From assembly GCA_964383505.1 (NCBI GenBank), contig CAYLHB010000001.1, forward strand, positions 1,232-65,231: a stretch of 64,000 bases of DNA, given 5' to 3'. A model generated the notes under the pieces. That model did no database searches. It saw nothing but the letters and a program-made list of their open reading frames with translations, and was not told the origin of the DNA. Positions within the stretch are counted from its first letter, which is position 1. Every line of letters begins with the position of its first letter. Shown piece after piece: positions 1 through 64,000 of the stretch. A program made the translations under genes and the position numbers. The stretch is from an uncultured Candidatus Saccharibacteria bacterium (GTDB taxonomy: Bacteria; Patescibacteriota; Minisyncoccia; Phycocordibacterales; UBA12088).

Positions 1-1013
1 GCCACTGTGTCCCCGCCACCCACCACCGAGTGCGCATCGGAATCGGCGAGCAGTTGTGCGACACTCTCGGTCTGCGTCGCAAACCCCTTTTCGTAGCTCC
101 CCAGGGGGCCGTTCCAGAGCACAAACTTCGCCCGTCGCATACGCATCCCAAGCTCGGTTATGGTTTCCGGGCCGCAGTCCACAATTGTATCCTCTGCGGA
201 AACTTCATTTGGCTTCTTCACAAACACCCCCTGTGGCCCCGTGACCGTGACATCGACGGGAAGCACCACCTTACCGCTCGCCAAAAACGGCGCGACCGCC
301 TCCGGACGCTCGGAGAGCATGGAGTGGCCCACCTCGTGCCCCTGCACCTTGAAAAAATCGTTTGCGAGTGCACCACCCACGAACACCTCGTCGTAGCGGT
401 TGAGTGCGGCGCCGAGGAGCGGTTCTTTCGTTTCAAACTTCGCGCCCCCGAGAATGAGGAGTGAGGGCGATTCGGGTGAGAGTGCACGCGTGAGCTCCGT
501 GATCTCCCGCTCCAAGAGAAGTCCCGCGACGCTCGGCAGTCGCGCAGGTACCCCCACGACCGACGCAGCGGGCCTGTGGGTCACTCCGAACGCGTCGTTC
601 ACAAAGTAGTCTGCGAGCCCTGCGAGCTTGTCGGCAAATGCGCCATCGTTATCTTTTTCTCCCGCATCACGTCGAAGATTTTCGAGTAAGAGCACCCCTC
701 CGGAGGGGAGTTGCTCCACCGCGGCGCGCGCTGTGTCCCCCACAAGGTCATCACAAAACTGTGCGCTCGGTATGAGTTCTTTAAGCACCGCAAAGACCGG
801 CGCGAGCGACTCGCTCGGGTCACGTCCCAAGTGAGCGATGAGAACTACGCGTGCACCGCGCTCCATGAGGTGGGTAATGGTGGGAACCGCCGACTCAATG
901 CGAAACTTATCACCCGCCACCCCGTCTTTAACGGGCACATTAAACTCAACACGCACCAGCACGCGCTTCCCCTTGAGGTCGGGGAGGTCGCGCAACGTTC
1001 TAAATTCGGCCAT
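1..1013 (-). CDS. pgk: phosphoglycerate kinase (partial: N-terminal ~337 aa; C-terminus lies beyond window start)
   Basis: Minus-strand translation from the ATG at 1013 reads MAEFRTLRDLPDLKGKRVLVRVEFNVPV..., the PGK N-terminal signature (cf. KRVxxRVDFNVP). The ORF runs off the window edge, so it is absent from the ORF track. Confidence 0.8.
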   Translation of the reverse strand, partial: MAEFRTLRDLPDLKGKRVLVRVEFNVPVKDGVAGDKFRIESAVPTITHLMERGARVVLIAHLGRDPSESLAPVFAVLKELIPSAQFCDDLVGDTARAAVEQLPSGGVLLLENLRRDAGEKDNDGAFADKLAGLADYFVNDAFGVTHRPAASVVGVPARLPSVAGLLLEREITELTRALSPESPSLLILGGAKFETKEPLLGAALNRYDEVFVGGALANDFFKVQGHEVGHSMLSERPEAVAPFLASGKVVLPVDVTVTGPQGVFVKKPNEVSAEDTIVDCGPETITELGMRMRRAKFVLWNGPLGSYEKGFATQTESVAQLLADSDAHSVVGGGDTV

Positions 1014-1022
1014 ACAAGATTG

Positions 1023-1784
1023 TTAGAGTGTTTCCACTGCGTTGATAATCTCACTGAATGCCTCGGGGTCGAGTGACGCGCTCCCCACGAGGAGGCCTTC
1101 CGCGCCTCCGTCTCGTAAAAAACCTGCCACATTTTCCGGCTTGACCGCTCCGCCGTAGAGCACCCTCGTCTTTGCGGCCGCTTTCCTACTGTACCTTTCG
1201 GTGAGTATCTTTTTTATGTAGAGCACCATCTCAAGGAGTGCATCAGGGGTAATCGCTTCATGAGCCGACTTGCCTATCGCCCAGACGGGCTCGTACGCGA
1301 TCATACAACGTGAGAGGTCGCGTTCGTTGAGTGAACCGAGTGCAGAGGTAAGTTGCTCACGCACCTCGTGCATGTACACACCGTCACTGCGCCGCTCACG
1401 CTCACCGATGCACACTACCGTACGCATACCGGAGCGCACCGCGCGCTCAACCTTGCGCGCCACCACCTCGTTTGTTTCCCCGAGCGCACGACGCTCGCTG
1501 TGACCCACGAGGACATGGGTCACGCCAAAGGGTTTGAGCATGCCTACGGTCACCTCGCCGGTGTACGGGCCTTTCTGTTCGTGCGAAACAGTTTGCACAC
1601 CCCATGAAAACTCCGCGCGTTTGCACCATTTGGTGAGCTCGGGCAAGAGCACTACCGGGGGAGCTACCACCACATCCACATGGGCGGCACGACGTACACT
1701 CGCGCGCACACCCTGAACTATGTTCTTTGCCTCTTCAAGAGTAAGAGGGTTTGCTTTCCAATTGGCGACCACGACACGCTTCAT
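1023..1784 (-). CDS. tpiA: triosephosphate isomerase
   Basis: 253 aa with TIM motifs VVANWKAN (NWKxN Lys), VLVGHSERR (catalytic His) and AYEPVWAIG (catalytic Glu loop). Stop lies 10 bp before the pgk start. Confidence 0.9.
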   Translation of the reverse strand: MKRVVVANWKANPLTLEEAKNIVQGVRASVRRAAHVDVVVAPPVVLLPELTKWCKRAEFSWGVQTVSHEQKGPYTGEVTVGMLKPFGVTHVLVGHSERRALGETNEVVARKVERAVRSGMRTVVCIGERERRSDGVYMHEVREQLTSALGSLNERDLSRCMIAYEPVWAIGKSAHEAITPDALLEMVLYIKKILTERYSRKAAAKTRVLYGGAVKPENVAGFLRDGGAEGLLVGSASLDPEAFSEIINAVETL

Positions 1785-1802
1785 GGTGTGAAGTGTACCG
1801 CG

Positions 1803-3233
1803 CTAGAAGACCTCGTGCCAGCCCAGGTAGCGGAAGTCGGGTGAGGTGAAGGGGGTAAGCGGGGGAGGACTTTTCGCAAGATTGCGGTCGTAGTAGTCGT
1901 AGCGGGTTTCAAACCCCTGTGAAAACGTTCCGCCACTGTTCCAGCGGGTTCCTGTGCGGAGTTTTGAGACCACCGTGCCGGTGGTGGTGAGCGTACCTCT
2001 CTGTCTATATGACGTGTAGTCTGTGCCACCTACATTTGATACGTTGCCATAGTTACTCCTCCCGTACGCCCCCGTTTGCGCAAAAAACACTCCACTCAAG
2101 CTCATGTTATAAGGCACGTAGAGCGGGATGAGGAGGTTGCGCTCCGCGAGCGCCGTCAACCCATCACTTCCTGTCGTGGTGGAGTAGGTAATATGGTTGA
2201 GGAGAAACATGTCAGGCGCGGGCGCATCCTTGTCATTCGCAACCACAGTAACAGGTCCCTTCACGACCCCCTCAAGCCACACTCTGTCTTTTACATAAAT
2301 AAGTCCGCACGAATCGGGAATTGTATAGGTGCCAATGAGTGACTGCTTCGTCGCAGGATTACCAAGAAGCTCGGGAAATGAGATGCTCTGGCTGGCGGGG
2401 GTCGTGCTCGTGAGCCAATTAACACTCGTCACGCGGTACACATCAACGGTGCGGTTGTTCTTGAGCACCAGGTGGTACCCAAACTTTGTTGTGTCGTCAG
2501 AATCTTTCGGGAAAAAGAGACCGCTTGAAGACGCGAGCTGTTCCATCGCATCAAAGTCGTAGTTGAAGTTTGTGAAAGGTATGTCGTTTACGGGAAATTG
2601 CCAAAGCTCCGGATGATCCCCATTGCCATACACACCCGGCGCGTTTTGCCCCGAGGTACATCCTCCCAACCTCCCAAGGTCGCACGATGAGGAGGCAACC
2701 TTGCTCGAAACGGTCGAACGGTTATCACCATCCATCCGCACGAGCGAGTTGCCGTGATAGGGACCTATGATGGTGCGATCGCTCCCAGCCCATACCGGTG
2801 AATCGATGATGTAGCTGTAGTCTGCCACGGTCGGTCGTGCAACATTTGCCACCACGGTACGCTTCACATTCGGTTCATCGAGCGTCCACCCAGTAGAAGT
2901 CGCGTGCACCACCTGCACCTTTCCGCACTGCACCTGCCCGCCGAGCTCAAGTGAGAACTTGCCGACCACCCCCACCTCAGGGTCTTCGTAATCGTGCACG
3001 TACGGCCCCGGCCCACCCGTACCATCTTGAATATCCTCCGGGTAGTGCGCCAAGTGCCACCTGTAGTACTCAATGCCCGCTTCCGCAATTTGAAGCGCCC
3101 GCTCCCCCTCGTTTTTCTGTGCGAAAAAAGAGCGCTGTGCCGCAAGATACACAGTGAGTGACGTGAGGAGCGCGGCAAATACCGCAGAAAAGACGAGAGT
3201 GAGCACAATCATGCTCCCACGTGTTTTTTTCAT
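1803..3233 (-). CDS. PilX-like minor (pseudo)pilin, large secreted protein; start chosen at MKKTRG (the ORF extends upstream to 3512)
   Basis: N-terminus MKKTRG|SMIVLTLVFSAVFAALLTSLTVYLAAQRSF is a short basic leader plus hydrophobic helix. It is followed by an ALQIAEAGIEYY motif typical of PilX N-terminal domains. It is the last gene of the pilB-pilC-pilin operon. Confidence 0.6.
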   Translation of the reverse strand: MKKTRGSMIVLTLVFSAVFAALLTSLTVYLAAQRSFFAQKNEGERALQIAEAGIEYYRWHLAHYPEDIQDGTGGPGPYVHDYEDPEVGVVGKFSLELGGQVQCGKVQVVHATSTGWTLDEPNVKRTVVANVARPTVADYSYIIDSPVWAGSDRTIIGPYHGNSLVRMDGDNRSTVSSKVASSSCDLGRLGGCTSGQNAPGVYGNGDHPELWQFPVNDIPFTNFNYDFDAMEQLASSSGLFFPKDSDDTTKFGYHLVLKNNRTVDVYRVTSVNWLTSTTPASQSISFPELLGNPATKQSLIGTYTIPDSCGLIYVKDRVWLEGVVKGPVTVVANDKDAPAPDMFLLNHITYSTTTGSDGLTALAERNLLIPLYVPYNMSLSGVFFAQTGAYGRSNYGNVSNVGGTDYTSYRQRGTLTTTGTVVSKLRTGTRWNSGGTFSQGFETRYDYYDRNLAKSPPPLTPFTSPDFRYLGWHEVF

Positions 3234-3249
3234 GTCGAAAAGGTGCATG

Positions 3250-3846
3250 TTAGTACTGACTACGTAGATTCCGAATGGACGCGCCCGACCGTATGACGGA
3301 GTCGGTAATCTGGCGTCCCGCGCCACTTGTGAGGTGAAGCTCAACCGAGACGACCCGCACATCGAGAATACCACTTGACGAGGTGAGCTCGACACCGCTC
3401 GCGTCATAGTACCTGAAGAGGGGGACGCCCTGCTCAATGTTGTGCACACCGGAGGTGAGTGCACTGAAGCTCTCCGAGCTCTGCGGGTAGCTTGAGGTTG
3501 AGGTGGGCTCAATGATGCCTCGCTCGAGCGTCTCGCCGGTAAGGCGATACCTCACCCGCTCCACGGGCACATCGCCGTCGATGTCCGCATAAAAAATAAG
3601 GCTTGTGCTCGCCATCATGACGAGCGGGTAGGATCCGTCATCCCCATAGACCGCTGAACGTACCTCGCGCGTAATACCGTGCACATGCCTCGTCGCGTCG
3701 GAGAGCGCGATCGAAGAGGCGAACTGGTGCCCATGCACCCTGTAGAGGAAACTTATAGCCTCAAAGAGCATCCCCATCACAAGACTAAAGACTGCGATGA
3801 ATACCAGCATTTCCACAAGCGTCATGCCTCTGTGTTGGTGCTTCAT
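3250..3846 (-). CDS. prepilin-type N-terminal cleavage/methylation-domain protein (PilW/GspJ-like pseudopilin)
   Basis: MKHQHRG|MTLVEMLVFIAVFSLVMGMLFEA is a class III signal peptide with the conserved Gly and Glu+5. Its stop overlaps the upstream gene by 1 bp. Confidence 0.7.
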   Translation of the reverse strand: MKHQHRGMTLVEMLVFIAVFSLVMGMLFEAISFLYRVHGHQFASSIALSDATRHVHGITREVRSAVYGDDGSYPLVMMASTSLIFYADIDGDVPVERVRYRLTGETLERGIIEPTSTSSYPQSSESFSALTSGVHNIEQGVPLFRYYDASGVELTSSSGILDVRVVSVELHLTSGAGRQITDSVIRSGASIRNLRSQY

Positions 3847-3847
3847 A

Positions 3848-5566
3848 CTATGGGGAAAGTACGATGACGTGTGTGGTCTGTCCCGATACCGCCACGGCTT
3901 CGCTGTGTTCAGTGTGCCCCGGAGCGCGTGCAGTGAGCGTGTAGGTGTCATCTGTAAGCGAGTCGAAGTAGGCAATGCCACACGCACCACTCGCAGTGCC
4001 GACCGTAACTCCCGCGCGCGAAAGCGTCACCTCTGCTCTCGGAATAAGGCCCCCGAGCGACGAGGCAACCTCAACCGAGAGCGTGTGTGCCGAGGGTAGA
4101 ACGAGCGAGAATGAGAGATCGGTCACACTGTCGGGATTAATGGTGAGCGGCACGGCCGGACACGCCTCCGCCACAGTGAGTCCGCCTTGCGGTACCACGT
4201 CGTACTGACCCCACTCAACCGTGGATGAGGTCCACTCGCCCGACGCATCGGTTGTCTCGAGTGAATCAATTTTAAGGACTGGGACACCACCATTGGTGCC
4301 GATGCTCTTGGTGAGCTCGGTCAGGCGAAACTGCTCGTTGCCCATCGGCACACCAGGCTCTAGGTAGGAGACCCGCCACGAGTCAACCGAGGGGGTCACG
4401 AGCGGGTCGGACGAGGTAAGTGTCGCTACTACACGAAGTGACGGGTACGTTGCAGAATCAAGCACTCCAAGGTCGATGGGCGACTCGGTAAAGCCCACGT
4501 CGTTCCCGGGCAGGTCGGAAGCTGGAATAGGTGCAAACCCCGATCCTGTGTCGGCGTACACTCGGTACGACACCGAGGTGAGCGCCGGTTTTGTGTCCAC
4601 GAATGATACGAGGAGCCAGCTACCGAGGGACGCGGGCGCGAATGTTACCGACTCCGCCGTGCCCGTGGGTGGGTACGTACCCGAGCTTCCCGAAAGCGAA
4701 AGCGTACCCCCTGCCGCAACAGTGTCAACCGCGCTTACGAGCCCCATTGCATTATCAAACTCATCTTCGAAGTTTCCCCATGGGGGTATGCCTTGCGTCC
4801 GTACATTGAGCGTCGCGAAACGATCGATTTTCAAAAACAGGTCAGTGGTGCTGTTTAATGAGACAGTGAGTGGGCTTGGCGAAGGGTTGGGGTTTGCGAC
4901 GGTCGGGAGGTACGTTTGTGCTCCCGAATAACCCGCTTTGGTAACGTACACCTCGTAGCCCGCACCCGCCCACGCCCCGGGCCACGCGATGGTACCGCTC
5001 GCATTGGTGGAGGCGGTCACATCAACAGACGTCGCAACGAGTGTGTTGAGCACATGCACGCTCGCTCCCTGTACGGGGTTGTTGTTCGCATCATTGATGT
5101 TCACACGAAGAATGCCCGCTCCCGCAAGCGACTCCTGCGACTTCGGCGCCACCGTGGTCACCAGTGACATGCTCTGTGGACCGGAAGGCAGGTCGTAGGT
5201 AAGCTCGACCTTGATGCGTTTGTAGTCGGCCGCGAGGGTATCACCAGCACCCGTACCATCCGCGGGGTCGTCCACATACTGAATGAGCACACGCTTGGTG
5301 TACGAGACGCCATTGTGGGTGATGGTCTCAACCTGCGGAATGTTTCCGGGTGGAAGCCCTGCTACGGTGCCGATGGAGTCGTAGGGAAGGGCGCGTATGC
5401 GCTCAATGTGCTCATTGGCAAGTGCAACGGCCGTGGTGCGGAATCGGTTCTGTTCGGCAAGACGCACCGCCCCCTGAAATGCTGCGAATAGCCCCACAAA
5501 CACAAGCACGAATATTCCCGCACCCACGATGACATCGACGAGTGAGATTCCCGCTTGGCGACCCAT
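3848..5566 (-). CDS. PilV-like giant pseudopilin (~572 aa) with Ig/CarboxypepD_reg-like repeats (alternative start at 5590)
   Basis: MGRQAG|ISLVDVIVGAGIFVLVFVGLFAAFQG is a prepilin leader followed by a long S/T/G-rich extracellular region. It sits immediately downstream of pilC. Confidence 0.65.
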   Translation of the reverse strand: MGRQAGISLVDVIVGAGIFVLVFVGLFAAFQGAVRLAEQNRFRTTAVALANEHIERIRALPYDSIGTVAGLPPGNIPQVETITHNGVSYTKRVLIQYVDDPADGTGAGDTLAADYKRIKVELTYDLPSGPQSMSLVTTVAPKSQESLAGAGILRVNINDANNNPVQGASVHVLNTLVATSVDVTASTNASGTIAWPGAWAGAGYEVYVTKAGYSGAQTYLPTVANPNPSPSPLTVSLNSTTDLFLKIDRFATLNVRTQGIPPWGNFEDEFDNAMGLVSAVDTVAAGGTLSLSGSSGTYPPTGTAESVTFAPASLGSWLLVSFVDTKPALTSVSYRVYADTGSGFAPIPASDLPGNDVGFTESPIDLGVLDSATYPSLRVVATLTSSDPLVTPSVDSWRVSYLEPGVPMGNEQFRLTELTKSIGTNGGVPVLKIDSLETTDASGEWTSSTVEWGQYDVVPQGGLTVAEACPAVPLTINPDSVTDLSFSLVLPSAHTLSVEVASSLGGLIPRAEVTLSRAGVTVGTASGACGIAYFDSLTDDTYTLTARAPGHTEHSEAVAVSGQTTHVIVLSP

Positions 5567-5596
5567 GTGTGGGATGAGGGTTGATCTCATACACTG

Positions 5597-6811
5597 TTAC
5601 TGAATGCTGTTGGTAATCGAGTAGATTGGAGAAATCATCGATACCGCGAAAAACCCGACCGCACCTCCCACAATAACCATGAGGAACGGCTCGATGATGG
5701 TGGACATATTTTTTGTTTTTTGCTCCACTTCTTTCTCGTAGTACTGGGCGACTTCTTTCAGCATGTCGCTTATTTTTCCCGTCTCGTCCCCCACCGCCAT
5801 GAGTTCACCCACCAAGGGCGGGTAGAGCTTTTCGGCGTGCATGAAGGTTTTGGAGAGAGGGGAGCCCTTCTGCACATGGTCCTTTGCCTTCGCGATTACC
5901 TCGCGAAAGTAGCTGTTCTGCACCACCTCGCCTGTGATATCGAGCGCTTGCACGATGCTCACTCCCGAGGAGAGGAGCGAGGAGAGGGTGCGACCGGTGC
6001 GCGCGGCATTCACCTCGCGCACGATGTCGCCTATGACTGGTACATGGAGAATTGCAAACTCAAACGCGCGCCGTCCGGATTTCGATTTGAGCCCCCCATA
6101 GAATCCACCTCCAATGAGCACAAGCACAATAAGTGCGATGTAGGTGTTGTTCACCATGAAGTCGGAGAGTGCGATAATGAACTGTGTGGTGACGGGAAGC
6201 TCGACATTCATGTCTTCGAAGGTTGAGGTGAGCGTAGGCACGATGAAGATCAGCATGAGTGCACCCACAATCCCGAGCACTGTCACAATAATGCCTGGGT
6301 ATATCATCGCGCCCTTTATTCTCTTTTTGAGTTCGTACGTTTTCTCGAGCTGGTCGGCCATGGTCGAGAGGGTGTCGGTGAGCGTACCGGACTCCTCACC
6401 CGCGCGCACCATCGCAATCATGATTGCCGGAAAAACCTTGCCGTAGGTCTCCATACCCTTCGAGAGGTTATCCCCTTTCTCAATGGATGCCTGGAGTCCT
6501 TTGAGCACCTCCTTGAGCTTTGCACTTCGTGCCTGCCGCTCCATTACGGCAAGTGCTCGACTCATAGAGAGCCCTGCCGCAAGCATCGCGCCGAGGTTGC
6601 GTGCAAAAATGATTTTATCGTGCTCCTTTACGCGCGAGAGAAAGGTGAACTGTATGTTGAACGAGAGTCCCTTTTTCTTCTCCTGCACAGAAACGATGGT
6701 ATTCCCCTCCTTGCGTACGAGCCCGTACACCTCAAATCGATTCGTCGCTTCAATCTCCCCCTCGTAGGGAGTTCCGTCTTCGCGCTTCGCTTTATAAATG
6801 AAAATTGGCAT
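5597..6811 (-). CDS. pilC: type IV pilus assembly platform protein PilC (GspF family)
   Basis: 404 aa; two T2SSF-type repeats and a multi-TM profile consistent with PilC/GspF. Confidence 0.9.
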   Translation of the reverse strand: MPIFIYKAKREDGTPYEGEIEATNRFEVYGLVRKEGNTIVSVQEKKKGLSFNIQFTFLSRVKEHDKIIFARNLGAMLAAGLSMSRALAVMERQARSAKLKEVLKGLQASIEKGDNLSKGMETYGKVFPAIMIAMVRAGEESGTLTDTLSTMADQLEKTYELKKRIKGAMIYPGIIVTVLGIVGALMLIFIVPTLTSTFEDMNVELPVTTQFIIALSDFMVNNTYIALIVLVLIGGGFYGGLKSKSGRRAFEFAILHVPVIGDIVREVNAARTGRTLSSLLSSGVSIVQALDITGEVVQNSYFREVIAKAKDHVQKGSPLSKTFMHAEKLYPPLVGELMAVGDETGKISDMLKEVAQYYEKEVEQKTKNMSTIIEPFLMVIVGGAVGFFAVSMISPIYSITNSIQ

Positions 6812-6820
6812 GGCACCACG

Positions 6821-8575
6821 CTACTCGCTCACCACACGAAGTACTTCCGAGATGGTAGTGGATCCTTGCGCCGCCTTGAACAAGCCGTCTTCGGGCATGG
6901 TGAGCATACCCTCGGCGCGCGCCACCCTCTCAATTTCGTTGGTACTCGCACGCTTGAGGATAAGCTCTTGAATCGTGGTCGAAACCGCGAGCACCTCGTG
7001 AATGACAAGCCGGCCCTTGTATCCGTCGGCGGATTCCTCCGATGCGACGGGTTTGTAGAAGGGGACTTCTTCGAGTTTCGCATGTTTCTCAATAACCCCC
7101 TCCTCGCGGAGCGCGCGGAGGACCGCATCAAAGTCAATGAACTTCCCGAGCGAGACCGCCTCTTCTTTGGTGAGCGTGTACTGTTCGCGTTTCCCCGCGA
7201 GCCGTCGCACGAGCCTTTGGGCGATAATCACCTTGAGCGTGGAGGTGAGGAGGAATGGCTCGATGCCCATATCGAGGAGGCGCGGCACGGTGCCCGCCGC
7301 CGAGTTGGTGTGGAGGGTCGAGAGGACTAGGTGGCCGGTGAGCGAGGCGTTCACCGCGAGCGACGCAGTCTCCCCGTCACGAATCTCGCCGACCATGATA
7401 ACGTCCGGGTCTTGACGCACGAGCGCACGCAAGCCCCGCGCAAACGTGAAGCCGATTTCCGGACGCACCTGCGTTTGATTGATGCGTGGCATCTGGTACT
7501 CAATGGGGTCTTCGATGGTCGAAATGTTGACCTCTGGAGTGTTCACAATGTCGAGCACCGTGTAGAGCGTGGTGGTCTTCCCGCTTCCCGTGGGCCCCGT
7601 GGTGAGTATCATACCGGTCGTACTTTTCGTCGCTTTATGCACGCGCTCCAAGCCCTCGCCGTGAAAACCGAGTCCCTCGAGCGAGTAGCCGCCCGCATTC
7701 TCGCGCAAGAGACGCATGACGGTCTTCTCGCCCCAGTACGTGGGGAGGAGCGACACACGGAACGAAACCTTTTCGGTATCAACTACCATTTTAAAACGAC
7801 CATCTTGGGGCATACGTTTCTCGTCGAGTTTGAGGTTTGACAGCACCTTGATGCGCGCGGTGATGGGGTCGGATGCATTTTTCGGGAGTGTCATTGCATC
7901 GTGGAGAATACCGTCAATGCGGTAGCGTACGATGAGCTCGTTTTCCAAAGGTTCGATGTGGATGTCCGACGCGTTCTGAATAATCGCGTGCTTAAGCAGG
8001 GCATTGACCACCCGCACTACAGGTAGATCTTCCGCTATCTTTTTGAGGTCGGCCTCGGACACCTCACCCCCCTCCGCATTTTCTGGCAAAATGTCGATGG
8101 ACGCGCTCTCGCGCTTAATGAGGTCCCCAAATTCGTCTTTGAGTGTCTTTTGGTACTGAATGAGGGCATGCTTGATGCTGTCCGTATCGGTGAGACGCAC
8201 AAGTATTTTGAGCCCCACCTTCTTTTTTATGAAATCAATAGATCGCAGATCGGCGGTGTCAAGCATCGCGACCTCAAGCTCTTTGGGGTGCTTTTTAAAC
8301 GCGATGATGTTGTGAGTGCGCGCAATCGGCTCTGGGATGAGAGAGAGCACCTCGAAAGGAATCTTCTCGTTCTTGAGGCTTATAAACGGCACGCCGAGCA
8401 CGTACGCCTGCATGCGGCGCAGATCATCTTCCGAAAGGTACCCCTTGGAAACAAGAACGGTCTCAGGCGGCACATCCTTTTGCTCCGCCTCTTTCTCCGC
8501 GCCCGCATACACGCTCCGCGACACGAGACCAGAATCGAGAATGAAATTTTTGAGTTGCTCTGCGGTTGTTTGCAT
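6821..8575 (-). CDS. pilB: type IV pilus assembly ATPase PilB (GspE family)
   Basis: 584 aa with Walker A GPTGSGKTTTLY, Asp box and His box (LVLSTLHTNSAAG), plus the Mg site DPIEY. Confidence 0.9.
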   Translation of the reverse strand: MQTTAEQLKNFILDSGLVSRSVYAGAEKEAEQKDVPPETVLVSKGYLSEDDLRRMQAYVLGVPFISLKNEKIPFEVLSLIPEPIARTHNIIAFKKHPKELEVAMLDTADLRSIDFIKKKVGLKILVRLTDTDSIKHALIQYQKTLKDEFGDLIKRESASIDILPENAEGGEVSEADLKKIAEDLPVVRVVNALLKHAIIQNASDIHIEPLENELIVRYRIDGILHDAMTLPKNASDPITARIKVLSNLKLDEKRMPQDGRFKMVVDTEKVSFRVSLLPTYWGEKTVMRLLRENAGGYSLEGLGFHGEGLERVHKATKSTTGMILTTGPTGSGKTTTLYTVLDIVNTPEVNISTIEDPIEYQMPRINQTQVRPEIGFTFARGLRALVRQDPDVIMVGEIRDGETASLAVNASLTGHLVLSTLHTNSAAGTVPRLLDMGIEPFLLTSTLKVIIAQRLVRRLAGKREQYTLTKEEAVSLGKFIDFDAVLRALREEGVIEKHAKLEEVPFYKPVASEESADGYKGRLVIHEVLAVSTTIQELILKRASTNEIERVARAEGMLTMPEDGLFKAAQGSTTISEVLRVVSE

Positions 8576-8644
8576 AGCACAACACGGCGCCCGCGCCTTC
8601 CATTGTCCCTATTGTACCAGCATACACCTCGCATGTGTGATGAG

Positions 8645-8704
8645 TTGTCAACAAACATATGCGGCGGGCAAAGTAGTTGACAACCCCCTCCGCCATGCTA
8701 CAAT
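8645..8704. promoter_or_regulatory. divergent promoter region pilB<->nusA built on a 9-bp inverted repeat (GTTGTCAAC ... GTTGACAAC); nusA sigma70-like promoter TTGACA(8677-8682)-16 nt-TACAAT(8699-8704)
   Basis: Near-consensus -35/-10 hexamers. Each arm of the IR contains a TTGACA-like -35 facing outward. Confidence 0.45.
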
Positions 8705-8721
8705 CACCATATCAGCAACGT

Positions 8722-8745
8722 CCCCCGAGCGGGGGCATTTTTATT
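8722..8745 (+). terminator. intrinsic-terminator-like hairpin (CCCCCGAGCGGGGG + TTTTTATT) inside the nusA 5' leader; candidate attenuator
   Basis: GC stem followed by a T-run, located between the nusA promoter (-10 at 8699) and the nusA start at 8791. Confidence 0.4.
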
Positions 8746-8790
8746 GGCATTATTCAGTAGTAGCTACCTAATACGGTATACAAACCACAT

Positions 8791-10149
8791 ATGTTATTCG
8801 ATTTGAAAGTCATAAACTCCGTCCTTAGCGAGCTCGAGGAGGAACGCGGGATACCGCGAGAGCGGGTGCTTGAAGCTATTGAGAGCGCGCTCGCGACCGC
8901 CTACAAGCGCGAGTACGGCAAGCGCGGTCAGGTGGTGCGCGCAAAGTTTGATATCAATTCCGGCGCCACCGAGTTTTTTCAGGTGAAGTTTGTCGTCGAT
9001 GAGACACGGGTGCGCATGCCGGAAGAGGAGGAAGAGGGTGGGGAGGGGCATACGAGCTCACACGCAGCATCCACGGAAGACGGCGAGGTGGACGACCGCG
9101 CACGCTTCGACCCGGAGAAGCACATTCTCATTGAGGACGCACGCCGTATCAAAAAGGGTGTCGAGGTCGACGAGGAGCTCGTGTTCCCACTCGAGCCCAA
9201 GGAAGATTTCGGGCGCATCGCGGCACAAACCGCGAAGCAGGTCATCATTCAAAAAATACGCGAGGCAGAGAAGGTCTCCATCCTCGGAGAGTTCGAAGGT
9301 CGCGAGGGCGAGATCGTCTCGGGCACCGTGGAGCGCGTCGAGCGTGGCAACATCTGGATTAACCTCGGCCGTACCCAAGCGCTCTTACCCTTCGACGAGC
9401 AGATACCCGGCGAACGGTTCCGCCAAGGGGAGCGCGTGCGCGCGTACCTCTACGACGTGGAAGAGGGCCCGCGCGGTGTGGTCATTCGCATTTCTCGCAG
9501 TCACCCGAAATTCTTGGAGAAGCTCTTTGCCCAAGAGGCGCCCGAGCTCGCGAGTGGCGCCATTGTCATCAAGTCAATCGCGCGCGAGCCGGGGAGCCGC
9601 TCAAAAATCGCGGTACACGCCAATGACCCGCATATTGACCCTGTGGGCGCCCTCGTGGGCCAGCGGGGTGTGCGCGTCTCGACCGTGATGAGCGAGCTCG
9701 GGGGCGAAAAAATTGATATTATTGAGTGGGATGCGGAGCCCGCACACTTCATTGAGGACGCGCTCTCGCCCGCGAAGGTGGTGGACGTGGTGATTGACGA
9801 AGAGGCGCATAAAGCGATTGTGGAGGTCTCTGAAGACCAACAGTCGCTCGCGATAGGCCGTGGCGGACAAAACGTGCGCCTCGCGGCGAAGCTCACCGGC
9901 TGGCGTATCGATATTCACTCCATTCAAGGCGAAAGCATGGCGGGAGCGGACGAGGAGGGAGAGGAAGTGCTTGTCAAGGCCACCGAAACCGTCGAAGATG
10001 CGGGCACGGGCGACACTGCAGACGAAGGTGCTCCCGAGACGGACGAAGCCGGAGAAACAAAGAATTCCGTAACCGAGGAGTCTGAGTCCAAGGAATCACC
10101 CACCGAGAGCGAGAGTATGGGGCCCACTGACGACGATGAGAAAGCGTAA
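8791..10149 (+). CDS. nusA: transcription termination/antitermination factor NusA with acidic C-terminal tail
   Basis: S1 and KH domains (QSLAIGRGGQNVRLAAKLTGWRIDI), an N-terminal RNAP-binding domain, and an E/D-rich C-terminus. Confidence 0.9.
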   Translation: MLFDLKVINSVLSELEEERGIPRERVLEAIESALATAYKREYGKRGQVVRAKFDINSGATEFFQVKFVVDETRVRMPEEEEEGGEGHTSSHAASTEDGEVDDRARFDPEKHILIEDARRIKKGVEVDEELVFPLEPKEDFGRIAAQTAKQVIIQKIREAEKVSILGEFEGREGEIVSGTVERVERGNIWINLGRTQALLPFDEQIPGERFRQGERVRAYLYDVEEGPRGVVIRISRSHPKFLEKLFAQEAPELASGAIVIKSIAREPGSRSKIAVHANDPHIDPVGALVGQRGVRVSTVMSELGGEKIDIIEWDAEPAHFIEDALSPAKVVDVVIDEEAHKAIVEVSEDQQSLAIGRGGQNVRLAAKLTGWRIDIHSIQGESMAGADEEGEEVLVKATETVEDAGTGDTADEGAPETDEAGETKNSVTEESESKESPTESESMGPTDDDEKA

Positions 10150-10175
10150 TCTTTACCACTTCTAACACTCGCACT

Positions 10176-10712
10176 ATGAACCTATGGCACGATATCCCTC
10201 TTGGCAAAAATGCGCCGGAGGAATTCAACACAATTATTGAGATACCGAAGGGTTCCTACAATAAATATGAGATAGACAAGGAGACGGGTCTCATCGCGCT
10301 CGACCGCGCAAACTACACCGCTGCTCCCTATCCCTTCGATTACGGGTTCGCTCCCCAGACCTACTGGGAGGACAACGACCCTTTGGACGTGGTGGTACTC
10401 ACCACCTTCCCCCTTTCCGCGGGCATACTTGTAAAGGTGCGCCCCGTCGCGGTACTCGACATGATTGATGACGGCGACTCCGACATGAAGGTGCTCGCGG
10501 TCCCGGCGGATGACAGGCGATGGGACGATGTAAGCGACCTTGCCGACCTCAACAAGCACAACCTCAAAGAGTATGAGCACTTCTTCCAAACCTACAAGGC
10601 GCTCAAAGGAAAGCCCGCACCAGTCGAGACGCGCGGGTACAAAAGCAAATTGGAGACCTTGGAAATTGTGCGAAAGGCAATCGCACTCTATCAAGAGAAG
10701 TTTGGGAAGTAG
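10176..10712 (+). CDS. ppa: inorganic pyrophosphatase
   Basis: 178 aa with family I PPase motifs IEIPKGSYNKYEID and DNDPLDVVVL. Confidence 0.9.
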   Translation: MNLWHDIPLGKNAPEEFNTIIEIPKGSYNKYEIDKETGLIALDRANYTAAPYPFDYGFAPQTYWEDNDPLDVVVLTTFPLSAGILVKVRPVAVLDMIDDGDSDMKVLAVPADDRRWDDVSDLADLNKHNLKEYEHFFQTYKALKGKPAPVETRGYKSKLETLEIVRKAIALYQEKFGK

Positions 10713-10834
10713 ATAAAATAATAGGGTGTGCCGAATGGATTCTCGCAATCCACACATCCCCCCATCCGCCACGCATCGTCGGGGCGGTTTTGGTATACTG
10801 GCAGTACTTACTAGTAAGTAGTTTTTTTATACCT

Positions 10835-11569
10835 ATGACTCAAACAGTCACTCGTCATTCAGGAGTCGCCTTGGGCGTCGTCGCATTCGCGCTCCTTGCG
10901 ACACTCGCACTCGTCGCAGAAGCACAGGAGTCCAACACACTACGAGAAGAGCGACGAACGCTCTATAATGAAAATCAAACACAACGAGAAGACCTCCGGA
11001 ATGAACAAAGGGATGAACGAGACGCCATGCGCATGGGTAGCACCACTCCTGGGGATGCGCGCACACTCTACAAGGAACAGATGGAGGAGCGGAGGGCACT
11101 CTTTCAAGAGAACAGTGGCGAGCGGCAGGCGTTTCGTAATGAAGCACAAGCGCGGGTGACCCAAAACATGTCACGCTTTCTCGCCCGCACCGTAGAGCTT
11201 ATGAACCGAATGACCGTTTGGTTGGGAGAGGTGAGTGTGAAGATAGAGGGTCGTATTGCAAAAATTGAGGCGCAGGGCGCAGATGTATCAACTGCACAAA
11301 TCTTGCTGGGAGAGGCGAATAGCGCGCTCGGTGCAGCAAAGGAGAGTATCACCACACTAGAGATGACACTCAACGATGCTGTAGCTTCAGAAGATCCTAC
11401 AAGCAAGCAAGAGGAGATTCGTACGTTGATGAAAAATGCGCGCGATGCGCTTGTCGCGGCACGAGTCGCCTACGGCGACGTCGTTGCTGAGCTTAGAAAA
11501 TTGGTTGATGGTAAACGCACCCAACAGTCTGGTAATTCGGCTCCCACCATCGAGCAAAGTGTTGAGTAA
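10835..11569 (+). CDS. hypothetical secreted coiled-coil protein with internal Q/E/R-rich repeats
   Basis: Signal peptide MTQTVTRHSGVALGVVAFALLATLALVAEAQ. Repeated TLYxE...RxExRxxxR blocks. Confidence 0.5.
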   Translation: MTQTVTRHSGVALGVVAFALLATLALVAEAQESNTLREERRTLYNENQTQREDLRNEQRDERDAMRMGSTTPGDARTLYKEQMEERRALFQENSGERQAFRNEAQARVTQNMSRFLARTVELMNRMTVWLGEVSVKIEGRIAKIEAQGADVSTAQILLGEANSALGAAKESITTLEMTLNDAVASEDPTSKQEEIRTLMKNARDALVAARVAYGDVVAELRKLVDGKRTQQSGNSAPTIEQSVE

Positions 11570-11594
11570 CTCTTAATTTGTAACCTCTATAATT

Positions 11595-12020
11595 ATGGAT
11601 GAACAAAACAACACACCAGCCACAACGGAACAATCCGCGCATGCAGACGCAACACCTCAAGTATCGGAAGACACCCACACACGCTCGCTCGTGCTCGTGC
11701 TTGCCGGATTGGTCGTTCTCTTGCTCCTGTTTGGTATCTACCTGTGGGGTTCGAGTATGACAAGCGTAGAAGACATACCGTATCCTGAAGAACTTCCCGT
11801 TCCGCCAACCAATCCATCTATTCCCACAGAAGCACTTGACGAGTTGTCCCAGGAACTGCCACCCCTTTCACCGAGCGACGAGGTAGATGCACTTGAGGCC
11901 GATTTGAATGCCCTCGATATTGATGGTCTCGATGCCGAGTTTGAGGCACTTGAACGCGAGCTTGACGCCGCCGCTAAAAGTCTCGAAGAGACTTCATCAG
12001 AAACACTTGAGGTGCAGTAA
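11595..12020 (+). CDS. hypothetical single-pass membrane protein with acidic extracellular tail
   Basis: N-terminal cytoplasmic tail, TM segment LVLVLAGLVVLLLLFGIYLW, and a D/E-rich C-terminus. Confidence 0.45.
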   Translation: MDEQNNTPATTEQSAHADATPQVSEDTHTRSLVLVLAGLVVLLLLFGIYLWGSSMTSVEDIPYPEELPVPPTNPSIPTEALDELSQELPPLSPSDEVDALEADLNALDIDGLDAEFEALERELDAAAKSLEETSSETLEVQ

Positions 12021-12075
12021 GGGTGCGATCTTTCTGGAGTTTGCGTTTTCTCTCACGCCACGATAGACTCGTGCG

Positions 12076-13146
12076 ATGTCTGGTCATACCCACGAGCACG
12101 CGCTCTGCGCCAACGTACGGCTTGAGCGTAAACCCGATTCATTGGCGGTTCTTAAGGGTGAGATACCCGTTACTACCATTGCCGCGTACCGCACCAAAGC
12201 GCTCCACCACCTCGGAAAATATGTCGAGCTACCCGGCTTTCGCAAGGGGCACGTGCCGGTCGAACGACTCGTGGCGCATGTGGGCGAGCCTCGCATACTT
12301 GAAGAAACTGCGGAGCTGGTGCTCGACCACGGCTACGGCCACCTTGTAGAAGAGCACCGCTTGCGTCCGATTACACGCCCCGCCATCACGCTCACCAAAC
12401 TGGCGTTGGGAAACCCGATTGAGTTTACAATCGAGGTCCCCATCTACCCGGAGCTTACCCTGCCCGACTACAAAGTGCTCGCACAGCAGGTGGTGAGAGA
12501 GCATGGAGATGTGGACGCACAGGTGGTTTCTGACGCCGAAGCGCAGGAGGAAATCACCCGTTTACGAAAAATGCTTGGTAACGCGGACGCAAGCACGCCT
12601 GAGGCAGAGCTACCCGCGTTCGACGATGGTGTGGTGCGCTCGCTCGGCGATTTCAAAGACGTTGCGGATTTCACCAAACAGCTGAAGCAGAGGTTACTCG
12701 AAGAAAAGAAACGCTCTGCGTGTGAAAAGCGCCGTATCGCTATCGCGGATACCCTCGTGAAAGCGACGAAGGGAGAGATTCCCGCCGTCATGGTGGACCA
12801 TGAGCTTGAGCGGATGAAGTACGAATTTGAGCACACGCTCGCGCAGATGGGCGCGTCGTGGAATGACTACACTGCGCGCCAGGGGAAAACGGACGATGAG
12901 GTGAGGGCGAGCTGGCGCGAGGATGCCCGCAAGCGCGTGCTCCTCGACCTTACCCTCATGGAGATTGCTCGCAAGGAGAGTATTTTCCCTGATGCTGATG
13001 CGGTGGAACAGCAGGTACGTGGCATCGTCGCGCGCCACCCCGACGTGAATGAGGAGAACGTGCGCACCCACATCGTTGCCTCACACACCAATGACGCGGT
13101 ATTCGCCTTCTTGGAAGCTGGCGCGGTCCCCGCAAATGTTGCATAG
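12076..13146 (+). CDS. tig: trigger factor (peptidyl-prolyl isomerase chaperone), short form
   Basis: Ribosome-binding signature PGFRKGHVP in the N-domain. Positioned immediately upstream of clpP (canonical tig-clpP order). Confidence 0.8.
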   Translation: MSGHTHEHALCANVRLERKPDSLAVLKGEIPVTTIAAYRTKALHHLGKYVELPGFRKGHVPVERLVAHVGEPRILEETAELVLDHGYGHLVEEHRLRPITRPAITLTKLALGNPIEFTIEVPIYPELTLPDYKVLAQQVVREHGDVDAQVVSDAEAQEEITRLRKMLGNADASTPEAELPAFDDGVVRSLGDFKDVADFTKQLKQRLLEEKKRSACEKRRIAIADTLVKATKGEIPAVMVDHELERMKYEFEHTLAQMGASWNDYTARQGKTDDEVRASWREDARKRVLLDLTLMEIARKESIFPDADAVEQQVRGIVARHPDVNEENVRTHIVASHTNDAVFAFLEAGAVPANVA

Positions 13147-13232
13147 AATTAGAACACAACAACCTCCCAGCAAAGCACTTCGTTGCGATGCTGTCAAAAC
13201 CTGCTACACTACGTGGGTAACCTATTCTCACT

Positions 13233-13841
13233 ATGTCACACACCAAAACACAGAACATGCTTATCCCTATGGTCATCGAGAAGACCCAGCACGGGGAACG
13301 AGCGTACGATATATACTCCCGCCTCCTCAAGGAGCGGATTATTTTCATTGACGGGGTCATCGAGGACCACACCGCAAACCTCGTGGTGGCTCAACTCCTG
13401 TTCCTCGCGGCGGAAGACCCCAAGAAAGATGTGCAGATCTATGTCAACTCACCCGGTGGGTCGGTTACCGCTGGACTCGCGATTCTCGACACCATGAACT
13501 ACATAAAGCCGGACGTGTCGACGGTCTGTGTCGGTCTCGCCGCCTCAATGGCATCTGTTATCCTCGCCGCGGGGTCAAGAGGGAAGCGATTTGCCCTCCT
13601 CAACAGCGAGGTGATGATTCATCAGCCATGGGGCGGGGTGCAAGGGCAGGCGTCTGACATTGAGATTACCGCGCGACACATCCTCGCCACCCGTGACCGC
13701 CTCAACAAGATTCTTGCGAAAGCGACCGGCCAAACGCTCGAAAAGATTGAGAAGGACGTCGACCGCGACTTCTTTATGACCGCAGAGGAAGCGAAGAAGT
13801 ACGGCATCATCGACCAAATTCACAAAGGGAAAGCAGCGTAG
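13233..13841 (+). CDS. clpP: ATP-dependent Clp protease proteolytic subunit
   Basis: 202 aa with the catalytic Ser in GLAASMAS and His in MIHQP, plus the N-terminal [12 protein letters not shown] motif. Confidence 0.9.
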
Positions 13842-14074
13842 CGCCCTCCTCGAGCCGTTTTTGCGTACCGCATATTTTCTGCTATACTCCAACTACGTCA
13901 TTGTATTGATAATTTAGGAACTTTTAATTGATGTTCCGCTCCGGTATGCGTTCTCACACTACGACACTTTCGCCCGCATCACTTTCACGAAATTGCTTTT
14001 TCGTGGCTCAAGATATGGCTATTGTGCGTATTTTGCACCAGTAAGAACACGTGCGGCGCGGGACCATCCCGCTT

Positions 14075-15604
14075 ATGTCACCACTACTTATAGTCGCCAC
14101 GCTCCTCATCGCAGGGGGTGCGGGCGTCGCACTCGGCTACTACCTGCGCGTCATTGTTGCGGCAGGAAAGAAGGGCTCGATGGAGCTTGAAATCAAGCAA
14201 ATGATGCTTGAGGCGAAGGAGAAAGCAAAGAAAATTGAGGAAGAGGCAGAGAAAAAGATGAGGGAGGAAAAGAAGGAAGCGGAAAAGGAAATAAAGGAAA
14301 AGGAGGAGTTTGTGAAAAAAGCTGAAACACGCGTGCTTGACCGTGAGACATTCCTCGACAAACGACAGCAAGACCTCGACAAGGAGGTGGAACATGTGAA
14401 GAAAAAGATAGAGGAAGTGCACGCGGTTAAAGAGCGCGTGGATGCGCTCAAAAAGGAGCAAGAGCAAGCACTTGAACGCGTGGCGAGTCTTTCCGCCGAA
14501 GACGCGAAGCAGGAGCTCCTCGCAAAGGTGGAGCGTGAGGCGCAAGAAGATTTACTCGTGCGCATCCAGAAGTTCGACCAGCACGGCGCGGAAACGCTTG
14601 AGCGTAAAGCGAAAGACATTCTTACGACCGCCATTCACCGTCTCGGCAATGCGGTAACAACCGACGTACTCACCACCTCCATCACGCTCCCAAGCGAAGA
14701 GATCAAGGGTAAAATAATTGGAAAGGAGGGACGTAATATCCGTGCGTTTGAGCGCGCAACGGGCGTGGACGTGCTTATCGACGAGACTCCGGGCGTCATT
14801 ATTCTCTCATGCTTCGACCCGGTGCGTCGGCAAATCGCGCGAGTCGCGCTTGAGAACCTCATCATTGACGGGCGCATTCAACCGGCAAAAATCGAGGAAT
14901 CAGTGCAGAAAGCAACTGAAGAAATCAACCGCATCATCAAGGAAAAGGGCGAGCAGGCTGCCTACGAAGCGGGTGTGTTGGGGCTCGACCCTCGTGTGCT
15001 CATGATTCTCGGACGACTCCATTTCCGCACGAGCTACGGCCAAAACGTGCTGTACCACTCGATAGAAATGGCGCATATTTCCGGAATGCTCGCCGAGGAG
15101 CTCGGCGCCGATGTGCAGGTCGCCAAGGCGGGCGCGCTCGTGCATGACATAGGAAAGGCGGTGGACCAAGACGTACAGGGCACCCACGTTGAGATTGGGC
15201 GTAGGATACTCCAGAAGTTCAATACGGATGTGCGCATCATTCAAGCGATGCAGAGCCACCACGAGGAGTACCCCTATGAAACGCCGGAGAGCATCATCGT
15301 GCAGGTTGCAGACGCCATTTCCGGCGGGCGACCGGGTGCGCGACGTGACTCGGTGGAGAGCTACATCAAACGTCTCCAAGAGTTGGAGCAAATCGCAACC
15401 TCGTTTGAGGGCGTCGACAAAGCGTACGCCATTTCTGCGGGTCGTGAGGTGCGCGTATTCGTACGCCCCGATGAAATGAGCGACCTTCAAGCACGCGAGC
15501 TTGCGCGCAATATCGCAGTGCGTATTGAACAGGAGCTCAAGTACCCAGGTGAGATAAAAGTCGCCGTCATCCGCGAGAGCCGGGCGATAGAGTTTGCGAG
15601 GTAG
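14075..15604 (+). CDS. rny: ribonuclease Y (alternative upstream start at 14051)
   Basis: N-terminal TM helix, K/E-rich coiled coil, KH domain (GKIIGKEGRNIRAFE) and HD domain (HSIEMAHI...LVHDIGK). Confidence 0.85.
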   Translation: MSPLLIVATLLIAGGAGVALGYYLRVIVAAGKKGSMELEIKQMMLEAKEKAKKIEEEAEKKMREEKKEAEKEIKEKEEFVKKAETRVLDRETFLDKRQQDLDKEVEHVKKKIEEVHAVKERVDALKKEQEQALERVASLSAEDAKQELLAKVEREAQEDLLVRIQKFDQHGAETLERKAKDILTTAIHRLGNAVTTDVLTTSITLPSEEIKGKIIGKEGRNIRAFERATGVDVLIDETPGVIILSCFDPVRRQIARVALENLIIDGRIQPAKIEESVQKATEEINRIIKEKGEQAAYEAGVLGLDPRVLMILGRLHFRTSYGQNVLYHSIEMAHISGMLAEELGADVQVAKAGALVHDIGKAVDQDVQGTHVEIGRRILQKFNTDVRIIQAMQSHHEEYPYETPESIIVQVADAISGGRPGARRDSVESYIKRLQELEQIATSFEGVDKAYAISAGREVRVFVRPDEMSDLQARELARNIAVRIEQELKYPGEIKVAVIRESRAIEFAR

Positions 15605-15613
15605 GCAAATGCA

Positions 15614-16183
15614 CTACTCCTCCTCGCGACGTGTGGCGACGATAAACGTCGTGTAGTTGAATTTCAAGTCCTGTACGGACTCTTCAAGCACTTCAAGACC
15701 ATAGAGCTCGGCACATGCCTTGGGAGCGATTACGGCGGTTGATGTCGAGAGAATGCCCTTGCCAAGATCGCTTGCTGCTTGTGCAGTATCTTTGTATTCC
15801 ACAAGCTCTATGCCCGGCCACTTGCGCTTGAGGTACATGCGACACTGCTTAAGTGCCTGATCATGGCTTGTTATTGAGGTAATATCATCGGCACGCGCGC
15901 CTGGTACCACAAGGAGGTTGTGGTGTACGTCCATTTCGAACATGCGTTCTATAGAGAACGTATAGCGTGCCATGGCATGTACCGCCTCAATGACAATACC
16001 ACCGTTACTGTTCTCAATGGGGAAAATTCCCCTTTGAATTGAGCCGTTTTTTAGCTCCTCAAGCACATTCGCCACTGACACAAGGTAGACAAGCTCACAC
16101 GAATTCAGATGCGCCAACTTCGCGTACATCCGCGATGCCTCCTCGGAAAAACTCCCTTTCGCACCGGAAAGTCCTATTTTCAT
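15614..16183 (-). CDS. pheA: prephenate dehydratase-like protein (PDT domain only, no ACT domain)
   Basis: MKIGLSGAKGSFSEEA..IENSNGGIV..TSHDQALKQC matches the PDT consensus (GxxGxxS, IENSxxG, SHxQAL). The upstream extension of the ORF is hydrophobic and was not used. Confidence 0.65.
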   Translation of the reverse strand: MKIGLSGAKGSFSEEASRMYAKLAHLNSCELVYLVSVANVLEELKNGSIQRGIFPIENSNGGIVIEAVHAMARYTFSIERMFEMDVHHNLLVVPGARADDITSITSHDQALKQCRMYLKRKWPGIELVEYKDTAQAASDLGKGILSTSTAVIAPKACAELYGLEVLEESVQDLKFNYTTFIVATRREEE

Positions 16184-16374
16184 TTGCAACATAGTCGCGA
16201 GTATAGCAAAAAGAATTACATGACACACAACACCAGCGTACAAAAAAACTTTTTTTACCACACATACTCAATACTTCAAGGGGTGTGCATAACTATTGCG
16301 CAAAACGTGCCCGAATGTATACTTTTTTTAGGCCTATCACGCACAGGTTACATTACTCGATTAGTAAATCATCC

Positions 16375-16647
16375 ATGAACAAGCAGGATATCATTGAAAA
16401 AGTGCACGGTGTGCTCGGAAGCACCAAGGCGGACGCAGAACGCGCAGTTGAAACAATGATTGATTCCATCACCGCAGGGCTTAAGAGTGGCGATGAAGTT
16501 TCTATCGCAGGACTCGGCATTTTCTCAACTAAAGTGCGCCCCGCTCGTACGGGTCGCAATCCTCGCACCGGCGAGAGCATCAAGATTGCCGCAATGCGTG
16601 TACCGAAGTTCCGCGCCGCCAAGGGCCTTAAAGACAGTGTAAAATAA
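16375..16647 (+). CDS. hup: DNA-binding protein HU
   Basis: MNKQDIIEKV...GLGIFSTKVRPARTGRNPRTGESIKI; 90 aa HU/IHF fold signature. Confidence 0.85.
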   Translation: MNKQDIIEKVHGVLGSTKADAERAVETMIDSITAGLKSGDEVSIAGLGIFSTKVRPARTGRNPRTGESIKIAAMRVPKFRAAKGLKDSVK

Positions 16648-16694
16648 GGTTGAAAAATGTACACGGAAGTTGCAGAGCAAAACACAAAGACATA

Positions 16695-16730
16695 CAGCAA
16701 TCCGCCTCACGGCGGGTTGCTGTGTGTTGG
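16695..16730. terminator. bidirectional intrinsic terminator between convergent hup and rpsT
   Basis: Hairpin CAGCAATCCGCC-TCAC-GGCGGGTTGCTG followed by a T-rich tract. Confidence 0.5.
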
Positions 16731-16798
16731 TTCTTGCAAACTACTCCACAATATTCAATTCAGCACGTTCTACGTTCTAGTTGCGTTGCACCCCAACA

Positions 16799-17116
16799 CT
16801 ACTCCGATGCGTTCGATTTGGCTTTCGCCTTACCTTTCCCTTTTTTCACAACCTCCTTCTGCTCGCGAAGCGCCCTGGTGAGGTGTGACTTCTTTCGCGC
16901 AGCAGTTCTCAGCTTTATGACACCGCGCTTTGCCGCTTTGTCTATCGCTTGGTAGGCCTTGGGTAAAAGTGCTATCGCTTCAGGGCCCTTTCCCGCTCCC
17001 GCAAGCTGGCGAATCTCCTTTATGGCTTCCTTCATAGCACGATTCCTGCGCATATTGAACAAGCGTTTCCGCCCTGATACGCGCATAGTTTTTTTCGCTG
17101 AAGATGTGATTGGCAT
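16799..17116 (-). CDS. rpsT: 30S ribosomal protein S20
   Basis: 105 aa; basic, with the SAKKxxR...RRNR motif typical of S20. Confidence 0.85.
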   Translation of the reverse strand: MPITSSAKKTMRVSGRKRLFNMRRNRAMKEAIKEIRQLAGAGKGPEAIALLPKAYQAIDKAAKRGVIKLRTAARKKSHLTRALREQKEVVKKGKGKAKAKSNASE

Positions 17117-17385
17117 ACCTTGTTTTTGTTGTTACAGGAGAGTAGCACGACTCCGAAAAAACGCAAGCGTCCCGTGTATGATTTGCCTTACATACCACAC
17201 GTAAAGGCTAAAACATTTCTCGTACCTTTGATTATGCCTCCGCTTCGGACCCAAGCCGTACGAAAAGCAGTTTGCTTGTGTCGTCACGAGTCGCTAGGCG
17301 GATTCGTCGTGCCTCCTCATCCGCCAAGCGCTTGCGATCCCGCCTCGCGGTCTGCCTACGGCAGACATCGCTCCGGCTCGGACAA

Positions 17386-17415
17386 GCTAAAATCCTGACG
17401 CAGGTCAGGATTTTT
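17386..17415. terminator. hairpin terminator (AATCCTGAC-GCAG-GTCAGGATTTTTT), 12 nt past the tRNA-Lys 3' end; strong T-run on the plus strand, weaker on minus
   Basis: Perfect 9-bp stem. Six Ts follow on the plus strand and four on the minus strand. Confidence 0.5.
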
Positions 17416-17424
17416 TATCGCTTG

Positions 17425-17497
17425 TCCGCCCAGAAGGATTCGAACCTTCGACCCGCGGCTTAAAAGGCCGTTGCTCTACCAGCTGAGCTATGGGCGG
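17425..17497 (-). tRNA. tRNA-Lys (anticodon UUU)
   Basis: Minus-strand sequence CCGCCCATAGCTCAGCTGGTAGAGCAACGGCCTTTTAAGCCGCGGGTCGAAGGTTCGAATCCTTCTGGGCGGA folds as a cloverleaf: acceptor CCGCCCA/TGGGCGG, D-arm GCTC/GAGC, anticodon loop CTTTTAA, T-arm GAAGG-TTCGAATC-CCTTC. CCA is not encoded. Confidence 0.85.
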
Positions 17498-18125
17498 ATA
17501 CTGCCTATTGTATTATGCTACTTTCTTGCCACCAACCGGCCTTTAAGGCTTAAGGGCGCTCGGGAGTTCCCCGAACTCCCTCGCCTTCACCAGCTTTGCT
17601 TAGGCAGTAAAAGCGGAGGGTGGGAAAATGGTACGACAAAAATGTTGGTGTGTCCACTACAATGGCTGATCAAACGCGAAGGGTCCGGCACCAAGAAAGA
17701 GGAGTACAAGGGCTATGGTGCACATGAGAAGGAAAAGCGGCCGTTCGCCTTGTGTGCAAAGCGGGGGGAGGAAGAGTACTGGCGATGACGGATATCGCTA
17801 TCGTAAAAAGAGTGACTCCTTGGGTGAACAGTCCAAGCACGAAAAGTGTACCAGCGAAAACCTCGCCTGCGGACAGACCATACAAGAGTGCTCGTGAGCG
17901 CGAACCGTTTATGCCCCCGTGCGCTGTTGGTACAAACGAAATTTATAGACGATGAGGTACACACCGAGTGTCGCCTGAAGCAGAGTGGTTGTGAGTATAG
18001 AAAATGAGAATAGCTCAGGAAACAGTGAGTACATACAAAATTTTTTCAAAGGTATAAATTGCCTCCAATACCTATATTGATGCGTATAGTGTAGCATGGG
18101 CGGATCTCCAAGATGCGGAGTGTGT

Positions 18126-18626
18126 ATGTCCGATCTCTACCTCGTACTCCACAATATTCGCAGCGCCTACAATGTGGGCGCGATTCTGCGGACTGCCGAC
18201 GGGGCGGGGGTGAAGAAGGTGTACCTGTGTGGCTATACGCCGACACCGTTCGATCGATTCGGGCGGGCTCGTGCCGATGTCGCGAAGGTGGCGCTTGGAG
18301 CTGAACGTATTGTGGTGTGGGAGTATTGTGAGGGTACAATTTCAATCCTCGAGAAGTTGCGAAGCGAAGGTGTAACGGTCGTCGGGCTTGAGCAGGACGC
18401 ATGCGCGGTACCAATCAATTTGTTCAAATGTGGTTCTCTCACCGCACTTGTCTTGGGCTCCGAAGTGGAAGGACTTTCCACCGAGGTGCTTCAGCATTGC
18501 GATGCGATTGTTGAAATCCCTATGTACGGCAAAAAAGAGTCACTCAATGTCTCCATTGCTGCTGGCATCGCGCTCTATGCTCTCCACTCTGCTCAGTTGA
18601 CCCACCCCACACGCACCAGTCAGTAA
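18126..18626 (+). CDS. SpoU/TrmH-family RNA 2'-O-methyltransferase (TrmL-like, ~166 aa)
   Basis: SPOUT motifs LVLHNIRSAYNVGAILRTADGAG and ESLNVSIAAGIALY. Confidence 0.8.
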   Translation: MSDLYLVLHNIRSAYNVGAILRTADGAGVKKVYLCGYTPTPFDRFGRARADVAKVALGAERIVVWEYCEGTISILEKLRSEGVTVVGLEQDACAVPINLFKCGSLTALVLGSEVEGLSTEVLQHCDAIVEIPMYGKKESLNVSIAAGIALYALHSAQLTHPTRTSQ

Positions 18627-18840
18627 TGCTGTGTTCAATTAGCCACCAGTAGGTTGTGGTCATTTTGTACTACTGGAGCACCACGAGTTACTGCAAGTCT
18701 GTTAGTGGCACCGAAAAACATGTCCTATGTAGTAAGCGTGAGATCCACATGCGTTGTTTGTAATCCTCTCGGACATAATGGGTAACCCATTTGTGATACT
18801 TATCCCCACCCACCCCACCATTTCCCCTCCACATTCCCTT

Positions 18841-18849
18841 GGGGGGGGG
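18841..18849. repeat. G9 homopolymer tract immediately upstream of a TAGAAT -10-like hexamer and 13 bp before the ATG of the 18862 gene
   Basis: ccctt-GGGGGGGGG-tagaatagcacc-ATG, preceded by a (CACCC)n-like C-rich tract. Confidence 0.9.
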
Positions 18850-18861
18850 TAGAATAGCACC

Positions 18862-19218
18862 ATGGCGGACGAAACCTCCGAAGCTTCTGGTGCAACGCCA
18901 CATCACATAGAACCCCGCACCGCACTTCTTATCATTGCGGGTGTGGCGGTAGTCGCATTGGTTGTACTCATCTTCGTACTCAAACAAGACACCGAGATGG
19001 AGATGGAGGTAGCGCCACCAGCCCTCTCTGAAAAAGACCGTCGTGCACAAGAAGTGCGGAGAGAGTTTGCAAAGACGCTCGAGAGTACCCCCACCATGTC
19101 AGATGAAGAGGCGCGTGCCACACGTGAGGTGTTCAATGAAAGCATGCAGGATACAGAATCAAGCACTGACGAGGAGGCAATGGCCGCACGTGCGGAGTTT
19201 AGCCAATCCCCTCAATAG
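18862..19218 (+). CDS. hypothetical single-pass membrane protein
   Basis: TM segment ALLIIAGVAVVALVVLIFVL and an acidic C-terminus with EEAxAxREF repeats. Confidence 0.45.
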   Translation: MADETSEASGATPHHIEPRTALLIIAGVAVVALVVLIFVLKQDTEMEMEVAPPALSEKDRRAQEVRREFAKTLESTPTMSDEEARATREVFNESMQDTESSTDEEAMAARAEFSQSPQ

Positions 19219-19280
19219 TACCTACCATTCTTGAAGTTTGCTTATCCATATTACTACCACACCACTAACCCACCATCGCT

Positions 19281-20030
19281 ATGTCACACCTCACGATGAC
19301 CCGCACCACTCCCATTGCTCTCGCCACCCTCGTGGTGGGCGTCCTTCTTGCCGCAGGCGGTTCGTACCTCTTTGCCGCATGGTCGGGACCCACGCAAACA
19401 CCGCCCAACGGCAATGTGGAAGCTCCCGTAAACGTTGGTCCTGTTGGCCAAGAGAAACTTGGTATGTTTGCAGCACTTGGAGGTGTGTTTCGAAACGGTG
19501 GTTTGTCAATTAACACCTCTCTGTTAAGTGATGGCTCTGCATCTCCAAATGGTGCCGCCCTCAAGTTGGATGTTGAGGGTGCGGTGGGTGCGACGAAGTA
19601 CTGTGATGAGAATGGGGAGAATTGCTTCACCGCACGAGGAGGGGGTGGTGGTTCCAAATGGGTTGCTGTAGATCTTGATGGTAAAGATTTTTGGGATAGA
19701 TCTTGTCAATATAGGGTAGAACTTGACGTGAAGAATTGGGGTCCCATGAAACCTCCCTTTACATACCAATATACTGATTTTGCTGGTACTGATCCTGTGG
19801 TATATGCGCATCTTGTGTCGTCCACCAAGATAGTCCCTTTTGATTCCACCGGAATAATTGGCTATATATCACATAATGACAGAAGAAAATATTTTTGGTC
19901 GGGCAATGGTTTTGCGAGTGCACCTGGTATTTATGATGTAATAAAAGATCCTTACAAACTTAATTTAGGGCAGTATGATGCGTATCATTGGGGACCGATG
20001 CCAGTGACCAAGATTGAAATGCAATGTTAG
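19281..20030 (+). CDS. hypothetical secreted/membrane-anchored protein; the 3' half is markedly AT-richer than the flanks
   Basis: N-terminal hydrophobic anchor, G-rich linker, and an aromatic-rich C-terminal domain. GC drops after ~19680. Confidence 0.5.
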   Translation: MSHLTMTRTTPIALATLVVGVLLAAGGSYLFAAWSGPTQTPPNGNVEAPVNVGPVGQEKLGMFAALGGVFRNGGLSINTSLLSDGSASPNGAALKLDVEGAVGATKYCDENGENCFTARGGGGGSKWVAVDLDGKDFWDRSCQYRVELDVKNWGPMKPPFTYQYTDFAGTDPVVYAHLVSSTKIVPFDSTGIIGYISHNDRRKYFWSGNGFASAPGIYDVIKDPYKLNLGQYDAYHWGPMPVTKIEMQC

Positions 20031-20160
20031 TGATAGTAAACCAGGTTCGTGACTATCTGAGCAGTTTAAAACTGTTAGCATAGTCATGCATGTAAGCACA
20101 GAATCATTATCTAATTTGTTCCCGAATTTCCATGCCCCCCGCACCACAAAACTAGGACAC

Positions 20161-20705
20161 TCACTTATAGATAAATAGTTCTCGATCGGTACGGTACTCG
20201 AGACACTGACGAGGAATGTCGTTCAGGTAGGATTCAATGGAACGAAGTTCACCGTCAGTGACAGTGACTATATTTCTCTTCTTGGGTACAAAGCACCGTA
20301 TCCAACGGTTGGTGTTTTCAACAAGACTTTTCTCCTGTGATGTGTAGGGAGTGGTGAAGTAGAAGGGTACCTTAAGCAAGGCTTCCATCAAAAGCGGTCT
20401 AATGCTGATTTGAGACTGCTTAAATCGGCATGAGCTCCCTTTTTGATACCACAGTGCCACCGTGTCGCAGACTTCCCGAGATACGTTGTGGTGACCACCT
20501 CTCAGAGAGCTTAGCCCCCACGTACCGTGTGAGGTACCTATGGAGCGCCACCTTCAAACACCCGCGCTTGCTACGGTAGCGACACCAGTACGTCTTATGG
20601 TGTGCTTTTACGGGAAGGTATACGCCTCTCACCCTCTTTTCTCGCAGTTCGTACGAAATGGTGTTGGGACTTCGCCTCAACATACGTGCAATAGCTCGAA
20701 CACCA
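20161..20705 (-). pseudogene. IS30-family transposase relic (N-terminal HTH plus C-terminal tail; most of the DDE core is deleted/frameshifted)
   Basis: Two ORFs overlap at 20420-20460. The N-terminal fragment carries the HTH (GVRAIARMLRRSPNTISYELREKR...WSPQRISGSL). The C-terminal fragment is ENTNRWIRCFVPKKRNI...ELRSIESYLNDIPRQCLEYRT. The ~100-aa DDE segment between them is absent, and the 5' end is truncated by the IS5 insertion. Confidence 0.6.
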
Positions 20706-21695
20706 GACCTGTTCCCAAACATCAGTTTTGATACAATTGACCACATGAACCTTACCACACTCTCGCGCAGCCCCCGCGCGATGAAGGCCTTGACCGGCCT
20801 CTCGTATGAGGAATTCATCAACCTCGTATCGTTATTCAAAGCGGCGTACATCACTATGAAGTTGGACAATCCAAAGCGTGTGCGTGCCGTAGGTGGTGGT
20901 AGACCTGGGCGACTCCCCACGTATGAGGCGAAGCTGTTCTTTGTGCTTTCTTATGCAAAGAATTACCCAACTTTTGATGTGCTCGGATTTCTTTTTGAAA
21001 AACCGCGCGGTAGGTCTTGTGCGGACATCCACTTACTCCTCACAGTGCTCGAAAAGGCGCTGGGGCGCGCCATTGTTCTTCCCGAACGGAAACTCACCTC
21101 GGTTGAGGAGTTCTTCGAGAAGTTTCCTGAGGTAAAGGATGTGTTTCTGGACGGTGGTGAACGGCGGATTAAACGACCCGCAACGCCGAAAGGAGAACAC
21201 CGTACCTACTCGGGCAAGAAGAAAGCGCACACACGCAAGAATGCTGTGGTGGTTGATGAAAAGAAGCGTATCCTCGTGGTCACACCCACTAAAGCAGGGA
21301 GAAGATACGACAAGCGTCTTGCCGACAAGTACTCCCTCGTCACCCACATACCGAAAACCGTTGGCATATTTGCAGATTCCGGATTTTAAGGTATTCAGCA
21401 TCTCCATCCTAATACCGTTGTGACCAAACGGAGCCGGAAGAATGCGCCACTCTCAGAGGAAGAACGTGCTGATAACCGGGTAATTGCATCACTACGCACC
21501 GTGGTGGAGCCTGCCATAGGTGGCATGAGGCGGTACCGCATCCTGGTTGACCGTCTTTGTATGAAAATGGGTACCCTTGAAGATTCACTCCCGTCCATCT
21601 GCGCAGGATTGTGGAATTGGCACCTACGACACGTGGGCTAACTTCCATAAAGATCGAGGTTTTGCGTGTCAGATACTTTGTTTGAGAACAGGTCT
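20706..21695 (+). mobile_element. IS5-family insertion sequence (DDE_Tnp_4 type), ~990 bp, with 16-bp terminal inverted repeats
   Basis: Left TIR GACCTGTTCCCAAACA (20706-20721); right TIR TGTTTGAGAACAGGTC (21680-21695), i.e. 15/16 complementary. It encloses the transposase reading frame. Confidence 0.65.
20742..21641 (+). pseudogene. IS5-family (DDE_Tnp_4/HTH_Tnp_4) transposase interrupted by an in-frame TAA at 21387-21389
   Basis: LTGLSYEEF..., YSGKKKAHTRKNAVVVDEKKRIL, ...ADSGF-[TAA]-GIQHLHPN...LSEEERADNRVIASLRTVVEPAIGGMRRYRIL. The stop sits where family members have DSGYQG (CAA to TAA). Confidence 0.65.
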
Positions 21696-21926
21696 ATTGT
21701 ACTCTTGGATTGTTAATGTGCTGATCATCACCCGCTCCTCATAGGAGAGGTGAGAATATGTTGCGCCTGTTTTTATACACTCCAGTGTAATGGGAGTGTT
21801 CTAGTGCAAGGGTACTTGAAGGTCCGTACTATATCAAAATCAGGTCCCGAAAATTTTCTTTAACCCAGAAAAGAGAATAGATCGCTAAAAAGGTTTGGAT
21901 GCCAACATGAAAAATAGTAAAGAGAC

Positions 21927-23198
21927 TCACTTTTTCCCAAGGTGCGCACGTAATTCCTCTCTCGCGACCTCAGCGTCGCTCCACGGCGTTTTTGTCCCAC
22001 GCGGGCCCATAATGTAGGGGTCGGTGCCCTTGCCGGTGATGAGCACCGCATCACCGGCTTTTGCCCGGGCAAATGCCTCACGTATCGCGGCGCGCCTGTT
22101 CATGATGATGGTGGGCGTCTTCTCTTTCATACCAGCCACCATTTCTTCCACAATCACACGCGGGTCCTCGTCGTAGGGGTCCTCGTCGGTAAGAATGATC
22201 TCTCGGCAGTACTGTTCCGCCACTTTTGCCATTTCAGGGCGCTTCCATCGGTCTCGCCCGCCCCCGCAGTTACCCAGCACACAAATTTTCTCGTGGTTGG
22301 GGAACGCGCGGTAGAGCTTTTCAAGTGAGTCTTTTGTATGCGCGTAATCAACCACGACGACGAAGGGTTGTCCCTCTTCTATTTTCTCCACACGCCCTGC
22401 AATATGACCAAATCGCTCAAGTGCCCGTTTGATCGTGTTTGTTGGGATGCCGATGGCGCGCGTGAATGTGACCGCGGCGAGTATGTTGTAGAGGTTAAAG
22501 GTGCCCACGAGTGGGGAGTGGATAGACACGCCCTCGTACGTGAAGAGAATACCTCGGTCGTTCTCACTGTGGGGTTCGGCTTGCTTCAGTGAGTAGGGGT
22601 GCTGTGCCACTTCGGCGGGAACGGTGAGAAAGAGTGCCCCGTGCTCATCATCGCGGTTGGCGACGACCACCCTCCGCTCCTTGTTCGAGTTGATGAGTGC
22701 GTCGCGCAGGCGTAGCTTACAATCGCGGTACGCCTCAAACGATCCGTGGCTCTCAATGTGTTCGGGTGAGAGGTTGGTGAATACGAGCGCATTGAGCGCA
22801 ATGTGCTTGTGGCGCCAGAGTCGCGCCCCCTCGCTCGTCATTTCAATCACCGCAAAGCCGCAGTCTTCATCAACCGCACGCCGTAAAAACTTCTGCATAA
22901 ACGAGCGGCCGGGCATGCTCATTTTGTAGAGGTTTGGCTCGCTCTCGTCGGCCACCTTGAAGCGTATGGTGTTGGAGAGTGCGGTGGTGTGACCCGCTTC
23001 CTCAAGAATCGTCGAAATGAGCTCAGTCGTCGTGCTCTTGCCTTTGGTGCCGGTCACTCCCACCACATAGAGCTTTCGGGAGGGAAAGCCGTAGCGAAAC
23101 GCCGCGAGTGACGAGAGGAGCGAGTGGTAGTGTGGTTGAAGTGCGCGAAAGAGGGAAGGGGGAATGAGGGCGCGCAGAGTAGAGAGAAGTCGGCTCAT
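21927..23198 (-). CDS. Mur ligase family protein (MurE/MurT-like short form)
   Basis: P-loop VVGVTGTKGKSTTTE, VDYAHTKDSLEKL, and GGGRDRWKRPEMAKVAEQ (cf. MurE GDRDxGKRPLM). It lacks the long N-terminal UDP-binding domain. Confidence 0.7.
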   Translation of the reverse strand: MSRLLSTLRALIPPSLFRALQPHYHSLLSSLAAFRYGFPSRKLYVVGVTGTKGKSTTTELISTILEEAGHTTALSNTIRFKVADESEPNLYKMSMPGRSFMQKFLRRAVDEDCGFAVIEMTSEGARLWRHKHIALNALVFTNLSPEHIESHGSFEAYRDCKLRLRDALINSNKERRVVVANRDDEHGALFLTVPAEVAQHPYSLKQAEPHSENDRGILFTYEGVSIHSPLVGTFNLYNILAAVTFTRAIGIPTNTIKRALERFGHIAGRVEKIEEGQPFVVVVDYAHTKDSLEKLYRAFPNHEKICVLGNCGGGRDRWKRPEMAKVAEQYCREIILTDEDPYDEDPRVIVEEMVAGMKEKTPTIIMNRRAAIREAFARAKAGDAVLITGKGTDPYIMGPRGTKTPWSDAEVAREELRAHLGKK

Positions 23199-23214
23199 GG
23201 TGGTTTAGTGGTGG

Positions 23215-23790
23215 CTACTGGCGCGAGAGGAGTTTGAGTGCCTCGCGTATGCGCGCGCTTTGGTCGGAGAGCGTTTCAGGCAGGAGACGGAGCGCCTCTC
23301 GTGCCTCTTCGTGGCGGTACCCGAGCGCCTTGAGTGCTTCGAGCGAGTCTTCCTCATCACGGCGAAGTACGTGCGCTCCCACATCCTCAAGCTCACCGAG
23401 CTTGTCGCGCAGTTCCAGGCACACCTTCTCTGCTGTTTTTCTACCTATCCCCGAAACCTTTGTGAGGTAGCCAACGTCGCTCGATGCGATAGCGCTCTTG
23501 AGCTTGTTGAGCTTGTCGAGCGACATGATACCCACCGCACCACGAGGCCCCACGCCCGAGACGGAAATCAGGAGCTTGAAAAGCTCAAGCTCGCCATACT
23601 CCAAAAAGCCGTAGAGATCAAGCGCGTCCTCACGTACCACGAGGTGGGTCCAGAGGTCGAGCGGGTACCCTGCTTTCGTCGAGGCGATAAGCGAGGGGGT
23701 GACGTAGACTTTGTACCCCACACCCGCAACCCCAAGGATAAGCCACGAGGGCTTCACTGCTGTCACCGTACCGGAGAGTTGGGCTATCAT
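23215..23790 (-). CDS. ruvA: Holliday junction branch migration complex subunit RuvA
   Basis: MIAQLSGTV...GVGYKVYV (OB domain), HhH motifs LISVSGVGPRGA and LTKVSGIGRKTAEKV, plus the C-terminal domain III. Confidence 0.9.
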   Translation of the reverse strand: MIAQLSGTVTAVKPSWLILGVAGVGYKVYVTPSLIASTKAGYPLDLWTHLVVREDALDLYGFLEYGELELFKLLISVSGVGPRGAVGIMSLDKLNKLKSAIASSDVGYLTKVSGIGRKTAEKVCLELRDKLGELEDVGAHVLRRDEEDSLEALKALGYRHEEAREALRLLPETLSDQSARIREALKLLSRQ

Positions 23791-23985
23791 ACACTGGGCG
23801 GAGACCCCGCACTTCCACTATAGCCGAAGTGGGGGAGGAGCGCACGGAGACTCTTTTAAGTATCGGTTGTGCTTGTGGTACACAGGCAACCTGTCATGTA
23901 CGTTTTTAGCGCGCGAAACGCGCAACGATAATCGCAAAGTAGTGCTCGAATCTAAATGAGCGATCTGGTGAAGGTATGTTAGTAT

Positions 23986-25113
23986 ATGGCAACTTGTATG
24001 GAATCGTACGCACGCAGTTCCCGCTACGGCGCGCTCCCAAGCCAAACCCTCCGCGAGCTCGTGACGGCCGGGTTTATAGAACACGCAGACGTAGACAACA
24101 TCGCCCCCTCTTCGCTCGACCTCACGCTCTCCGGAGAGGTGTACTGCACGGAGGGGATGTTTCAGCTCAATCCAGGTGAGTCGGTGCGGGATTTGCTCAC
24201 GCACATCCACGCGACCCCGTGGTCTTTTGAGAAGCCACTCGTGCGCGGAGGAATGTACCTTGCTCGGCTCAATGAAACACTGCGTTTGCCGTCGAGTGTG
24301 TATGGGTACTGCAACCCGAAAAGCTCGACCGGTCGCATTGATGTCCACGTGCGCGTGCTTGCCGATGGGGTGCCGCGGTACGATTCCGTAACACCGGCGG
24401 GGTGGAATGGTGAGCTCTGGATCGCCATTCATCCGAAGTCGTTCCCGATTCTTCTTCGGGAAGGTCACTCACTCTCGCAGCTGCGCCTCTTCACGGCAGA
24501 TACGCGGTTTTCAGAGCTTGAGTTTGAAATCGCACTCTCCCACCATAAGCTTCTATGGCAACGAGGTGGCGATGCGGTGCGGTATGACGAGCTTCGTGTA
24601 TCAGACCATGACGGTGCGCCCATGCTCTCGCTCGACCTTAAAAGCCCGCTGGTCGGGTGGGTGAGTAAACACACTGACCAGGTGCTCGACGTGAGTACGC
24701 GCGGAAGCTATGCACCCGAAGATTTTTTTGAACAGGTGGCACCCGAGAACGGGCACCTCACGCTGGAGCGCGGGAAGTTCTACATTCTCTCGACCGATGA
24801 GGCGGTGCGTGTGCCCCCCGAGCTCGCGTGCGAAATGGCTTCGATGGACGAGCGTTCGGGTGACTTCAGGAGTCACTACGCCGGCTTCATCGACCCGGGT
24901 TGGGGGTGGGGCAAGGAGGGGGAGGAGAAGGGACGACCGCTCACCCTTGAGGTGCGCCCGTTTGAAGACTTAGTGGTGCGGCACGGCCAGCCGATTGCGA
25001 AGATAAAGTTTGAGCGTATGACGCACGTGCCCGATGTGCTCTATGATACACGCGGAAGCAACTACACGACCCAAACGGGACCGAGGCTTGCGAAGCAGTT
25101 TCGTACGGAATGA
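23986..25113 (+). CDS. dcd: dCTP deaminase-like protein, long form (DCD family, ~375 aa, dUTPase-fold)
   Basis: dUTPase/dCTP-deaminase-fold motifs SLDLTLSGEVY, GYCNPKSSTGRIDVHV and GFIDPGWGWG. Length and architecture fit the long DCD family rather than the 190-aa Dcd. Confidence 0.6.
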   Translation: MATCMESYARSSRYGALPSQTLRELVTAGFIEHADVDNIAPSSLDLTLSGEVYCTEGMFQLNPGESVRDLLTHIHATPWSFEKPLVRGGMYLARLNETLRLPSSVYGYCNPKSSTGRIDVHVRVLADGVPRYDSVTPAGWNGELWIAIHPKSFPILLREGHSLSQLRLFTADTRFSELEFEIALSHHKLLWQRGGDAVRYDELRVSDHDGAPMLSLDLKSPLVGWVSKHTDQVLDVSTRGSYAPEDFFEQVAPENGHLTLERGKFYILSTDEAVRVPPELACEMASMDERSGDFRSHYAGFIDPGWGWGKEGEEKGRPLTLEVRPFEDLVVRHGQPIAKIKFERMTHVPDVLYDTRGSNYTTQTGPRLAKQFRTE

Positions 25114-25156
25114 TAGTGCGCTAGGGTGGTGCGAGCGGAAAACGGAGGAGATCCAA

Positions 25157-25270
25157 TGGGTGTATCGGAAAAGCTATTCTGGGCGTTTGCGCTGTGGCCG
25201 CTCATTGCACTTATGGGTGCGATTGTGTGGTTATTTGTGAAGACACGGAATACTAAAGACCGCGACTGAC
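25157..25270 (+). CDS. small hydrophobic protein (37 aa), candidate
   Basis: GGAGG 7 nt upstream of the ATG. Encodes MGVSEKLFWAFALWPLIALMGAIVWLFVKTRNTKDRD (one TM helix). A hairpin terminator follows (AGACCGCGAC-TGAC-GTCGGGGTCTTTT). Confidence 0.3.
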
Positions 25271-25294
25271 GTCGGGGTCTTTTAAAATACTATG

Positions 25295-25624
25295 CTAGTG
25301 CAGTGTCCGATATGCCTTCAGTGCTTGTTGTGCGAGATGTGTCGGGTCGTCCTTCGCTTTAATAGTGCGTTCAGTATCGGTCCACCATGTATCAAACCAT
25401 TCACGCGTGCCGTCGGTAAAAAGTGCGATGAAATCAAGTTCAAACTTAGGATCTTCGCTACTTACCTGGTCGGGTGTGTATTCGGGATGATTGAGGGAAA
25501 CGACCAGTTTAAAAAAACATGCTTGTGTTTGATTACGCAATCCTACAAGTTCCTGTTGAACAAGTTGTTCGTTCTGTTGCAGTGCCAATTGTGCCTCTGA
25601 AACGTGCTCAAGAAATCCAGCCAT
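25295..25624 (-). CDS. hypothetical protein (109 aa), co-transcribed downstream of thyX
   Basis: ORF starts 13 bp after the thyX stop on the same strand. No recognisable motif. Confidence 0.35.
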   Translation of the reverse strand: MAGFLEHVSEAQLALQQNEQLVQQELVGLRNQTQACFFKLVVSLNHPEYTPDQVSSEDPKFELDFIALFTDGTREWFDTWWTDTERTIKAKDDPTHLAQQALKAYRTLH

Positions 25625-25636
25625 AATTAGGTAGTG

Positions 25637-26995
25637 CTATTTTTTCACAATATCCTGCTCGCCACGACCGACATCGAATCGGTCGGAGTCACTCTCCAAG
25701 TGTACCACAAGGCCTTGCTCACGGAATCGCTCGGTGAGCATATGCGCCATTTGCTGCGCGCGTTCGCGCAGGGTGGGGTGGACAAAGCGGGTGGAGCGAA
25801 GCTCCGCGAGATAGACGAGGGCGGGGAGTGTGCCCACGAGGCGATTTGAGGTAAGAAAGCCCATGGCGGTGTAGTACTGGGCGAGTTCAGGAGACATGTT
25901 CTGCTGAGAGATTGCCTCGGTTTGACTACGGATGAGCATCTCCGCCTCACTGCGGAGCGTGTCGGGTAGTTCCGCGAGGTACCACGGATGGAAGCCGAGC
26001 GAGGTGGTGAGAAGTGGCATGCGCTGGCGGACCGCGCGGTGTCGTTGTATGTCGCGGAACGAACCGAAGTCGAGTAAGAACTTGAAGCCGACCATGCCGC
26101 ACTCGCCCATACGGAGCGGGAGCTCGGTTTTGTTGTTGGGACGGGTGCGTAGTGCGTCCTCGTACTCACCAAGAAGCGTGCGATCGATGCCGTCGAAGAA
26201 GAGCTCAAACGTAGGCGAGGCGGAGTCGTGGTAGTAGTACTCGCGCATGCGCGCCGCGTGGTAGGCCTCCGATGCCTCAAAGCGCGTGTTACTGAATGAG
26301 CTTGGGAATGCTTGGAGGAGGGCCTGTTCAGTTGTTTCCGCAATAGCGCGTACCTCTTCGAGAGGGTGGTGGCGCAGGTGGAGGAGTGCGTCAGCGAACT
26401 GTCGGAGGTTCATGGTCCACGCGAGGTTGGTGGTGGCGCCCGCGGGGAGGAAAGAGCGCATGATATCAAATGCGCGGGCGTTGATGGCCTTCTCGTACAA
26501 CGATTCTTTTTCACCTTCAGCGCGCGGGAAGCGTGCCTTGATCACCTCCGGGAGCTCGTGCACGCCCTTGAGGTAGAACGAGCGCCACGCTTCTTGGATG
26601 GCGGTCCCCGCTTCACTTTCGAGCGGATTGAGGAACGGTTGGTCTGCAAAATTCACATACCGCGTGGAGCTCTCCTGTCCAGAGTAGAGCGGCCAGTCTT
26701 GTATCGCTTTGGCAGCGAGCATGGAAACTCCCTCCACGAATACCGTCGCGCTCGCGCAGTCGCCGATCGATTTGTGCCCATAGCCGACGTAGTACGTCGC
26801 CATGAATTTTTCCGCCCCCTTTTCTTTCAGCACCTCAAGGTGGCTCGCGATGCCGCCCGTGGAGCGGCTGTGGAGCGCTTGAAGCATCGCCTGTGCTTCC
26901 GGTGTGATGCGCGCGCCCGTGTTGAGGACGAGAACCCTGCCGCCATTTGGGAGTGGGACTTCAGTGTGGGTGAGAGAGGAAATGTCGCTCGCCAT
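25637..26995 (-). CDS. thyX: FAD-dependent thymidylate synthase ThyX family, tandem-domain form (~450-480 aa; start ambiguous, alternative starts up to 27085)
   Basis: Second repeat carries the ThyX signature FRDIQRHRAVRQ and SNRLVGTLPALVYLAELR. First repeat has TNLAWTMNLRQFADALLHLR (cf. TrFFWTvNaRsLmnFlnLR) and GHKS...SGQESSTRYV, but the RHR is replaced. Confidence 0.65.
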   Translation of the reverse strand: MASDISSLTHTEVPLPNGGRVLVLNTGARITPEAQAMLQALHSRSTGGIASHLEVLKEKGAEKFMATYYVGYGHKSIGDCASATVFVEGVSMLAAKAIQDWPLYSGQESSTRYVNFADQPFLNPLESEAGTAIQEAWRSFYLKGVHELPEVIKARFPRAEGEKESLYEKAINARAFDIMRSFLPAGATTNLAWTMNLRQFADALLHLRHHPLEEVRAIAETTEQALLQAFPSSFSNTRFEASEAYHAARMREYYYHDSASPTFELFFDGIDRTLLGEYEDALRTRPNNKTELPLRMGECGMVGFKFLLDFGSFRDIQRHRAVRQRMPLLTTSLGFHPWYLAELPDTLRSEAEMLIRSQTEAISQQNMSPELAQYYTAMGFLTSNRLVGTLPALVYLAELRSTRFVHPTLRERAQQMAHMLTERFREQGLVVHLESDSDRFDVGRGEQDIVKK

Positions 26996-27020
26996 GTGTG
27001 GAAATGGTACCATGGGTGTC

Positions 27021-27647
27021 ATGCAGGCGCACGGAAGGCTCATAGCGATTGAAGGGGGGGATGGCGCTGGAAAAGACGCGAACATCGACTACCTGCGCGA
27101 GGTATTTGCCGGGCGGGACGATGTGGTATTCACACGCGAGCCGGGCGGTACCGCGATAGGGGAGCGGGTGCGTGCGATTCTCACCGACCCCACACATGCG
27201 GGGATGGCGGTCGAGACGGAGCTCCTGCTTTTCCTGGCGTGTCGGGCTCAGCTCATTGAAGATGTGATACGGCCAGCACTTAGGGAAGGGAAGACGGTTA
27301 TCTCAAACCGATTCGCGCTCTCTACCATCGCATACCAGATCTTTAGGAAGGAGCGCATGGAGTACCTGTCGTTCCTTGAGTCGGTGAGCGCCACACTCCT
27401 CAAAGAGGTGGTCCCGTTCTACGTGCTTCTCGATGTGCCGCCCGAGGTGGGGCACGAGCGGGTGCGGAGTCGCGGGACCACACTATCGCGTTTTGACGCG
27501 GAATCACTTGTCATACATACGCGGGTGCGCGACGGGTACGTGAGCGCCGTGAAGGGGTTTCCGCACGCCGTTGTTGACGCCACGAAACCGCTCGATGAGG
27601 TACGGCGCGAAGTGGAACGTATCGTGCGAGCGCACATGATGTCATGA
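27021..27647 (+). CDS. tmk: thymidylate kinase
   Basis: P-loop IAIEGGDGAGKD, FTREPGGT and LID region. Its stop overlaps the dut start (ATGA). Confidence 0.85.
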   Translation: MQAHGRLIAIEGGDGAGKDANIDYLREVFAGRDDVVFTREPGGTAIGERVRAILTDPTHAGMAVETELLLFLACRAQLIEDVIRPALREGKTVISNRFALSTIAYQIFRKERMEYLSFLESVSATLLKEVVPFYVLLDVPPEVGHERVRSRGTTLSRFDAESLVIHTRVRDGYVSAVKGFPHAVVDATKPLDEVRREVERIVRAHMMS

Positions 27648-28069
27648 GTACGTGCAAAGTGGTCTTACTTGATGAAAGGGCGAAGCCCCCATGCTACGCA
27701 CACCCGGGTGATGCGGGGGCCGATCTCTTTACGCTCGAGACTGTGGAGCTTGTGCCGGGCACGCACGCACAAGTTCACACCGGCATTGCGCTTGAGATTC
27801 CTGATGGCTATGTAGGGCTCATTTGGGACAAGAGTGGTCTCTCACAGAAGTATGGATTAAAGACACTCGGTGGTGTGATAGACAGCGGCTACCGTGGCGA
27901 GGTTTTGGTGGGGCTGGTGAATCTGGGGAATGAGCCACACACAATTACCGCGGGGCAAAAAGTAGCACAAATTCTTATCCAAAAAGTTGAACGTGCGGAG
28001 TTTGTTGAGAGCGACGAGCTCCCGACCTCCGCTCGTGGCACAGGTGGTTTTGGAAGTACGGGCGCGTAA
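27644..28069 (+). CDS. dut: dUTP diphosphatase
   Basis: 141 aa with dUTPase motifs AGADL, GLIWDKSG, GVIDSGYRGEV, and a C-terminal RGTGGFGSTG. Confidence 0.9.
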   Translation: MSTCKVVLLDERAKPPCYAHPGDAGADLFTLETVELVPGTHAQVHTGIALEIPDGYVGLIWDKSGLSQKYGLKTLGGVIDSGYRGEVLVGLVNLGNEPHTITAGQKVAQILIQKVERAEFVESDELPTSARGTGGFGSTGA

Positions 28070-28082
28070 ACAAGTAGGCCCG

Positions 28083-28640
28083 CTAGTCGCGGGCCATGAG
28101 GTGGGGTGGCGGGTATATTTGGATGGTTACGCGCGTGCCGGGTAGTACGCGGGTGGCGAGCGTATCCCAGTCGGCATTGTGCATGCGTATGCATCCGCGT
28201 GATACACGGTGCCCTATTTGGTCGGGGCGAATGGTGCCGTGGATGCGAACGGTGGAAGGGATACATGACTCCCAACGCACACCCACTTTTCTCCCCCCGA
28301 GCGCGTTTTTTGGATGTCCAGGTGCGTAGTAGCTCGAAAGCGGTTGTCCTTTTTGTGCCGCTGCACGCTTTGTTGCCTCGGTGGGTATCCACGCCGCATG
28401 TGGGTCGATGAAGGTGACTATTCCCGTGACGGGCCCGCTGTAGAGGCATCGTGGCGTATGACGAGGCGTGGCGATAGGGTATGTGGCGATGAGGGTATTT
28501 CCATCAACGACGTACAGTTGCGGCGTATCGCTACCAGTTCCCAATATAATGTGAAGTTCGACCTCCGCATGAGCAGGGGCGGTCAGTACGAGCCATACAC
28601 ACGCCGCGAGAAGTGAAATGAGCGACTGGACATGACGCAT
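28083..28640 (-). CDS. L,D-transpeptidase (YkuD domain) with signal peptide
   Basis: Signal peptide MRHVQSLISLLAACVWLVLTAPAHA. Catalytic motif HGT...SRGCIRMHNAD. Confidence 0.8.
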   Translation of the reverse strand: MRHVQSLISLLAACVWLVLTAPAHAEVELHIILGTGSDTPQLYVVDGNTLIATYPIATPRHTPRCLYSGPVTGIVTFIDPHAAWIPTEATKRAAAQKGQPLSSYYAPGHPKNALGGRKVGVRWESCIPSTVRIHGTIRPDQIGHRVSRGCIRMHNADWDTLATRVLPGTRVTIQIYPPPHLMARD

Positions 28641-28652
28641 CTCTCGTTCTCC

Positions 28653-28865
28653 TCAGGTCCTTCCTCTCTTTGCGGCTATGTACCACAAAGGAAGGACCAC
28701 AAAAAAATCGAACATGAAGCCACCGAACCACCACTGCGCAGTGATTTTGTTCGTCCATTCTTGTGTAGGCGATAGGTATGGTTCTCCCGTCATGAGATAC
28801 AACACCAATGTAATTGGGCACGATATAAGGATAACAACAAAGAGTGTTTTCATGAGCTTTTCCAT
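28653..28865 (-). CDS. small membrane protein (70 aa), hypothetical
   Basis: Two predicted TM helices. Lies directly upstream of the Ldt gene on the same strand. Confidence 0.35.
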   Translation of the reverse strand: MEKLMKTLFVVILISCPITLVLYLMTGEPYLSPTQEWTNKITAQWWFGGFMFDFFVVLPLWYIAAKRGRT

Positions 28866-28970
28866 GATGTTTCTCTGCCTTGTTTACCTTCTATAACCCT
28901 ACCGCTCATTGTACCATCGTGCAATCGGCAGGACATGGCACCCGTGCCACAAAGAAGGTACACTTAGGAA

Positions 28971-30236
28971 ATGGAATACTCATGTACCAAACAGCAAGAT
29001 GAAGAAGTGTTCAGTGCCCTTGAGGGCGAGGAGCGTCGCGAAGCAGAAGGGCTTGAGCTCATTCCCAGTGAAAACTACGTCTCACGGGCGGTGCGTGAGG
29101 CCTTGGGGTCGGTTGTGACTAACAAATATTCCGAGGGCTATCCAGGTAAGCGCTACTACGGGGGGCAGGAGTACACCGATGCCTTGGAAACGCTCGCGAT
29201 TGAGCGGGCGAAGAAGCTCTTTGGAGCCGCATACGTGAACGTGCAACCGCTCTCCGGTGCTCCCGCGAACATCGCTACGTACTTCGCGGTCCTCGAGCCC
29301 GGGGATACGGTGCTCGGCATGGACCTCTCGCATGGGGGGCACCTCACGCACGGGCACCCGGTCACGATGATGACGAAGGTATTCCGTTTCGTGCGCTACA
29401 AGATGAAGAACGCGGAGACGGGCGAGATAGACTACGACGAAATGCGCGAGGTGGCGAAAAGGGAAAAGCCGAAGCTCATCCTCGCAGGGTTCTCCGCGTA
29501 CTCGCGCGAGCTCGATTACGAGCAGTTTGTCGCGATAGGGAAGGAGGTTGGGGCGTACACCATGGCGGATGTTGCACACATAGCGGGCTTGATCGCAGGC
29601 AAGGCTGCGAAAAACCCATTCGATGCGGGGTTTGACCTCATGACGACGACTACCCACAAGACCCTACGCGGGCCACGTGGCGGTATGGTTTTGGTGCGTG
29701 AGAGTGCGGAGATTGCAAAAAAGGTAGACAAGGCGGTGTTTCCTGGGCTACAGGGAGGGCCGCACATGAACCAGGTGGCCGCGAAGGCGGTGTGCTTTGG
29801 CGAGGCACTCCAACCTTCGTTTCGCACCTACGCAGGGCAGATTCTCGTAAACGCGAAAGCGATGGAGCGCGTGTTGCGTGCGCGCGGAGTGAGGATGCTC
29901 GGTGGGGGCACGGACAACCACCTCATTTTGGCGGATGTGTACGGCTCGCTCGGCGTGTCGGGTAAAGAGGCAGAGACGGTGCTCGACAGTGTGGGTATCA
30001 CACTAAATAAGAATGTCATTGCGGACGACCCGCGCCCCCCACTCGACCCCTCGGGAATTCGTTTTGGCACACCCGCGCTCACAACCCGAGGTTTTACGGA
30101 ACAGGATTGCGCTCGTGTGGCGGAACTCATGCTGGATGCACTGCAGTGTAGTGGAGATGTGACAAAGCTTGAGACCATTCGAGAGGAGGTGTGCTCACTC
30201 GCACAGAGCCACCCGGTGCCGGAAAGTTTTGTGTAG
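28971..30236 (+). CDS. glyA: serine hydroxymethyltransferase
   Basis: LELIPSENYVS, GYPGKRYYGG, and the PLP-Lys region TTTTHKTLRGPRGG. Confidence 0.9.
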   Translation: MEYSCTKQQDEEVFSALEGEERREAEGLELIPSENYVSRAVREALGSVVTNKYSEGYPGKRYYGGQEYTDALETLAIERAKKLFGAAYVNVQPLSGAPANIATYFAVLEPGDTVLGMDLSHGGHLTHGHPVTMMTKVFRFVRYKMKNAETGEIDYDEMREVAKREKPKLILAGFSAYSRELDYEQFVAIGKEVGAYTMADVAHIAGLIAGKAAKNPFDAGFDLMTTTTHKTLRGPRGGMVLVRESAEIAKKVDKAVFPGLQGGPHMNQVAAKAVCFGEALQPSFRTYAGQILVNAKAMERVLRARGVRMLGGGTDNHLILADVYGSLGVSGKEAETVLDSVGITLNKNVIADDPRPPLDPSGIRFGTPALTTRGFTEQDCARVAELMLDALQCSGDVTKLETIREEVCSLAQSHPVPESFV

Positions 30237-30315
30237 CAAGTATACTTTCTGTTGACGGTGTATGATTAATCAACTAGCCCCGGTATACGCCGGGGTACTG
30301 CTCTTACAGTAGGGT

Positions 30316-31434
30316 GTGGAAGTATGCGGGAGCATGTACAATGTACCCATGCGCTTGTTTGAGTATCGGTGGGTTGTGTTTGTGCGGCGCCACGCGTCCC
30401 TCATCGCGTTTGTTAGCGGTTTTGCATTTGATGCGCTCACACTCACCCGTATTGACGAGCTCTATGGGCAGGCGGTTTTTCTTTGCTACCTCTTTGTGGC
30501 GGCGGGTACGGTGGTGCTCATACAAGCGGTGGAAGCGGACCGTCGGGTGCCCCGTGTGGTGCGTACGTACCGCGCGTGGCTTCCCGCGCTCGTCCAGTTT
30601 CCCATGGGAGGCCTCCTCTCGGGCTTCGTGCTCTTCTACAGCAAGAGTGCCTCGCTCCTCACGAGCTGGCCCTTTTTAGTGATTCTCATCGCGGTCTTTA
30701 TCGGTAATGAGTTTTTCAAGAGACGCTATGAGCTTTTGGTGTTTCAAATCGGTATGCTCACCTTTGCGCTCCTCTCCTACAGCGCGCTCACCATTCCCAT
30801 ACTCTATGGGGATGTAGGCACCATTCCTTTTCTCTTGAGTGGCCTCTCGGCGCTCTTTGTGCTCGCGCTCGTGTTTCAAGGCATCATGCGCGTTGCGCCT
30901 TCTGCGTACCACACACACTTTCGCTACCTTGTAGGAACTGTGGGTGCGGTGACAATTATATGGAACATTGCTTACTTCACCAACCTCATTCCTCCCGTCC
31001 CCCTCGCACTCAAAGATATTGGAATATTCCACAGCCTCACCAAGGCACCGTCGGATGGGTACCTCTATCGCGTCACATACGAAGCGGCTCCGTGGTACCT
31101 GCCGTGGCGCACGATTGATACCACGTTTCGTGTGGCTGGGGGAGACGGTGCGTACTGTTACTCTGCGGTGTTTGCGCCCACGAGCATTTCCACTCGGCTC
31201 TTTCACAGGTGGGAGTACTACAGCTCCGCGGGATGGGTGACACGCAGTCGTATTCCATGGTCGGTGCAGGGTGGAAGGGACGGGGGGTACCGTTGGTACA
31301 GTGTGAAGGGCACCCTTGAGGAAGGGAGGTGGCGGTGTGTGGTTGAGACCGAATGGGGTGCCGTGCTGGGGGTGGATGAATTTACTGTGCTTCGTGCCGA
31401 GAGTACCCCGCTTCTTGTTGAGACCAGAAAATAG
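30316..31434 (+). CDS. hypothetical polytopic membrane protein with C-terminal W/R-rich soluble domain
   Basis: About 7 hydrophobic helices, then a domain with WEYYSSAGW...YRWYSV. The antisense 396-aa ORF (30676..31866) was judged spurious. Confidence 0.5.
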   Translation: MEVCGSMYNVPMRLFEYRWVVFVRRHASLIAFVSGFAFDALTLTRIDELYGQAVFLCYLFVAAGTVVLIQAVEADRRVPRVVRTYRAWLPALVQFPMGGLLSGFVLFYSKSASLLTSWPFLVILIAVFIGNEFFKRRYELLVFQIGMLTFALLSYSALTIPILYGDVGTIPFLLSGLSALFVLALVFQGIMRVAPSAYHTHFRYLVGTVGAVTIIWNIAYFTNLIPPVPLALKDIGIFHSLTKAPSDGYLYRVTYEAAPWYLPWRTIDTTFRVAGGDGAYCYSAVFAPTSISTRLFHRWEYYSSAGWVTRSRIPWSVQGGRDGGYRWYSVKGTLEEGRWRCVVETEWGAVLGVDEFTVLRAESTPLLVETRK

Positions 31435-31470
31435 GTTCCGCTTTTTACAGGTTAGTGCTACAGTTCCTCC

Positions 31471-33147
31471 ATGTTCTACTCGGAACTCGCGGACGTGCTT
31501 CAAAGAGCGATTGTGTCGCTCGGGTTTGGCGACGTGCCTGTGGAGCTCGCGCACCCTACGGACAGAAGTCACGGCGACCTTACTACCAGCATCGCACTTG
31601 TGCTCGCCCCCACGCTCGATCGTTCCCCGCGTGACATTGCGGAAGCGATTGTGGCAGGCGTGGATGCACCTCCCTATATTGACCGTTTCGAGGTGGCGGG
31701 ACCCGGGTTCATTAATATCTACCTTTCCCGGGAATTTTTCCGAAAGGCAACTGAATCGATTCTTTCGCTTGGTGATGTGTGGGGTAAGGGTACGGCACTT
31801 GCCGGCAGGCGTATTATGGTGGAGCACAGCCAGCCAAATCCTTTCAAGCCGTTCCACATAGGGCACCTCATGAGCAACACGCTCGGCGAGTCCATCTCGC
31901 GTCTCATCGAGTGGTCAGGTGCCGAGGTGCGGCGGGTAAACTACCAGGGGGACGTGGGGCTCCACGTTGCAAAAGCGCTCTGGGGTCTCGCACACCTAAA
32001 AGGAGACCCAACCAGCATTGAAGACCTGGGAAGTGCGTACGTGGAGGGAAACCGCGCATATGAGGAGGATGAGGGTGCGCGGGCTGAAATCGTTGCATAC
32101 AACAAGCTCGTCTACGCTCATGCGCCCGAGATTACGGACACCTACACAAAGGGTAGAGAGGCATCACTCGTGCACTTTGAGGAGCTCTACGCGCTCCTCG
32201 GGAGCCGCTTTGACCATTACTTTTTTGAGAGCGAGACGGCGGAACCCGGGCGTGCGCTCGTGAAGGAGGGGCTCGCGCGCGGTACGTTCACTGAGAGCGA
32301 GGGGGCGATTGTGTTCCGGGGCGAAGCGTACGGTCTCCATACCCGTGTGTTTATCACGAAAGATGGTTTGCCCACCTACGAGGCAAAAGAGCTCGGCCTC
32401 GCCTACAAAAAGCGCGAGAAGTGGGAGTTCGATCTCTCCATTACGACGACCGCGGTGGAGCAGAAGGAGTACATGAGGGTGGTGTACAAAGCACTCTCGC
32501 TTTTGAATCCCGCACTTGGCGAGAAGCTCCTCCATGTGCCGCACGGCATGCTCCTCCTCACCTCGGGCAAGATGAGCTCGCGAAGGGGGAATGTCATCAC
32601 CGGCGAGTCGCTCCTCTCGGAGATGCGCGCGCGTGCGTGGGAGAAAGTGAAAGACCGTGACCTCCCACCGCTTGAGCGAGACACGATACGTGATGCGGTT
32701 GCGGTTGCGGCAATCAAGTACTCAATACTGAAGCAGAAGGCGGGGAAGAATATCATCTTCGACCCGGACGCCTCGCTCTCATTCGAGGGCGATTCAGGCC
32801 CGTATCTCCAGTATGCGCACACCCGTGCAGTATCGGTGCTTGAAAAGGCCGATGCGGAGGGAGTGGTGGCTTTCTGTGAGGTGCCGCTTCCCGAGGTGAC
32901 CGACCTTGAGCGATTGCTCTACCGTTTTCCCGAGGTGGTGGCACGCGCGACGGAGGAGTTCGAGCCCCACCACGTGACAACCTACCTCACGGAGCTCGCG
33001 GGGGTGTGGAACAGCTGGTACGCCGCCGAGCGCATACTTGACGGGTCGTCATTTGCACCCTACAAGGTGGCGCTCGCCACGGCCTTTGCGCATACGATGA
33101 AAAATGGTCTATGCCTATTGGGGATAGAAGCACCCCGTCGCATGTAG
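31471..33147 (+). CDS. argS: arginine--tRNA ligase
   Basis: HIGH variant region SQPNPFKPFHIGHL and KMSK variant KMSSRRGNVI. Length 558 aa. Confidence 0.9.
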   Translation: MFYSELADVLQRAIVSLGFGDVPVELAHPTDRSHGDLTTSIALVLAPTLDRSPRDIAEAIVAGVDAPPYIDRFEVAGPGFINIYLSREFFRKATESILSLGDVWGKGTALAGRRIMVEHSQPNPFKPFHIGHLMSNTLGESISRLIEWSGAEVRRVNYQGDVGLHVAKALWGLAHLKGDPTSIEDLGSAYVEGNRAYEEDEGARAEIVAYNKLVYAHAPEITDTYTKGREASLVHFEELYALLGSRFDHYFFESETAEPGRALVKEGLARGTFTESEGAIVFRGEAYGLHTRVFITKDGLPTYEAKELGLAYKKREKWEFDLSITTTAVEQKEYMRVVYKALSLLNPALGEKLLHVPHGMLLLTSGKMSSRRGNVITGESLLSEMRARAWEKVKDRDLPPLERDTIRDAVAVAAIKYSILKQKAGKNIIFDPDASLSFEGDSGPYLQYAHTRAVSVLEKADAEGVVAFCEVPLPEVTDLERLLYRFPEVVARATEEFEPHHVTTYLTELAGVWNSWYAAERILDGSSFAPYKVALATAFAHTMKNGLCLLGIEAPRRM

Positions 33148-33222
33148 GTACATCGTAATTGGGCCTGTTGCACGACACGGGCGTTACTGTTCGGTTCCTG
33201 CTCCGGGTGGTAGGATTGCGCT

Positions 33223-36200
33223 ATGGCGAAACACGATAAGGAGAACAATGAGGAAGCACGTGCGGTGAGCGAAACCGCGAGGCGAGAGGAAAAGGTGCTC
33301 GCGTACTGGAACGAACACCGTATATTTGAACAAACACTTGATAAAGAAGCCCCGATGGGTGATTTCGTGTTCTACGACGGGCCGCCGTTCGCGACGGGTC
33401 TTCCCCACATGGGCCACCTCCTCGGTTCGTCGGTCAAAGACGTGGTTGGGCGGTATAAGACCATGTGTGGATACCGCGTGCCGCGTCGGTGGGGGTGGGA
33501 CTGCCACGGGCTCCCTATTGAAAATATTGTTGAGAAAAAGCTCGGTCTCAAGACAAAGAAAGAAATACTGGAGCTTGGCATCGACAACTTCAACCGCGAG
33601 GCGAAGGAGGCGGTACTCCAATTTGTAGCTGATTGGAAGCACTACGTGGAGCGACTTGGTCGTTGGGTGGATTTCGATGCTTCGTACAAGACGATGGACA
33701 ACAGCTACATCGAAGCGGTGTGGGGTGCACTCAAGAAAATACATGATGACAAGCGACTCTACGAGGGCACGAAGGTGCTCCTCTACTGCCCGCACTGCGA
33801 GACCCCGCTCTCGAAAGCGGAAATCGCGATGGACAACAGCTACAAAGATGTAACGGAGAAAGCGGTAGTGGCGAAGTTCAAACTTAAAGCCGGACAGAAG
33901 GTGGGGGATCTCACCACCGACGATGCGACGTACATCCTCGCATGGACGACGACCCCGTGGACACTGCCGGGGAATATGGCACTCGCGGTGCGTGCGAGTA
34001 CCGAGTACGGCGTGTACGACACCCCTGCGGGTCGCGTGGTTGCAGCGCGGGAGCGGGCGGAAACCGTTCTTGGTAGCTTGACACCGGCGCACGCGGTTTC
34101 CGGCGAGTCACTCGTGGGGCTTTCGTACGAACCGCTTTATGAGATCCCCAAGGCGAAAGAGGGTGCGAATAAAAAGGTGTGGACCGTGCAAGCCGCGGAT
34201 TTTGTCACAACCGAGGAGGGTACCGGTGTGGTCCACATTGCGCCCATGTACGGTGAGGACGACCATGAGCTCGGCAAAGCGCTCGGACTCCCGTTCGTCC
34301 AGCTCCTCGACCAGAGCGGTCACTACAATGAGGATGCGCCCGAGTTCCTTCGCGGGCTCTACTATAAAAAAGGAAGTGGCGAGGTGCTCCGAGACCTCAC
34401 CTTGCGCGAGCGTGTGTTCCATGCCAACGACCATACGCACAGCTACCCGCACTGCTATCGGTGTAACACCGCGCTCATCTACAATGCGCTCTCGTCGTGG
34501 TTCATCAACATACAGGCGGTAAAGGAGGATATGCTCACAGCAAACGAGTCGGTGTCGTGGTACCCGGAGCACCTTAAGCACGGGCGGTTTCGCAACATCG
34601 TCGAAACCGCGCCGGATTGGACCATCAGCCGCAATCGCTTTTGGGCGAGCCCGCTCCCGATTTGGAAGCATGAGACAACCGGCGAGCTGTTGGTCATCGG
34701 TTCGCTTTCCGAACTGCGTGCGCACACCAAAAAGAGTGGAAACACCTACCTCATGGTGCGCCACGGGGAAGCGGAGAGTAACGTGCTCGGCGTGGTGAGC
34801 ACCGACATCAAGAACGAACACCACCTGACGGCGCGCGGAGAGGAGCAGGTGCACGAGGCGGCAGAGGTCCTTAAGAAGGCGGGTATCACCAAAATGGTAA
34901 GCTCGCCCTTAGTACGCACCTGTGAAACCGCGGAGCGCATCGCGGACATAATCGGCTATGCCAAGGAGGATATTGTCTACGATGCGCGACTCATGGAGTG
35001 GCAGCTCGGGGCACTCAACGGGAAACCGGTCTCGGCCATATGGGATATTTGTCCCACGTACGTCGAACGCTTCACGAACAAGTGTGCGGGAGGAGAGACG
35101 CTCGTCGAGATGAAGCGACGTATCGGCGAGGCACTCTACGAGTATGAAACGACCTACGTGAATGAAACCGTGCTCATTGTGGGCCACGAGTACACGTTGT
35201 GGATGGCGGAGTGTGTGGCACGTGGCGCAGACGTCGATGAGTGCATCGAAATACGGGGAAAGGCAAAGGACTACGTGAAAAACGGCGAGGTGCGCACGCT
35301 CGATTTCGTACCGCTCCCGCACAACGACGAGTTCGAGCTCGACCTCCATCGCCCATACATTGATGAGCTCCCGCTTGTCGCGAGCGACGGCGCGCGGTTC
35401 GTGCGCATACCAGAGGTGGTTGACTGCTGGGTCGAGTCGGGTGCTATGCCGGTTGCTTCCGAACATTTGCTTCACGAACCTTTCAAAAGGCCCGTGCGTT
35501 ATCCGGGCGACTTTATCGCGGAGTACATTGCGCAGACCCGCACGTGGTTCTACTACATGCACGCGATGGGAGTACTTCTCTTCGGCAAAGAGAGCTTTAA
35601 GCACTGTGTAACGACCGGTACGGTACTCGCCGAGGATGGGAGCAAGATGAGCAAGTCGAAGGGCAACTACACCGACCCACTCATCAATATCGACCGTTTC
35701 GGTGCAGATACGCTCCGGCTCTACCTCCTCGGCTCGGTAGTGATGCAGGGCGAGGACATGAGCTTCAGGGACGACGAACTCAAGGAGCTCCACAACCGCT
35801 TTATCAATATTCTTTGGAACACATACACCTTCTACGAGACCTACCGTGATGAGGGTGCTGTGACCCCTCCCAACAAGACTTCACAGAGCACTCACGTGCT
35901 CGACGTATGGATTATCGCCCGTCTCAACGAGGTAGTGCGGCAAGTGACCGAGCACATGGAGCGATACGACACGGTCGTCTCGGTGCGCACGCTTCGCGCG
36001 TTTGTGACCGACCTCTCCACGTGGTACCTACGTCGTTCTCGGGACCGCTTGAAGGGCGTCGAGGGCGTCGAGGCGCAACAAGAAGCACTCTCCACCTTTA
36101 GACACACACTCATTGAACTTTCAAAACTACTCGCGCCACTTGCTCCCTTTATCGCAGAGGATATCTACCGGGGGTGCGGTGCGGAGAAAGAAAGCGTGCA

Positions 36201-36705
36201 CCTTGCGTCGTGGCCTCAAGGTGAGCCATGTGATGATCAGGAAGTGCTCGCGAAGATGGAGGCGACCCGACAGGTGGTCTCTGAAGCACTTGAGCGGCGC
36301 GCTACCGCAGGGGTAAAGGTGCGCCAGCCACTCTCGCGCCTCACCGCACCAGATGTCGCACTACTCTACACGGAACTCATTATGGAGGAGGTGAATGTGC
36401 ACGAGGTAGTGGAGGGAGCGAAGATCGAGCTCGACACTACACTCACTCCGGAGTTGGTGCGAGAGGGCAGGGTGCGCGAGCTCGTGCGGAGCGTCCAAGA
36501 ATTACGAAAATCAGCCAAGCGTGCACCCTCTGATGAGGTGGTGCTCGTGGTGGGTGCGGGTGATGAGGCGCGCCCGCTTGTGGAGGAGGCGCGCGAGCGG
36601 CTCCGCAAGGTCGCGAATGTTACAGAGGTCGTGTACGAAGACCTCCCCGAAGACTCATGTGAGCTTCACCTCGAGACGCTTCGTATGAAACTCGCACTTC
36701 GCTAG
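33223..36705 (+). CDS. ileS: isoleucine--tRNA ligase (type 2) carrying an in-frame internal histidine-phosphatase-like domain (1160 aa)
   Basis: HMGH (PHMGHLLG), CP1 editing domain, ...PIWKHETTGELLVIG, then the inserted domain, then VVDCWVESGAMP and KMSKS (GSKMSKSKGN). The reading frame is continuous throughout. Confidence 0.9.
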   Translation: MAKHDKENNEEARAVSETARREEKVLAYWNEHRIFEQTLDKEAPMGDFVFYDGPPFATGLPHMGHLLGSSVKDVVGRYKTMCGYRVPRRWGWDCHGLPIENIVEKKLGLKTKKEILELGIDNFNREAKEAVLQFVADWKHYVERLGRWVDFDASYKTMDNSYIEAVWGALKKIHDDKRLYEGTKVLLYCPHCETPLSKAEIAMDNSYKDVTEKAVVAKFKLKAGQKVGDLTTDDATYILAWTTTPWTLPGNMALAVRASTEYGVYDTPAGRVVAARERAETVLGSLTPAHAVSGESLVGLSYEPLYEIPKAKEGANKKVWTVQAADFVTTEEGTGVVHIAPMYGEDDHELGKALGLPFVQLLDQSGHYNEDAPEFLRGLYYKKGSGEVLRDLTLRERVFHANDHTHSYPHCYRCNTALIYNALSSWFINIQAVKEDMLTANESVSWYPEHLKHGRFRNIVETAPDWTISRNRFWASPLPIWKHETTGELLVIGSLSELRAHTKKSGNTYLMVRHGEAESNVLGVVSTDIKNEHHLTARGEEQVHEAAEVLKKAGITKMVSSPLVRTCETAERIADIIGYAKEDIVYDARLMEWQLGALNGKPVSAIWDICPTYVERFTNKCAGGETLVEMKRRIGEALYEYETTYVNETVLIVGHEYTLWMAECVARGADVDECIEIRGKAKDYVKNGEVRTLDFVPLPHNDEFELDLHRPYIDELPLVASDGARFVRIPEVVDCWVESGAMPVASEHLLHEPFKRPVRYPGDFIAEYIAQTRTWFYYMHAMGVLLFGKESFKHCVTTGTVLAEDGSKMSKSKGNYTDPLINIDRFGADTLRLYLLGSVVMQGEDMSFRDDELKELHNRFINILWNTYTFYETYRDEGAVTPPNKTSQSTHVLDVWIIARLNEVVRQVTEHMERYDTVVSVRTLRAFVTDLSTWYLRRSRDRLKGVEGVEAQQEALSTFRHTLIELSKLLAPLAPFIAEDIYRGCGAEKESVHLASWPQGEPCDDQEVLAKMEATRQVVSEALERRATAGVKVRQPLSRLTAPDVALLYTELIMEEVNVHEVVEGAKIELDTTLTPELVREGRVRELVRSVQELRKSAKRAPSDEVVLVVGAGDEARPLVEEARERLRKVANVTEVVYEDLPEDSCELHLETLRMKLALR
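34715..35290 (+). other. embedded histidine phosphatase (phosphoglycerate-mutase-like) domain within the IleS ORF
   Basis: TYLMVRHGEAESNVLGV..LTARGEEQVHEAAEVLK..VSSPLVRTCETAERIA..LIVGHEYTLW matches the RHGE...SSPLxRAxxTA...GHE catalytic signature of the histidine phosphatase superfamily. Confidence 0.7.
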
Positions 36706-36708
36706 CGA

Positions 36709-37290
36709 GTGACTATGTACACGCTCATCACCGAACACGCGTTTGTACTCGGGAGTACGCCCGAGGGAGAGGCGAGCCGTGTGCTCTTTCTCCTCACGAA
36801 GTCGCGGGGGCTCATACGGGTCCATGCACAGGGGGTGCGCCTTGAGCGGTCGAAACTGCGCTACCTCCTGTCTGAAGGTGCGTGGGTGCGGGTGACCATG
36901 GTGCGGGGTCGTGAGGTGTGGCGTGTGGTGAATGCGTGTGAAGGGGTGGGTGCCGTGGCAGACAACCGCCTCTATGTGCGCGCGGCTCTGCGCCGTGTGC
37001 GAACGCTTGCGCGAAGGTTGGTGCACGGAGAGGGCGATCAAACGAAACTCTATGCGGTTCTTTCGGATGGGTGCGCGGCACTTGTTGCCTCACCGGACGC
37101 ACGTACACTCCGGCTCCTTGAGGTGCTCCTCGTGGCCCGCATACTCAACACACAGGGGTACCTCAGTGAATCGAACATACGGTCGGGTCTGCTTGAGGGA
37201 ACTTCGTATGAAGGCATCGATATGACTGACTCCGACATGCGGACACTTATTCGCAACGTAAACGATGCACTGCGGGAGTGTCAGCTCTAG
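36709..37290 (+). CDS. recO: DNA repair protein RecO-like
   Basis: N-terminal OB-fold pattern AFVLGSTPEGEASRVLFLLTKSRGLIRVHAQGVR (cf. RecO AFVL..R..E.S...T..G.....AKGAR). Size 193 aa. Confidence 0.6.
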   Translation: MTMYTLITEHAFVLGSTPEGEASRVLFLLTKSRGLIRVHAQGVRLERSKLRYLLSEGAWVRVTMVRGREVWRVVNACEGVGAVADNRLYVRAALRRVRTLARRLVHGEGDQTKLYAVLSDGCAALVASPDARTLRLLEVLLVARILNTQGYLSESNIRSGLLEGTSYEGIDMTDSDMRTLIRNVNDALRECQL

Positions 37291-37309
37291 CTTTGGTATA
37301 CTGGAAGGT

Positions 37310-39283
37310 ATGCTGGAAGAGGAGAGTAGCATCGAGAGAGTGCGCAAGCGCATCTACGCGAAACAGGCACAGAGCACCGTGCATCAGCGCAGGCCGCTCC
37401 ATGAGGAGGCGTACAAGGTTGAGTCGTCGTGGGGTACTAACGAACCCGCCTCGTTGGGCGAGAGTGAGCCGAACGATGTGTCGCGTGCGTACGATCCATG
37501 GACGCTATCAAAGCCGGTGGGTATGTCTGCACGAGCAGGCAGTTCGAGCTTATTGAGAAAGTTTACCGTCATAGTTTTTTCCATAAGTACTCTCTTTTTC
37601 TTGGTCGCGGTTGGCATCGGGGGGTACGTGTACTATACGGGGCGCTCCGAGGTGCGCCCTCCAACCCTCTCGTGGAGCGGCCCTCTATCGGTAGGTGCGG
37701 GGGATGAGGTACTCTACATGCTCACGATACAGAACCCGAATATGGTACCACTCCTCGCGGCTGACCTGCGTGTGCAGTTTCCGCCGGGAGCACGCTCCCC
37801 CAACAACTTCGATGTGGCACTCACTGAGTACCGCGAGACGTTGGGTACTATTGGGCCGCGTGAGAGTAAGACGGCCACGATACGTGCGGTGCTTTTTGGT
37901 CCCGAAGAGGCGACGCAGGCGATTGGAACAACGCTTGCGTATCGGCTCACCGATTCCGAAACCACGTTTACCTCGCACAGCAGTACCACCGTGCTCCTTT
38001 CGCGTGCACCGGTTTCGCTTTCCGTCAAAGGGGTGGAAGAGCATACCAGCGGCCAGCCACTCACTCTTACCGTGGAGCTTGCGAGTAGTGCGAGTAAACC
38101 GGTTCGTGCAGTGGCCCTACGCGCACTGTATCCGCCCGGATTTCAGGTCACCTCTGTTCAGCCGCGCCCGGAGGAGGGCAATGAGTACTGGAAGCTTGGT
38201 GACATGCCGACAGGCACAAAAAAGACTTTCACTATCTCGGGTATACTCATTGGGAATGGAGGTGAGGATCGTGTGTTTCGGTTCGAGGTGGGTCAAGAAG
38301 GCACAAAGGGCTCGCTTGCGGGTGTTCTCAACACTTCAACGTATACGGTAGCGCTCACGCGCCCGTTCCTCGACATTGCCCTTAATCTTGGGGAAGCGAG
38401 TGGCGAGGTGTTGGTGGTAAAGCCGAACTCGACGGTGGCAGGAAGTGTTGGATGGAAGAACAACCTTGCGTATCCCCTTTCGGACGTGGAGGTAGAAGCA
38501 ACACTCAAGGGATCAATTTTGGACAGGCAATCTGTGCAGGTGAGTAATGGGTTCTACCGTTCACTCGATGAGACGTTGGTGTGGACAAAACAGACCGACA
38601 AGAATTTGGAGCTTGTATCTCCCGGTGAGTCGGGCACGCTCAATTTTTCGTTTCAGTCGCTTGGCCTCGCACCTTCGACGGGGGCGCGAAATCCATCAAT
38701 GACTTTAGAGATAAGCGTTCGGGCGAAGCGTATCGGGCAAGACAACGTGCCGGAGACGCTAGAACGGGTGAGTACCCGCACCGTGCGGCTTGAAACGGTG
38801 CTTACACTCTCTCCGCGCGCTGTCTGGAGCGTCGGTCCATTTATAAACAGTGGACCGGTTCCCCCACGCGCAGATCAAACTACCACCTACACTATTCTTT
38901 GGTCACTCACCAACAGTACCAATGAGGCGAAGGATGTCGAGCTTTCAGCCGAGCTCCCCATTTACGTGGAGTGGAGAAATGTCATCTCTCCCGAAGGGGC
39001 GGAGGTGCGGTTTGATGAGACGAGCAGAAAAGTATCGTGGCGCGTAGGTGCAGTAGCGGCCGGCGCAGGGTACGAGTCGCAGGCACCCGAAGTCGCATTT
39101 CAGATAGCGGTTACCCCGAGCGTGGCTCAACAAGGGAGTGAGATATCTCTCATCGAGTCGCAAACCCTTCGCGGAGTTGACCGCTTCACCGGAAGCGTGA
39201 TAGAAACCACGTACCCGGATCTCACCAGCCGTCTTACCACTGACCCTGCGTTTGCAGGTCAGAAAGGTACGGTTTTGCGGTAG
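37310..39283 (+). CDS. hypothetical large membrane-anchored extracellular protein (~658 aa); start uncertain (the ORF opens at 37265 and overlaps the recO end)
   Basis: Cytoplasmic N-tail, TM segment FTVIVFSISTLFFLVAVGIGGYVYY, then a long beta-rich ectodomain. No recognisable catalytic motif. Confidence 0.5.
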   Translation: MLEEESSIERVRKRIYAKQAQSTVHQRRPLHEEAYKVESSWGTNEPASLGESEPNDVSRAYDPWTLSKPVGMSARAGSSSLLRKFTVIVFSISTLFFLVAVGIGGYVYYTGRSEVRPPTLSWSGPLSVGAGDEVLYMLTIQNPNMVPLLAADLRVQFPPGARSPNNFDVALTEYRETLGTIGPRESKTATIRAVLFGPEEATQAIGTTLAYRLTDSETTFTSHSSTTVLLSRAPVSLSVKGVEEHTSGQPLTLTVELASSASKPVRAVALRALYPPGFQVTSVQPRPEEGNEYWKLGDMPTGTKKTFTISGILIGNGGEDRVFRFEVGQEGTKGSLAGVLNTSTYTVALTRPFLDIALNLGEASGEVLVVKPNSTVAGSVGWKNNLAYPLSDVEVEATLKGSILDRQSVQVSNGFYRSLDETLVWTKQTDKNLELVSPGESGTLNFSFQSLGLAPSTGARNPSMTLEISVRAKRIGQDNVPETLERVSTRTVRLETVLTLSPRAVWSVGPFINSGPVPPRADQTTTYTILWSLTNSTNEAKDVELSAELPIYVEWRNVISPEGAEVRFDETSRKVSWRVGAVAAGAGYESQAPEVAFQIAVTPSVAQQGSEISLIESQTLRGVDRFTGSVIETTYPDLTSRLTTDPAFAGQKGTVLR

Positions 39284-39286
39284 GCC

Positions 39287-40648
39287 ATGGTAGCACACAC
39301 GAAACTTGAAGATATCGTCGCACTCTGCAAACGCAGAGGGTTTGTGTACCAGGGGTCCGAAGTATATGGCGGCCTTGCTGGTACATGGGACTATGGTCCG
39401 CTCGGCGTTGCGCTCAAGAACAACATTAAACAACTTTGGTGGCGCATGTTCGTGGACGAGAGAGACGACGTGTATGGTATCGATGCGTCCATCCTTCTCA
39501 ATGCAAAGGTGGTGAAGGCGAGCGGGCACGTCGATACCTTCACCGACCCATTGGTTGAGGATGTGGTGACCAAGCGGAGGTACCGCGCCGACCTCCTTTT
39601 GGAGGATGCGGGAGAAAATCCTGCGGGCCTTTCGCTCGAAGCGCTCAACCGAGCAATTAAAGAGAAAAAGCTCGTGAGTCCTGATGGTAATGCACTGGGC
39701 GACGTGCGCACGTTCAACCTCATGTGCAAGACGTATGTGGGAGCGACAGAGGATGAGTCCGCACTCGCATACTTTAGGCCGGAGACCGCCCAGGGTATAT
39801 TCATCAATTTTAAAAACGTGGTTGATTCCATGCACCCGAAAATACCTTTTGGTATCGCGCAAATAGGGAAGGCGTATAGGAACGAGATAGCTCCAAGAGA
39901 TTTTATATTCAGAATACGAGAACTAGAGCAAATGGAAATTGAGTACTTCGTCCACCCGAACGGGTGGGAAGAGCATTTTGAAATGTGGCGCGGATTAGTG
40001 CACGAGTGGTGTACTCGCATGGGCTTTCAAAGCGGGGCGGTGCATGAGCTCGAGGTTGCGGACCAGGACAGGGCGTTCTACAGCAAGCGCACTATTGATT
40101 TTGAGTACGAGTTCCCGTTTGGTCGCAAGGAGCTGTTGGGACTCGCGTATCGGACCGACTATGACCTCAGAGGACACGGGAGCGCAAGCGGTGTCGATTT
40201 CTCGTACCTTGATGAGAAAACGGGCGAGAGGTTTGTTCCCCATGTGATTGAGCCGTCGTTCGGTGTCGAGCGAGCGTTCCTCGCAGTGCTGACGAGCGCG
40301 TATGCGGTTGATGTACTCGGAGGCGAGTCACGGACGGTACTACGGTTACCTTACGAGCTTGCTCCAGTAAAGGTGGCGGTATTTCCGCTCCTCAAAAACA
40401 AACCAGAACTCGTCGCGAAAGCGCGAGCGGTTGCATCGAGTGTAAAGCGAGTAATCCCCCACACATCGTTTGACGACAACGGTAACATCGGAAAACGGTA
40501 CCGCCGCCAAGACGAAATCGGCACCCCCTACTGCGTGACGATAGACTTTGAGACGCTCGAGAACGACACGGTCACCCTACGAGACCGTGATTCCGGTGCC
40601 CAGCGCCGAGTGCCCATCGCGAACCTGGTGTCGGAACTGATAGCGTAA
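39287..40648 (+). CDS. glyQS: glycine--tRNA ligase (class II, alpha2 type)
   Basis: 453 aa. N-terminus MVAHTKLEDIVALCKRRGFVYQGSEVYGGLAGTWDYGPLG and class II motifs 2 and 3. Confidence 0.9.
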   Translation: MVAHTKLEDIVALCKRRGFVYQGSEVYGGLAGTWDYGPLGVALKNNIKQLWWRMFVDERDDVYGIDASILLNAKVVKASGHVDTFTDPLVEDVVTKRRYRADLLLEDAGENPAGLSLEALNRAIKEKKLVSPDGNALGDVRTFNLMCKTYVGATEDESALAYFRPETAQGIFINFKNVVDSMHPKIPFGIAQIGKAYRNEIAPRDFIFRIRELEQMEIEYFVHPNGWEEHFEMWRGLVHEWCTRMGFQSGAVHELEVADQDRAFYSKRTIDFEYEFPFGRKELLGLAYRTDYDLRGHGSASGVDFSYLDEKTGERFVPHVIEPSFGVERAFLAVLTSAYAVDVLGGESRTVLRLPYELAPVKVAVFPLLKNKPELVAKARAVASSVKRVIPHTSFDDNGNIGKRYRRQDEIGTPYCVTIDFETLENDTVTLRDRDSGAQRRVPIANLVSELIA

Positions 40649-40693
40649 ACAGCTCGCTTTGCAGAATAGGTCGTGCGCGAGTAGAATGCGCTC

Positions 40694-41761
40694 ATGGACC
40701 GGCGAGACATCACCATTTCCATTACACCGAGCAGTGTGGGGCTTGTACTCCTCCTCCTTACCGGCGCGTACGTCGCGTACCTCCTGCGCGATCTCATCCT
40801 TATCGTGTTTACCGCTATTGTGCTCGCCTCGGCAATTGAGCCGTTGGCGCAAAAGCTCGTGAAGTGGGGTTTGGGGAGAATTCTTGCGGTGGTGCTCATT
40901 TACCTCGCATCGGTGGCTCTCTTGAGCGTGTTGTTCTACTTTTTCATGCCGCCGCTTTTACGAGAGGCGAATGCATTCCTCACAATGGCTCCCAAGTACC
41001 TTGAGACATTTGGTCTCAATACGGTTTCCGTGGGTACATCTGCTCAGTCGTTGCCGATCTATGCACAGGACATTCTCAAGCTTCAAGGGCTCCTCTCCGC
41101 TTCGTCGGCCGGTCTCCTTGCGGTTGCGGGCACCATTTTCGGCGGGCTCATATCTTTCTCACTCATCGTTGTGCTCTCGTTCTACTTCGCGGTACAAGAT
41201 CAAGGCATCGATGACTTTTTGCGCCTTGTGAGCCCCGTGCGCCACCAAGCGTACATCCTTAACTTGTGGCGCCGTAGTCAACGGAAAATGGGGCGGTGGT
41301 TTCAAGGCCAGCTCATCCTCTCACTCATTGTGGGTGTGCTCATCTATGTGGGTCTCCTTGTGCTGAGCATTTGGTCTGATGTACGGTACCCATTTCTTCT
41401 TGCGGTGGTCGCCGCACTGTTTGAGCTCATTCCCGTGTTTGGCTCTATTCTCGCCGCGATACCTGCGGTCGCGCTCTCATTTTTCTCGGGCGGTGTGCCG
41501 CTCGCGCTTTGGGTCATTGCACTCTACTTTTTCGTGAACCAAGTGCAGGGGAATGTCATCTATCCGATGGTAGTTCAAAAAGTATTGGGGGTCCCCCCGC
41601 TCGTGGTCATCTTGGCAATCGTTGTGGGTGCACAGCTCGCGGGATTTTTCGGCATCCTTGTTGCGGTGCCTGTCGCGGCGGCATTTCAAGAGTACGTGAC
41701 CGATATCATGAAGCGAAAGGAGCGTGCACTGCTTGAGTCGCGCGCGAGCGACCACGTATGA
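40694..41761 (+). CDS. AI-2E family transporter (PerM/UPF0118)
   Basis: 355 aa with 8 TM helices and the AI-2E topology. Conserved WFQGQL...ILVAVP region. Confidence 0.8.
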   Translation: MDRRDITISITPSSVGLVLLLLTGAYVAYLLRDLILIVFTAIVLASAIEPLAQKLVKWGLGRILAVVLIYLASVALLSVLFYFFMPPLLREANAFLTMAPKYLETFGLNTVSVGTSAQSLPIYAQDILKLQGLLSASSAGLLAVAGTIFGGLISFSLIVVLSFYFAVQDQGIDDFLRLVSPVRHQAYILNLWRRSQRKMGRWFQGQLILSLIVGVLIYVGLLVLSIWSDVRYPFLLAVVAALFELIPVFGSILAAIPAVALSFFSGGVPLALWVIALYFFVNQVQGNVIYPMVVQKVLGVPPLVVILAIVVGAQLAGFFGILVAVPVAAAFQEYVTDIMKRKERALLESRASDHV

Positions 41762-43227
41762 GTAGGCGCGTGTTCGTCACTGCGGCGATTCCCTATGTGA
41801 ATGCCGCTCCCCACATAGGTCACGCGGAAGAGTACGTCTACGCGGATGTGCTCGCGCGGTACCACCGTCTTCTAGGCCACGACACGTTTTTCCTCTGCGG
41901 TACGGATGATAATGCGTTTAAAAACGTGCAAAAGGCAGAGGAGGCAGGAGAGCATGTTGTCGATTACGTGGCGCGACACACCGAGCGCTTTATGTCGCTC
42001 CTGCGTGAGCTCTCAATAAGTAACGACGATTTCATTCGCACCTCAGTCGATGGGCGGCACCGACAAGGCGCCGCGAAGCTTTGGCGGTCGTGCAGGCCCG
42101 ATGATATTTTCAAAAAGAGGTACACCGGTCTCTACTGTGTCGGGTGCGAAGAATTTAAGTTTGAGAAAGATTTGGTGGACGGCTGCTGTCCAGAGCACCC
42201 TCGCGCACGTCTCGAACGTATTGATGAGGAAAACTACTTTTTTCGGTTGAGTATATATGGTGCGCGACTTACCGATATGCTTACCACAGGGGAGCTCAAG
42301 GTGGTTCCTGAGAGCAGAAAGAACGAGCTCCTCGCATTCCTTGCGACCGGCCTTGATGATTTAAGTATCTCTCGCAACAAAGAGCGGATGCGCGGGTGGG
42401 GCATCGAGGTGCCCGACGACCCCTCACAGGTGATGTACGTGTGGCTCGACGCGCTCTCTAACTACATCACTGCACTTGGCTATGCAGATGGGGCACAAAC
42501 CTACCTACGGTTTTGGAAAGAGGCCGATGACATCATCCATGTGATAGGGAAGGGCATCACGCGCTTCCACGCCCTCTACTGGCCGGCATTTCTCCTTTCT
42601 GCGGGCGAGCGCCTCCCCACAAGCATTTTCGCCCACGCGTACCTTACGGTGGACGGCGCGAAGATGAGCAAATCGCTCGGGAACGTGATAGATCCCTTCG
42701 AGCTTATTCAAACCTATGGTGCGGAAGCGGTGCGCTACTTCTTCGCTCGCGAGGTTTCGCCCTTCGAGGATTCCGATGTGACCCACACGCGCTTTCACGA
42801 AGCGTACAACGCAAACCTCGCAAATGGCCTCGGCAATTTCACCGCACGCGTGATGAAGCTCGCGACAACGCATCTCACCGAGCCGATGCAGCTTCGCGAC
42901 GAGGACAAGGCGTTCGACTCGAGGGTGGGTGAGGCGATTGAGCAGTTCGCCTTCAACCGTGCGATGGACATCATTTTTGAGTACATCGGTGAGGGCGATG
43001 CGTACATGCAGGAGCACCAGCCGTACCGAACAATCAAATCACCCGAGACTCACAGTAAGGCCATATTGGATATCGAGTTCCTTACTCGACGTCTCTTTAA
43101 GATTGCTACACAGCTTACCCCCTTCATGCCTGCGACCGCTGAATTGATACGAAATGCAGTTTCTTTGCACCACATGCCACCCGCACTATTTCTTCGAAAA
43201 GAACTACCACCTACCTCGTTTCAATAA
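41758..43227 (+). CDS. metG: methionine--tRNA ligase (core-only form, no C-terminal tRNA-binding domain)
   Basis: AIPYVNAAPHIGHA (HIGH), Zn knuckle CxxC...CC, and KMSKSLGNVIDP. Confidence 0.9.
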   Translation: MSRRVFVTAAIPYVNAAPHIGHAEEYVYADVLARYHRLLGHDTFFLCGTDDNAFKNVQKAEEAGEHVVDYVARHTERFMSLLRELSISNDDFIRTSVDGRHRQGAAKLWRSCRPDDIFKKRYTGLYCVGCEEFKFEKDLVDGCCPEHPRARLERIDEENYFFRLSIYGARLTDMLTTGELKVVPESRKNELLAFLATGLDDLSISRNKERMRGWGIEVPDDPSQVMYVWLDALSNYITALGYADGAQTYLRFWKEADDIIHVIGKGITRFHALYWPAFLLSAGERLPTSIFAHAYLTVDGAKMSKSLGNVIDPFELIQTYGAEAVRYFFAREVSPFEDSDVTHTRFHEAYNANLANGLGNFTARVMKLATTHLTEPMQLRDEDKAFDSRVGEAIEQFAFNRAMDIIFEYIGEGDAYMQEHQPYRTIKSPETHSKAILDIEFLTRRLFKIATQLTPFMPATAELIRNAVSLHHMPPALFLRKELPPTSFQ

Positions 43228-46216
43228 ACCTGGAAACGAGCACAAACACCGATGCTGTTTCTTGTATGGGCAAGCCGGCCGTGTTGGTGCAGGCAATATT
43301 AAATGTGGTCACTTTATCAATTCCTAGCGTAGTAACTCGCCCCACAACTCTATGTTGAGGATTCGCGTTTAAGGGGTAACTCGAACCATCAGAACCTTTG
43401 ATCACACATGACCCCACATTTTCAGCATAAAACTCCAACTGTACCCTTGCTCCAACGTTGACGATTTGTTGACTTGACCTGATAAGTATAGAGTGTTCAC
43501 CCTCCTCCTTATCACTGTCCACAGATGTACAATCGGTATCAGCAGTCGCGCCTGGAGGTGCTATGAAATCCACACCACCGTCTGTGTCATTATCGCTCAA
43601 ATCATTACACTGCGGATGTACCGTTATTGTTCCCAACGAGCTGCAGTTGTTATTTTCGTCGAGTTCCCAAACCTGACCCTCGTAAACGCTTATGTCTTGA
43701 TCTGCACATACATCGAGCTCGTAGGTTCCTACTTGAGCGACCCATCCATCAAACTCTGCATCGAAAGAGCTTCCTGCTGACAAACTAGGAACATTCAGTG
43801 CGCTGAGCCATGTACCGGTGGTACGATCTCTCAACACGCTCAAAAAGTTTCCTGCATCCATGGTGGAGGCGCATGTGGGAGCACAGTGAACTCCGTTACG
43901 AAAATCACTGTTGTACAGCGTAGCTCGTATAGTAGTTCGTAGCCCCGAAGTAGTGGTACCGATAATTTGTGAGGTATCAACAACCAGATCAGGTAACCGA
44001 ATAGGATCAATAGTATCTTGCCCAATCTCTATGAGATCAAGAGGTCGTGTAAAATACTCGGCTGTTTGCATTTGCCTCGTATTGTTTTCCAAATGGTAGT
44101 CGGGGCTCGTTGAAGCGGTAAGAATGCGTATACCCGTGTTGTCTACAATTATGGTCCCAACCAACTCAACCGCACTGCCTGGTTCTAGTGGTGGGACATT
44201 GATGGAAGCGAAGTGACGCATCTGTCCAGATCCGTAGTATCTATCCTCGTACATGTCAAGTGTGGCAGGTGTGCTCGTGGCACCATTGGTACCAGGAAGT
44301 ACCTCATTGCGTACACGAGCATGTAGTGTAATCGAATCTCCAACGTATCGACTCGACGAGGAGTAGGTTGCCCAAAGACTTTCTATTGAGAGATCAATAG
44401 GCGGATTTGTGGTATCAATGGGGGGACGAATGGTCACGGATGGGGGACTGACAGAGAATTGATAGCAGTTGTTGTCTTCCCCATCTTCCTTTACGTTTCC
44501 TTGGTTCCCTGGGACCCAAAACTCAGTAGGCGCGTCAATACATACTTCACGAATCGAGTGTGTTGAATTGATTGGAGGATTATTCCATGTCCCAACGAGC
44601 TTTCGGTACCCACCTGATACAGGTGCCCAGGTGGTGATGGGTGAGGGTGTTTTTCCTTCTTGTACAACATCAAATATCACTACATCATTGGAAGCGTCGT
44701 CGTCATCATACACATCTATAGTTGTCCGTACACTAAATGGTCCGATCGCGGTTCCTTGACCGACATTTTTAAAGCCCGCCATGATGTAGAGCGGTTTTCC
44801 AGCTTCCCACGAGGTACAAGTAAAAAGTGGGTCTGTATCGCAATCAAACCATGGGTAGTTGTGTTGCCAGTAATTATAGGTGAAACCATCAAATCCAGGA
44901 TTTCCGTTTGAAGCGAAATCGGGAAGATTGATAGTATCCTTTACGACGAAAGGGGTACTGGGAGGGGAAACCGCTTTTGTGATTCCCGCTCCATTCTTTG
45001 CCACCAGTACAATCGACACGTTTGAGTTTACTGGAAACGTGCCAATAGAGTACGATGGTTCGAGCCAGTACCATCGTGCAGTACCATCAGGGTTTTGTTT
45101 TGTAGCACTCTGTATTCTCACCCCATTAACAAAAAGCTCAAGACTGGTGACGCCTGACATATCTTCTCCCGCATTCGCTCGAACAAACACTTCTTGCGTA
45201 TAGTCAGGTTCTGTGGGCCAGTAGGTGATAACAGGATCAGGGGCGGTGCTGTCTAAGCTAAATGTGCCCCACCCGACCCACCCAGACTTAGGGTTAGGGC
45301 TTCGTGAAAGTTCTCCCCATCCGTTTAACCCAACGTATACCCCCCATCGATACATACCGTTCGGAAGATGAAGATTGTTTAAGGAGTATAGACCAGGACC
45401 TCCTGCGATAGGAACCACAGACTCAAACGTTTCATAGGTCATGGTGTTTTGTGCGATGACTTTTAGCTCACTAACCCCGGTTGCATTATGAAAGGGGAGC
45501 ATAGGAAGATCATTTAACCGCACCAAAAAAGTTGGGTTTGTCGAAGAAGCCCATCCGGAAATAGGACGAACCAGTTCAATATCTGGTCTTTGGCTTGCCT
45601 GTTTTAGGTGAATATGTCCCTTCACGATTCGTCCGTGTGCAGATTTGCTATCATCACTTTTAGTCCATGCGATACTGCTAGAAAAATTATGGTAGTGACC
45701 ATTACCATTAATACTTACTCCTAGTATATGTTTTTCAACATCAAAACAGAGTTCAGGAGAAACGATATCGGTCTCTGTTACATTAGAAATCGGCGTACCT
45801 GTTATCTTATCGCGAGTTGCAAGTGCAACAGTCACTGGTTGGGAAACTGGTGTTTCTGAATCGTACTCAAGTAGATCGAAAATATACAATGTTTCGCCTG
45901 CTAAGCATTTGGTGCGGTCATGAAATCCAAGGTTTTGTGCCCCAATATCAATCCAGCCCGACGATGAATTTGGAGTGCTGTTCGCAAAAGCATTGCTATC
46001 CTCTGATTGATACACCACTAAGGTAACAACTAGGCACAGTACGACCCCACTACACACCAAGTAACATGCTTTTGGGCTTTGTTTAAGCTGAAGAACGCAC
46101 GTACTTGCACCGGTACGGATTCCGCAAAGAAAGCGATACATGTGCGGTGCGTGTACTCGTACCGCGTACACGCTGTGCCGTAACCGCTTCACTACTATAC
46201 GTGATAGAGATGACAT
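43211..46216 (-). CDS. large secreted/surface protein (1001 aa from the ORF start; a more likely start is 46141) with Asp-rich Ca-binding-like motifs near the C-terminus
   Basis: Signal anchor CYLVCSGVVLCLVVTLVV. Beta-rich repeats. CNDLSDNDTDGGVDF (DxDxDG-type) near the C-terminus. Gene GC is clearly lower than the flanks. Confidence 0.55.
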   Translation of the reverse strand: MSSLSRIVVKRLRHSVYAVRVHAPHMYRFLCGIRTGASTCVLQLKQSPKACYLVCSGVVLCLVVTLVVYQSEDSNAFANSTPNSSSGWIDIGAQNLGFHDRTKCLAGETLYIFDLLEYDSETPVSQPVTVALATRDKITGTPISNVTETDIVSPELCFDVEKHILGVSINGNGHYHNFSSSIAWTKSDDSKSAHGRIVKGHIHLKQASQRPDIELVRPISGWASSTNPTFLVRLNDLPMLPFHNATGVSELKVIAQNTMTYETFESVVPIAGGPGLYSLNNLHLPNGMYRWGVYVGLNGWGELSRSPNPKSGWVGWGTFSLDSTAPDPVITYWPTEPDYTQEVFVRANAGEDMSGVTSLELFVNGVRIQSATKQNPDGTARWYWLEPSYSIGTFPVNSNVSIVLVAKNGAGITKAVSPPSTPFVVKDTINLPDFASNGNPGFDGFTYNYWQHNYPWFDCDTDPLFTCTSWEAGKPLYIMAGFKNVGQGTAIGPFSVRTTIDVYDDDDASNDVVIFDVVQEGKTPSPITTWAPVSGGYRKLVGTWNNPPINSTHSIREVCIDAPTEFWVPGNQGNVKEDGEDNNCYQFSVSPPSVTIRPPIDTTNPPIDLSIESLWATYSSSSRYVGDSITLHARVRNEVLPGTNGATSTPATLDMYEDRYYGSGQMRHFASINVPPLEPGSAVELVGTIIVDNTGIRILTASTSPDYHLENNTRQMQTAEYFTRPLDLIEIGQDTIDPIRLPDLVVDTSQIIGTTTSGLRTTIRATLYNSDFRNGVHCAPTCASTMDAGNFLSVLRDRTTGTWLSALNVPSLSAGSSFDAEFDGWVAQVGTYELDVCADQDISVYEGQVWELDENNNCSSLGTITVHPQCNDLSDNDTDGGVDFIAPPGATADTDCTSVDSDKEEGEHSILIRSSQQIVNVGARVQLEFYAENVGSCVIKGSDGSSYPLNANPQHRVVGRVTTLGIDKVTTFNIACTNTAGLPIQETASVFVLVSRFIETR

Positions 46217-46246
46217 GGTGATTGGAGGGTGCGGTGCAATGTATGA

Positions 46247-46984
46247 CTAGTAGGTTGGTACATCAAGTAGCGTTTTGGTTTGAGTCCTGCTTTGTAGTTC
46301 AACGGTATCAAGGATTGGAGTAAGGGTTGAAGGCGTGGGAAAAACATTTGTTGCCGTAGTCAGAACGCGTATTGGAGTGTGGGGAGGCAAGTCGCCATTC
46401 CACGTGAAGCGTGCCCCGTCATGGTACCATGGGGTTTCGTCAGAGACATAAAACTCAAATGTTTTTCCGGTTTTTGCTTCATAGACCTTAAGCACTTCTC
46501 TCTGTTCGTCATATACGAGCAGGTATCCACTAAGTTCGTAGTGCATGGGAAAGTGGCCTGTGTCCTCGGGCTGTGTCTTGTTCAGTTCATCAACACTGTA
46601 TCCGAGTGTTGTAAGAAACAATGTGCGCGGGTCGAGTGGAGTCTGCTGGACAATGGGAATTGATGGGTCAAGATACACTGTTTCGCGCTCTAGAATGATG
46701 ATACGTCGCACGTTGAGTAAAAACAACATGCCCAACAAAATTGTTCCGAGTAGTAGAATAAGAAAGAGGCTCTTCAAATGTGCGTCCAACCATCTTCCGA
46801 GTGGCCCGTATACTAGAGAGCCAACGAAACGTTGATTTCGGAAACGTTTAGCAAAATCACTCTGATCAAACGTTTCGAGGTAGTGGGCTACAAAGCTATG
46901 CCGTGGTTTCGGTACAAGTTCGGGATGCATGTTCGGAGTATCCATACTGTGATGTAAGAAAAACAAAAGTATATTCGATGCCAT
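46247..46984 (-). CDS. hypothetical membrane protein (245 aa), upstream partner of the large surface protein
   Basis: TM segment FLILLLGTILLGMLFLLNV. Same strand, 30 bp upstream of the 1001-aa gene. Low GC. Confidence 0.45.
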   Translation of the reverse strand: MASNILLFFLHHSMDTPNMHPELVPKPRHSFVAHYLETFDQSDFAKRFRNQRFVGSLVYGPLGRWLDAHLKSLFLILLLGTILLGMLFLLNVRRIIILERETVYLDPSIPIVQQTPLDPRTLFLTTLGYSVDELNKTQPEDTGHFPMHYELSGYLLVYDEQREVLKVYEAKTGKTFEFYVSDETPWYHDGARFTWNGDLPPHTPIRVLTTATNVFPTPSTLTPILDTVELQSRTQTKTLLDVPTY

Positions 46985-47030
46985 TCACAATCTGTATGCC
47001 TGAGTGCTACCCATGATAGTACATGGTAGT

Positions 47031-47879
47031 ATGGATACTGTGTATGTAGATGTTCACACCCACCTAAACGCCGCCGCATTTGATTGCGATCGAGATGCGG
47101 TGGTGCTCAGGACACGCGAGGCCGGTGTGGTAATGGTAAATGTCGGGACCCAGTTCGATACCTCTACACGTGCAGTTGAGCTTGCGGAGGGGTACGGGAA
47201 TGGTGTGTATGCGGCGGTGGGCCTCCACCCTGTCCACACGAGCCCCTCGCACCACGACGAAGCAGAGCTTGGTGAGTTTGGAAAAGCGTTCACCTCGCGC
47301 GGGGAGTCGTTTTCGATTGACCGGTACCGCACACTCGCGCAGAGTCCTAAGGTGGTTGCAATAGGCGAGTGCGGGCTTGACTACTACCGTGTGCTCGACG
47401 AAGCTTCCCATCGACGCCAGCGGGAGGCGTTTGAGGCACAGATTGACCTCGCCAATGAGCTCGGGAAACCGCTCATGCTCCACCTGCGAAGTGGGAATGG
47501 AAAGAATGCGTACCGTGAAGCACAAGACATTTTGAAGCATCACGCGAAGGTGGTTGGAAACAGCCACTTTTTTGCCGGCTCCCTCGAAGATGCGCACGCA
47601 TTTTGGGACATGGGCTACTCAACCTCGTTTACCGGCGTCATCACCTTCACGTGCGACTACGACGAGGTCATACGAGCAGCCCCCGTCGAGCTCATACATG
47701 CGGAAACCGATGCGCCGTACGTGGCACCCGTACCCCACAGGGGCGAGCGCAACGAGCCACGGTATGTGGCGCAGGTGGTGGAGCGCATGGCAACGATTCG
47801 AAGGGTGAGCACGGAAGAACTTACTTTTCACCTTGTACAAAACGCTAGGCATATGTTTGGAGTAAGCGACCTCTCGTAG
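47031..47879 (+). CDS. tatD: TatD-family metal-dependent hydrolase/DNase
   Basis: VDVHTHL (HxH), IGECGLDYYR, and a conserved His/Asp pattern. Confidence 0.85.
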   Translation: MDTVYVDVHTHLNAAAFDCDRDAVVLRTREAGVVMVNVGTQFDTSTRAVELAEGYGNGVYAAVGLHPVHTSPSHHDEAELGEFGKAFTSRGESFSIDRYRTLAQSPKVVAIGECGLDYYRVLDEASHRRQREAFEAQIDLANELGKPLMLHLRSGNGKNAYREAQDILKHHAKVVGNSHFFAGSLEDAHAFWDMGYSTSFTGVITFTCDYDEVIRAAPVELIHAETDAPYVAPVPHRGERNEPRYVAQVVERMATIRRVSTEELTFHLVQNARHMFGVSDLS

Positions 47880-47941
47880 GCGTTGCGAAGTACGCTTCCG
47901 TGTGGTACGGTGTGCCGACATTAGCAAGGTAACAAAAGAGA

Positions 47942-48433
47942 ATGCCAGCAAAAAAAGCACATGAAGACGAGGGGGCGGAGCTTGTGAAGTACGAGCTCGG
48001 CTATCACCTCGTACCGTCGCTCGGTCCCGATGACCTTGCGCTTCGTGTCGGTGAGCTCGAGAAGCTCGTGCGGAAGGCGGGCGGGGAGGTGTACGCGAAA
48101 GGCGCCCCCCAATCGTTCATCCTCGCCTATACGATGCGGCGCCAGCGGGGCGGGGCGTGGGATGCGTACGACACCTCGTTTTTCGGGTGGATGCGCTTCA
48201 CCGCACTGCGCGAGCGTATGCCCGACCTCAAGGCCGCCCTCGCAGAGAGTCCTTGGATTATCCGCTCACTCACACTTTCTCTCGACGGCTCGGAGGAGGA
48301 GGCACCGCGCCTCTTCAAACCGCAAACGGCACACGTGGAGCCCACCACTATCGCAAAGCGCGAGGTGAAGGAAGAAAAGGGTGAGGTGTCGGAAGAGGTA
48401 CTTGAAAAGCAGATCGAGGAGATGATAACGTAA
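47942..48433 (+). CDS. rpsF: 30S ribosomal protein S6 with acidic C-terminal extension
   Basis: YELGYHLVP...W...LAYTM pattern of S6. Immediately followed by ssb and rpsR (conserved rpsF-ssb-rpsR order). Confidence 0.75.
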   Translation: MPAKKAHEDEGAELVKYELGYHLVPSLGPDDLALRVGELEKLVRKAGGEVYAKGAPQSFILAYTMRRQRGGAWDAYDTSFFGWMRFTALRERMPDLKAALAESPWIIRSLTLSLDGSEEEAPRLFKPQTAHVEPTTIAKREVKEEKGEVSEEVLEKQIEEMIT

Positions 48434-48437
48434 GGGT

Positions 48438-48887
48438 ATGTACCTCAACAAAGTCTTCATCATCGGGAACCTCACACGCGATCCGGAGCTCAAGTCGCTC
48501 CCCTCGGGCATGCAGGTGGCCACGTTTTCACTCGCAACCAACCGTGTGTACCGCGACCGTGATGGCAACAAGCAGGAGGCGACCGAGTACCACAATATTG
48601 TAGCGTTTGGAAAGACCGGCGAGCTGTGCGCCCAGTTCCTCCGCAGGGGAGGGAGTGCACTCGTCGAGGGGCGCCTCCAGACGCGCTCCTGGGAGCAGGA
48701 GGGACAGAAGCGCTACCGCACCGAAATAGTCGCCGATAGGGTCCAGTTTGGAGACCGGCGCGGGCAGGGCGACGGGCAGGGGTCTACGGGAGGTGGGAAG
48801 TCCCCGGCGGCAGAAACCCCCAAGGGGAAAGAAGACATCATCGAGTACCCCGATGAAGACATCAATCCCGACGACATTCCATTTTAG
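48438..48887 (+). CDS. ssb: single-stranded DNA-binding protein
   Basis: MYLNKVFIIGNLTRDPEL...NIVAFGKTGE OB fold. G-rich linker. C-terminal acidic tip DDIPF. Confidence 0.9.
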   Translation: MYLNKVFIIGNLTRDPELKSLPSGMQVATFSLATNRVYRDRDGNKQEATEYHNIVAFGKTGELCAQFLRRGGSALVEGRLQTRSWEQEGQKRYRTEIVADRVQFGDRRGQGDGQGSTGGGKSPAAETPKGKEDIIEYPDEDINPDDIPF

Positions 48888-48896
48888 CAAGCACCA

Positions 48897-49118
48897 TTGA
48901 ACAGTATGACAGAACAAAACAAAACACGTCCAGACTTGCCGGCATCCATCCGCTATTTTGACTACAAGGACGCGGAAACGCTCAAGCGGTTCCTGAACCC
49001 CCACGGGCGCATTTTGTCGCGTAAGCAGACGAACCTTGCGGCGGTAAGCCAGCGACGACTCGCGATGGCGGTGAAGTATGCGCGCGAGATGGGCTTTCTC
49101 CCCTACGTGGCGAAGTAG
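48897..49118 (+). CDS. rpsR: 30S ribosomal protein S18
   Basis: IRYFDYKD...RILSRKQTNL...QRRLAMAVKYAREMGFLPY. Confidence 0.85.
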   Translation: MNSMTEQNKTRPDLPASIRYFDYKDAETLKRFLNPHGRILSRKQTNLAAVSQRRLAMAVKYAREMGFLPYVAK

Positions 49119-49196
49119 AGGTATCCGCACAGGAGTACGTGTGCCAAAAGCACCGCCCCCGGCGGTTTTTTTGGTTGCGTGCCCGCTTTCACCGCG

Positions 49197-49766
49197 TTAC
49201 CGCTTCTCGACGCGACCCACATAGGAGCCGGTTTCTGTGTTTATCTCGACCACATCGCCCGTATTGATAAAGAGTGGCGCGACCACGGTGGCACCCGTTT
49301 CGAGTACGATGGATTTCGTAGCACCCTGTGCGGTGTTGCCCCGTACGGCAGGCGCAGCTTCCTTGACCACAAAGGTCATTTTGACGGGTACCTCAACACC
49401 GATGATTTTATCATCAAAGAGCACGGCCTGGTACTCATCTTTTGGTTTCAAATATTGTTCTTTTCCTGCGATGAGCTCGGGCGAGAGCGCAAAGCGTTTT
49501 CCTGGATTCCCCGCCTCATGGAACCAGTACTCCCCCTTGCTCTCGTAGATGTAGATGATGGGACGCTTTTCAAGTGCGGCCTCCTCCACATTTTCATTTT
49601 GGTGGAAACTGTACTCGACCACCTTGCCGGTTTTGAGCCCCTTCATCTTGGTCGCATTGACCGGCTTTCGCTGTTGCATGCGAAAGACATGGTGTGAGAG
49701 CACCTTGTACGGCTCGTTGTTGTATACAATAACCTTGCCCGTGGTGATTTCGTTGTAGTTCAGCAT
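49197..49766 (-). CDS. efp: elongation factor P
   Basis: MLNYNEITTGKVIVYNNEPYKVLSHHVFRMQQRKPVNATKMKGLKTGKVVE (KOW domain plus OB domains). 189 aa. Confidence 0.9.
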   Translation of the reverse strand: MLNYNEITTGKVIVYNNEPYKVLSHHVFRMQQRKPVNATKMKGLKTGKVVEYSFHQNENVEEAALEKRPIIYIYESKGEYWFHEAGNPGKRFALSPELIAGKEQYLKPKDEYQAVLFDDKIIGVEVPVKMTFVVKEAAPAVRGNTAQGATKSIVLETGATVVAPLFINTGDVVEINTETGSYVGRVEKR

Positions 49767-49895
49767 AGTGGTCGGATTGTAGCCATTTTTCCATCGGTTG
49801 TCCACCTGTCCGACACAGGGGCGGGGTCTGTGGGCGACCACAGGTGGGCGTGGGTCGCGGCACCGTCGTGCGTCTCAGGGAAAAAAGTCTGAAGG

Positions 49896-50954
49896 TCAGA
49901 GCGAAACGAGTTGTGCACGCACCGCCTTGAGGAGCTCCTTCTCCACGTCCTTGTTTTCGCGCAAAAACGTGCGAGCCGCGTCGTACCCGCGTCCGAGCTT
50001 CACCTCGCCATACTGGTAGCTCGACCCGCTCTTGGTGACGAGATTGTACTTCTCCCCGAGTGCGAGGAGCTCACCCTCTCGGCTGATACCTTCGTTGTAC
50101 ATGAGGTCAAACTCGGTCACTCGGAAGGGCGGGGCGACTTTATTCTTCACGACCTTCACGCGGTGTCTGCCCCCCACGGTTTCCTCACCTTTCTTGATTT
50201 GCGCGATACGACGTATATCGAGGCGTACCGAGGTATAGAACTTGAGCGCCTTGCCTCCCGGCGTTGTTTCCGGGTTACCGAACATGACCCCAATCTGCAT
50301 GCGTATCTGGTTGATGAAGATGACCACCGTTTTTGACTTCGCCACAATGGCGGTGAGCTTTCGAAGCGCTTGGCTCATGAGTCGCGCCTGCTTACCGACG
50401 TGCTGTTGTCCCATTTCACCCTCTATTTCATCTCTGGGAGTAAGTGCCGCAACAGAGTCCACCACCACCACATCAATTTTTCCGGAACGCACGAGCGATT
50501 CGACAATCTCGAGCGCCTGCTCGCCGGTGTCCGGTTGGCTCACGAGGAGCTCCTCTGTCTTTACTCCAATCTTCTTTGCATACTCCGGGTCGAGTGCGTG
50601 CTCGGCATCAATGAAGGCGCAGATGCCACCCCTCTTTTGAGCTTCGGCGACCACATGTAGGGTGAGCGTAGTTTTGCCCGAGCTCTCGGGACCGAAAATC
50701 TCGATGATGCGTCCCCGCGGGTACCCCCCTATGCCGAGTGCCCAGTCGAGCCCCAATGAGCCGGAGGGCACCGCGTCCACGTTCACGCGTGGCGTCTCCC
50801 CGAGGGTCATAATCGCTTCCTCGCCAAACTTCGTTTTAATCTGGCGCAATGTGGCGGCGATTGTTTCCGTGCCGGCCGCAGCAGGAGCCGTATCTTGGTC
50901 GCGCTCATCAGGTGCAGTCTTCTTGCTTGCGGTGCGAGGTGTTTTCTTATTCAT
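49896..50954 (-). CDS. recA: recombinase RecA (with ~25-aa N-terminal extension)
   Basis: [19 protein letters not shown] (Walker A), the L1/L2 loops, and [19 protein letters not shown]. Confidence 0.9.
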
Positions 50955-50957
50955 AAA

Positions 50958-51380
50958 TTAGTAGTGAGTGATATATTGTGTGGGTGCAGTGCTGGTCGCG
51001 ACGACCTCTTGCAGGCGTGGGTCTCCGAAAAATACGACCCGCTCTTCGCGGTGCCGGTCGAACCGGTCGGTCACCCCTACGCGAAATACCGCGTAGCCGC
51101 GAGGCACGAGCGCGAGCTCCGAAAACTTTCCATCGGGGTCTGTGTATATCTTACGCCCATTGAGCGTGATGTGGGAAATGTTCTTTGCGGTGCCCTCGAC
51201 CGTGGTGAGCACACCTCGCACGGTCTCGCCCTGCCGGGGGTTCTCTATCGTGATCTGTGGTCCTGCGAGGAGCGCCCGTGCTTGAAACAGCCCATACGCG
51301 ATGCAAAGTGCAACCAACAGACCCGCGAGCCACATGCTCCACCGCTCCCCATTTCGTTCGAGTGTAAGCGCGGTAGCCAT
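50958..51380 (-). CDS. hypothetical membrane-anchored protein
   Basis: TM segment WLAGLLVALCIAYGLF followed by a beta-rich domain. The ATG at 51380 is preferred over the TTG at 51407. Confidence 0.4.
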   Translation of the reverse strand: MATALTLERNGERWSMWLAGLLVALCIAYGLFQARALLAGPQITIENPRQGETVRGVLTTVEGTAKNISHITLNGRKIYTDPDGKFSELALVPRGYAVFRVGVTDRFDRHREERVVFFGDPRLQEVVATSTAPTQYITHY

Positions 51381-51384
51381 TGCG

Positions 51385-53637
51385 TTAGTCGCCCGCCCCC
51401 CCCGCAAAGCCGGAGGGAGGGGGAATGAGTACCTCGCGCGCCTTACTCCCGTTTTGCGGGCCTATTACCCCTCGCTCCTCAAGGAGGTCCATCACCCGCG
51501 CCGCTCGCCCGTACCCTATCGAGAGCTTTCTCTGCAGAAGTGAGGTCGATGCTTTTTGTTCCATCACGACAAGCTGTCGCGCCTGTTCGAATATCTCATC
51601 GTCGCCCCCTTCGCTCGGCATCAGGTCATCAAGCGCGATACTTGCACCCTCCGTGTCTTTTGTCGTACCCTCCGCCTCACTCTGCCCGAGCTCGAGTGGG
51701 GATTCAAGTGGCGCATCGTTGTGTTTGGTGAGGTACTGCACCACTTTCTTCACCTCAGCCTCGGTGATGAAGGGCGACTGGAGTCGGCGAGGCTTACTCA
51801 TATCGGAAGAGAGGTAGAGCAGGTCGCCCGCGCCGAGCAGTTTTTCCGCCCCCGGCTGGTCGAGAATAGTGCGCGAGTCTATCTGGCTTGCCACCTGGAG
51901 CGCCAAACGGAAGGGAACATTCGCTTTGATGAGGCCGGTGATGACGTTTACGGAGGGACGCTGGGTCGAGAGGATAAGGTGTATGCCCGACGCGCGTGCC
52001 ATCTGGGCGAGGCGCACAATGGCCCCCTCAAGGTCTCTCGGGTACGCCTGCATGATGTCCGCGAGCTCGTCAATGACGATGACGATGTGCGGTATGCTCT
52101 CCGGAAGTTCGCTTTCCTCGCTCCCCTTGCGCTTGGTGGCCTTCTCAAGAGCCGGAGAGAGAATGCTCGAGTGGTAGCTCGCGATATCGCGCACCTTGAG
52201 CTCACCGAAAAGCTCCAGTCGTCGCTCCATCTCTTTTGCCGCCCACCGTAAGGCGCCGATGGTCTTGCGCGCATCGGTGATAACCGGTGTGAGGAGGTGG
52301 GGAATCCCGTTGTAGAGGGTGAGCTCGACCCGCTTGGGGTCAACGAGGATGAGGCGGAGGCGCTGGGGTCCGTTGCGGTAGAGAAGTGAGGTGATAAGTG
52401 CGTGGATGGTCACCGACTTTCCCGCACCGGTTGCACCCGCCACGAGCGCGTGGGGCATCTTGCTTATGTCAGCATAATGGGGGCTTCCCGTGATGTCGCG
52501 ACCGAGTGCCACGAGGAGTGGCTTGGGGTTGTCGGAGAACGCGGGGTCTTCCAAAAGTCGCCCAAGCCCCACCACTGTCTTGTCCGTGTTCGGCACTTCG
52601 ATGCCGACGAGCGATTTGCCGGGTATGGGAGCTTCGATGCGCAGTGAAGGCGCCGCGAGCGCGAGCTCAAGGTTTTTTTGCAAACCCTCGATACGTTCCA
52701 GTCGCACCCCCTCGGCGGGTTTGAGTGCGTAGCGGGTCACCGTAGGTCCCACGGTGATTTCGTCCATTTCCACACGGATACCGAAGTTTTGAAGTGTGCG
52801 TTTGATGATAATTTGTTTCGCCTTGGTGTCGCCAGTCACCGGCTTTCCTCGGTCTCGCTCCAGTATCGAGAGTGGGGGAGGCGTGTATGTGTCGAGGAGG
52901 GCAGGGTTTGCACGTCCACTCGTCCCTCCCGAGACAACCAGTTCTTCAAACGGCTGGTCGCTCGGTTGGGCACGAGGAGCGGGTGGCACCTCCTCCTCAG
53001 TCAACTCCGGCGTGCGTTCATCAACCGTCACTGTGGGCGCATTCTCCGGCGGGAGTGCGACGACGACCGTTGGCTCGTCGTCGTCATCTTCAGCGTGCGT
53101 GCGTGTACGTTCAAACATGCGCGCAATCGCCCGACCCACCCCAAACCATACTTTCGCATCGAATAGAAGCACGAGCGCAATGAAGAGGAGCGCGGTGAGC
53201 ACCACGAGTGCCGCCGCACGTTCAAGTGCAGAGACGAGGGCGTACCCCACCCCAAATCCCACGATTCCCCCCTCATTCGGCACAACAATGTGCACAATGC
53301 CGAGAAGGGTCGCAACAAACAATGTGCCTCCGCATGCACGTATGACGTCAACGCGCGATCCCGGCACGCGTCGAGCGAAAAGGAGCACACCAAAGCCGAT
53401 AAAAAGTGGGGGGAGTATGTAGTACCCGACACCAAACACGTAGGTGAGCCCGGTATACATGTAGTGTCCGACGGTTCCTGCAAGCCCAAGCGCCGCGAGC
53501 CCCACCAGCGTGCCCAAAAGTATAAGCACAATGCCGAATATGAGTCGCACAGAATCGCGACCGATATCATCTATAAGTGAACCACGCGTATCGGGAGATG
53601 TAGACTTCTTCTCTTGCGCGGTGGCTTTTTTACCCAT
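51385..53637 (-). CDS. ftsK: DNA translocase FtsK/SpoIIIE
   Basis: N-terminal 4-TM domain, P/E-rich linker, motor domain with LVAGATGAGKSV (Walker A), and a C-terminal gamma wHTH (LVVMEQKASTSLLQRKLSIGYGRAARVMDLLEERGVIGP). Confidence 0.9.
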   Translation of the reverse strand: MGKKATAQEKKSTSPDTRGSLIDDIGRDSVRLIFGIVLILLGTLVGLAALGLAGTVGHYMYTGLTYVFGVGYYILPPLFIGFGVLLFARRVPGSRVDVIRACGGTLFVATLLGIVHIVVPNEGGIVGFGVGYALVSALERAAALVVLTALLFIALVLLFDAKVWFGVGRAIARMFERTRTHAEDDDDEPTVVVALPPENAPTVTVDERTPELTEEEVPPAPRAQPSDQPFEELVVSGGTSGRANPALLDTYTPPPLSILERDRGKPVTGDTKAKQIIIKRTLQNFGIRVEMDEITVGPTVTRYALKPAEGVRLERIEGLQKNLELALAAPSLRIEAPIPGKSLVGIEVPNTDKTVVGLGRLLEDPAFSDNPKPLLVALGRDITGSPHYADISKMPHALVAGATGAGKSVTIHALITSLLYRNGPQRLRLILVDPKRVELTLYNGIPHLLTPVITDARKTIGALRWAAKEMERRLELFGELKVRDIASYHSSILSPALEKATKRKGSEESELPESIPHIVIVIDELADIMQAYPRDLEGAIVRLAQMARASGIHLILSTQRPSVNVITGLIKANVPFRLALQVASQIDSRTILDQPGAEKLLGAGDLLYLSSDMSKPRRLQSPFITEAEVKKVVQYLTKHNDAPLESPLELGQSEAEGTTKDTEGASIALDDLMPSEGGDDEIFEQARQLVVMEQKASTSLLQRKLSIGYGRAARVMDLLEERGVIGPQNGSKAREVLIPPPSGFAGGAGD

Positions 53638-54049
53638 CGTGAAATAATACCACGTAATGAAAGAAGAAAATAAATCAAAAAGTGCATGACCAAGGGCTCA
53701 CACCATCACGAGCTAACTTTCGAAATATCGCTTTGTGCCTGCGGAGCGTTGTGCCAAAAAGAAGACTGAGACGTGGCCAAACGGCACGGTGTGGTCTTCT
53801 TTTTAACACGGCGTGGAGCGTCTGCAGGTGAGCGTTGCTGGTGTCCAAAATAACAATGAACTGGTTGTATGTGGATGACAGTGACTTGCACAAAGTACAC
53901 CACAACAAAATGTTGCAAGTATAAGGACACGGCGTATACTTCTACGTACCGCCAACGAGCAAGTAAAAGACACATGCAGTACACATATGTCCGTATAATC
54001 CATACATATAAGCCATTGTTGTGTCCCTTACAAAAAAGTAGCGGTCATA

Positions 54050-54838
54050 ATGAACTCAAACAATACAAGCTTCGCTTCAGAATTTGTCGATGTTAAAGAC
54101 AAATCGCATGGTGGCTACATAGTTGAAAAGACAAAACGTATAGCCGCCGCACTTGTGCTGGTCGCTAAAACAGCCGGTGAAAGGGACGAGCTATCTAAGG
54201 GACTCCGTGCATGCGCGGTACGTCTCATAAAGAACGTCCATTATGGAGGGGTGCACATCAAGGAGGAGGTGCGTGCGACATGCGAGTACTGTGCGTCACT
54301 CGTTGAGGCCGCGTGCCTATCCGGCTCAATTTCGAACATGAATGCGACGATACTCTTGTTTGAACTGGACTGTTTGAAAAAAGATGTAGGCGTGTTTCGT
54401 GCCGATGAATGGGTGGGACGCCTTGAAGAAAACTTCTTTTCCGTCGCACGCCCCACTGAGGACACGAGTGCACACGAAACGGGTGCTGGCAGGTGGGTAG
54501 GCGACATTCGGTATAAAGGACATGAAAAGGACGGTCAAAATGGGAGTATGGGTCGTTTACCTCAAGTAGTGCAAAGGTCACGTAACGAACAGGGTAATGG
54601 ACGAGTGGGAAGCAAGCCACTGGGTGCATCGGACGGGTATGTTGACGCAAAGAAAGACAGAAGAGCTACTATACTCGGTATTCTACAGAAAAAGGACAGA
54701 ATTAATGTGAAGGACGTTGCGAGTGTTGTAAAGGACTGCTCGGAAAAAACACTGCAACGGGAACTCCTTGCGCTCGTGGCGCAGGGTGTCCTTAAAAAAG
54801 AGGGGGAGAAGCGCTGGAGCACGTACGCGCTTGTGTAG
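54050..54838 (+). CDS. hypothetical protein with C-terminal winged-helix-like DNA-binding domain
   Basis: C-terminus ILGILQKKDRINVKDVASVVKDCSEKTLQRELLALVAQGVLKKEGEKRWSTYAL resembles a wHTH. The N-domain has no recognisable motif. Confidence 0.45.
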   Translation: MNSNNTSFASEFVDVKDKSHGGYIVEKTKRIAAALVLVAKTAGERDELSKGLRACAVRLIKNVHYGGVHIKEEVRATCEYCASLVEAACLSGSISNMNATILLFELDCLKKDVGVFRADEWVGRLEENFFSVARPTEDTSAHETGAGRWVGDIRYKGHEKDGQNGSMGRLPQVVQRSRNEQGNGRVGSKPLGASDGYVDAKKDRRATILGILQKKDRINVKDVASVVKDCSEKTLQRELLALVAQGVLKKEGEKRWSTYALV

Positions 54839-55760
54839 TGTGCGTTGTGCGTAGCGCTGGAGGTGTGGTGTGAGAGTTGAGAGCTAGTATGTTGCTGTGT
54901 GGCGCTTTTTGACAATAGCCACTCTTTGTTTTGTGTAGTTTTCTCACGTAAGTCGTTTCAACTGGCATCGTCTGCATCTACAGTGGGTCAATGCTTTTTT
55001 GTAGTGCGGTACGTGAAAGAAAAGTTTCAATGTACCGCACAAGGATATATGGAAAGCGCAAGTTGACCCAGCAATTGGGCTGTGCGATGCTTTCTTACTG
55101 GTGCTCCTGCAACATGGTTGAAGCGGTAGCACTGGTTATCCACACGACTTCTTTGGTTGAAAGCGTTGAGTGCCCTATAATTTTGGGTACCACCGTGGGG
55201 CGGTATGTAGATGCGTACGTGTGGTGTGTACGTTGACAATTTCATATTCGACACTGAACACAACAAGGCATGCATGCGCCTTTGTGTGATTGAATAGCAT
55301 GCAAAATTGATACTGCATGACCTTCTCCTGTCGCACGAACGTGCGATGTGCGGGTGCGAATGGTAGGTACATCGGTCCTACATGTTTGGAACCAACGTTG
55401 TGAAGGTGTGGTCACCATAAAATGTGCGCACAGCTTTACAACACGTGTTGGTGGTTCATGCGCGAGCGCGCATGAACATACTAGCTTTATTAGCCGTGCA
55501 ATCCTTGTGGCTTTGCCACGAGGATGCACATAGGTTGAGAATCGGCGGCGGCCGATTCGTAAGCTAAAAAACCGCCCCGGTGCCGAGCGCCATACAGTTC
55601 TATACTCTATACTTTTGGGTATGCAACAGGGTGTGGTAGGCGCGAGGCCGGTTTTATAAGCGTGTTGCGCATTACACGGCGCGACACAAAATCTCCTTTC
55701 CGTGGCACAAGCCCTTTACAAGCTAACTGCCCGTGGGGAGGGGTAACACTTAGTAACAAC

Positions 55761-57857
55761 ATGACGAAAACGTTAACGCTCAATAAGATTGCCGCAGGCC
55801 TCGTGGCTGTTGCGATGATCGCGGGTCTCTCGTTTGCGTTCGCTGCACAGCGCGCGCACGCGGTCACCCTTTCCGAGCTTGTCGAGCTCTTCATTGCCCT
55901 CGAGATAATTCCAGAGGACAAGGCGGAGCAGGCTCGCGCAGTCCTCGAAGAGGAAGGTGAAGAGGAAACAACGGGTGGCTCAATGATGGGTTGCTCGTAC
56001 AATTTTACTCGTGACCTTAAGGTTGGGGCATCTGGCGCAGATGTGATGGATCTTCAAAAGTTCTTAAACATGGATCCTACAACGCAAGTCGCGGCTACAG
56101 GACCTGGTTCAAAGGGTGCAGAGACCTCAACATTCGGTCCGCTTACGGCGTCTGCGGTGACAAAGTTCCAGGAAAAGTACATGGCTGATATACTGACTCC
56201 GCTTGGTCTGACGAAGGGCACAGGATTTTTCGGTGCTTCGACTCGCGCGAAGGCAAATGCGATTTGCGCGTCTGCACCTGAAGCACCCGAGATGCCTGAC
56301 GACGAAGAGGGCGAGGAAGGCGAAGAAGGTTCAGAAGATGATGACGAGGAACTCGATGGTGGTGAGGCATCGCTCGAGGACTTCGATGCGCTCTCGACTC
56401 CTTCAGATGAGGAGCTTGCTGAGGGTGATTCCGAGGTTGCGGTGTTTGGTTTTGAATTTGACGTCGAAGATGGCGATGCGGAAGTGAATCGCATTGACGT
56501 TAACTTCGATGCGCAGTCAAACTCCGAGTTTGGTGGTGTTGCTGAGGATGAGCCATGGAACACAATTGAGGCAGTCCAGCTTTGGAGTGGCGATGAAATG
56601 ATCGCAGAAGAGGATGCAGACAGTGAAGATGACTGGAGCGACAAGGGTAGTGATGTGTACCAACTTCGATTCTCTGGACTCGAAGAAGTCATTAACGAAG
56701 GAGAGACCGCGGAATTCACTGTATCTGTGACGATACAAGATGTTGATGACAGCGATCTTGACCAGACATGGAAAGTGTGGGTACCCGCCAACGGTGTTCG
56801 TGCACGTGACGGTGCTGGCATTGATCAATACACGGGTTCTGACAGTGAGTTCGAAACATTCGATGTTGAGCAGGCGGGAAGTGACACGGAGCTTAAACTC
56901 ACCACCTCGTCTTCTAATCCGAAGGCCTCTACTGTCAAGGTGGACACGGAGAACACGACAGACGATGTGACGGTGCTCGTGTTTGAGGTTGAAGCTGAAG
57001 ACGGTGAGATTACCCTCAACGACCTTCTCTTCTACGCAACCACTTCAACATCTGTAATCAGTGGCGTGGTAAGCGATGCGACACTTGAGCTTGATGGTAA
57101 CGTGGTTGGTGACCTCGCGTGGGATGACGACTGTAACGGTACCGCAAACGGAACTGGTGCATCCTCGTTTAGTTGTATGCTCTTCGATCTTGAGGAGGAG
57201 GACGATGAACTTACACTTGAGAAGGACGAAAAGATCACAGGTAAACTCATGATTGATCTTAAGAAGACACAGGGCAATTACCCGAATGGTACGACTGTAG
57301 AGTTTGACGTTCGTGAGGCTGATCGAAACGCATGGGAGGTTGAAGATGTAAATGGCGACTCACTCGCATCTGGTGATAGAACCGGCACTGCAAATGGCGA
57401 GCGCCACACACTTCAGAGCGAAGGTTTGTTTGCTGAGATAATCTCCATCGAGGAGGTAAAGACGGCTGGTGACAACAACGCAAACGACTCGGGTGACTTC
57501 AAAATTAAGTTTGATGTCTCCGCGTTTGATGATACGTTCTACATCAGCGCAACGACCTCAGCGGCAACTACGTTTACCTACCGTGTAGAGGATGGCAGTG
57601 GTAGCACGGTATCCACAACAACATCGGCTGCTGTTTCTTCGACGGCGACCAAGGAGGGTGATTCGTACAGAATTGATGATGGTGATACGGAAGAGTTTAC
57701 TCTTACCGTTACCCTCAATCCTGACTTGACGAACTACTATCGCATTGAGCTCGACAGCTTCTTGTACGGAACGTCGGCAACGAACCCTGGTAGTGCTTCG
57801 CACACCGCGGCTCCGGACGAGGACTTCGAGTCTGATGTCCTCTACCTCAACAAATAA
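55761..57857 (+). CDS. secreted acidic surface protein with N-terminal peptidoglycan-binding (PG_binding_1-like) domain
   Basis: Signal peptide MTKTLTLNKIAAGLVAVAMIAGLSFAFAAQRAHA. PGBD-like ASGADVMDLQKFLN...AVTKFQEKY. Long D/E-rich linker and beta-rich repeats. Confidence 0.6.
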   Translation: MTKTLTLNKIAAGLVAVAMIAGLSFAFAAQRAHAVTLSELVELFIALEIIPEDKAEQARAVLEEEGEEETTGGSMMGCSYNFTRDLKVGASGADVMDLQKFLNMDPTTQVAATGPGSKGAETSTFGPLTASAVTKFQEKYMADILTPLGLTKGTGFFGASTRAKANAICASAPEAPEMPDDEEGEEGEEGSEDDDEELDGGEASLEDFDALSTPSDEELAEGDSEVAVFGFEFDVEDGDAEVNRIDVNFDAQSNSEFGGVAEDEPWNTIEAVQLWSGDEMIAEEDADSEDDWSDKGSDVYQLRFSGLEEVINEGETAEFTVSVTIQDVDDSDLDQTWKVWVPANGVRARDGAGIDQYTGSDSEFETFDVEQAGSDTELKLTTSSSNPKASTVKVDTENTTDDVTVLVFEVEAEDGEITLNDLLFYATTSTSVISGVVSDATLELDGNVVGDLAWDDDCNGTANGTGASSFSCMLFDLEEEDDELTLEKDEKITGKLMIDLKKTQGNYPNGTTVEFDVREADRNAWEVEDVNGDSLASGDRTGTANGERHTLQSEGLFAEIISIEEVKTAGDNNANDSGDFKIKFDVSAFDDTFYISATTSAATTFTYRVEDGSGSTVSTTTSAAVSSTATKEGDSYRIDDGDTEEFTLTVTLNPDLTNYYRIELDSFLYGTSATNPGSASHTAAPDEDFESDVLYLNK

Positions 57858-57910
57858 GTTGAGTGAAGATGGACTGACGTACGTCTAAAACGCGCGCTCA
57901 GTACACGGCA

Positions 57911-57944
57911 AACCCCCTCCCATTTCGGGCAGGGGGTTTTGTCG
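57911..57944 (+). terminator. intrinsic terminator after the surface-protein gene
   Basis: AACCCCCTCCC-ATTTCG-GGCAGGGGGTTTTGTCGTT. Confidence 0.55.
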
Positions 57945-57984
57945 TTCCCACTAATTAAATCAACCAAATTAAACCCCAAGATTT

Positions 57985-58026
57985 AAAGGTACCCGGTCTC
58001 TTTATTTAAAGGGACGGGGTACCTTT
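57985..58026. repeat. palindromic element AAAGGTACCCGGTCTCTTTATTTAAAGGGACGGGGTACCTTT (copy 1 of a 23-nt repeated motif)
   Basis: Near-perfect 11-bp inverted repeat. The 5' 23 nt recur at 59443-59465. Confidence 0.5.
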
Positions 58027-58076
58027 AACGGTCGGTGATCTAAAATAAATCAACTTAGTGGATTATTGATCGGGGT

Positions 58077-58736
58077 GTGGAGAGCCGTGCTACGATGGCT
58101 CTACGTGGTGGTGAGTTATTTGAAACGGATAGGACTCTCAGAACTACGCACGCGTTTAATTGCATGACACAGTGGCATGACATAGCCTCATTGCGAGGGT
58201 GGAGGTACCGCAATACATTCATGCTTGTGCTGAGTATTGTTGTGCTCGTGCTTGTGCTCCAGAGTGCACAGGTCCGAGATTGGCTGGACGGTTTATACCA
58301 GTATGGGTATATCGGGGCCTTTGTCGCAGGCATATTTTTCGTCTCGACCTTTACCGTTGCGCCTGCCGGTGTGGTGCTGTTTTCATTGGGTGCCCACTTG
58401 CACCCGATACTCCTCGCGTTCACTGCAGGCATTGGAGCGGTCGTAGGTGACTACCTCATACTACGTTTCTTCAAAGATAAGGTGTATGAGGAGGTGCGTC
58501 CGCTCTTTGCTCGCTTCCGAGGGTCATACATTGAGGGGATTTTCAAAACCCCCTACTTTGCATGGCTCATTCCAGTTATCGGGGCGGCGGTGATAGCATC
58601 TCCATTGCCCGACGAGATAGGGGTAGGTTTACTCGGAAGCAGTAAGCTACCGACGTGGCAATTTGTGGTACTCACCTTTACGCTCAACACGCTCGGCATT
58701 CTCATTATTGTCAGCGCGTCTCGTGCCATTGCGTGA
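58077..58736 (+). CDS. DedA/SNARE-associated (TVP38/TMEM64-like) family membrane protein (start uncertain)
   Basis: Multi-TM. DedA-like core FTVAPAGVVLFSLGAHLHPILLAFTAGIGAVVGDYLILRFFKDKV. Confidence 0.5.
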   Translation: MESRATMALRGGELFETDRTLRTTHAFNCMTQWHDIASLRGWRYRNTFMLVLSIVVLVLVLQSAQVRDWLDGLYQYGYIGAFVAGIFFVSTFTVAPAGVVLFSLGAHLHPILLAFTAGIGAVVGDYLILRFFKDKVYEEVRPLFARFRGSYIEGIFKTPYFAWLIPVIGAAVIASPLPDEIGVGLLGSSKLPTWQFVVLTFTLNTLGILIIVSASRAIA

Positions 58737-58912
58737 GCCGATGACAGGGGACAAGGAACATAGTAGAGTGGGAGCATGAACAATCTCTTCAACCGTTCAT
58801 TTTTCAGGTTCACACTTGGCTTCCTTGGCATTCTCTTAGTGAGTTTCACTCTCGCGCTCGTAATTTCCCATTTTGGCGAGGAGCAGTCCGCAAGTGCAAC
58901 CAACGCCGGTAG

Positions 58913-59437
58913 GTGAAAACTATGAACAAAGATGACCAAGCGCAGTGGCATTTCCTTTTCTCACTTTTCTTTGTAGGGGTGGCGGGAGTGCTCTACGCAA
59001 TACTTCTCGAGACTGTGCCTGTGCCTCGGAAGATTCCCTTGTTCGAGGCACTCCTCATTGCACTCGCGACATTCCGACTCACGCGATTGTTTGTGTATGA
59101 CACCATCACACAGTTTGTGCGCGACTGGTTTTTAGATGTTCGAATGGTTGAAGGCAAGAGCGAGGCCGTGAGGGAGAAGCCCGCGTCTGGGCCGAGGCGC
59201 ACAATCGCGACACTCCTTGGTTGTCCGTGGTGTTTTGCAGTGTGGCCTGCCCTCGTTCTCTCGTTTTTCTACTTCTATACACCCCACGCATGGTTTTTCA
59301 TACTCGTGCTCGCACTAGCAGGAGTGGCGAGTATCTTTCAAGTGGTAGCGAATCTCATTGGCTGGAGCGCAGAGTTTAAGAAGTGTGCGGTGACGGGTGT
59401 ACAGGGGGGTGGACAGCACTCCGGGACTTGCGGATGA
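58913..59437 (+). CDS. DUF1360-family membrane protein
   Basis: LATFRLTRLFVYDTIT...TLLGCPWCFAVWPALV (the RLTRL and GCPWC motifs characteristic of DUF1360). Confidence 0.55.
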   Translation: MKTMNKDDQAQWHFLFSLFFVGVAGVLYAILLETVPVPRKIPLFEALLIALATFRLTRLFVYDTITQFVRDWFLDVRMVEGKSEAVREKPASGPRRTIATLLGCPWCFAVWPALVLSFFYFYTPHAWFFILVLALAGVASIFQVVANLIGWSAEFKKCAVTGVQGGGQHSGTCG

Positions 59438-59442
59438 GCGAA

Positions 59443-59465
59443 AAAGGTACCCGGTCCCTTTAATT
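59443..59465. repeat. copy 2 of the AAAGGTACCCGGTC(C/T)CTTTA(A/T)TT motif, abutting a TTGACA -35 element
   Basis: 22/23 identical to 57985-58007. Starts 6 bp after the DUF1360 stop. TTGACA lies at 59474-59479. Confidence 0.5.
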
Positions 59466-59473
59466 CGGGGGCT

Positions 59474-59500
59474 TGACAGAATTTTAGGGTATGCTAAGAT
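59474..59500 (+). promoter_or_regulatory. candidate promoter: TTGACA, 15-nt spacer, extended -10 TGcTAAGAT
   Basis: Consensus -35. The -10 is weaker but has the TGn extension. Confidence 0.35.
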
Positions 59501-59602
59501 ACTAGATGGAGCCGGTTACCCGTCGTGCCAGCTAGACAACGTGCCTAGTGAGGCAATGGGTAACGCGCTCTTTCGAGAACTGTCGAAACAGGAGAAAAAA
59601 AC

Positions 59603-59713
59603 ATGTCGCACACGCGCGCCGGTCCGACGACCGGTAAGACCGTCATGGATGTGAACCAACGCGACATGGGTACCGACAACATCGAGACCGGCGCCGGCGT
59701 CAGCACCGCCTGA
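59603..59713 (+). CDS. candidate small ORF (36 aa: MSHTRAGPTTGKTVMDVNQRDMGTDNIETGAGVSTA)
   Basis: GGAG 8 nt upstream of the ATG. Downstream of the candidate promoter. No homology recognised. Confidence 0.2.
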   Translation: MSHTRAGPTTGKTVMDVNQRDMGTDNIETGAGVSTA

Positions 59714-59844
59714 GACGCCGACCCTGATCGAGCGCGCGGCATCTCGCCTGTATGCATAGCACTTAAGGAGGGAAAAGCCATCAACCCAAGCTAGTATGAG
59801 CGAGACTCAGAACACTTGGGCTGGAAGCGACAAGTTATTCATTC

Positions 59845-59873
59845 GGGGCCGGCAGTGCTACACTGCCGGCCCC
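59845..59873. repeat. perfect 13-bp stem / 3-nt loop hairpin GGGGCCGGCAGTG-CTA-CACTGCCGGCCCC
   Basis: Read directly. No T-run follows, so it is not a canonical terminator. Candidate RNA stability or protein-binding element. Confidence 0.5.
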
Positions 59874-60041
59874 TTCGACTTGACACGAAGGATAGTCGAG
59901 TGCTACATTCTTTTTGGTTAGGGGGACGCGGCACCCACATATTTTGCCGCATACTGGCTATAAGGGGGTGGCCCCCGTGCGGGCATGTTCCGCGACAATA
60001 TTAGGGAGGCTCATGCATGACGCATCGGGCCTCCATTTGTT

Positions 60042-60069
60042 TTGACAATATTCAAATCTCCCGTATACT
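60042..60069 (+). promoter_or_regulatory. rplJ-rplL promoter: TTGACA, 16 nt, TATACT
   Basis: Near-consensus hexamers ~175 nt upstream of the rplJ start. Confidence 0.55.
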
Positions 60070-60075
60070 CGCACC

Positions 60076-60244
60076 CATAGCCCCGGAGACAGCAGGTAGT
60101 TGCGTGAGCGACCATAAATCCTGCCGAGAGGTTTCTCACCGTTTGCACAGGTCGAGTGTGTACGGCTTCGGTGGCTCTTATGAGCCAATTTTTGATGATC
60201 TTGTAACGCAATCTCGCGTTGCTCGATTCTTAACAAGATCTATC
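60076..60244 (+). promoter_or_regulatory. L10 (rplJ) leader / 5'UTR, candidate autoregulatory element
   Basis: ~170-nt structured untranslated leader between promoter and rplJ start. Bacterial rplJL operons commonly carry an L10(L12)4-binding leader here. Confidence 0.4.
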
Positions 60245-60736
60245 ATGGCTGTAACAAAACAAAAAAAGGTTGAGATTCTCGACACCCTGTCCACGGGAGC
60301 GAAATCAGCAAAGTCGATGGTCTTTGTCGGTTTTCGCAAGCTCACGGTAAAGGATACTGAGGAGCTTCGACGCAAATTGCGCGCCGAGCACGTGTCGTAC
60401 TATGTGGCGAAAAAGACGCTCATACGCAAAGCGCTCACAGAGCTTGGTCTTGAGGGAACCATGCCGGAGCTTCCCGGAGAGGTTGCGCTCGCGTGGGGGG
60501 AGGACCTCATCGCGCCTGCGCGGGAGATCAACGAGTACGCGAAGACCAAGAAAGAGCAGGTGCTCATTCTCGGCGGCGTGTTCGAGGGGAAGTTTATGGA
60601 TGCGGCGGAGATGACGGAGATAGCGACTATCCCGTCTCGCCACCAACTCCTCGGCATGTTCGTTAATCTTATCAATTCGCCCATCCAGCGTTTTGCGGTT
60701 GTACTCGACAGGTACGCGGAGAAGCGTGGTGAGTAG
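60245..60736 (+). CDS. rplJ: 50S ribosomal protein L10
   Basis: MAVTKQKKVEILDTLSTGAKSAKSMVFVGFRKLTVKDTEELRRKLRAEHVSYYVAKKTLIRKAL; 164 aa. Confidence 0.9.
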   Translation: MAVTKQKKVEILDTLSTGAKSAKSMVFVGFRKLTVKDTEELRRKLRAEHVSYYVAKKTLIRKALTELGLEGTMPELPGEVALAWGEDLIAPAREINEYAKTKKEQVLILGGVFEGKFMDAAEMTEIATIPSRHQLLGMFVNLINSPIQRFAVVLDRYAEKRGE

Positions 60737-60783
60737 CACGTGTAAAAATTACAAGCAGTATCATTCACTAACATACAACTACC

Positions 60784-61260
60784 ATGGCAGATGAAGACAC
60801 AAAGCAGGAGGTTGTCGAAACGACTCCTGCAACAGAAGAGGTAAAGGAAACTTCGGCACCCGCAGAGGAAGAGAAAGCAGAAGTGCCGGCAAAATTCAAA
60901 GCGCTTGTTGAGCAGGTGGAATCCATGAGCGTGCTTGAGCTCCATGAGCTCGTCAAGGCACTCGAGAAGCGTTTCGGAGTGTCAGCGGCCGCGGTCGCTA
61001 TAGCGGCTCCGGGTGCCGGAGCAGGCGCGGGTGCGGCTGAGGAGGAGAAGTCCACGTTCACAGTTGAGCTCACCGACGGTGGTGCACAAAAGATTGCGGT
61101 TATCAAGGTGGTGAAGGAGGTGCTCGGTCTTGGCCTCAAGGAGGCGAAGGATCTTGTAGACGGTGCGCCTTCTGTACTCAAGGAGAATGTACAGAAGGAA
61201 GAAGCGGAAGAATTGAAGAAGAAAATGGAAGAGGCGGGAGGAAAGGTGACACTCAAGTAG
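60784..61260 (+). CDS. rplL: 50S ribosomal protein L7/L12 (with ~30-aa N-terminal extension)
   Basis: Ala/Gly hinge ([15 protein letters not shown]) and C-terminal domain [27 protein letters not shown]...[21 protein letters not shown]. Confidence 0.9.
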
Positions 61261-61285
61261 GAGTATTCAAACAGCACACATAGAG

Positions 61286-61314
61286 ACACGCACCTGCAAG
61301 GGTGCGTGTTTCGG
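61286..61314 (+). terminator. intrinsic terminator after rplL
   Basis: ACACGCACC-TGCAAG-GGTGCGTGT followed by TTTCGG. Confidence 0.55.
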
Positions 61315-61394
61315 TATACCTTCCTCGTGCCTTTTCATTACAGAATCTCTGTATTATGCTTACGTGTAGGTGCAAACACGTTATGGGTTGTGCT

Positions 61395-61544
61395 ATGCAA
61401 AATACTCAGAAACGGCAGGTACCAAAGCCCGCAACAAAGAAACCGGCCCAGTGGCCTGAAGCACCAAGGTGGTTGCTTCTGCTTACACCGCTTATAATTG
61501 TGGCAATTATGCTGCGGATAGTTTTTATAGGTAACCCCGGATGA
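61395..61544 (+). CDS. candidate small C-tail-anchored membrane protein (49 aa)
   Basis: MQNTQKRQVPKPATKKPAQWPEAPRWLLLLTPLIIVAIMLRIVFIGNPG: basic N-terminus plus one TM helix. Followed by hairpin AACCCCGGATG-ACAAC-ATCCGGGGTTT. No strong SD. Confidence 0.3.
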   Translation: MQNTQKRQVPKPATKKPAQWPEAPRWLLLLTPLIIVAIMLRIVFIGNPG

Positions 61545-61562
61545 CAACATCCGGGGTTTCCC
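61533..61562 (+). terminator. hairpin terminator overlapping the small ORF stop
   Basis: 11-bp stem AACCCCGGATG/CATCCGGGGTT followed by TTCCC. Confidence 0.45.
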
Positions 61563-61566
61563 ACAA

Positions 61567-62220
61567 GTGGTGCGCGGCTTCGCGAGGCCGTATACTACCT
61601 CCCATATGCGCGAGCTTTCAAAGCTTTTTGGTTCTCCTGCGAAGGTGAAGTTGCTCCGTTTGTTCTGTTTCAACCCAGACCTCGTAGTGGACAGGGATGA
61701 TGTCGTGAAGCGTCTTCGCATTTCTCCCGACACCGCTACAAGAGAGCTTGCGGCGCTCGGGAGGGCGGGGGTGCTCCGCAAGCGCGAGTTTTTCAAAGAG
61801 TACGGCACCGATGCGAAGGGAAACCCAAAGAAGCGGCGAGCGGCGGGGTGGATGCTTGATGCACGCCACCCTCACCTCACGCCACTCCGTACTTTCTTGG
61901 CAGATACACTTCTGCCGACAGGGGACGAGATTCTCAAGCACCTCAAGGGGGTGGGCCAGCTTCGCCTTGTCGTGACGAGCGGCCTTTTTTTGCAAAACGG
62001 GGAGAGCGCGCTTGACCTCCTCATTGTGGGAGAGAAAATTGACGTCCAGGCGCTTGCACTTTCCATACGTCAGCTCGAAGCAGAGCTCGGTAAGGAGCTT
62101 CGCTACGCAACCCTCACGTCGGATGATTTTGCGTTTCGAAAGCGTGTACAGGACAGGTTGGTTCGCGAGGTGCTCGATTTTCCCCATGAGTGCATACTCG
62201 ACCGTCTACACGCCACGTAA
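61567..62220 (+). CDS. hypothetical protein with N-terminal winged-HTH (start uncertain)
   Basis: DDVVKRLRISPDTATRELAALGRAGVLRK is wHTH-like. The C-terminal domain is unassigned. The antisense 189-aa ORF was judged spurious. Confidence 0.5.
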   Translation: MVRGFARPYTTSHMRELSKLFGSPAKVKLLRLFCFNPDLVVDRDDVVKRLRISPDTATRELAALGRAGVLRKREFFKEYGTDAKGNPKKRRAAGWMLDARHPHLTPLRTFLADTLLPTGDEILKHLKGVGQLRLVVTSGLFLQNGESALDLLIVGEKIDVQALALSIRQLEAELGKELRYATLTSDDFAFRKRVQDRLVREVLDFPHECILDRLHAT

Positions 62221-62291
62221 TCCACATACTTCTCCACACCAGCTCTGCAAAAGCGAGCGAATGTAGATAATGTGTTGCGATGTAGCCATAT

Positions 62292-62319
62292 TTGACAAGG
62301 TTTTCAGTGTGAGTATACT
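62292..62319 (+). promoter_or_regulatory. consensus sigma70-like promoter TTGACA, 16 nt, TATACT
   Basis: Read directly. No protein gene follows before a terminator ~80 nt downstream. Confidence 0.45.
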
Positions 62320-62325
62320 GTCTCT

Positions 62326-62418
62326 ACCTTATGAAGGGTATTACAAGCTCACAGCGTATGCGGGTCGGGTAGCCGGTGTATTTGTGGGGCTACGCAGACC
62401 GCGCAAGCGGTTTTTTTC
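62326..62418 (+). ncRNA. candidate small RNA (~90 nt) bounded by consensus promoter and intrinsic terminator, immediately upstream of 23S rRNA
   Basis: Promoter at 62292-62319. Terminator ACCGC-GCAA-GCGGT + T7 at 62398-62418. No ORF longer than 13 codons. Identity not recognised. Confidence 0.25.
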
Positions 62419-62929
62419 TTCCCAGCATACTACCTATACAACACCCACACACAGCCATTCTTTCTTCGCACAGGGCACATGCGTGTGCATTGAAGCGGAG
62501 ACGGAATGACCGAAACGGAAGGGCGGCCGAACATTGACAACTCCATAGGTCCCGGTAGGTGCGCAAGCGCCTAGTGCGGGACGCGGGTACGCTTGAAAGC
62601 AGAGGTGCTTTCAAGCGTGAAAAAGCATACACCTGTCCGGTAGCGTTAGCGTTTAGCGCGCCGGACACAGTCGAGTCCCACAGAAGCGACGCCCCCAATG
62701 CGGTGGTGGCCTTGCGTACAGTGCGGTATGGCAACATGCTGCGGTGCTATAGTGGGTTCGACATTGTTAGATTTCCCGACAGGAAATCTAAGGGCATACG
62801 GTGGATGCCTTGGCTTGAAGAGGCGATGAAGGACGTGGTACGACTGCGATAAGCTTCGGGGAGGTGTCTAGCAACCTTTGATCCGGAGATGTCCGAATGG
62901 GGAAACCCCCTATGACAAACTCATAGGAT

Positions 62930-63022
62930 CCGGCACTTTCTAAGAATCTGTATAAAACACAACAGGAGTACTCCTAAAAGGAAACTTGCTGTGAAAAGAA
63001 TCGGAGTTTTAGAAAGTGCCGG
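62930..63022 (+). repeat. 23S insertion 1 (helix 9/10 region), ~93 nt, closed by CCGGCACUUUCUAA / UUAGAAAGUGCCGG
   Basis: Absent from the canonical 23S core. Its terminal inverted repeat is shared with insertions 2 and 3. Confidence 0.6.
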
Positions 63023-63169
63023 AAGCAGACCCAGGGAATTGAAACATCTTAGTACCTGGTGGAAAAGAGACCAATAACGGATTTTTTGCCGTGGCGGCGT
63101 CCATTGCCGGTACGGTAAAAAATCCAGGCATTTCCTGAGTAGCGGCGAGCGAAACGGAAGGAGCCCAAA

Positions 63170-63267
63170 CCCAGCACTTTCTAAGTGTCTAACATAGAAC
63201 TACACGGATCCTTATGGTGATACGGCGTCTGTGTTGTAAAATGTTGGATATTGAGAAAGTGCTGGGG
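63170..63267 (+). repeat. 23S insertion 2, ~98 nt, closed by CCCAGCACUUUCUAA / UUGAGAAAGUGCUGGG
   Basis: Same GCACUUUCUA/AGAAAGUGC closing stem. Lies between AGCCCAAACC and GGGUUGUAGGGCGG. Confidence 0.6.
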
Positions 63268-63471
63268 GTTGTAGGGCGGTAGCGTCGGCAACGAGGAGAG
63301 TCATAAAATGTGTTTGTTAGCGGAACGCTCTGGAAAGGGCGGCCCCAGCGGGTAACAGCCCCGTACGCGAAAACGAACACGTCTCTCTTACTACCGTTCC
63401 TGAGTAGCGCGGGACACGAATAGCCTGCGTGAATCCGGGTGCACTAACACCCAAGGCTAAATACTCTTCAA

Positions 63472-63517
<46 letters not shown>

Positions 63518-63567
63518 GGGAGGGGAGTGAAATAGAACTGAAACCGTATGCTTACAAGGAGTCGGAG

Positions 63568-63664
63568 CCCCGCACTTTCTAGAACTTGAGTGGCACACTG
63601 AGCTCAAGAATGGAGAAGGTATCTGTTGCGTGCAGAACCTGTTTGAGTTTTAGAAAGTGCGGGG
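63568..63664 (+). repeat. 23S insertion 3 (helix 25 region), ~97 nt, closed by CCCCGCACUUUCUAG / UUAGAAAGUGCGGGG
   Basis: Located where helix 25 IVSs occur in other bacteria (between AGUCGGAGC and GUGACGGCGUGCCUAUUGAAGAAUGAGCCGGCGAG). Same closing stem as the other two. Confidence 0.6.
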
Positions 63665-64000
63665 TGACGGCGTGCCTATTGAAGAATGAGCCGGCGAGTT
63701 TACGCACGTGGCTATGGCTAAGGGGCGACCCCCGGAGCCGCAGCGAAAGCGAGTCTGAATAGGGCGATTCAGTCGCGCGCGTAAGACCCGAATCGAGGTG
63801 AGCTTACCATGAGCAGGGTGAAGCGGCTGTAACAGGCCGTGGAGGCCCGAACCGGTTCGCAGTGCGACACGATCGGATGACTTGTGGTAAGGAGTGAAAA
63901 GCTAATCGAACCTCGTAATAGCTGGTTCTCTCCGAAATAGCTTTAGGGCTAGCGTCATATGTTCCCTTTGGGGGTAGAGCACTGGAAGGTCTGAATAGGG

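Follow-up and report, generated by a model that had tools for sequence, protein, structure and literature searches.

The window examined here (the whole stretch of DNA analysed, 64 kb) comes from an uncultivated Patescibacteria (CPR) bacterium and holds a thymidine-nucleotide gene cluster of an ordinary kind, in which dcd, thyX, tmk and dut lie together and are followed by glyA (Table 1). The 375-aa product of dcd had been described in an earlier note as a dCTP deaminase of the long type, and our searches agree: it matches DCD_N (PF06559; 128.3 bits against a Pfam gathering score of 21.4) and DCD_C (PF22569; 144.1 against 22), Pfam DCD also matches in two stretches, and residues 34-375 align with residues 33-370 of the 370-residue chain of PDB 2R9Q (E = 1.4e-56), a near-full-length homolog deposited as 2'-deoxycytidine 5'-triphosphate deaminase. 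The protein differs from the long-form family in its score against the NCBIfam equivalog PRK07559, which spans residues 11-374 and, at 269.4 bits, falls narrowly below the cut-off of 283; we therefore regard it as a diverged member. Compared by eye with E. coli Dcd, the N domain presumably keeps the K-S-S-x-G-R phosphate-binding motif, while the DPG and catalytic Glu motifs, which we take to be missing from the N domain, appear only in the C domain (AGFIDPGWG ... LTLEV).

The thymidylate kinase and dUTPase reported in the same 4 kb both score above their family cut-offs. The tmk product, which carries the P-loop GGDGAGK, reaches 130.7 bits against TIGR00041 (cut-off 83.25) and 129.9 bits against Pfam Thymidylate_kin, and the dut product reaches 136.2 bits against TIGR00576 (cut-off 102.55) and 136.1 bits against NF001862 (cut-off 103). 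The tmk stop and the dut start overlap by 4 nt (ATGA). Serine hydroxymethyltransferase (SHMT), previously placed about 1 kb downstream, begins 901 bp past the end of dut, the two being separated by an oppositely oriented YkuD gene, and its product matches the SHMT profile (PF00464) over positions 2-398 of 399. The 109-aa ORF that follows thyX has no match in Pfam; the closest relative (L001) carries a 113-aa gene at the same position after thyX, with 32% identity by tblastn.

Table 1. Genes, domains and sites of the thymidine-nucleotide cluster, in window coordinates.
Feature	Position	Strand	Basis or remark
dcd, long-form two-domain dCTP deaminase, 375 aa	23986..25113	+	DCD_N, DCD_C, 2R9Q
Small conserved ORF, 109 aa	25295..25624	-	Directly downstream of thyX
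thyX, tandem two-domain flavin-dependent thymidylate synthase homolog, 452 aa from M31	25637..26995	-	Pfam Thy1, homologs
ThyX C-terminal domain, aa 236-452, strongly diverged ThyX fold (predicted) with RHR	25640..26290	-	
R400 (ELR), uracil-binding Arg, putative equivalent of Mtb Arg199 / T. maritima Arg174	25796..25798	-	137/138 conserved
R318-H319-R320, sole RHR of the ThyX chain, C domain	26036..26044	-	Codons verified
ThyX N-terminal domain, aa 1-235, without RHR	26291..26995	-	Pfam Thy1 positions 25-190 of 191
S110-T111-R112-Y113, retained dUMP-binding loop, N domain	26657..26668	-	Equivalent to Mtb Ser105, Arg107, Tyr108
D100-W101-P102, N-domain residues at the RHR position	26690..26698	-	Alignment to solved ThyX; codons verified
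tmk, dTMP kinase, 208 aa	27021..27647	+	TIGR00041, Pfam Thymidylate_kin
7-nt G run	27054..27060	+	Inside tmk; not intergenic
dut, trimeric-type dUTPase, 141 aa	27644..28069	+	TIGR00576, NF001862
glyA, serine hydroxymethyltransferase, CH2-THF supplier	28971..30236	+	Pfam SHMT 493.8 bits

This neighbourhood recurs beyond chance, as the same genes are found around thyX in relatives. At two related loci (L001 and L003) a tandem thyX is flanked by dcd, tmk, dut and glyA. Among 45 related loci with full flanks, the tandem thyX has at least one of these four genes within 4 kb at 26 and at least two at 15, and SHMT itself is this close at 17. Taken as a unit, the neighbourhood would serve the de novo synthesis of dTTP precursors: the long-form Dcd would deaminate dCTP to dUTP, Dut would hydrolyse dUTP to dUMP, ThyX would methylate dUMP to dTMP using CH2-THF from the nearby SHMT, and Tmk would phosphorylate dTMP. 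The inventory of thymidylate synthases on which this scheme draws was read within the 64-kb window and is a statement about that stretch rather than about genome-wide content.

The thyX frame extends at most from 25637 to 27085 on the reverse strand (482 aa), and initiation at M31 (ATG at 26995) yields 452 aa, within the range of about 450-480 aa first estimated. In an alignment of 37 homologs, most begin no more than a few residues from M31 and a few have longer N-terminal extensions; the N-terminus is thus less uncertain than had been supposed. No Shine-Dalgarno-like sequence is visible upstream of this ATG, and a promoter and terminator consensus scan returned nothing above the shuffled expectation and no site in the gap between thyX and tmk. 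Taking 27021 as the tmk start leaves 25 bp between the two divergent starts, as the earlier note had calculated; an alternative ATG for tmk is present at 27012. The run of 8-9 G residues said to sit between the two starts is in fact a run of 7 that begins 59 nt beyond the thyX start, outside the gap, and forms the Gly-Gly codons of the tmk P-loop (IEGGDGAGK). We rejected the run as a mark of a frameshift-prone or uncertain thyX start.

The ThyX homolog had been described as two Thy1-like repeats. Pfam finds one Thy1 (PF02511) match, at residues 77-261 of the 482-aa ORF (76 bits, cut-off 24.8) and confined to the N-terminal domain, which aligns with C. glutamicum ThyX (3GE9) such that QDWPLYSGQESSTRY stands opposite VRHRHFSFSQLSQRF. 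The C-terminal 190 aa have no Thy1 match in Pfam even at E<=10, a profile built of C halves retrieved nothing from PDB sequences at E<=10, and the score against the NCBIfam equivalog TIGR02170 (36.9 bits) is far below its cut-off of 87.9. An AF2 model of the single chain (pLDDT 88, pTM 0.88) is confident across the domain junction. Foldseek of the full model did not distinguish which domain was aligned, and because it gave no domain assignment the C half was modelled on its own; the predicted structures have a ThyX fold in each half, placing two ThyX domains in one polypeptide. Profile-profile comparison of the two halves gave no significant alignment with 38 close homologs (E = 0.15) and only E = 2.3e-3 with 138 more diverse sequences. 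Two folds in one chain are therefore what structure prediction establishes, and an internal repeat is unproven from sequence alone, its second member being seen only in the predicted structure.

Tandem ThyX proteins are numerous. Homologs with a length of about 450 aa number over 4500, 797 clusters at 50% identity match with E<=1e-30, and at least 587 species genomes of GTDB carry the tandem form; labels at the best 80 genome loci with a tandem thyX are mostly Patescibacteria. When a remote member (P0265) was used as the query, the names retrieved were again mostly from CPR, with one record labelled Candidatus Electrothrix. Where these proteins are named they are called FAD-dependent thymidylate synthase or ThyX; some are labelled hypothetical. 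Chlamydial ThyX, which we take to be about 530 aa long, might also be of the tandem type. The family is large and under strong purifying selection. That the long frame is an assembly or frameshift artefact joining two neighbouring genes can be rejected: thousands of independent metagenomic and MAG sequences share one uninterrupted frame of about 450 aa, and the AF2 model is confident where the two domains meet. The phrase "unusual enzyme forms", which had been applied to both proteins, was an overstatement: the long DCD belongs to a family already known and represented by a crystal structure (2R9Q), and tandem ThyX is common in the lineage.

To interpret the two domains it is useful to recall how canonical ThyX is built. 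In the homotetramer each active site is formed by three subunits: the RHR motif and the Arg that binds uracil come from subunit A, the FAD phosphates are held by two residues of subunit B (the serine of GH.S and the arginine of N-x-R), and dUMP is bound by the S-x-R-Y loop of subunit C (PMC6514825, section 3.1). In the tandem protein this residue set is present over the chain as a whole and is split between the domains. The peptides quoted in the earlier note are all there (QDWPLY at the RHR position of the N domain, TNLAWTMNLRQFADALLHLR, and FRDIQRHR in the C-terminal half), and no single domain holds a contiguous RHRxxSxxxxSxRY: the N domain reads DWPLYSGQESSTRY, without RHR, and the C domain RHRAVRQRMPLL, without S..S.RY, so that RHR and S-x-R-Y are 218 residues apart on different ThyX domains. 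Of these motifs, GH.S, S-T-R-Y and N-L-R survive in the N domain; RHR and a terminal LR survive in the C domain, from which the GH.S serine, the N-x-R arginine and the dUMP loop are missing. In Mtb numbering, the RHR and Arg199 are supplied by R318-H319-R320 and R400 of the C domain, and Ser71, Arg190, Ser105, Arg107 and Tyr108 by S76, R198, S110, R112 and Y113 of the N domain. The C-domain equivalences are suggested by a weak HMM-HMM alignment, in which ELR400 pairs with HLR208 in the N domain and with the GMR of the C. glutamicum enzyme, and by the secondary-structure register. The equivalent of Mtb Arg87 in the N domain is Met92, for which the invariant R314, one helical turn before the C-domain RHR, may substitute.

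Conservation, counted over 138 family representatives at 50% identity, follows the same division. The residues of role A are near-invariant in the C domain (R318 and R320 in 138/138; H319 in 123/138, with Gln in 14) and absent or relaxed in the N domain, where RHR occurs at the variable D100-W101-P102 position in 0/138 and R208 is kept in only 39/138. Those of roles B and C are highly conserved in the N domain (S76, S110 and R112 in 138/138, Y113 in 133/138, R198 in only 112/138), and the C domain offers no equivalent of them. Degeneration affects both halves, in a complementary manner. The picture of one degenerate and one canonical half is therefore incorrect: the supposedly canonical C-terminal repeat has RHR and the later LR and no S..S.RY loop, each half has lost different residues, and it is the C domain that the Pfam and PDB profiles miss. 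Overall, the observations of the earlier note were confirmed in part, and its interpretation receives partial support.

Because the C domain could take only role A and the N domain only roles B and C, we infer a homodimer of the 452-aa chain. This dimer would be a pseudo-tetramer with two complete FAD/dUMP sites and two fully dead ones, each complete site being made of the C domain of one chain and both N domains. The tandem itself would go back to an old duplication within the gene, after which the two domains lost complementary sets of residues. How the two domains sit relative to each other, and with it the composite site, is read from residue patterns; whether the enzyme is active, how it oligomerises and how many of its sites are live are likewise matters of prediction. 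We lean, if only slightly, towards the view that the Patescibacteria-type tandem ThyX is a natural subfunctionalised enzyme whose domains split the roles and whose homodimer has exactly two live and two dead sites.

The model of the earlier note, in which the C-terminal RHR domain is the sole catalytic half and the N domain an inert scaffold or regulatory pseudo-domain, would fit the confinement of RHR, the family signature, to the C domain. We consider it improbable, as the canonical site requires all three residue sets (PMC6514825) and the C domain has neither the S-x-R-Y dUMP loop nor the GH.S serine nor the N-x-R arginine, besides being too diverged for Pfam and PDB profiles. Moreover, the N domain keeps the missing residues across 138 diverse sequences, which is unexpected for an inert scaffold. 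Herpesvirus dUTPases are monomeric and mimic a trimer, and by analogy the fused ThyX chain might be a monomer with a single intramolecular site; the well-defined two-domain unit implied by the pTM of 0.88 would suit this arrangement. It is nevertheless very improbable, given that the canonical site draws on three subunits (PMC6514825) while each chain offers one N-type domain for roles B and C and 452 aa contain no third repeat. It also seems unlikely that the tandem protein is a ThyX-fold paralog with changed substrate or chemistry (a UMP/dCMP or other nucleotide methylase like PolB), with dTMP made by a gene elsewhere: the invariant residues are those that bind dUMP and FAD in canonical ThyX, the recurrent linkage is to dut, tmk, dcd and glyA, which cover the steps around dUMP-to-dTMP conversion and the supply of the methylene donor, and the tandem family is near-universal in these small genomes. 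Overall, the cluster pathway together with a tandem ThyX acting as a composite-site homodimer is the best explanation of the data as a whole, with a probability of about two in three.

Compared with canonical ThyX (PF02511, TIGR02170, EC 2.1.1.148; T. maritima TM0449, M. tuberculosis 2AF6 and PBCV-1 4FZB), the tandem protein shares the predicted fold in both halves, the motifs RHR, S-x-R-Y, GH.S, N-x-R and terminal LR over the whole chain, and the pathway context of SHMT, dut and tmk. Whereas the canonical enzyme is a single-domain chain of 200-250 aa whose homotetramer has four identical sites of three subunits each, the tandem protein has 452 aa in two non-identical domains, neither with the full motif, lies far under the TIGR02170 cut-off, and would be expected to assemble as a dimer with two sites. 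Engineered ThyX heterotetramers, the work of Leduc et al. (PNAS, 2004), reportedly mapped the active site to a three-monomer interface. As in those heterotetramers, the tandem site would be assembled from subunits missing different subsets of residues; the engineered proteins were artificial mixtures of mutants, whereas complementation in tandem ThyX would be natural, fused and conserved across a phylum-level lineage. In the searchable literature we found a single passing remark on tandem, fused or duplicated ThyX, by Valas and Bourne in 2009, on a duplicated ThyX in "a few species" of non-Dehalococcoides Chloroflexi (PMC3224940), and neither experimental work on any member of a tandem subfamily nor a description of ThyX domains sharing out the three-subunit site. 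By that paper's description the Chloroflexi protein has the same kind of architecture, but the family described here is far larger and centred on Patescibacteria.

For annotation, the locus is a routine dTTP-precursor cluster whose two supposedly unusual enzymes belong to families already in databases, and neither the cluster nor the tandem ThyX opens a new biological category. Curated equivalog models miss the tandem subfamily, which appears to be a common form of thymidylate synthase in a very large lineage of uncultivated bacteria. The pattern of its residues points to a pseudo-tetramer with only half of its sites populated. If confirmed, this would give the mixed-mutant experiments by which the ThyX active site was located a counterpart in nature, and would be a clean case of complementary degeneration after domain duplication. 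Such an enzyme would offer a ready-made asymmetric system in which to dissect the cooperation of ThyX subunits and, because the composition of its site differs from that of pathogen enzymes, would be relevant to the design of ThyX inhibitors.

The product of thyX is, by structure prediction, two ThyX-fold domains in tandem, the second of them strongly diverged (N domain, aa 1-235; C domain, aa 236-452, counted from Met31 of the ORF). The two Thy1 domains claimed in an earlier note, made from the sequence alone, are seen in the predicted structure, which contains two ThyX folds, and not by Pfam, which matches the N-terminal part only. The note had named a failure of profile searches to find two Thy1 domains as grounds for refutation, and on that count sequence profiles speak against the tandem. 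No Thy1 match was obtained in the C-terminal 190 aa even at E<=10, a profile of C halves matched none of the PDB sequences, and a first profile comparison of N against C halves was not significant. In the full-chain predicted structure (pLDDT 88, pTM 0.88) the order of secondary-structure elements appears twice, and the C half modelled alone (pLDDT 90.6) gave 156 Foldseek matches at E<=0.001 (best 7e-8), all 50 of the 50 listed belonging to the ThyX family. Together, the match of the C-half model to ThyX structures and the repeated element order argue for a tandem of two ThyX folds. Once the alignment was deepened, the profiles of the two halves could be aligned weakly (E 2.3e-3), placing HLR208 of the N domain opposite ELR400 of the C domain and N-domain NLR198 opposite C-domain TLP.

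A canonical ThyX active site is assembled from three subunits (PMC6514825, section 3.1). In Mtb numbering, one subunit (role A) contributes RHR (95-97) and Arg199; Ser71 and Arg190 of a second (role B) bind the FAD phosphates, and Arg87, Ser105, Arg107 and Tyr108 of a third (role C) bind dUMP (PMC6514825). Alignment of the N domain to C. glutamicum ThyX identified S76 of its GHKS motif as the equivalent of Ser71, S110-T-R112-Y113 as that of Ser105/Arg107/Tyr108 and R198 of NLR198 as that of Arg190, with D100-W101-P102 at the RHR position. The C domain is without an S-x-R-Y loop, a GH.S or an N-x-R motif; its R318-H319-R320 is modelled at the same helix-to-strand connection, and the weak N/C profile alignment makes R400 of ELR400 the equivalent of Arg199.

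Conservation of these residues was assessed in the window protein and 137 representatives of 50%-identity clusters (n=138). S76, S110 and R112 of the N domain are each present in 138/138, Y113 in 133 and R198 in 112; RHR occurs in the N domain of none of the 138 proteins, its three positions being variable, and R208, the N-domain equivalent of Arg199, is retained in just 39. Of the C-domain residues, R314, R318 and R320 are each found in all 138 sequences, R400 in 137 and H319 in 123 (with Gln in 14 others). This pattern points to selection that is confined to the C domain for role A residues and to the N domain for those of roles B and C, and so to complementary degeneration. The earlier note had pictured one dead half and one canonical half, a view that gives way here to two halves degenerate in complementary ways.

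In a D2 tetramer, each subunit would play roles A, B and C in three different sites, and each site would omit the fourth subunit. If two diagonal positions were occupied by C-type domains and the other two by N-type domains, the two C-anchored sites would be complete and no role would be filled at the two N-anchored sites. As a homodimer, the 452-aa chain would then form a pseudo-tetramer, two of its sites live and the other two dead, and would hold about one FAD per chain; we infer this assembly from the distribution of conserved residues. A monomer could not build a canonical site by itself, since B and C are roles of different subunits.

The low TIGR02170 score of the tandem ThyX and the presence of PolB among its fold matches could be taken to suggest a changed substrate, a reading to which we assign a low probability. 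Given its dTTP-precursor neighborhood and invariant substrate-binding residues, the protein would most likely be a working thymidylate synthase. The genes named in the earlier note were confirmed by the ORF list and profile searches (see table), and the peptides that it quoted (QDWPLY, TNLAWTMNLRQFADALLHLR and FRDIQRHR) were all found in the window translation. These genes would cover all steps from dCTP to dTDP as well as the methylene donor: Dcd would yield dUTP and Dut dUMP, ThyX would use CH2-THF from serine hydroxymethyltransferase (SHMT) to form dTMP, and Tmk would yield dTDP. The tmk stop is overlapped by the dut start (ATGA).

Features of the window, with profile matches
Feature	Position	Strand	Profile match
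tRNA-Lys (TTT)	17424-17497	-	
dcd, 375-aa protein	23986-25113	+	Pfam DCD_N 128 bits, DCD_C 144 bits
109-aa ORF	25295-25624	-	no Pfam match
thyX ORF, up to 482 aa	25637-27085	-	one Pfam Thy1 match, 76 bits
tmk, dTMP kinase	27021-27647	+	TIGR00041 130.7 bits (cut-off 83.25)
dut, dUTPase	27644-28069	+	TIGR00576 136.2 bits (cut-off 102.55)
YkuD L,D-transpeptidase gene	28083-28640	-	
SHMT gene	28971-30236	+	494 bits
Isoleucyl-tRNA-synthetase-like protein, 1160 aa	33223-36705	+	His_Phos_1, aa 510-675, 101 bits
23S rRNA gene, from its start	62778-64000	+	

The gene cluster is ordinary for the lineage. At the locus of the closest relative (L001, 74% identity) the tandem thyX is flanked by dcd, tmk, dut and SHMT, and in a related locus on a 746-kb contig (L003) dcd, tmk and dut form an operon that runs divergently from thyX, SHMT lying a short way downstream of thyX. 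Of 45 GTDB-species loci whose 4-kb flanks are complete, 26 have at least one of dcd, tmk, dut and SHMT near the tandem thyX, 15 at least two and 7 at least three. The 109-aa ORF lies directly downstream of thyX and may be its co-transcribed partner; a 113-aa gene in the same place after thyX in L001 (7419-7760) has 32% identity to it.

Homologs number more than 4500, are about 450 aa long and span just 93-94% of the 482-aa ORF, and the N-termini of most of 37 aligned homologs match Met31 (ATG 26995, minus strand), a few extending further; by such comparison, the thyX protein is predicted to be 452 aa long. The most plausible tmk start is at 27021 (MQAHGRLIAIEGGDGAGK), with an alternative ATG at 27012. 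As the earlier note said, the divergent starts are then 25 bp apart (26996-27020); the corresponding gap in L001 is 26 bp, and tmk and thyX diverge across a short gap in other loci as well. The note had also placed a G run of 8-9 bp between the starts and regarded the N-terminus of ThyX as uncertain on that ground. The run comprises 7 G (27054-27060) and codes for both glycines in the Tmk P-loop; lying within tmk, it says nothing about where thyX starts. Neither a consensus promoter nor a Shine-Dalgarno sequence is visible in the 25-bp gap, which suggests leaderless mRNAs or promoters inside the opposite coding sequence.

The 375-aa Dcd, which the earlier note had counted as an unusual enzyme form, belongs to the known long-form DCD family as an ordinary member that has diverged somewhat. 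Besides containing DCD_N and DCD_C, it can be matched along almost its entire length to PDB 2R9Q (370 aa), a structure deposited as 2'-deoxycytidine 5'-triphosphate deaminase (E 1.4e-56; aa 34-375 to chain residues 33-370), and it scores 269 bits against NCBIfam PRK07559, narrowly below the 283 cut-off. The 375-aa protein, too, consists of two dUTPase-like barrels in tandem. By comparison with E. coli Dcd, we take the DPG and catalytic Glu motifs (AGFIDPGWG...LTLEV) to be confined to the C-terminal barrel and the N-terminal barrel to keep only the K-S-S-x-G-R phosphate motif. Both oligomeric enzymes of the pathway would then be fused duplicates that have partly degenerated.

Elsewhere in the window, a histidine phosphatase domain (His_Phos_1) interrupts the isoleucyl-tRNA-synthetase-like protein between the two parts of its class I catalytic domain, an unusual insertion in an aminoacyl-tRNA synthetase. 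The 23S rRNA gene covers model positions 1-928 over 1223 nt, indicating about 300 nt of inserted sequence in its 5' third, and no 16S gene lies upstream of it within the window; this pattern agrees with CPR bacteria, in which rRNA genes are unlinked and bear insertions. The tRNA-Lys gene is the only tRNA gene in the 64 kb, and GC content is 0.46-0.50 near 16-22 kb and 44-46 kb versus about 0.56 in the rest.

The tandem ThyX family is large: 2835 cluster representatives (50% identity) match it at E<=1e-3, and the stricter limit of E<=1e-30 leaves 797. Most of the best 150 representatives are 430-500 aa long with near-full-length matches; about a dozen are shorter and match the profile in part. 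Chlamydial ThyX, at about 530 aa, is likewise long. At least 587 GTDB species genomes encode a tandem thyX, and the best 80 of these are MAGs, mostly labelled Patescibacteria (Kaiserbacteria, Moraniibacteriota, Uhrbacteria, Paceibacterota etc.). Ten loci (L010, L036, L047, L048, L054, L055, L066, L078, L080 and L083) carry a Patescibacteria-type thyX at 56-62% identity on contigs titled, for example, delta proteobacterium, Bdellovibrionales, Burkholderiales, Gammaproteobacteria or Micavibrio; probably, these taxonomic labels of public MAGs are in error or the bins are contaminated. One protein record is labelled Candidatus Electrothrix.

Homologs are named 'FAD-dependent thymidylate synthase', 'thymidylate synthase ThyX' or, occasionally, 'hypothetical protein' in the databases. 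In the searchable literature, a duplicated ThyX is mentioned only by Valas and Bourne (2009, PMC3224940), who remark that ThyX of non-Dehalococcoides Chloroflexi has a domain duplication and 'has not been characterized'; no description of a complementary active-site split of ThyX was found in that literature. The tandem ThyX is a member of an already catalogued, experimentally untouched subfamily, and the earlier note was largely right in what it observed and partly right in how it interpreted this. The only part that seems new is the residue-level reading, in which each dimer would hold two composite sites, and this amounts to a prediction that can be put to the test, not to the finding of a system of a new kind.

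Follow-up and report, generated by a model that had tools for sequence, protein, structure and literature searches.

Aminoacyl-tRNA synthetases are textbook acquirers of extra domains, and such domains have often revealed editing, signalling or resistance. The question raised by the isoleucyl-tRNA synthetase (IleRS) gene in the 64,000-nucleotide stretch of DNA analysed here (the window) is what a histidine phosphatase is doing inside such an enzyme: whether the arrangement is genuine, whether the domain is likely to be active, and whether it serves its host. In the sequences compared, a large clade of uncultured, ultra-small bacteria has an essential synthetase with a whole, conserved and apparently active phosphatase nested inside it. 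The reading considered probable is that of a bifunctional enzyme, an intact IleRS that would rigidly carry an active phosphomonoesterase as an accessory. Should its substrates be tRNA, adenylates or inhibitors, the phosphatase would give a synthetase a new accessory activity; if instead it is an independent metabolic enzyme, domain nesting would be an unusual route to gene fusion in streamlined genomes.

A type-2 synthetase whose own parts look intact

The reading frame of 1160 codons, described as uninterrupted in the initial annotation, is indeed so, and it lies between housekeeping genes.

31471 to 33147, + strand: argS, upstream neighbour (Pfam tRNA-synt_1d, DALR_1, Arg_tRNA_synt_N)
33223 to 36705, + strand: ileS, type-2 isoleucyl-tRNA synthetase with nested domain, 1160 aa
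33406 to 33417, + strand: HIGH-type motif of the synthetic site, H62-M-G-H65, read from the sequence
33943 to 33969, + strand: CP1 editing-domain motif WTTTPWTLP, aa 241-249
35644 to 35658, + strand: KMSKS motif, aa 808-812, read from the sequence
36709 to 37290, + strand: recO-like gene, downstream neighbour (Pfam RecO_N)

The protein scores 793.9 bits against the NCBIfam ileS model TIGR00392 (cut-off 621.4), a match that is split by the insert, and its Pfam families are, in order, tRNA-synt_1 (in two stretches), His_Phos_1 (PF00300), and then Anticodon_1 and DUF5915, the last of which supports a type-2 C-terminal organisation. Type-2 IleRS is the eukaryote- or archaeon-like, mupirocin-resistant type, and the closest PDB sequences, 8c8v/8c9d and 1ile, are of this type (E 7e-198 for 8c8v), while IleRS1 structures match far less well (E 4e-91). 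Residues 206-410 match structures of the IleRS editing domain on its own, 1wk8 among them (E 3e-31). Among 78 homologs P61, H62 and G64 of the HIGH-type motif, 9/9 residues of WTTTPWTLP, and K808, S810, K811 and S812 of KMSKS are invariant. An AF2 model of the full-length protein (pLDDT 90.7, pTM 0.84) superposes on the IleRS2 structures 8c9d and 1ile with TMt 0.81-0.92. The HIGH, KMSKS and CP1 editing motifs, the anticodon-binding domain and the type-2 C-terminal domain thus look intact, and the invariance of WTTTPWTLP suggests that editing is too. With these parts in place the protein would be expected to retain isoleucine activation, editing and the charging of tRNA-Ile.

In 59 of 81 loci ileS is adjoined by argS, and in 60 of 81 by the recO-like gene, a synteny which argues that this is the organism's housekeeping copy of type-2 IleRS. 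Apart from argS-ileS-recO and a surface protein, the neighbourhood holds no kinase, toxin or phosphate-related partner, and the phosphatase domain is unmatched by the PADLOC defence models.

The insertion site in CP3

Alignment to type-2 structures maps the insertion to a short loop of the CP3 subdomain.

34642 to 34734, + strand: N-terminal half of CP3, aa 474-504, WASPLPIWKHETTGELLVIGSLSELRAHTKK, aligning to 8c8v up to chain residue 478
34735 to 35310, + strand: nested histidine phosphatase domain (branch 1), aa 505-696, 192 aa, PF00300 E 6.4e-29
35311 to 35421, + strand: C-terminal half of CP3, aa 697-733, PLPHNDEFELDLHRPYIDELPLVASDGARFVRIPEVV, aligning to 8c8v from chain residue 483

Both 8c8v (Priestia megaterium IleRS2) and 1ile (Thermus thermophilus IleRS) have all of the IleRS domains and motifs of the window protein. 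Query residues 17-502 correspond to residues 9-478 of the 8c8v chain and residues 703-1060 to 483-845, and since the alignment resumes at chain residue 483, about 200 aa stand in for about 4 residues; the 192 extra residues lie in CP3, where the Priestia enzyme has only those few. The insert is flanked by '..ELRAHTKK' on one side and by 'PLPHNDEFELDLHRPYID' on the other, while relatives that have no insert show 'KPGADLPKNARGELDLH' at this position. The initial annotation had placed the domain in the catalytic core, which is imprecise as the site is in the peripheral CP3 subdomain (as defined in PMC7191050); its estimate of about 190 aa for the length holds, but not its boundaries, as the IleRS-homologous flanks come closer to the phosphatase than it had allowed.

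Two linkers of 3 aa each, 'SGN' and 'DFV', join the insert to CP3, and their pLDDT of 94-96 in the full-length AF2 model, together with its pTM, points to a phosphatase mounted rigidly at the CP3 tip. The junction residues N507, F695, P699 and N701 are each shared by 72-74 of the 75 sequences, and P699, H700 and N701, which follow the insert, by 70-74 of 75. CP3 itself, a small excursion of the Rossmann fold, is structurally variable across IleRSs. In Thermus thermophilus it has zinc-knuckle cysteines that the window IleRS does not have; among insert-bearing relatives the CxxC..CxC knuckle is kept in 15/75 and absent in 56/75, the window among the latter. The loss of the four cysteines in so many of them, and the rigid packing of the domain on CP3 in the model, would fit a pseudo-enzyme whose fold is kept as a substitute for the lost knuckle or as a surface for binding tRNA or a partner. 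Such a role is nevertheless very improbable: those 15 retain the Cys4 knuckle together with the insert, insert-less relatives such as P0027 are without the cysteines as well, and a structural role would not require the invariant catalytic residues described next.

The nested phosphatase and its nearest relatives

A complete in-frame histidine phosphatase domain within a functional-looking IleRS, as first proposed, is what the Pfam match, the catalytic residues, the AF2 model and the Foldseek matches agree on. PF00300 covers aa 510-675 (profile positions 2-167 of 194) with 101.4 bits against a gathering score of 21.7. The branch-1 residue set (RHG His, second Arg, second His and Glu) is complete.

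34759 to 34767, + strand: RHG motif R513, H514, G515 (R513 and H514 in 75/75 sequences, G515 in 71/75)
34915 to 34917, + strand: R565 of SSPLVRT, second phosphate-binding Arg (75/75)
34996 to 34998, + strand: E592 of 'RLMEW', predicted general acid/base (74/75, D in one)
35185 to 35187, + strand: H655 of VGHEY, second catalytic His (75/75)

N520 is also conserved, in 73/75. The Arg of 'LTARGEEQ' had been taken for the substrate-binding Arg, but that residue, R538, is Arg in only 8/75 sequences, and it is R565 that is the conserved second Arg. E592 is missing from the motif list of the initial annotation. By the established mechanism of the superfamily H514 is the phospho-acceptor nucleophile. 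R513, R565, H655 and N520 would hold the phosphomonoester, H514 would attack it to give a phospho-histidine intermediate, E592 would serve as acid/base, and water would then free the phosphate. From this conservation we infer that the nested phosphatase is catalytically active.

The AF2 model of the insert segment has pLDDT 86.5 and pTM 0.82, with pLDDT >90 through the domain, and its best Foldseek matches are PspA (4ij6), PhoE (1h2e), GpgP (4qih) and CobC (6nru), with TMt 0.70-0.77; the Foldseek probability is 1.00 for these and for dPGM structures. PspA (4ij5), PhoE/YhfR (1h2e), GpgP (Rv2419c, 4qih, glucosyl-3-phosphoglycerate phosphatase) and CobC (6nru, alpha-ribazole phosphatase) share with the nested domain the fold, a size of about 200 aa that includes the cap, and every residue of the R-H-R-E-H catalytic set, at only 19-25% identity; they are free-standing, whereas the window domain is nested in another enzyme. 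On the model, the domain resembles these small-molecule phosphatases of about 200 aa and not dPGM mutases or protein phosphatases. Because of this size and fold resemblance, on which the assignment to a class rests, a small metabolite or nucleotide bearing a phosphate is the likeliest substrate.

Could streamlining have fused into ileS one of the cell's core metabolic histidine phosphatases, be it its cofactor-dependent phosphoglycerate mutase or, say, its phosphoserine phosphatase? The host gene would in that event be one that is essential and constitutively expressed. Patescibacteria have a reduced metabolism, as such a fusion might lead one to expect; the best histidine phosphatase match in NCBIfam is the short archaeal-type dPGM_arch, phosphoserine phosphatase PspA is the best match both in fold and in a PDB sequence search with the domain, and a serine hydroxymethyltransferase gene lies two genes upstream of ileS in 27 of 81 loci. 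No characterised histidine phosphatase equivalog in NCBIfam has its cut-off reached by the window protein, however, and the shortfall is wide (dPGM_arch 77.8 against 225, GpmB 52.9 against 261, PspA 47.1 against 350, CobC TIGR03162 63.1 against 162.9). The dPGMs have an Asn following the second His, whereas here the second His is in 'HE/HG', and close relatives that are without the domain would need a replacement for it. We regard this origin as improbable.

Authenticity of the insertion

A chimeric assembly, a frameshifted misjoin or a spliced intein could each mimic a nested domain, and the likelihood of any of them is negligible. An independent Logan assembly (L082, SRR10095373) spans the same gene and is collinear with the window over 8660 bp at 99.84% DNA identity, with 14 SNPs and no gaps, and this, with the same architecture in 80 other genomes, rules out a chimera. 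Measured stop to stop, the ileS open frame spans the insert and reaches 1100 aa or more in 74 of 80 GTDB loci; five of the remaining six run off the contig edge and one, L011, terminates at 1037 aa within the locus. The conserved 'HN' at the C-terminal junction recalls an intein, but the resemblance is superficial. The fold is that of a histidine phosphatase and not Hint, Pfam finds neither Hint nor any other family besides His_Phos_1 in aa 503-702, and the residue following H700-N701 varies (D/K/R/A/S/E) with no conserved Cys, Ser or Thr. As relatives without the insert have the 'LP(H/K)N' motif too, in the form 'LPKN', the junction 'HN' belongs to the IleRS, and the initial judgement that this is not an intein stands. 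A recent horizontal insertion was also considered and rejected: there is no GC or skew break across 34735-35310, and conservation is deep, so that the insertion event must be ancient.

Distribution, selection and loss

The insert is present in all of the best 80 of 596 genome matches (80/80, species-level genomes), and PF00300 is listed for 120/120 of the best full-length homologs; 143 representatives of 50%-identity clusters match at E<=1e-30, nearly all of them collinear with the query. All of the insert-bearing genomes and homologs are from Parcubacteria/Paceibacteria-type Patescibacteria. A search of the literature with terms for IleRS or other aminoacyl-tRNA synthetases with histidine phosphatase, PGAM, CPR and Patescibacteria found no published description, and in this sense the architecture is new, as was proposed; it is not peculiar to the genome, however, as hundreds of publicly available MAG proteins have it, some of them GW2011 entries (2015), for which PF00133 and PF00300 are precomputed. 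A term search of a 2026 survey of 96,219 IleRS domain architectures turned up neither CPR nor Patescibacteria, and where 'insertion' occurs in it, the subject is INS in ARD2.

Mean identity to the window, over 74 homologs, is 43% for the insert, 42% for CP1 and 32% for the C-terminus, the insert-bearing sequences having a mean identity to the window of 42-58% by region. Compared with L003, the window has a dN of 0.165 for the insert and of 0.18-0.20 for the flanks, and this equality is the usable part of the comparison as dS is saturated (>=1.8 or undefined) even for the nearest genomes. Between the window and the 99.84%-identical strain, 5/6 ileS SNPs lie inside the insert, with 3 amino-acid changes, and the clustering could reflect relaxed constraint in the lineage of the window. 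Losses also occur. P0027, which has no insert, shares 79% identity with insert-bearing L065, and P0036, likewise insert-less, 72% with insert-bearing L033; identity within both pairs exceeds that of insert-bearing sequences to the window. P0038 is likewise counted as a loss. In P0050 a relic of about 110 aa, from which RHG is absent, remains at the insertion site, and P0014 and P0019 have internal deletions within the phosphatase domain. Because relatives nested in the clade have lost it cleanly, the domain looks dispensable for aminoacylation.

These losses and decayed copies, the concentration of SNPs in the closest strain pair, and the variability of CP3 are what one would expect of an in-frame insert, neutral or selfish, that a permissive surface loop tolerates as a passenger and that has no selected function in the host, and patescibacterial IleRS does take many unrelated inserts, at four sites, among them an IS200-like Y1 transposase domain in P0127. 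Even so, a passenger is distinctly improbable. The catalytic residues are invariant in 75/75 though the domain is only about 43% identical overall, which argues against a purely neutral one; dN is the same for the insert as for the flanking IleRS; no fewer than 80 species, and about 143 clusters at 50% identity, have kept the architecture; and the insert's base composition is no different from that of the rest of the gene, with no mobile-element or intein family detected in it by Pfam. The domain thus appears to be an accessory kept by selection across a large Paceibacteria/Parcubacteria clade.

Recurrent inserts and possible functions

Histidine phosphatases are not confined to CP3. In P0162 and P0191 one occupies a second site in IleRS, which precedes the anticodon domain, and P0190 and P0154 have a second copy there, while a valyl-tRNA synthetase, P0164, has four, one ahead of its 'DWCISRQ' motif and three in tandem at the position homologous to CP3. 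Pairwise identities of these second-site and ValRS copies (about 30-39%) are equal to those with the free-standing P0048 and the NJ tree does not separate them, so that domain transposition and independent capture fit equally well; P0048 was the one protein returned by a word-index search with the domain alone, a search that seems confined to proteins near the query in length, which would also account for another search yielding nothing but fragments of <=510 aa. Related IleRSs also carry GNAT, serine hydrolase and P-loop kinase inserts, in some cases with the phosphatase (P-loop kinase beside it in P0195, GNAT combined with it in P0176 and P0127).

That an IleRS can harbour a nested accessory enzyme has a curated precedent in NCBIfam NF040702, ileS_w_GNAT, titled 'isoleucine--tRNA ligase, N-acetyltransferase domain-containing'. 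It differs from the window in that its inserted domain is a GNAT, within CP1 as judged by the aligning model positions; the window protein scores 298.3 bits against its cut-off of 1999, and Pfam finds no acetyltransferase family in the protein. A literature search for IleRS with GNAT found no report of such an enzyme. The CP1 editing domain and the leucine-specific domain of LeuRS follow a like principle, with a functional module in a loop of the Rossmann fold, but these act on aminoacylation and are universal in their families, whereas the nested phosphatase has no known tie to aminoacylation and is limited to one bacterial clade. Synthetases have been noted as favoured hosts for domain insertion (PMC13114784).

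For the bifunctional enzyme favoured here, we infer that the phosphatase is independent of the aminoacylation reaction. That the domain recurs at the second IleRS site and in a ValRS, and that it is rigidly mounted, may indicate a functional tie with class Ia synthetases, which an independent module leaves unexplained. The phosphatase might then be coupled to the synthetase through a substrate that visits IleRS, perhaps a tRNA end with a 3'-, 2'- or cyclic phosphate, a phosphorylated nucleotide or adenylate-like inhibitor occupying the synthetic site, or a phosphorylated residue of IleRS itself, for instance in its KMSKS loop; HipA-type toxin kinases target the KMSKS loop in other class I synthetases. 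The conserved junction residues, the other small-molecule-modifying domains in related IleRSs and the curation of ileS_w_GNAT are in keeping with such coupling. Yet every one of the closest folds belongs to a small-metabolite phosphatase that has a cap subdomain, none to an RNA-end or protein phosphatase, and to our knowledge no member of the superfamily acts on tRNA ends. A literature search on the superfamily together with aminoacyl-tRNA synthetases turned up nothing of relevance, clean losses in nested lineages have no visible compensation, the four copies in P0164 speak against one precise geometry, and the adjacent genes offer no clue. On balance coupling is possible though unlikely.

More tentatively, and rather doubtfully, patescibacterial class Ia synthetases, IleRS and one or more ValRSs among them, may be scaffolds for nested small-molecule-modifying enzymes that act on the synthetase's own ligands. 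The toolkit would comprise histidine phosphatase, GNAT acetyltransferase, serine hydrolase and P-loop kinase, with histidine phosphatase the commonest module. If so, the nested enzymes might act at the target to inactivate antibiotics aimed at IleRS or mimics of the aminoacyl-adenylate, or alternatively repair tRNA ends that are phosphorylated or a synthetase that a toxin has phosphorylated; in either case the result would be target-tethered resistance or repair. Whichever function applies, since an insert of 190 aa is tolerated there, the tip of CP3 looks to be a natural permissive site, which could help in IleRS engineering.

A histidine phosphatase domain nested in isoleucyl-tRNA synthetase

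The ileS ORF runs uninterrupted for 1160 codons and the Pfam architecture of its product comprises tRNA-synt_1 in two stretches, His_Phos_1, Anticodon_1 and DUF5915. It is among four aminoacyl-tRNA synthetase genes inside 12 kb (window 31471-43227), and is the only one of them with an extra domain.

Within 31471-43227: argS, first of the four synthetase genes
33223-36705, + strand: ileS, with the extra domain
39287-40648: class II synthetase gene with an HGTP anticodon domain
41758-43227: metG

The PF00300 (His_Phos_1) match covers aa 510-675 with E 6.4e-29 and 101 bits (gathering score 21.7), and the protein passes TIGR00392, the NCBIfam ileS equivalog, with 793.9 against a cut-off of 621.4. 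Because the frame is open and both models score above their cut-offs, the in-frame histidine phosphatase domain that the initial annotation described in ileS is correctly recognized. No variation occurs in HIGH, KMSKS or the editing motif among the homologs compared (n=78). The chimera that had been raised as a concern is not borne out: the independent Logan per-run assembly contig L082 (SRR10095373) is collinear with window 30508-39167 at 99.84% identity, with 14 mismatches and zero gaps, and carries the same gene, its product also being 1160 aa with three substitutions. Neither GC content nor skew shows a break across the insert segment. With the same gene present there without gaps, and composition smooth, an assembly artefact is refuted. 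An intein is refuted as well, the segment having a histidine phosphatase fold and not a Hint fold.

Site of insertion

Alignment with 8c8v, the solved Priestia megaterium type-2 enzyme, pairs window aa 17-502 with chain residues 9-478 and aa 703-1060 with 483-845, so that about 200 residues replace about four of the solved enzyme. At the insertion site the window protein reads '...ELRAHTKKSGN', then the domain, then 'DFVPLPHNDEFELDLHRPYID', and P0027, an insert-less patescibacterial relative, reads '...ELKKHMKPGADLPKNARGELDLHLPYID', its loop matching window aa 503-702 being 'KPGADLPKNARG'; by this comparison the insert proper spans aa 505-696, encoded by nt 34735-35310. The CP3 subdomain, residues 473-534 in C. 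albicans IleRS, is variable in structure and binds zinc in T. thermophilus (PMC7191050). Since window residues 8-501 align with C. albicans 7-498, the insert lies in the middle of CP3 and not, as the initial annotation had it, in the catalytic core proper. In the window protein other residues stand in for the CP3 zinc-knuckle cysteines (CxxC...CxC).

aa 482-485 (window 34666-34677): KHET in place of knuckle cysteines
aa 716-720 (window 35368-35382): ASDGA in place of knuckle cysteines

All four cysteines are likewise absent from 56 of 75 insert-bearing relatives and are kept alongside the insert in 15 of the 75, so there is no strict link between losing zinc binding and gaining the insert.

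Distribution and loss

A GTDB scan, with one genome per species, gave 596 confirmed relatives, and the best 80 of these are all collinear with the query through the insert. Open frames, counted from stop to stop, reach at least 1100 aa in 74 of the 80; five others are cut by contig ends and one, L011, stops early inside the locus at 1037 aa. At E<=1e-30 an exhaustive HMMER scan of 1.84 billion representatives returned 143 proteins, nearly all with a single-stretch match spanning both junctions, and PF00300 is listed for each of the 120 best full-length homologs (50-100% identity). Source names (Parcubacteria, Paceibacterota, Kaiser-, Nomura-, Vogel-, Taylor-, Lloyd- and Adlerbacteria) fall within the patescibacterial group Parcubacteria, and some insert-bearing records trace to 2015 GW2011 data. 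The gene order argS-ileS-recO-surface protein is conserved in about 60 of 81 loci, which identifies this as the housekeeping ileS, passed on vertically. Insert-bearing sequences labelled Spirochaetia and Rectinemataceae (L039, QYPD01000003.1, and P0019) are on short contigs of 8.5 kb and 1.4 kb, and L039 has a GC content of 38% with argS and recO absent nearby; either binning contamination or transfer beyond Patescibacteria would account for the labels.

Several relatives lack the domain, or part of it, keeping in mind that all are fragments for which gene-calling artefacts are possible. P0027 is insert-less and shares 79% identity with the insert-bearing L065; P0036 shares 72% with L033, and P0038 shares 67% with both L033 and P0079. 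P0040 is a further insert-less fragment; the loop left behind is 'KPGxxLPKNxxGELDLH'. P0050 retains a relic of about 110 aa at the site with no RHG, and P0014 and P0019 have internal deletions that remove the cap region. The nesting of insert-less sequences among insert-bearing ones indicates, at the level of sequence comparison, clean secondary loss in P0027, P0036 and P0038. As the synthetase motifs are intact and nested relatives have lost or degraded the domain, it looks to be an accessory, selected in most lineages and dispensable for aminoacylation.

Insertions elsewhere in class Ia synthetases

Outliers of the representative search reveal inserts at no fewer than four sites in patescibacterial IleRS (window numbering).

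Site A, 504/703, the window's own insert: His_Phos
Site B, aa ~885/891, nt ~35877-35895, between catalytic and anticodon domains: His_Phos (P0162, P0191, P0190, P0154)
Site C, aa ~756/761: serine hydrolase (P0191), P-loop kinase (P0195), GNAT (P0176, P0127)
Site D, inside CP1, aa ~284-318: GNAT (P0176), IS200-like Y1 transposase domain (P0127)

His_Phos is at site B only in P0162 and P0191 and at both A and B in P0190 and P0154, and the kinase-like domain of P0195 (AAA_18/AAA_33) is beside His_Phos. IleRSs with such inserts are a hub of domain insertion. By its best-scoring NCBIfam models (valS), P0164 is a ValRS. The protein runs off its contig end and contains His_Phos four times: one copy precedes 'DWCISRQ' and three are in tandem after 'WGHRIPVWY', a position homologous to IleRS site A in CP3. 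The recurrence suggests either that selection favours tying such enzymes to class Ia synthetases or that these proteins are exceptionally permissive; pairwise identities fit both accounts. An IleRS with a GNAT domain is already a curated NCBIfam family, 'ileS_w_GNAT'. The present architecture is in public databases, unnamed, and is rated as another synthetase with a nested accessory domain. The literature searched yielded no paper on an IleRS, or other aminoacyl-tRNA synthetase, with a nested histidine phosphatase; in the text of a 2026 preprint annotating 96,219 IleRS sequences, CPR and Patescibacteria are unmatched as terms and the 'insertion' passages concern only INS in ARD2.

Predicted activity of the domain

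Among 75 full-length sequences R513, H514, R565, G596, R633 and H655 never vary; E592 and E625 occur in 74 and N520 in 73. The catalytic signature first proposed holds for R513, H514 and H655; it omitted the acid/base E592, and its substrate-binding Arg, that of LTARGEEQ (R538), is found in only eight of the 75, the second Arg being R565. Set beside these residues, a structural pseudo-enzyme is highly improbable. Identity to the window averages 43% for the insert, 42% for the CP1 editing domain and 32% for the C-terminal domain, and dN against the closest genome is 0.165 for the insert and 0.18-0.20 for the flanks, with dS saturated. A tolerated passenger, against which these values count and in favour of which the losses in nested relatives do, is improbable too.

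AlphaFold2 gave pLDDT 86.5 and pTM 0.82 for the segment with flanks, and pLDDT 90.7 and pTM 0.84 at full length, with the insert and linkers at pLDDT 94-97; the full-length model superimposes on IleRS2 structures with TMt 0.81-0.92. The protein is probably bifunctional, an intact type-2 IleRS rigidly bearing a predicted active histidine phosphatase of small-molecule type. Mechanistic coupling, in which the domain would serve tRNA, adenylate or inhibitor chemistry or dephosphorylate the synthetase, is unlikely: the recurrence in class Ia enzymes speaks for it and the apparent dispensability against it. The nearest solved folds are the approximately 200-aa small-molecule phosphatases PspA, PhoE/YhfR, Rv2419c GpgP and CobC, and a riboflavin-pathway HFP; the insert reaches the NCBIfam cut-off of no characterized histidine phosphatase subfamily. 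That an enzyme of core metabolism (dPGM or PspA, for example) was fused into IleRS is, given those missed cut-offs, decidedly doubtful. The closest free-standing relative found, P0048 (177 aa, 36% identity), is encoded at 4661-5194 of the 5.6-kb contig L081, six bases downstream of an RNase Y gene.

Five of the six ileS SNPs between the window and L082 (34464-35063) are inside the insert, a segment making up 16.5% of the gene, and they cause the changes C567R, P602S and V614A; C567 of the window is atypical, the family having K or R there. The cluster could reflect locally relaxed or diversifying selection, or small-number chance.
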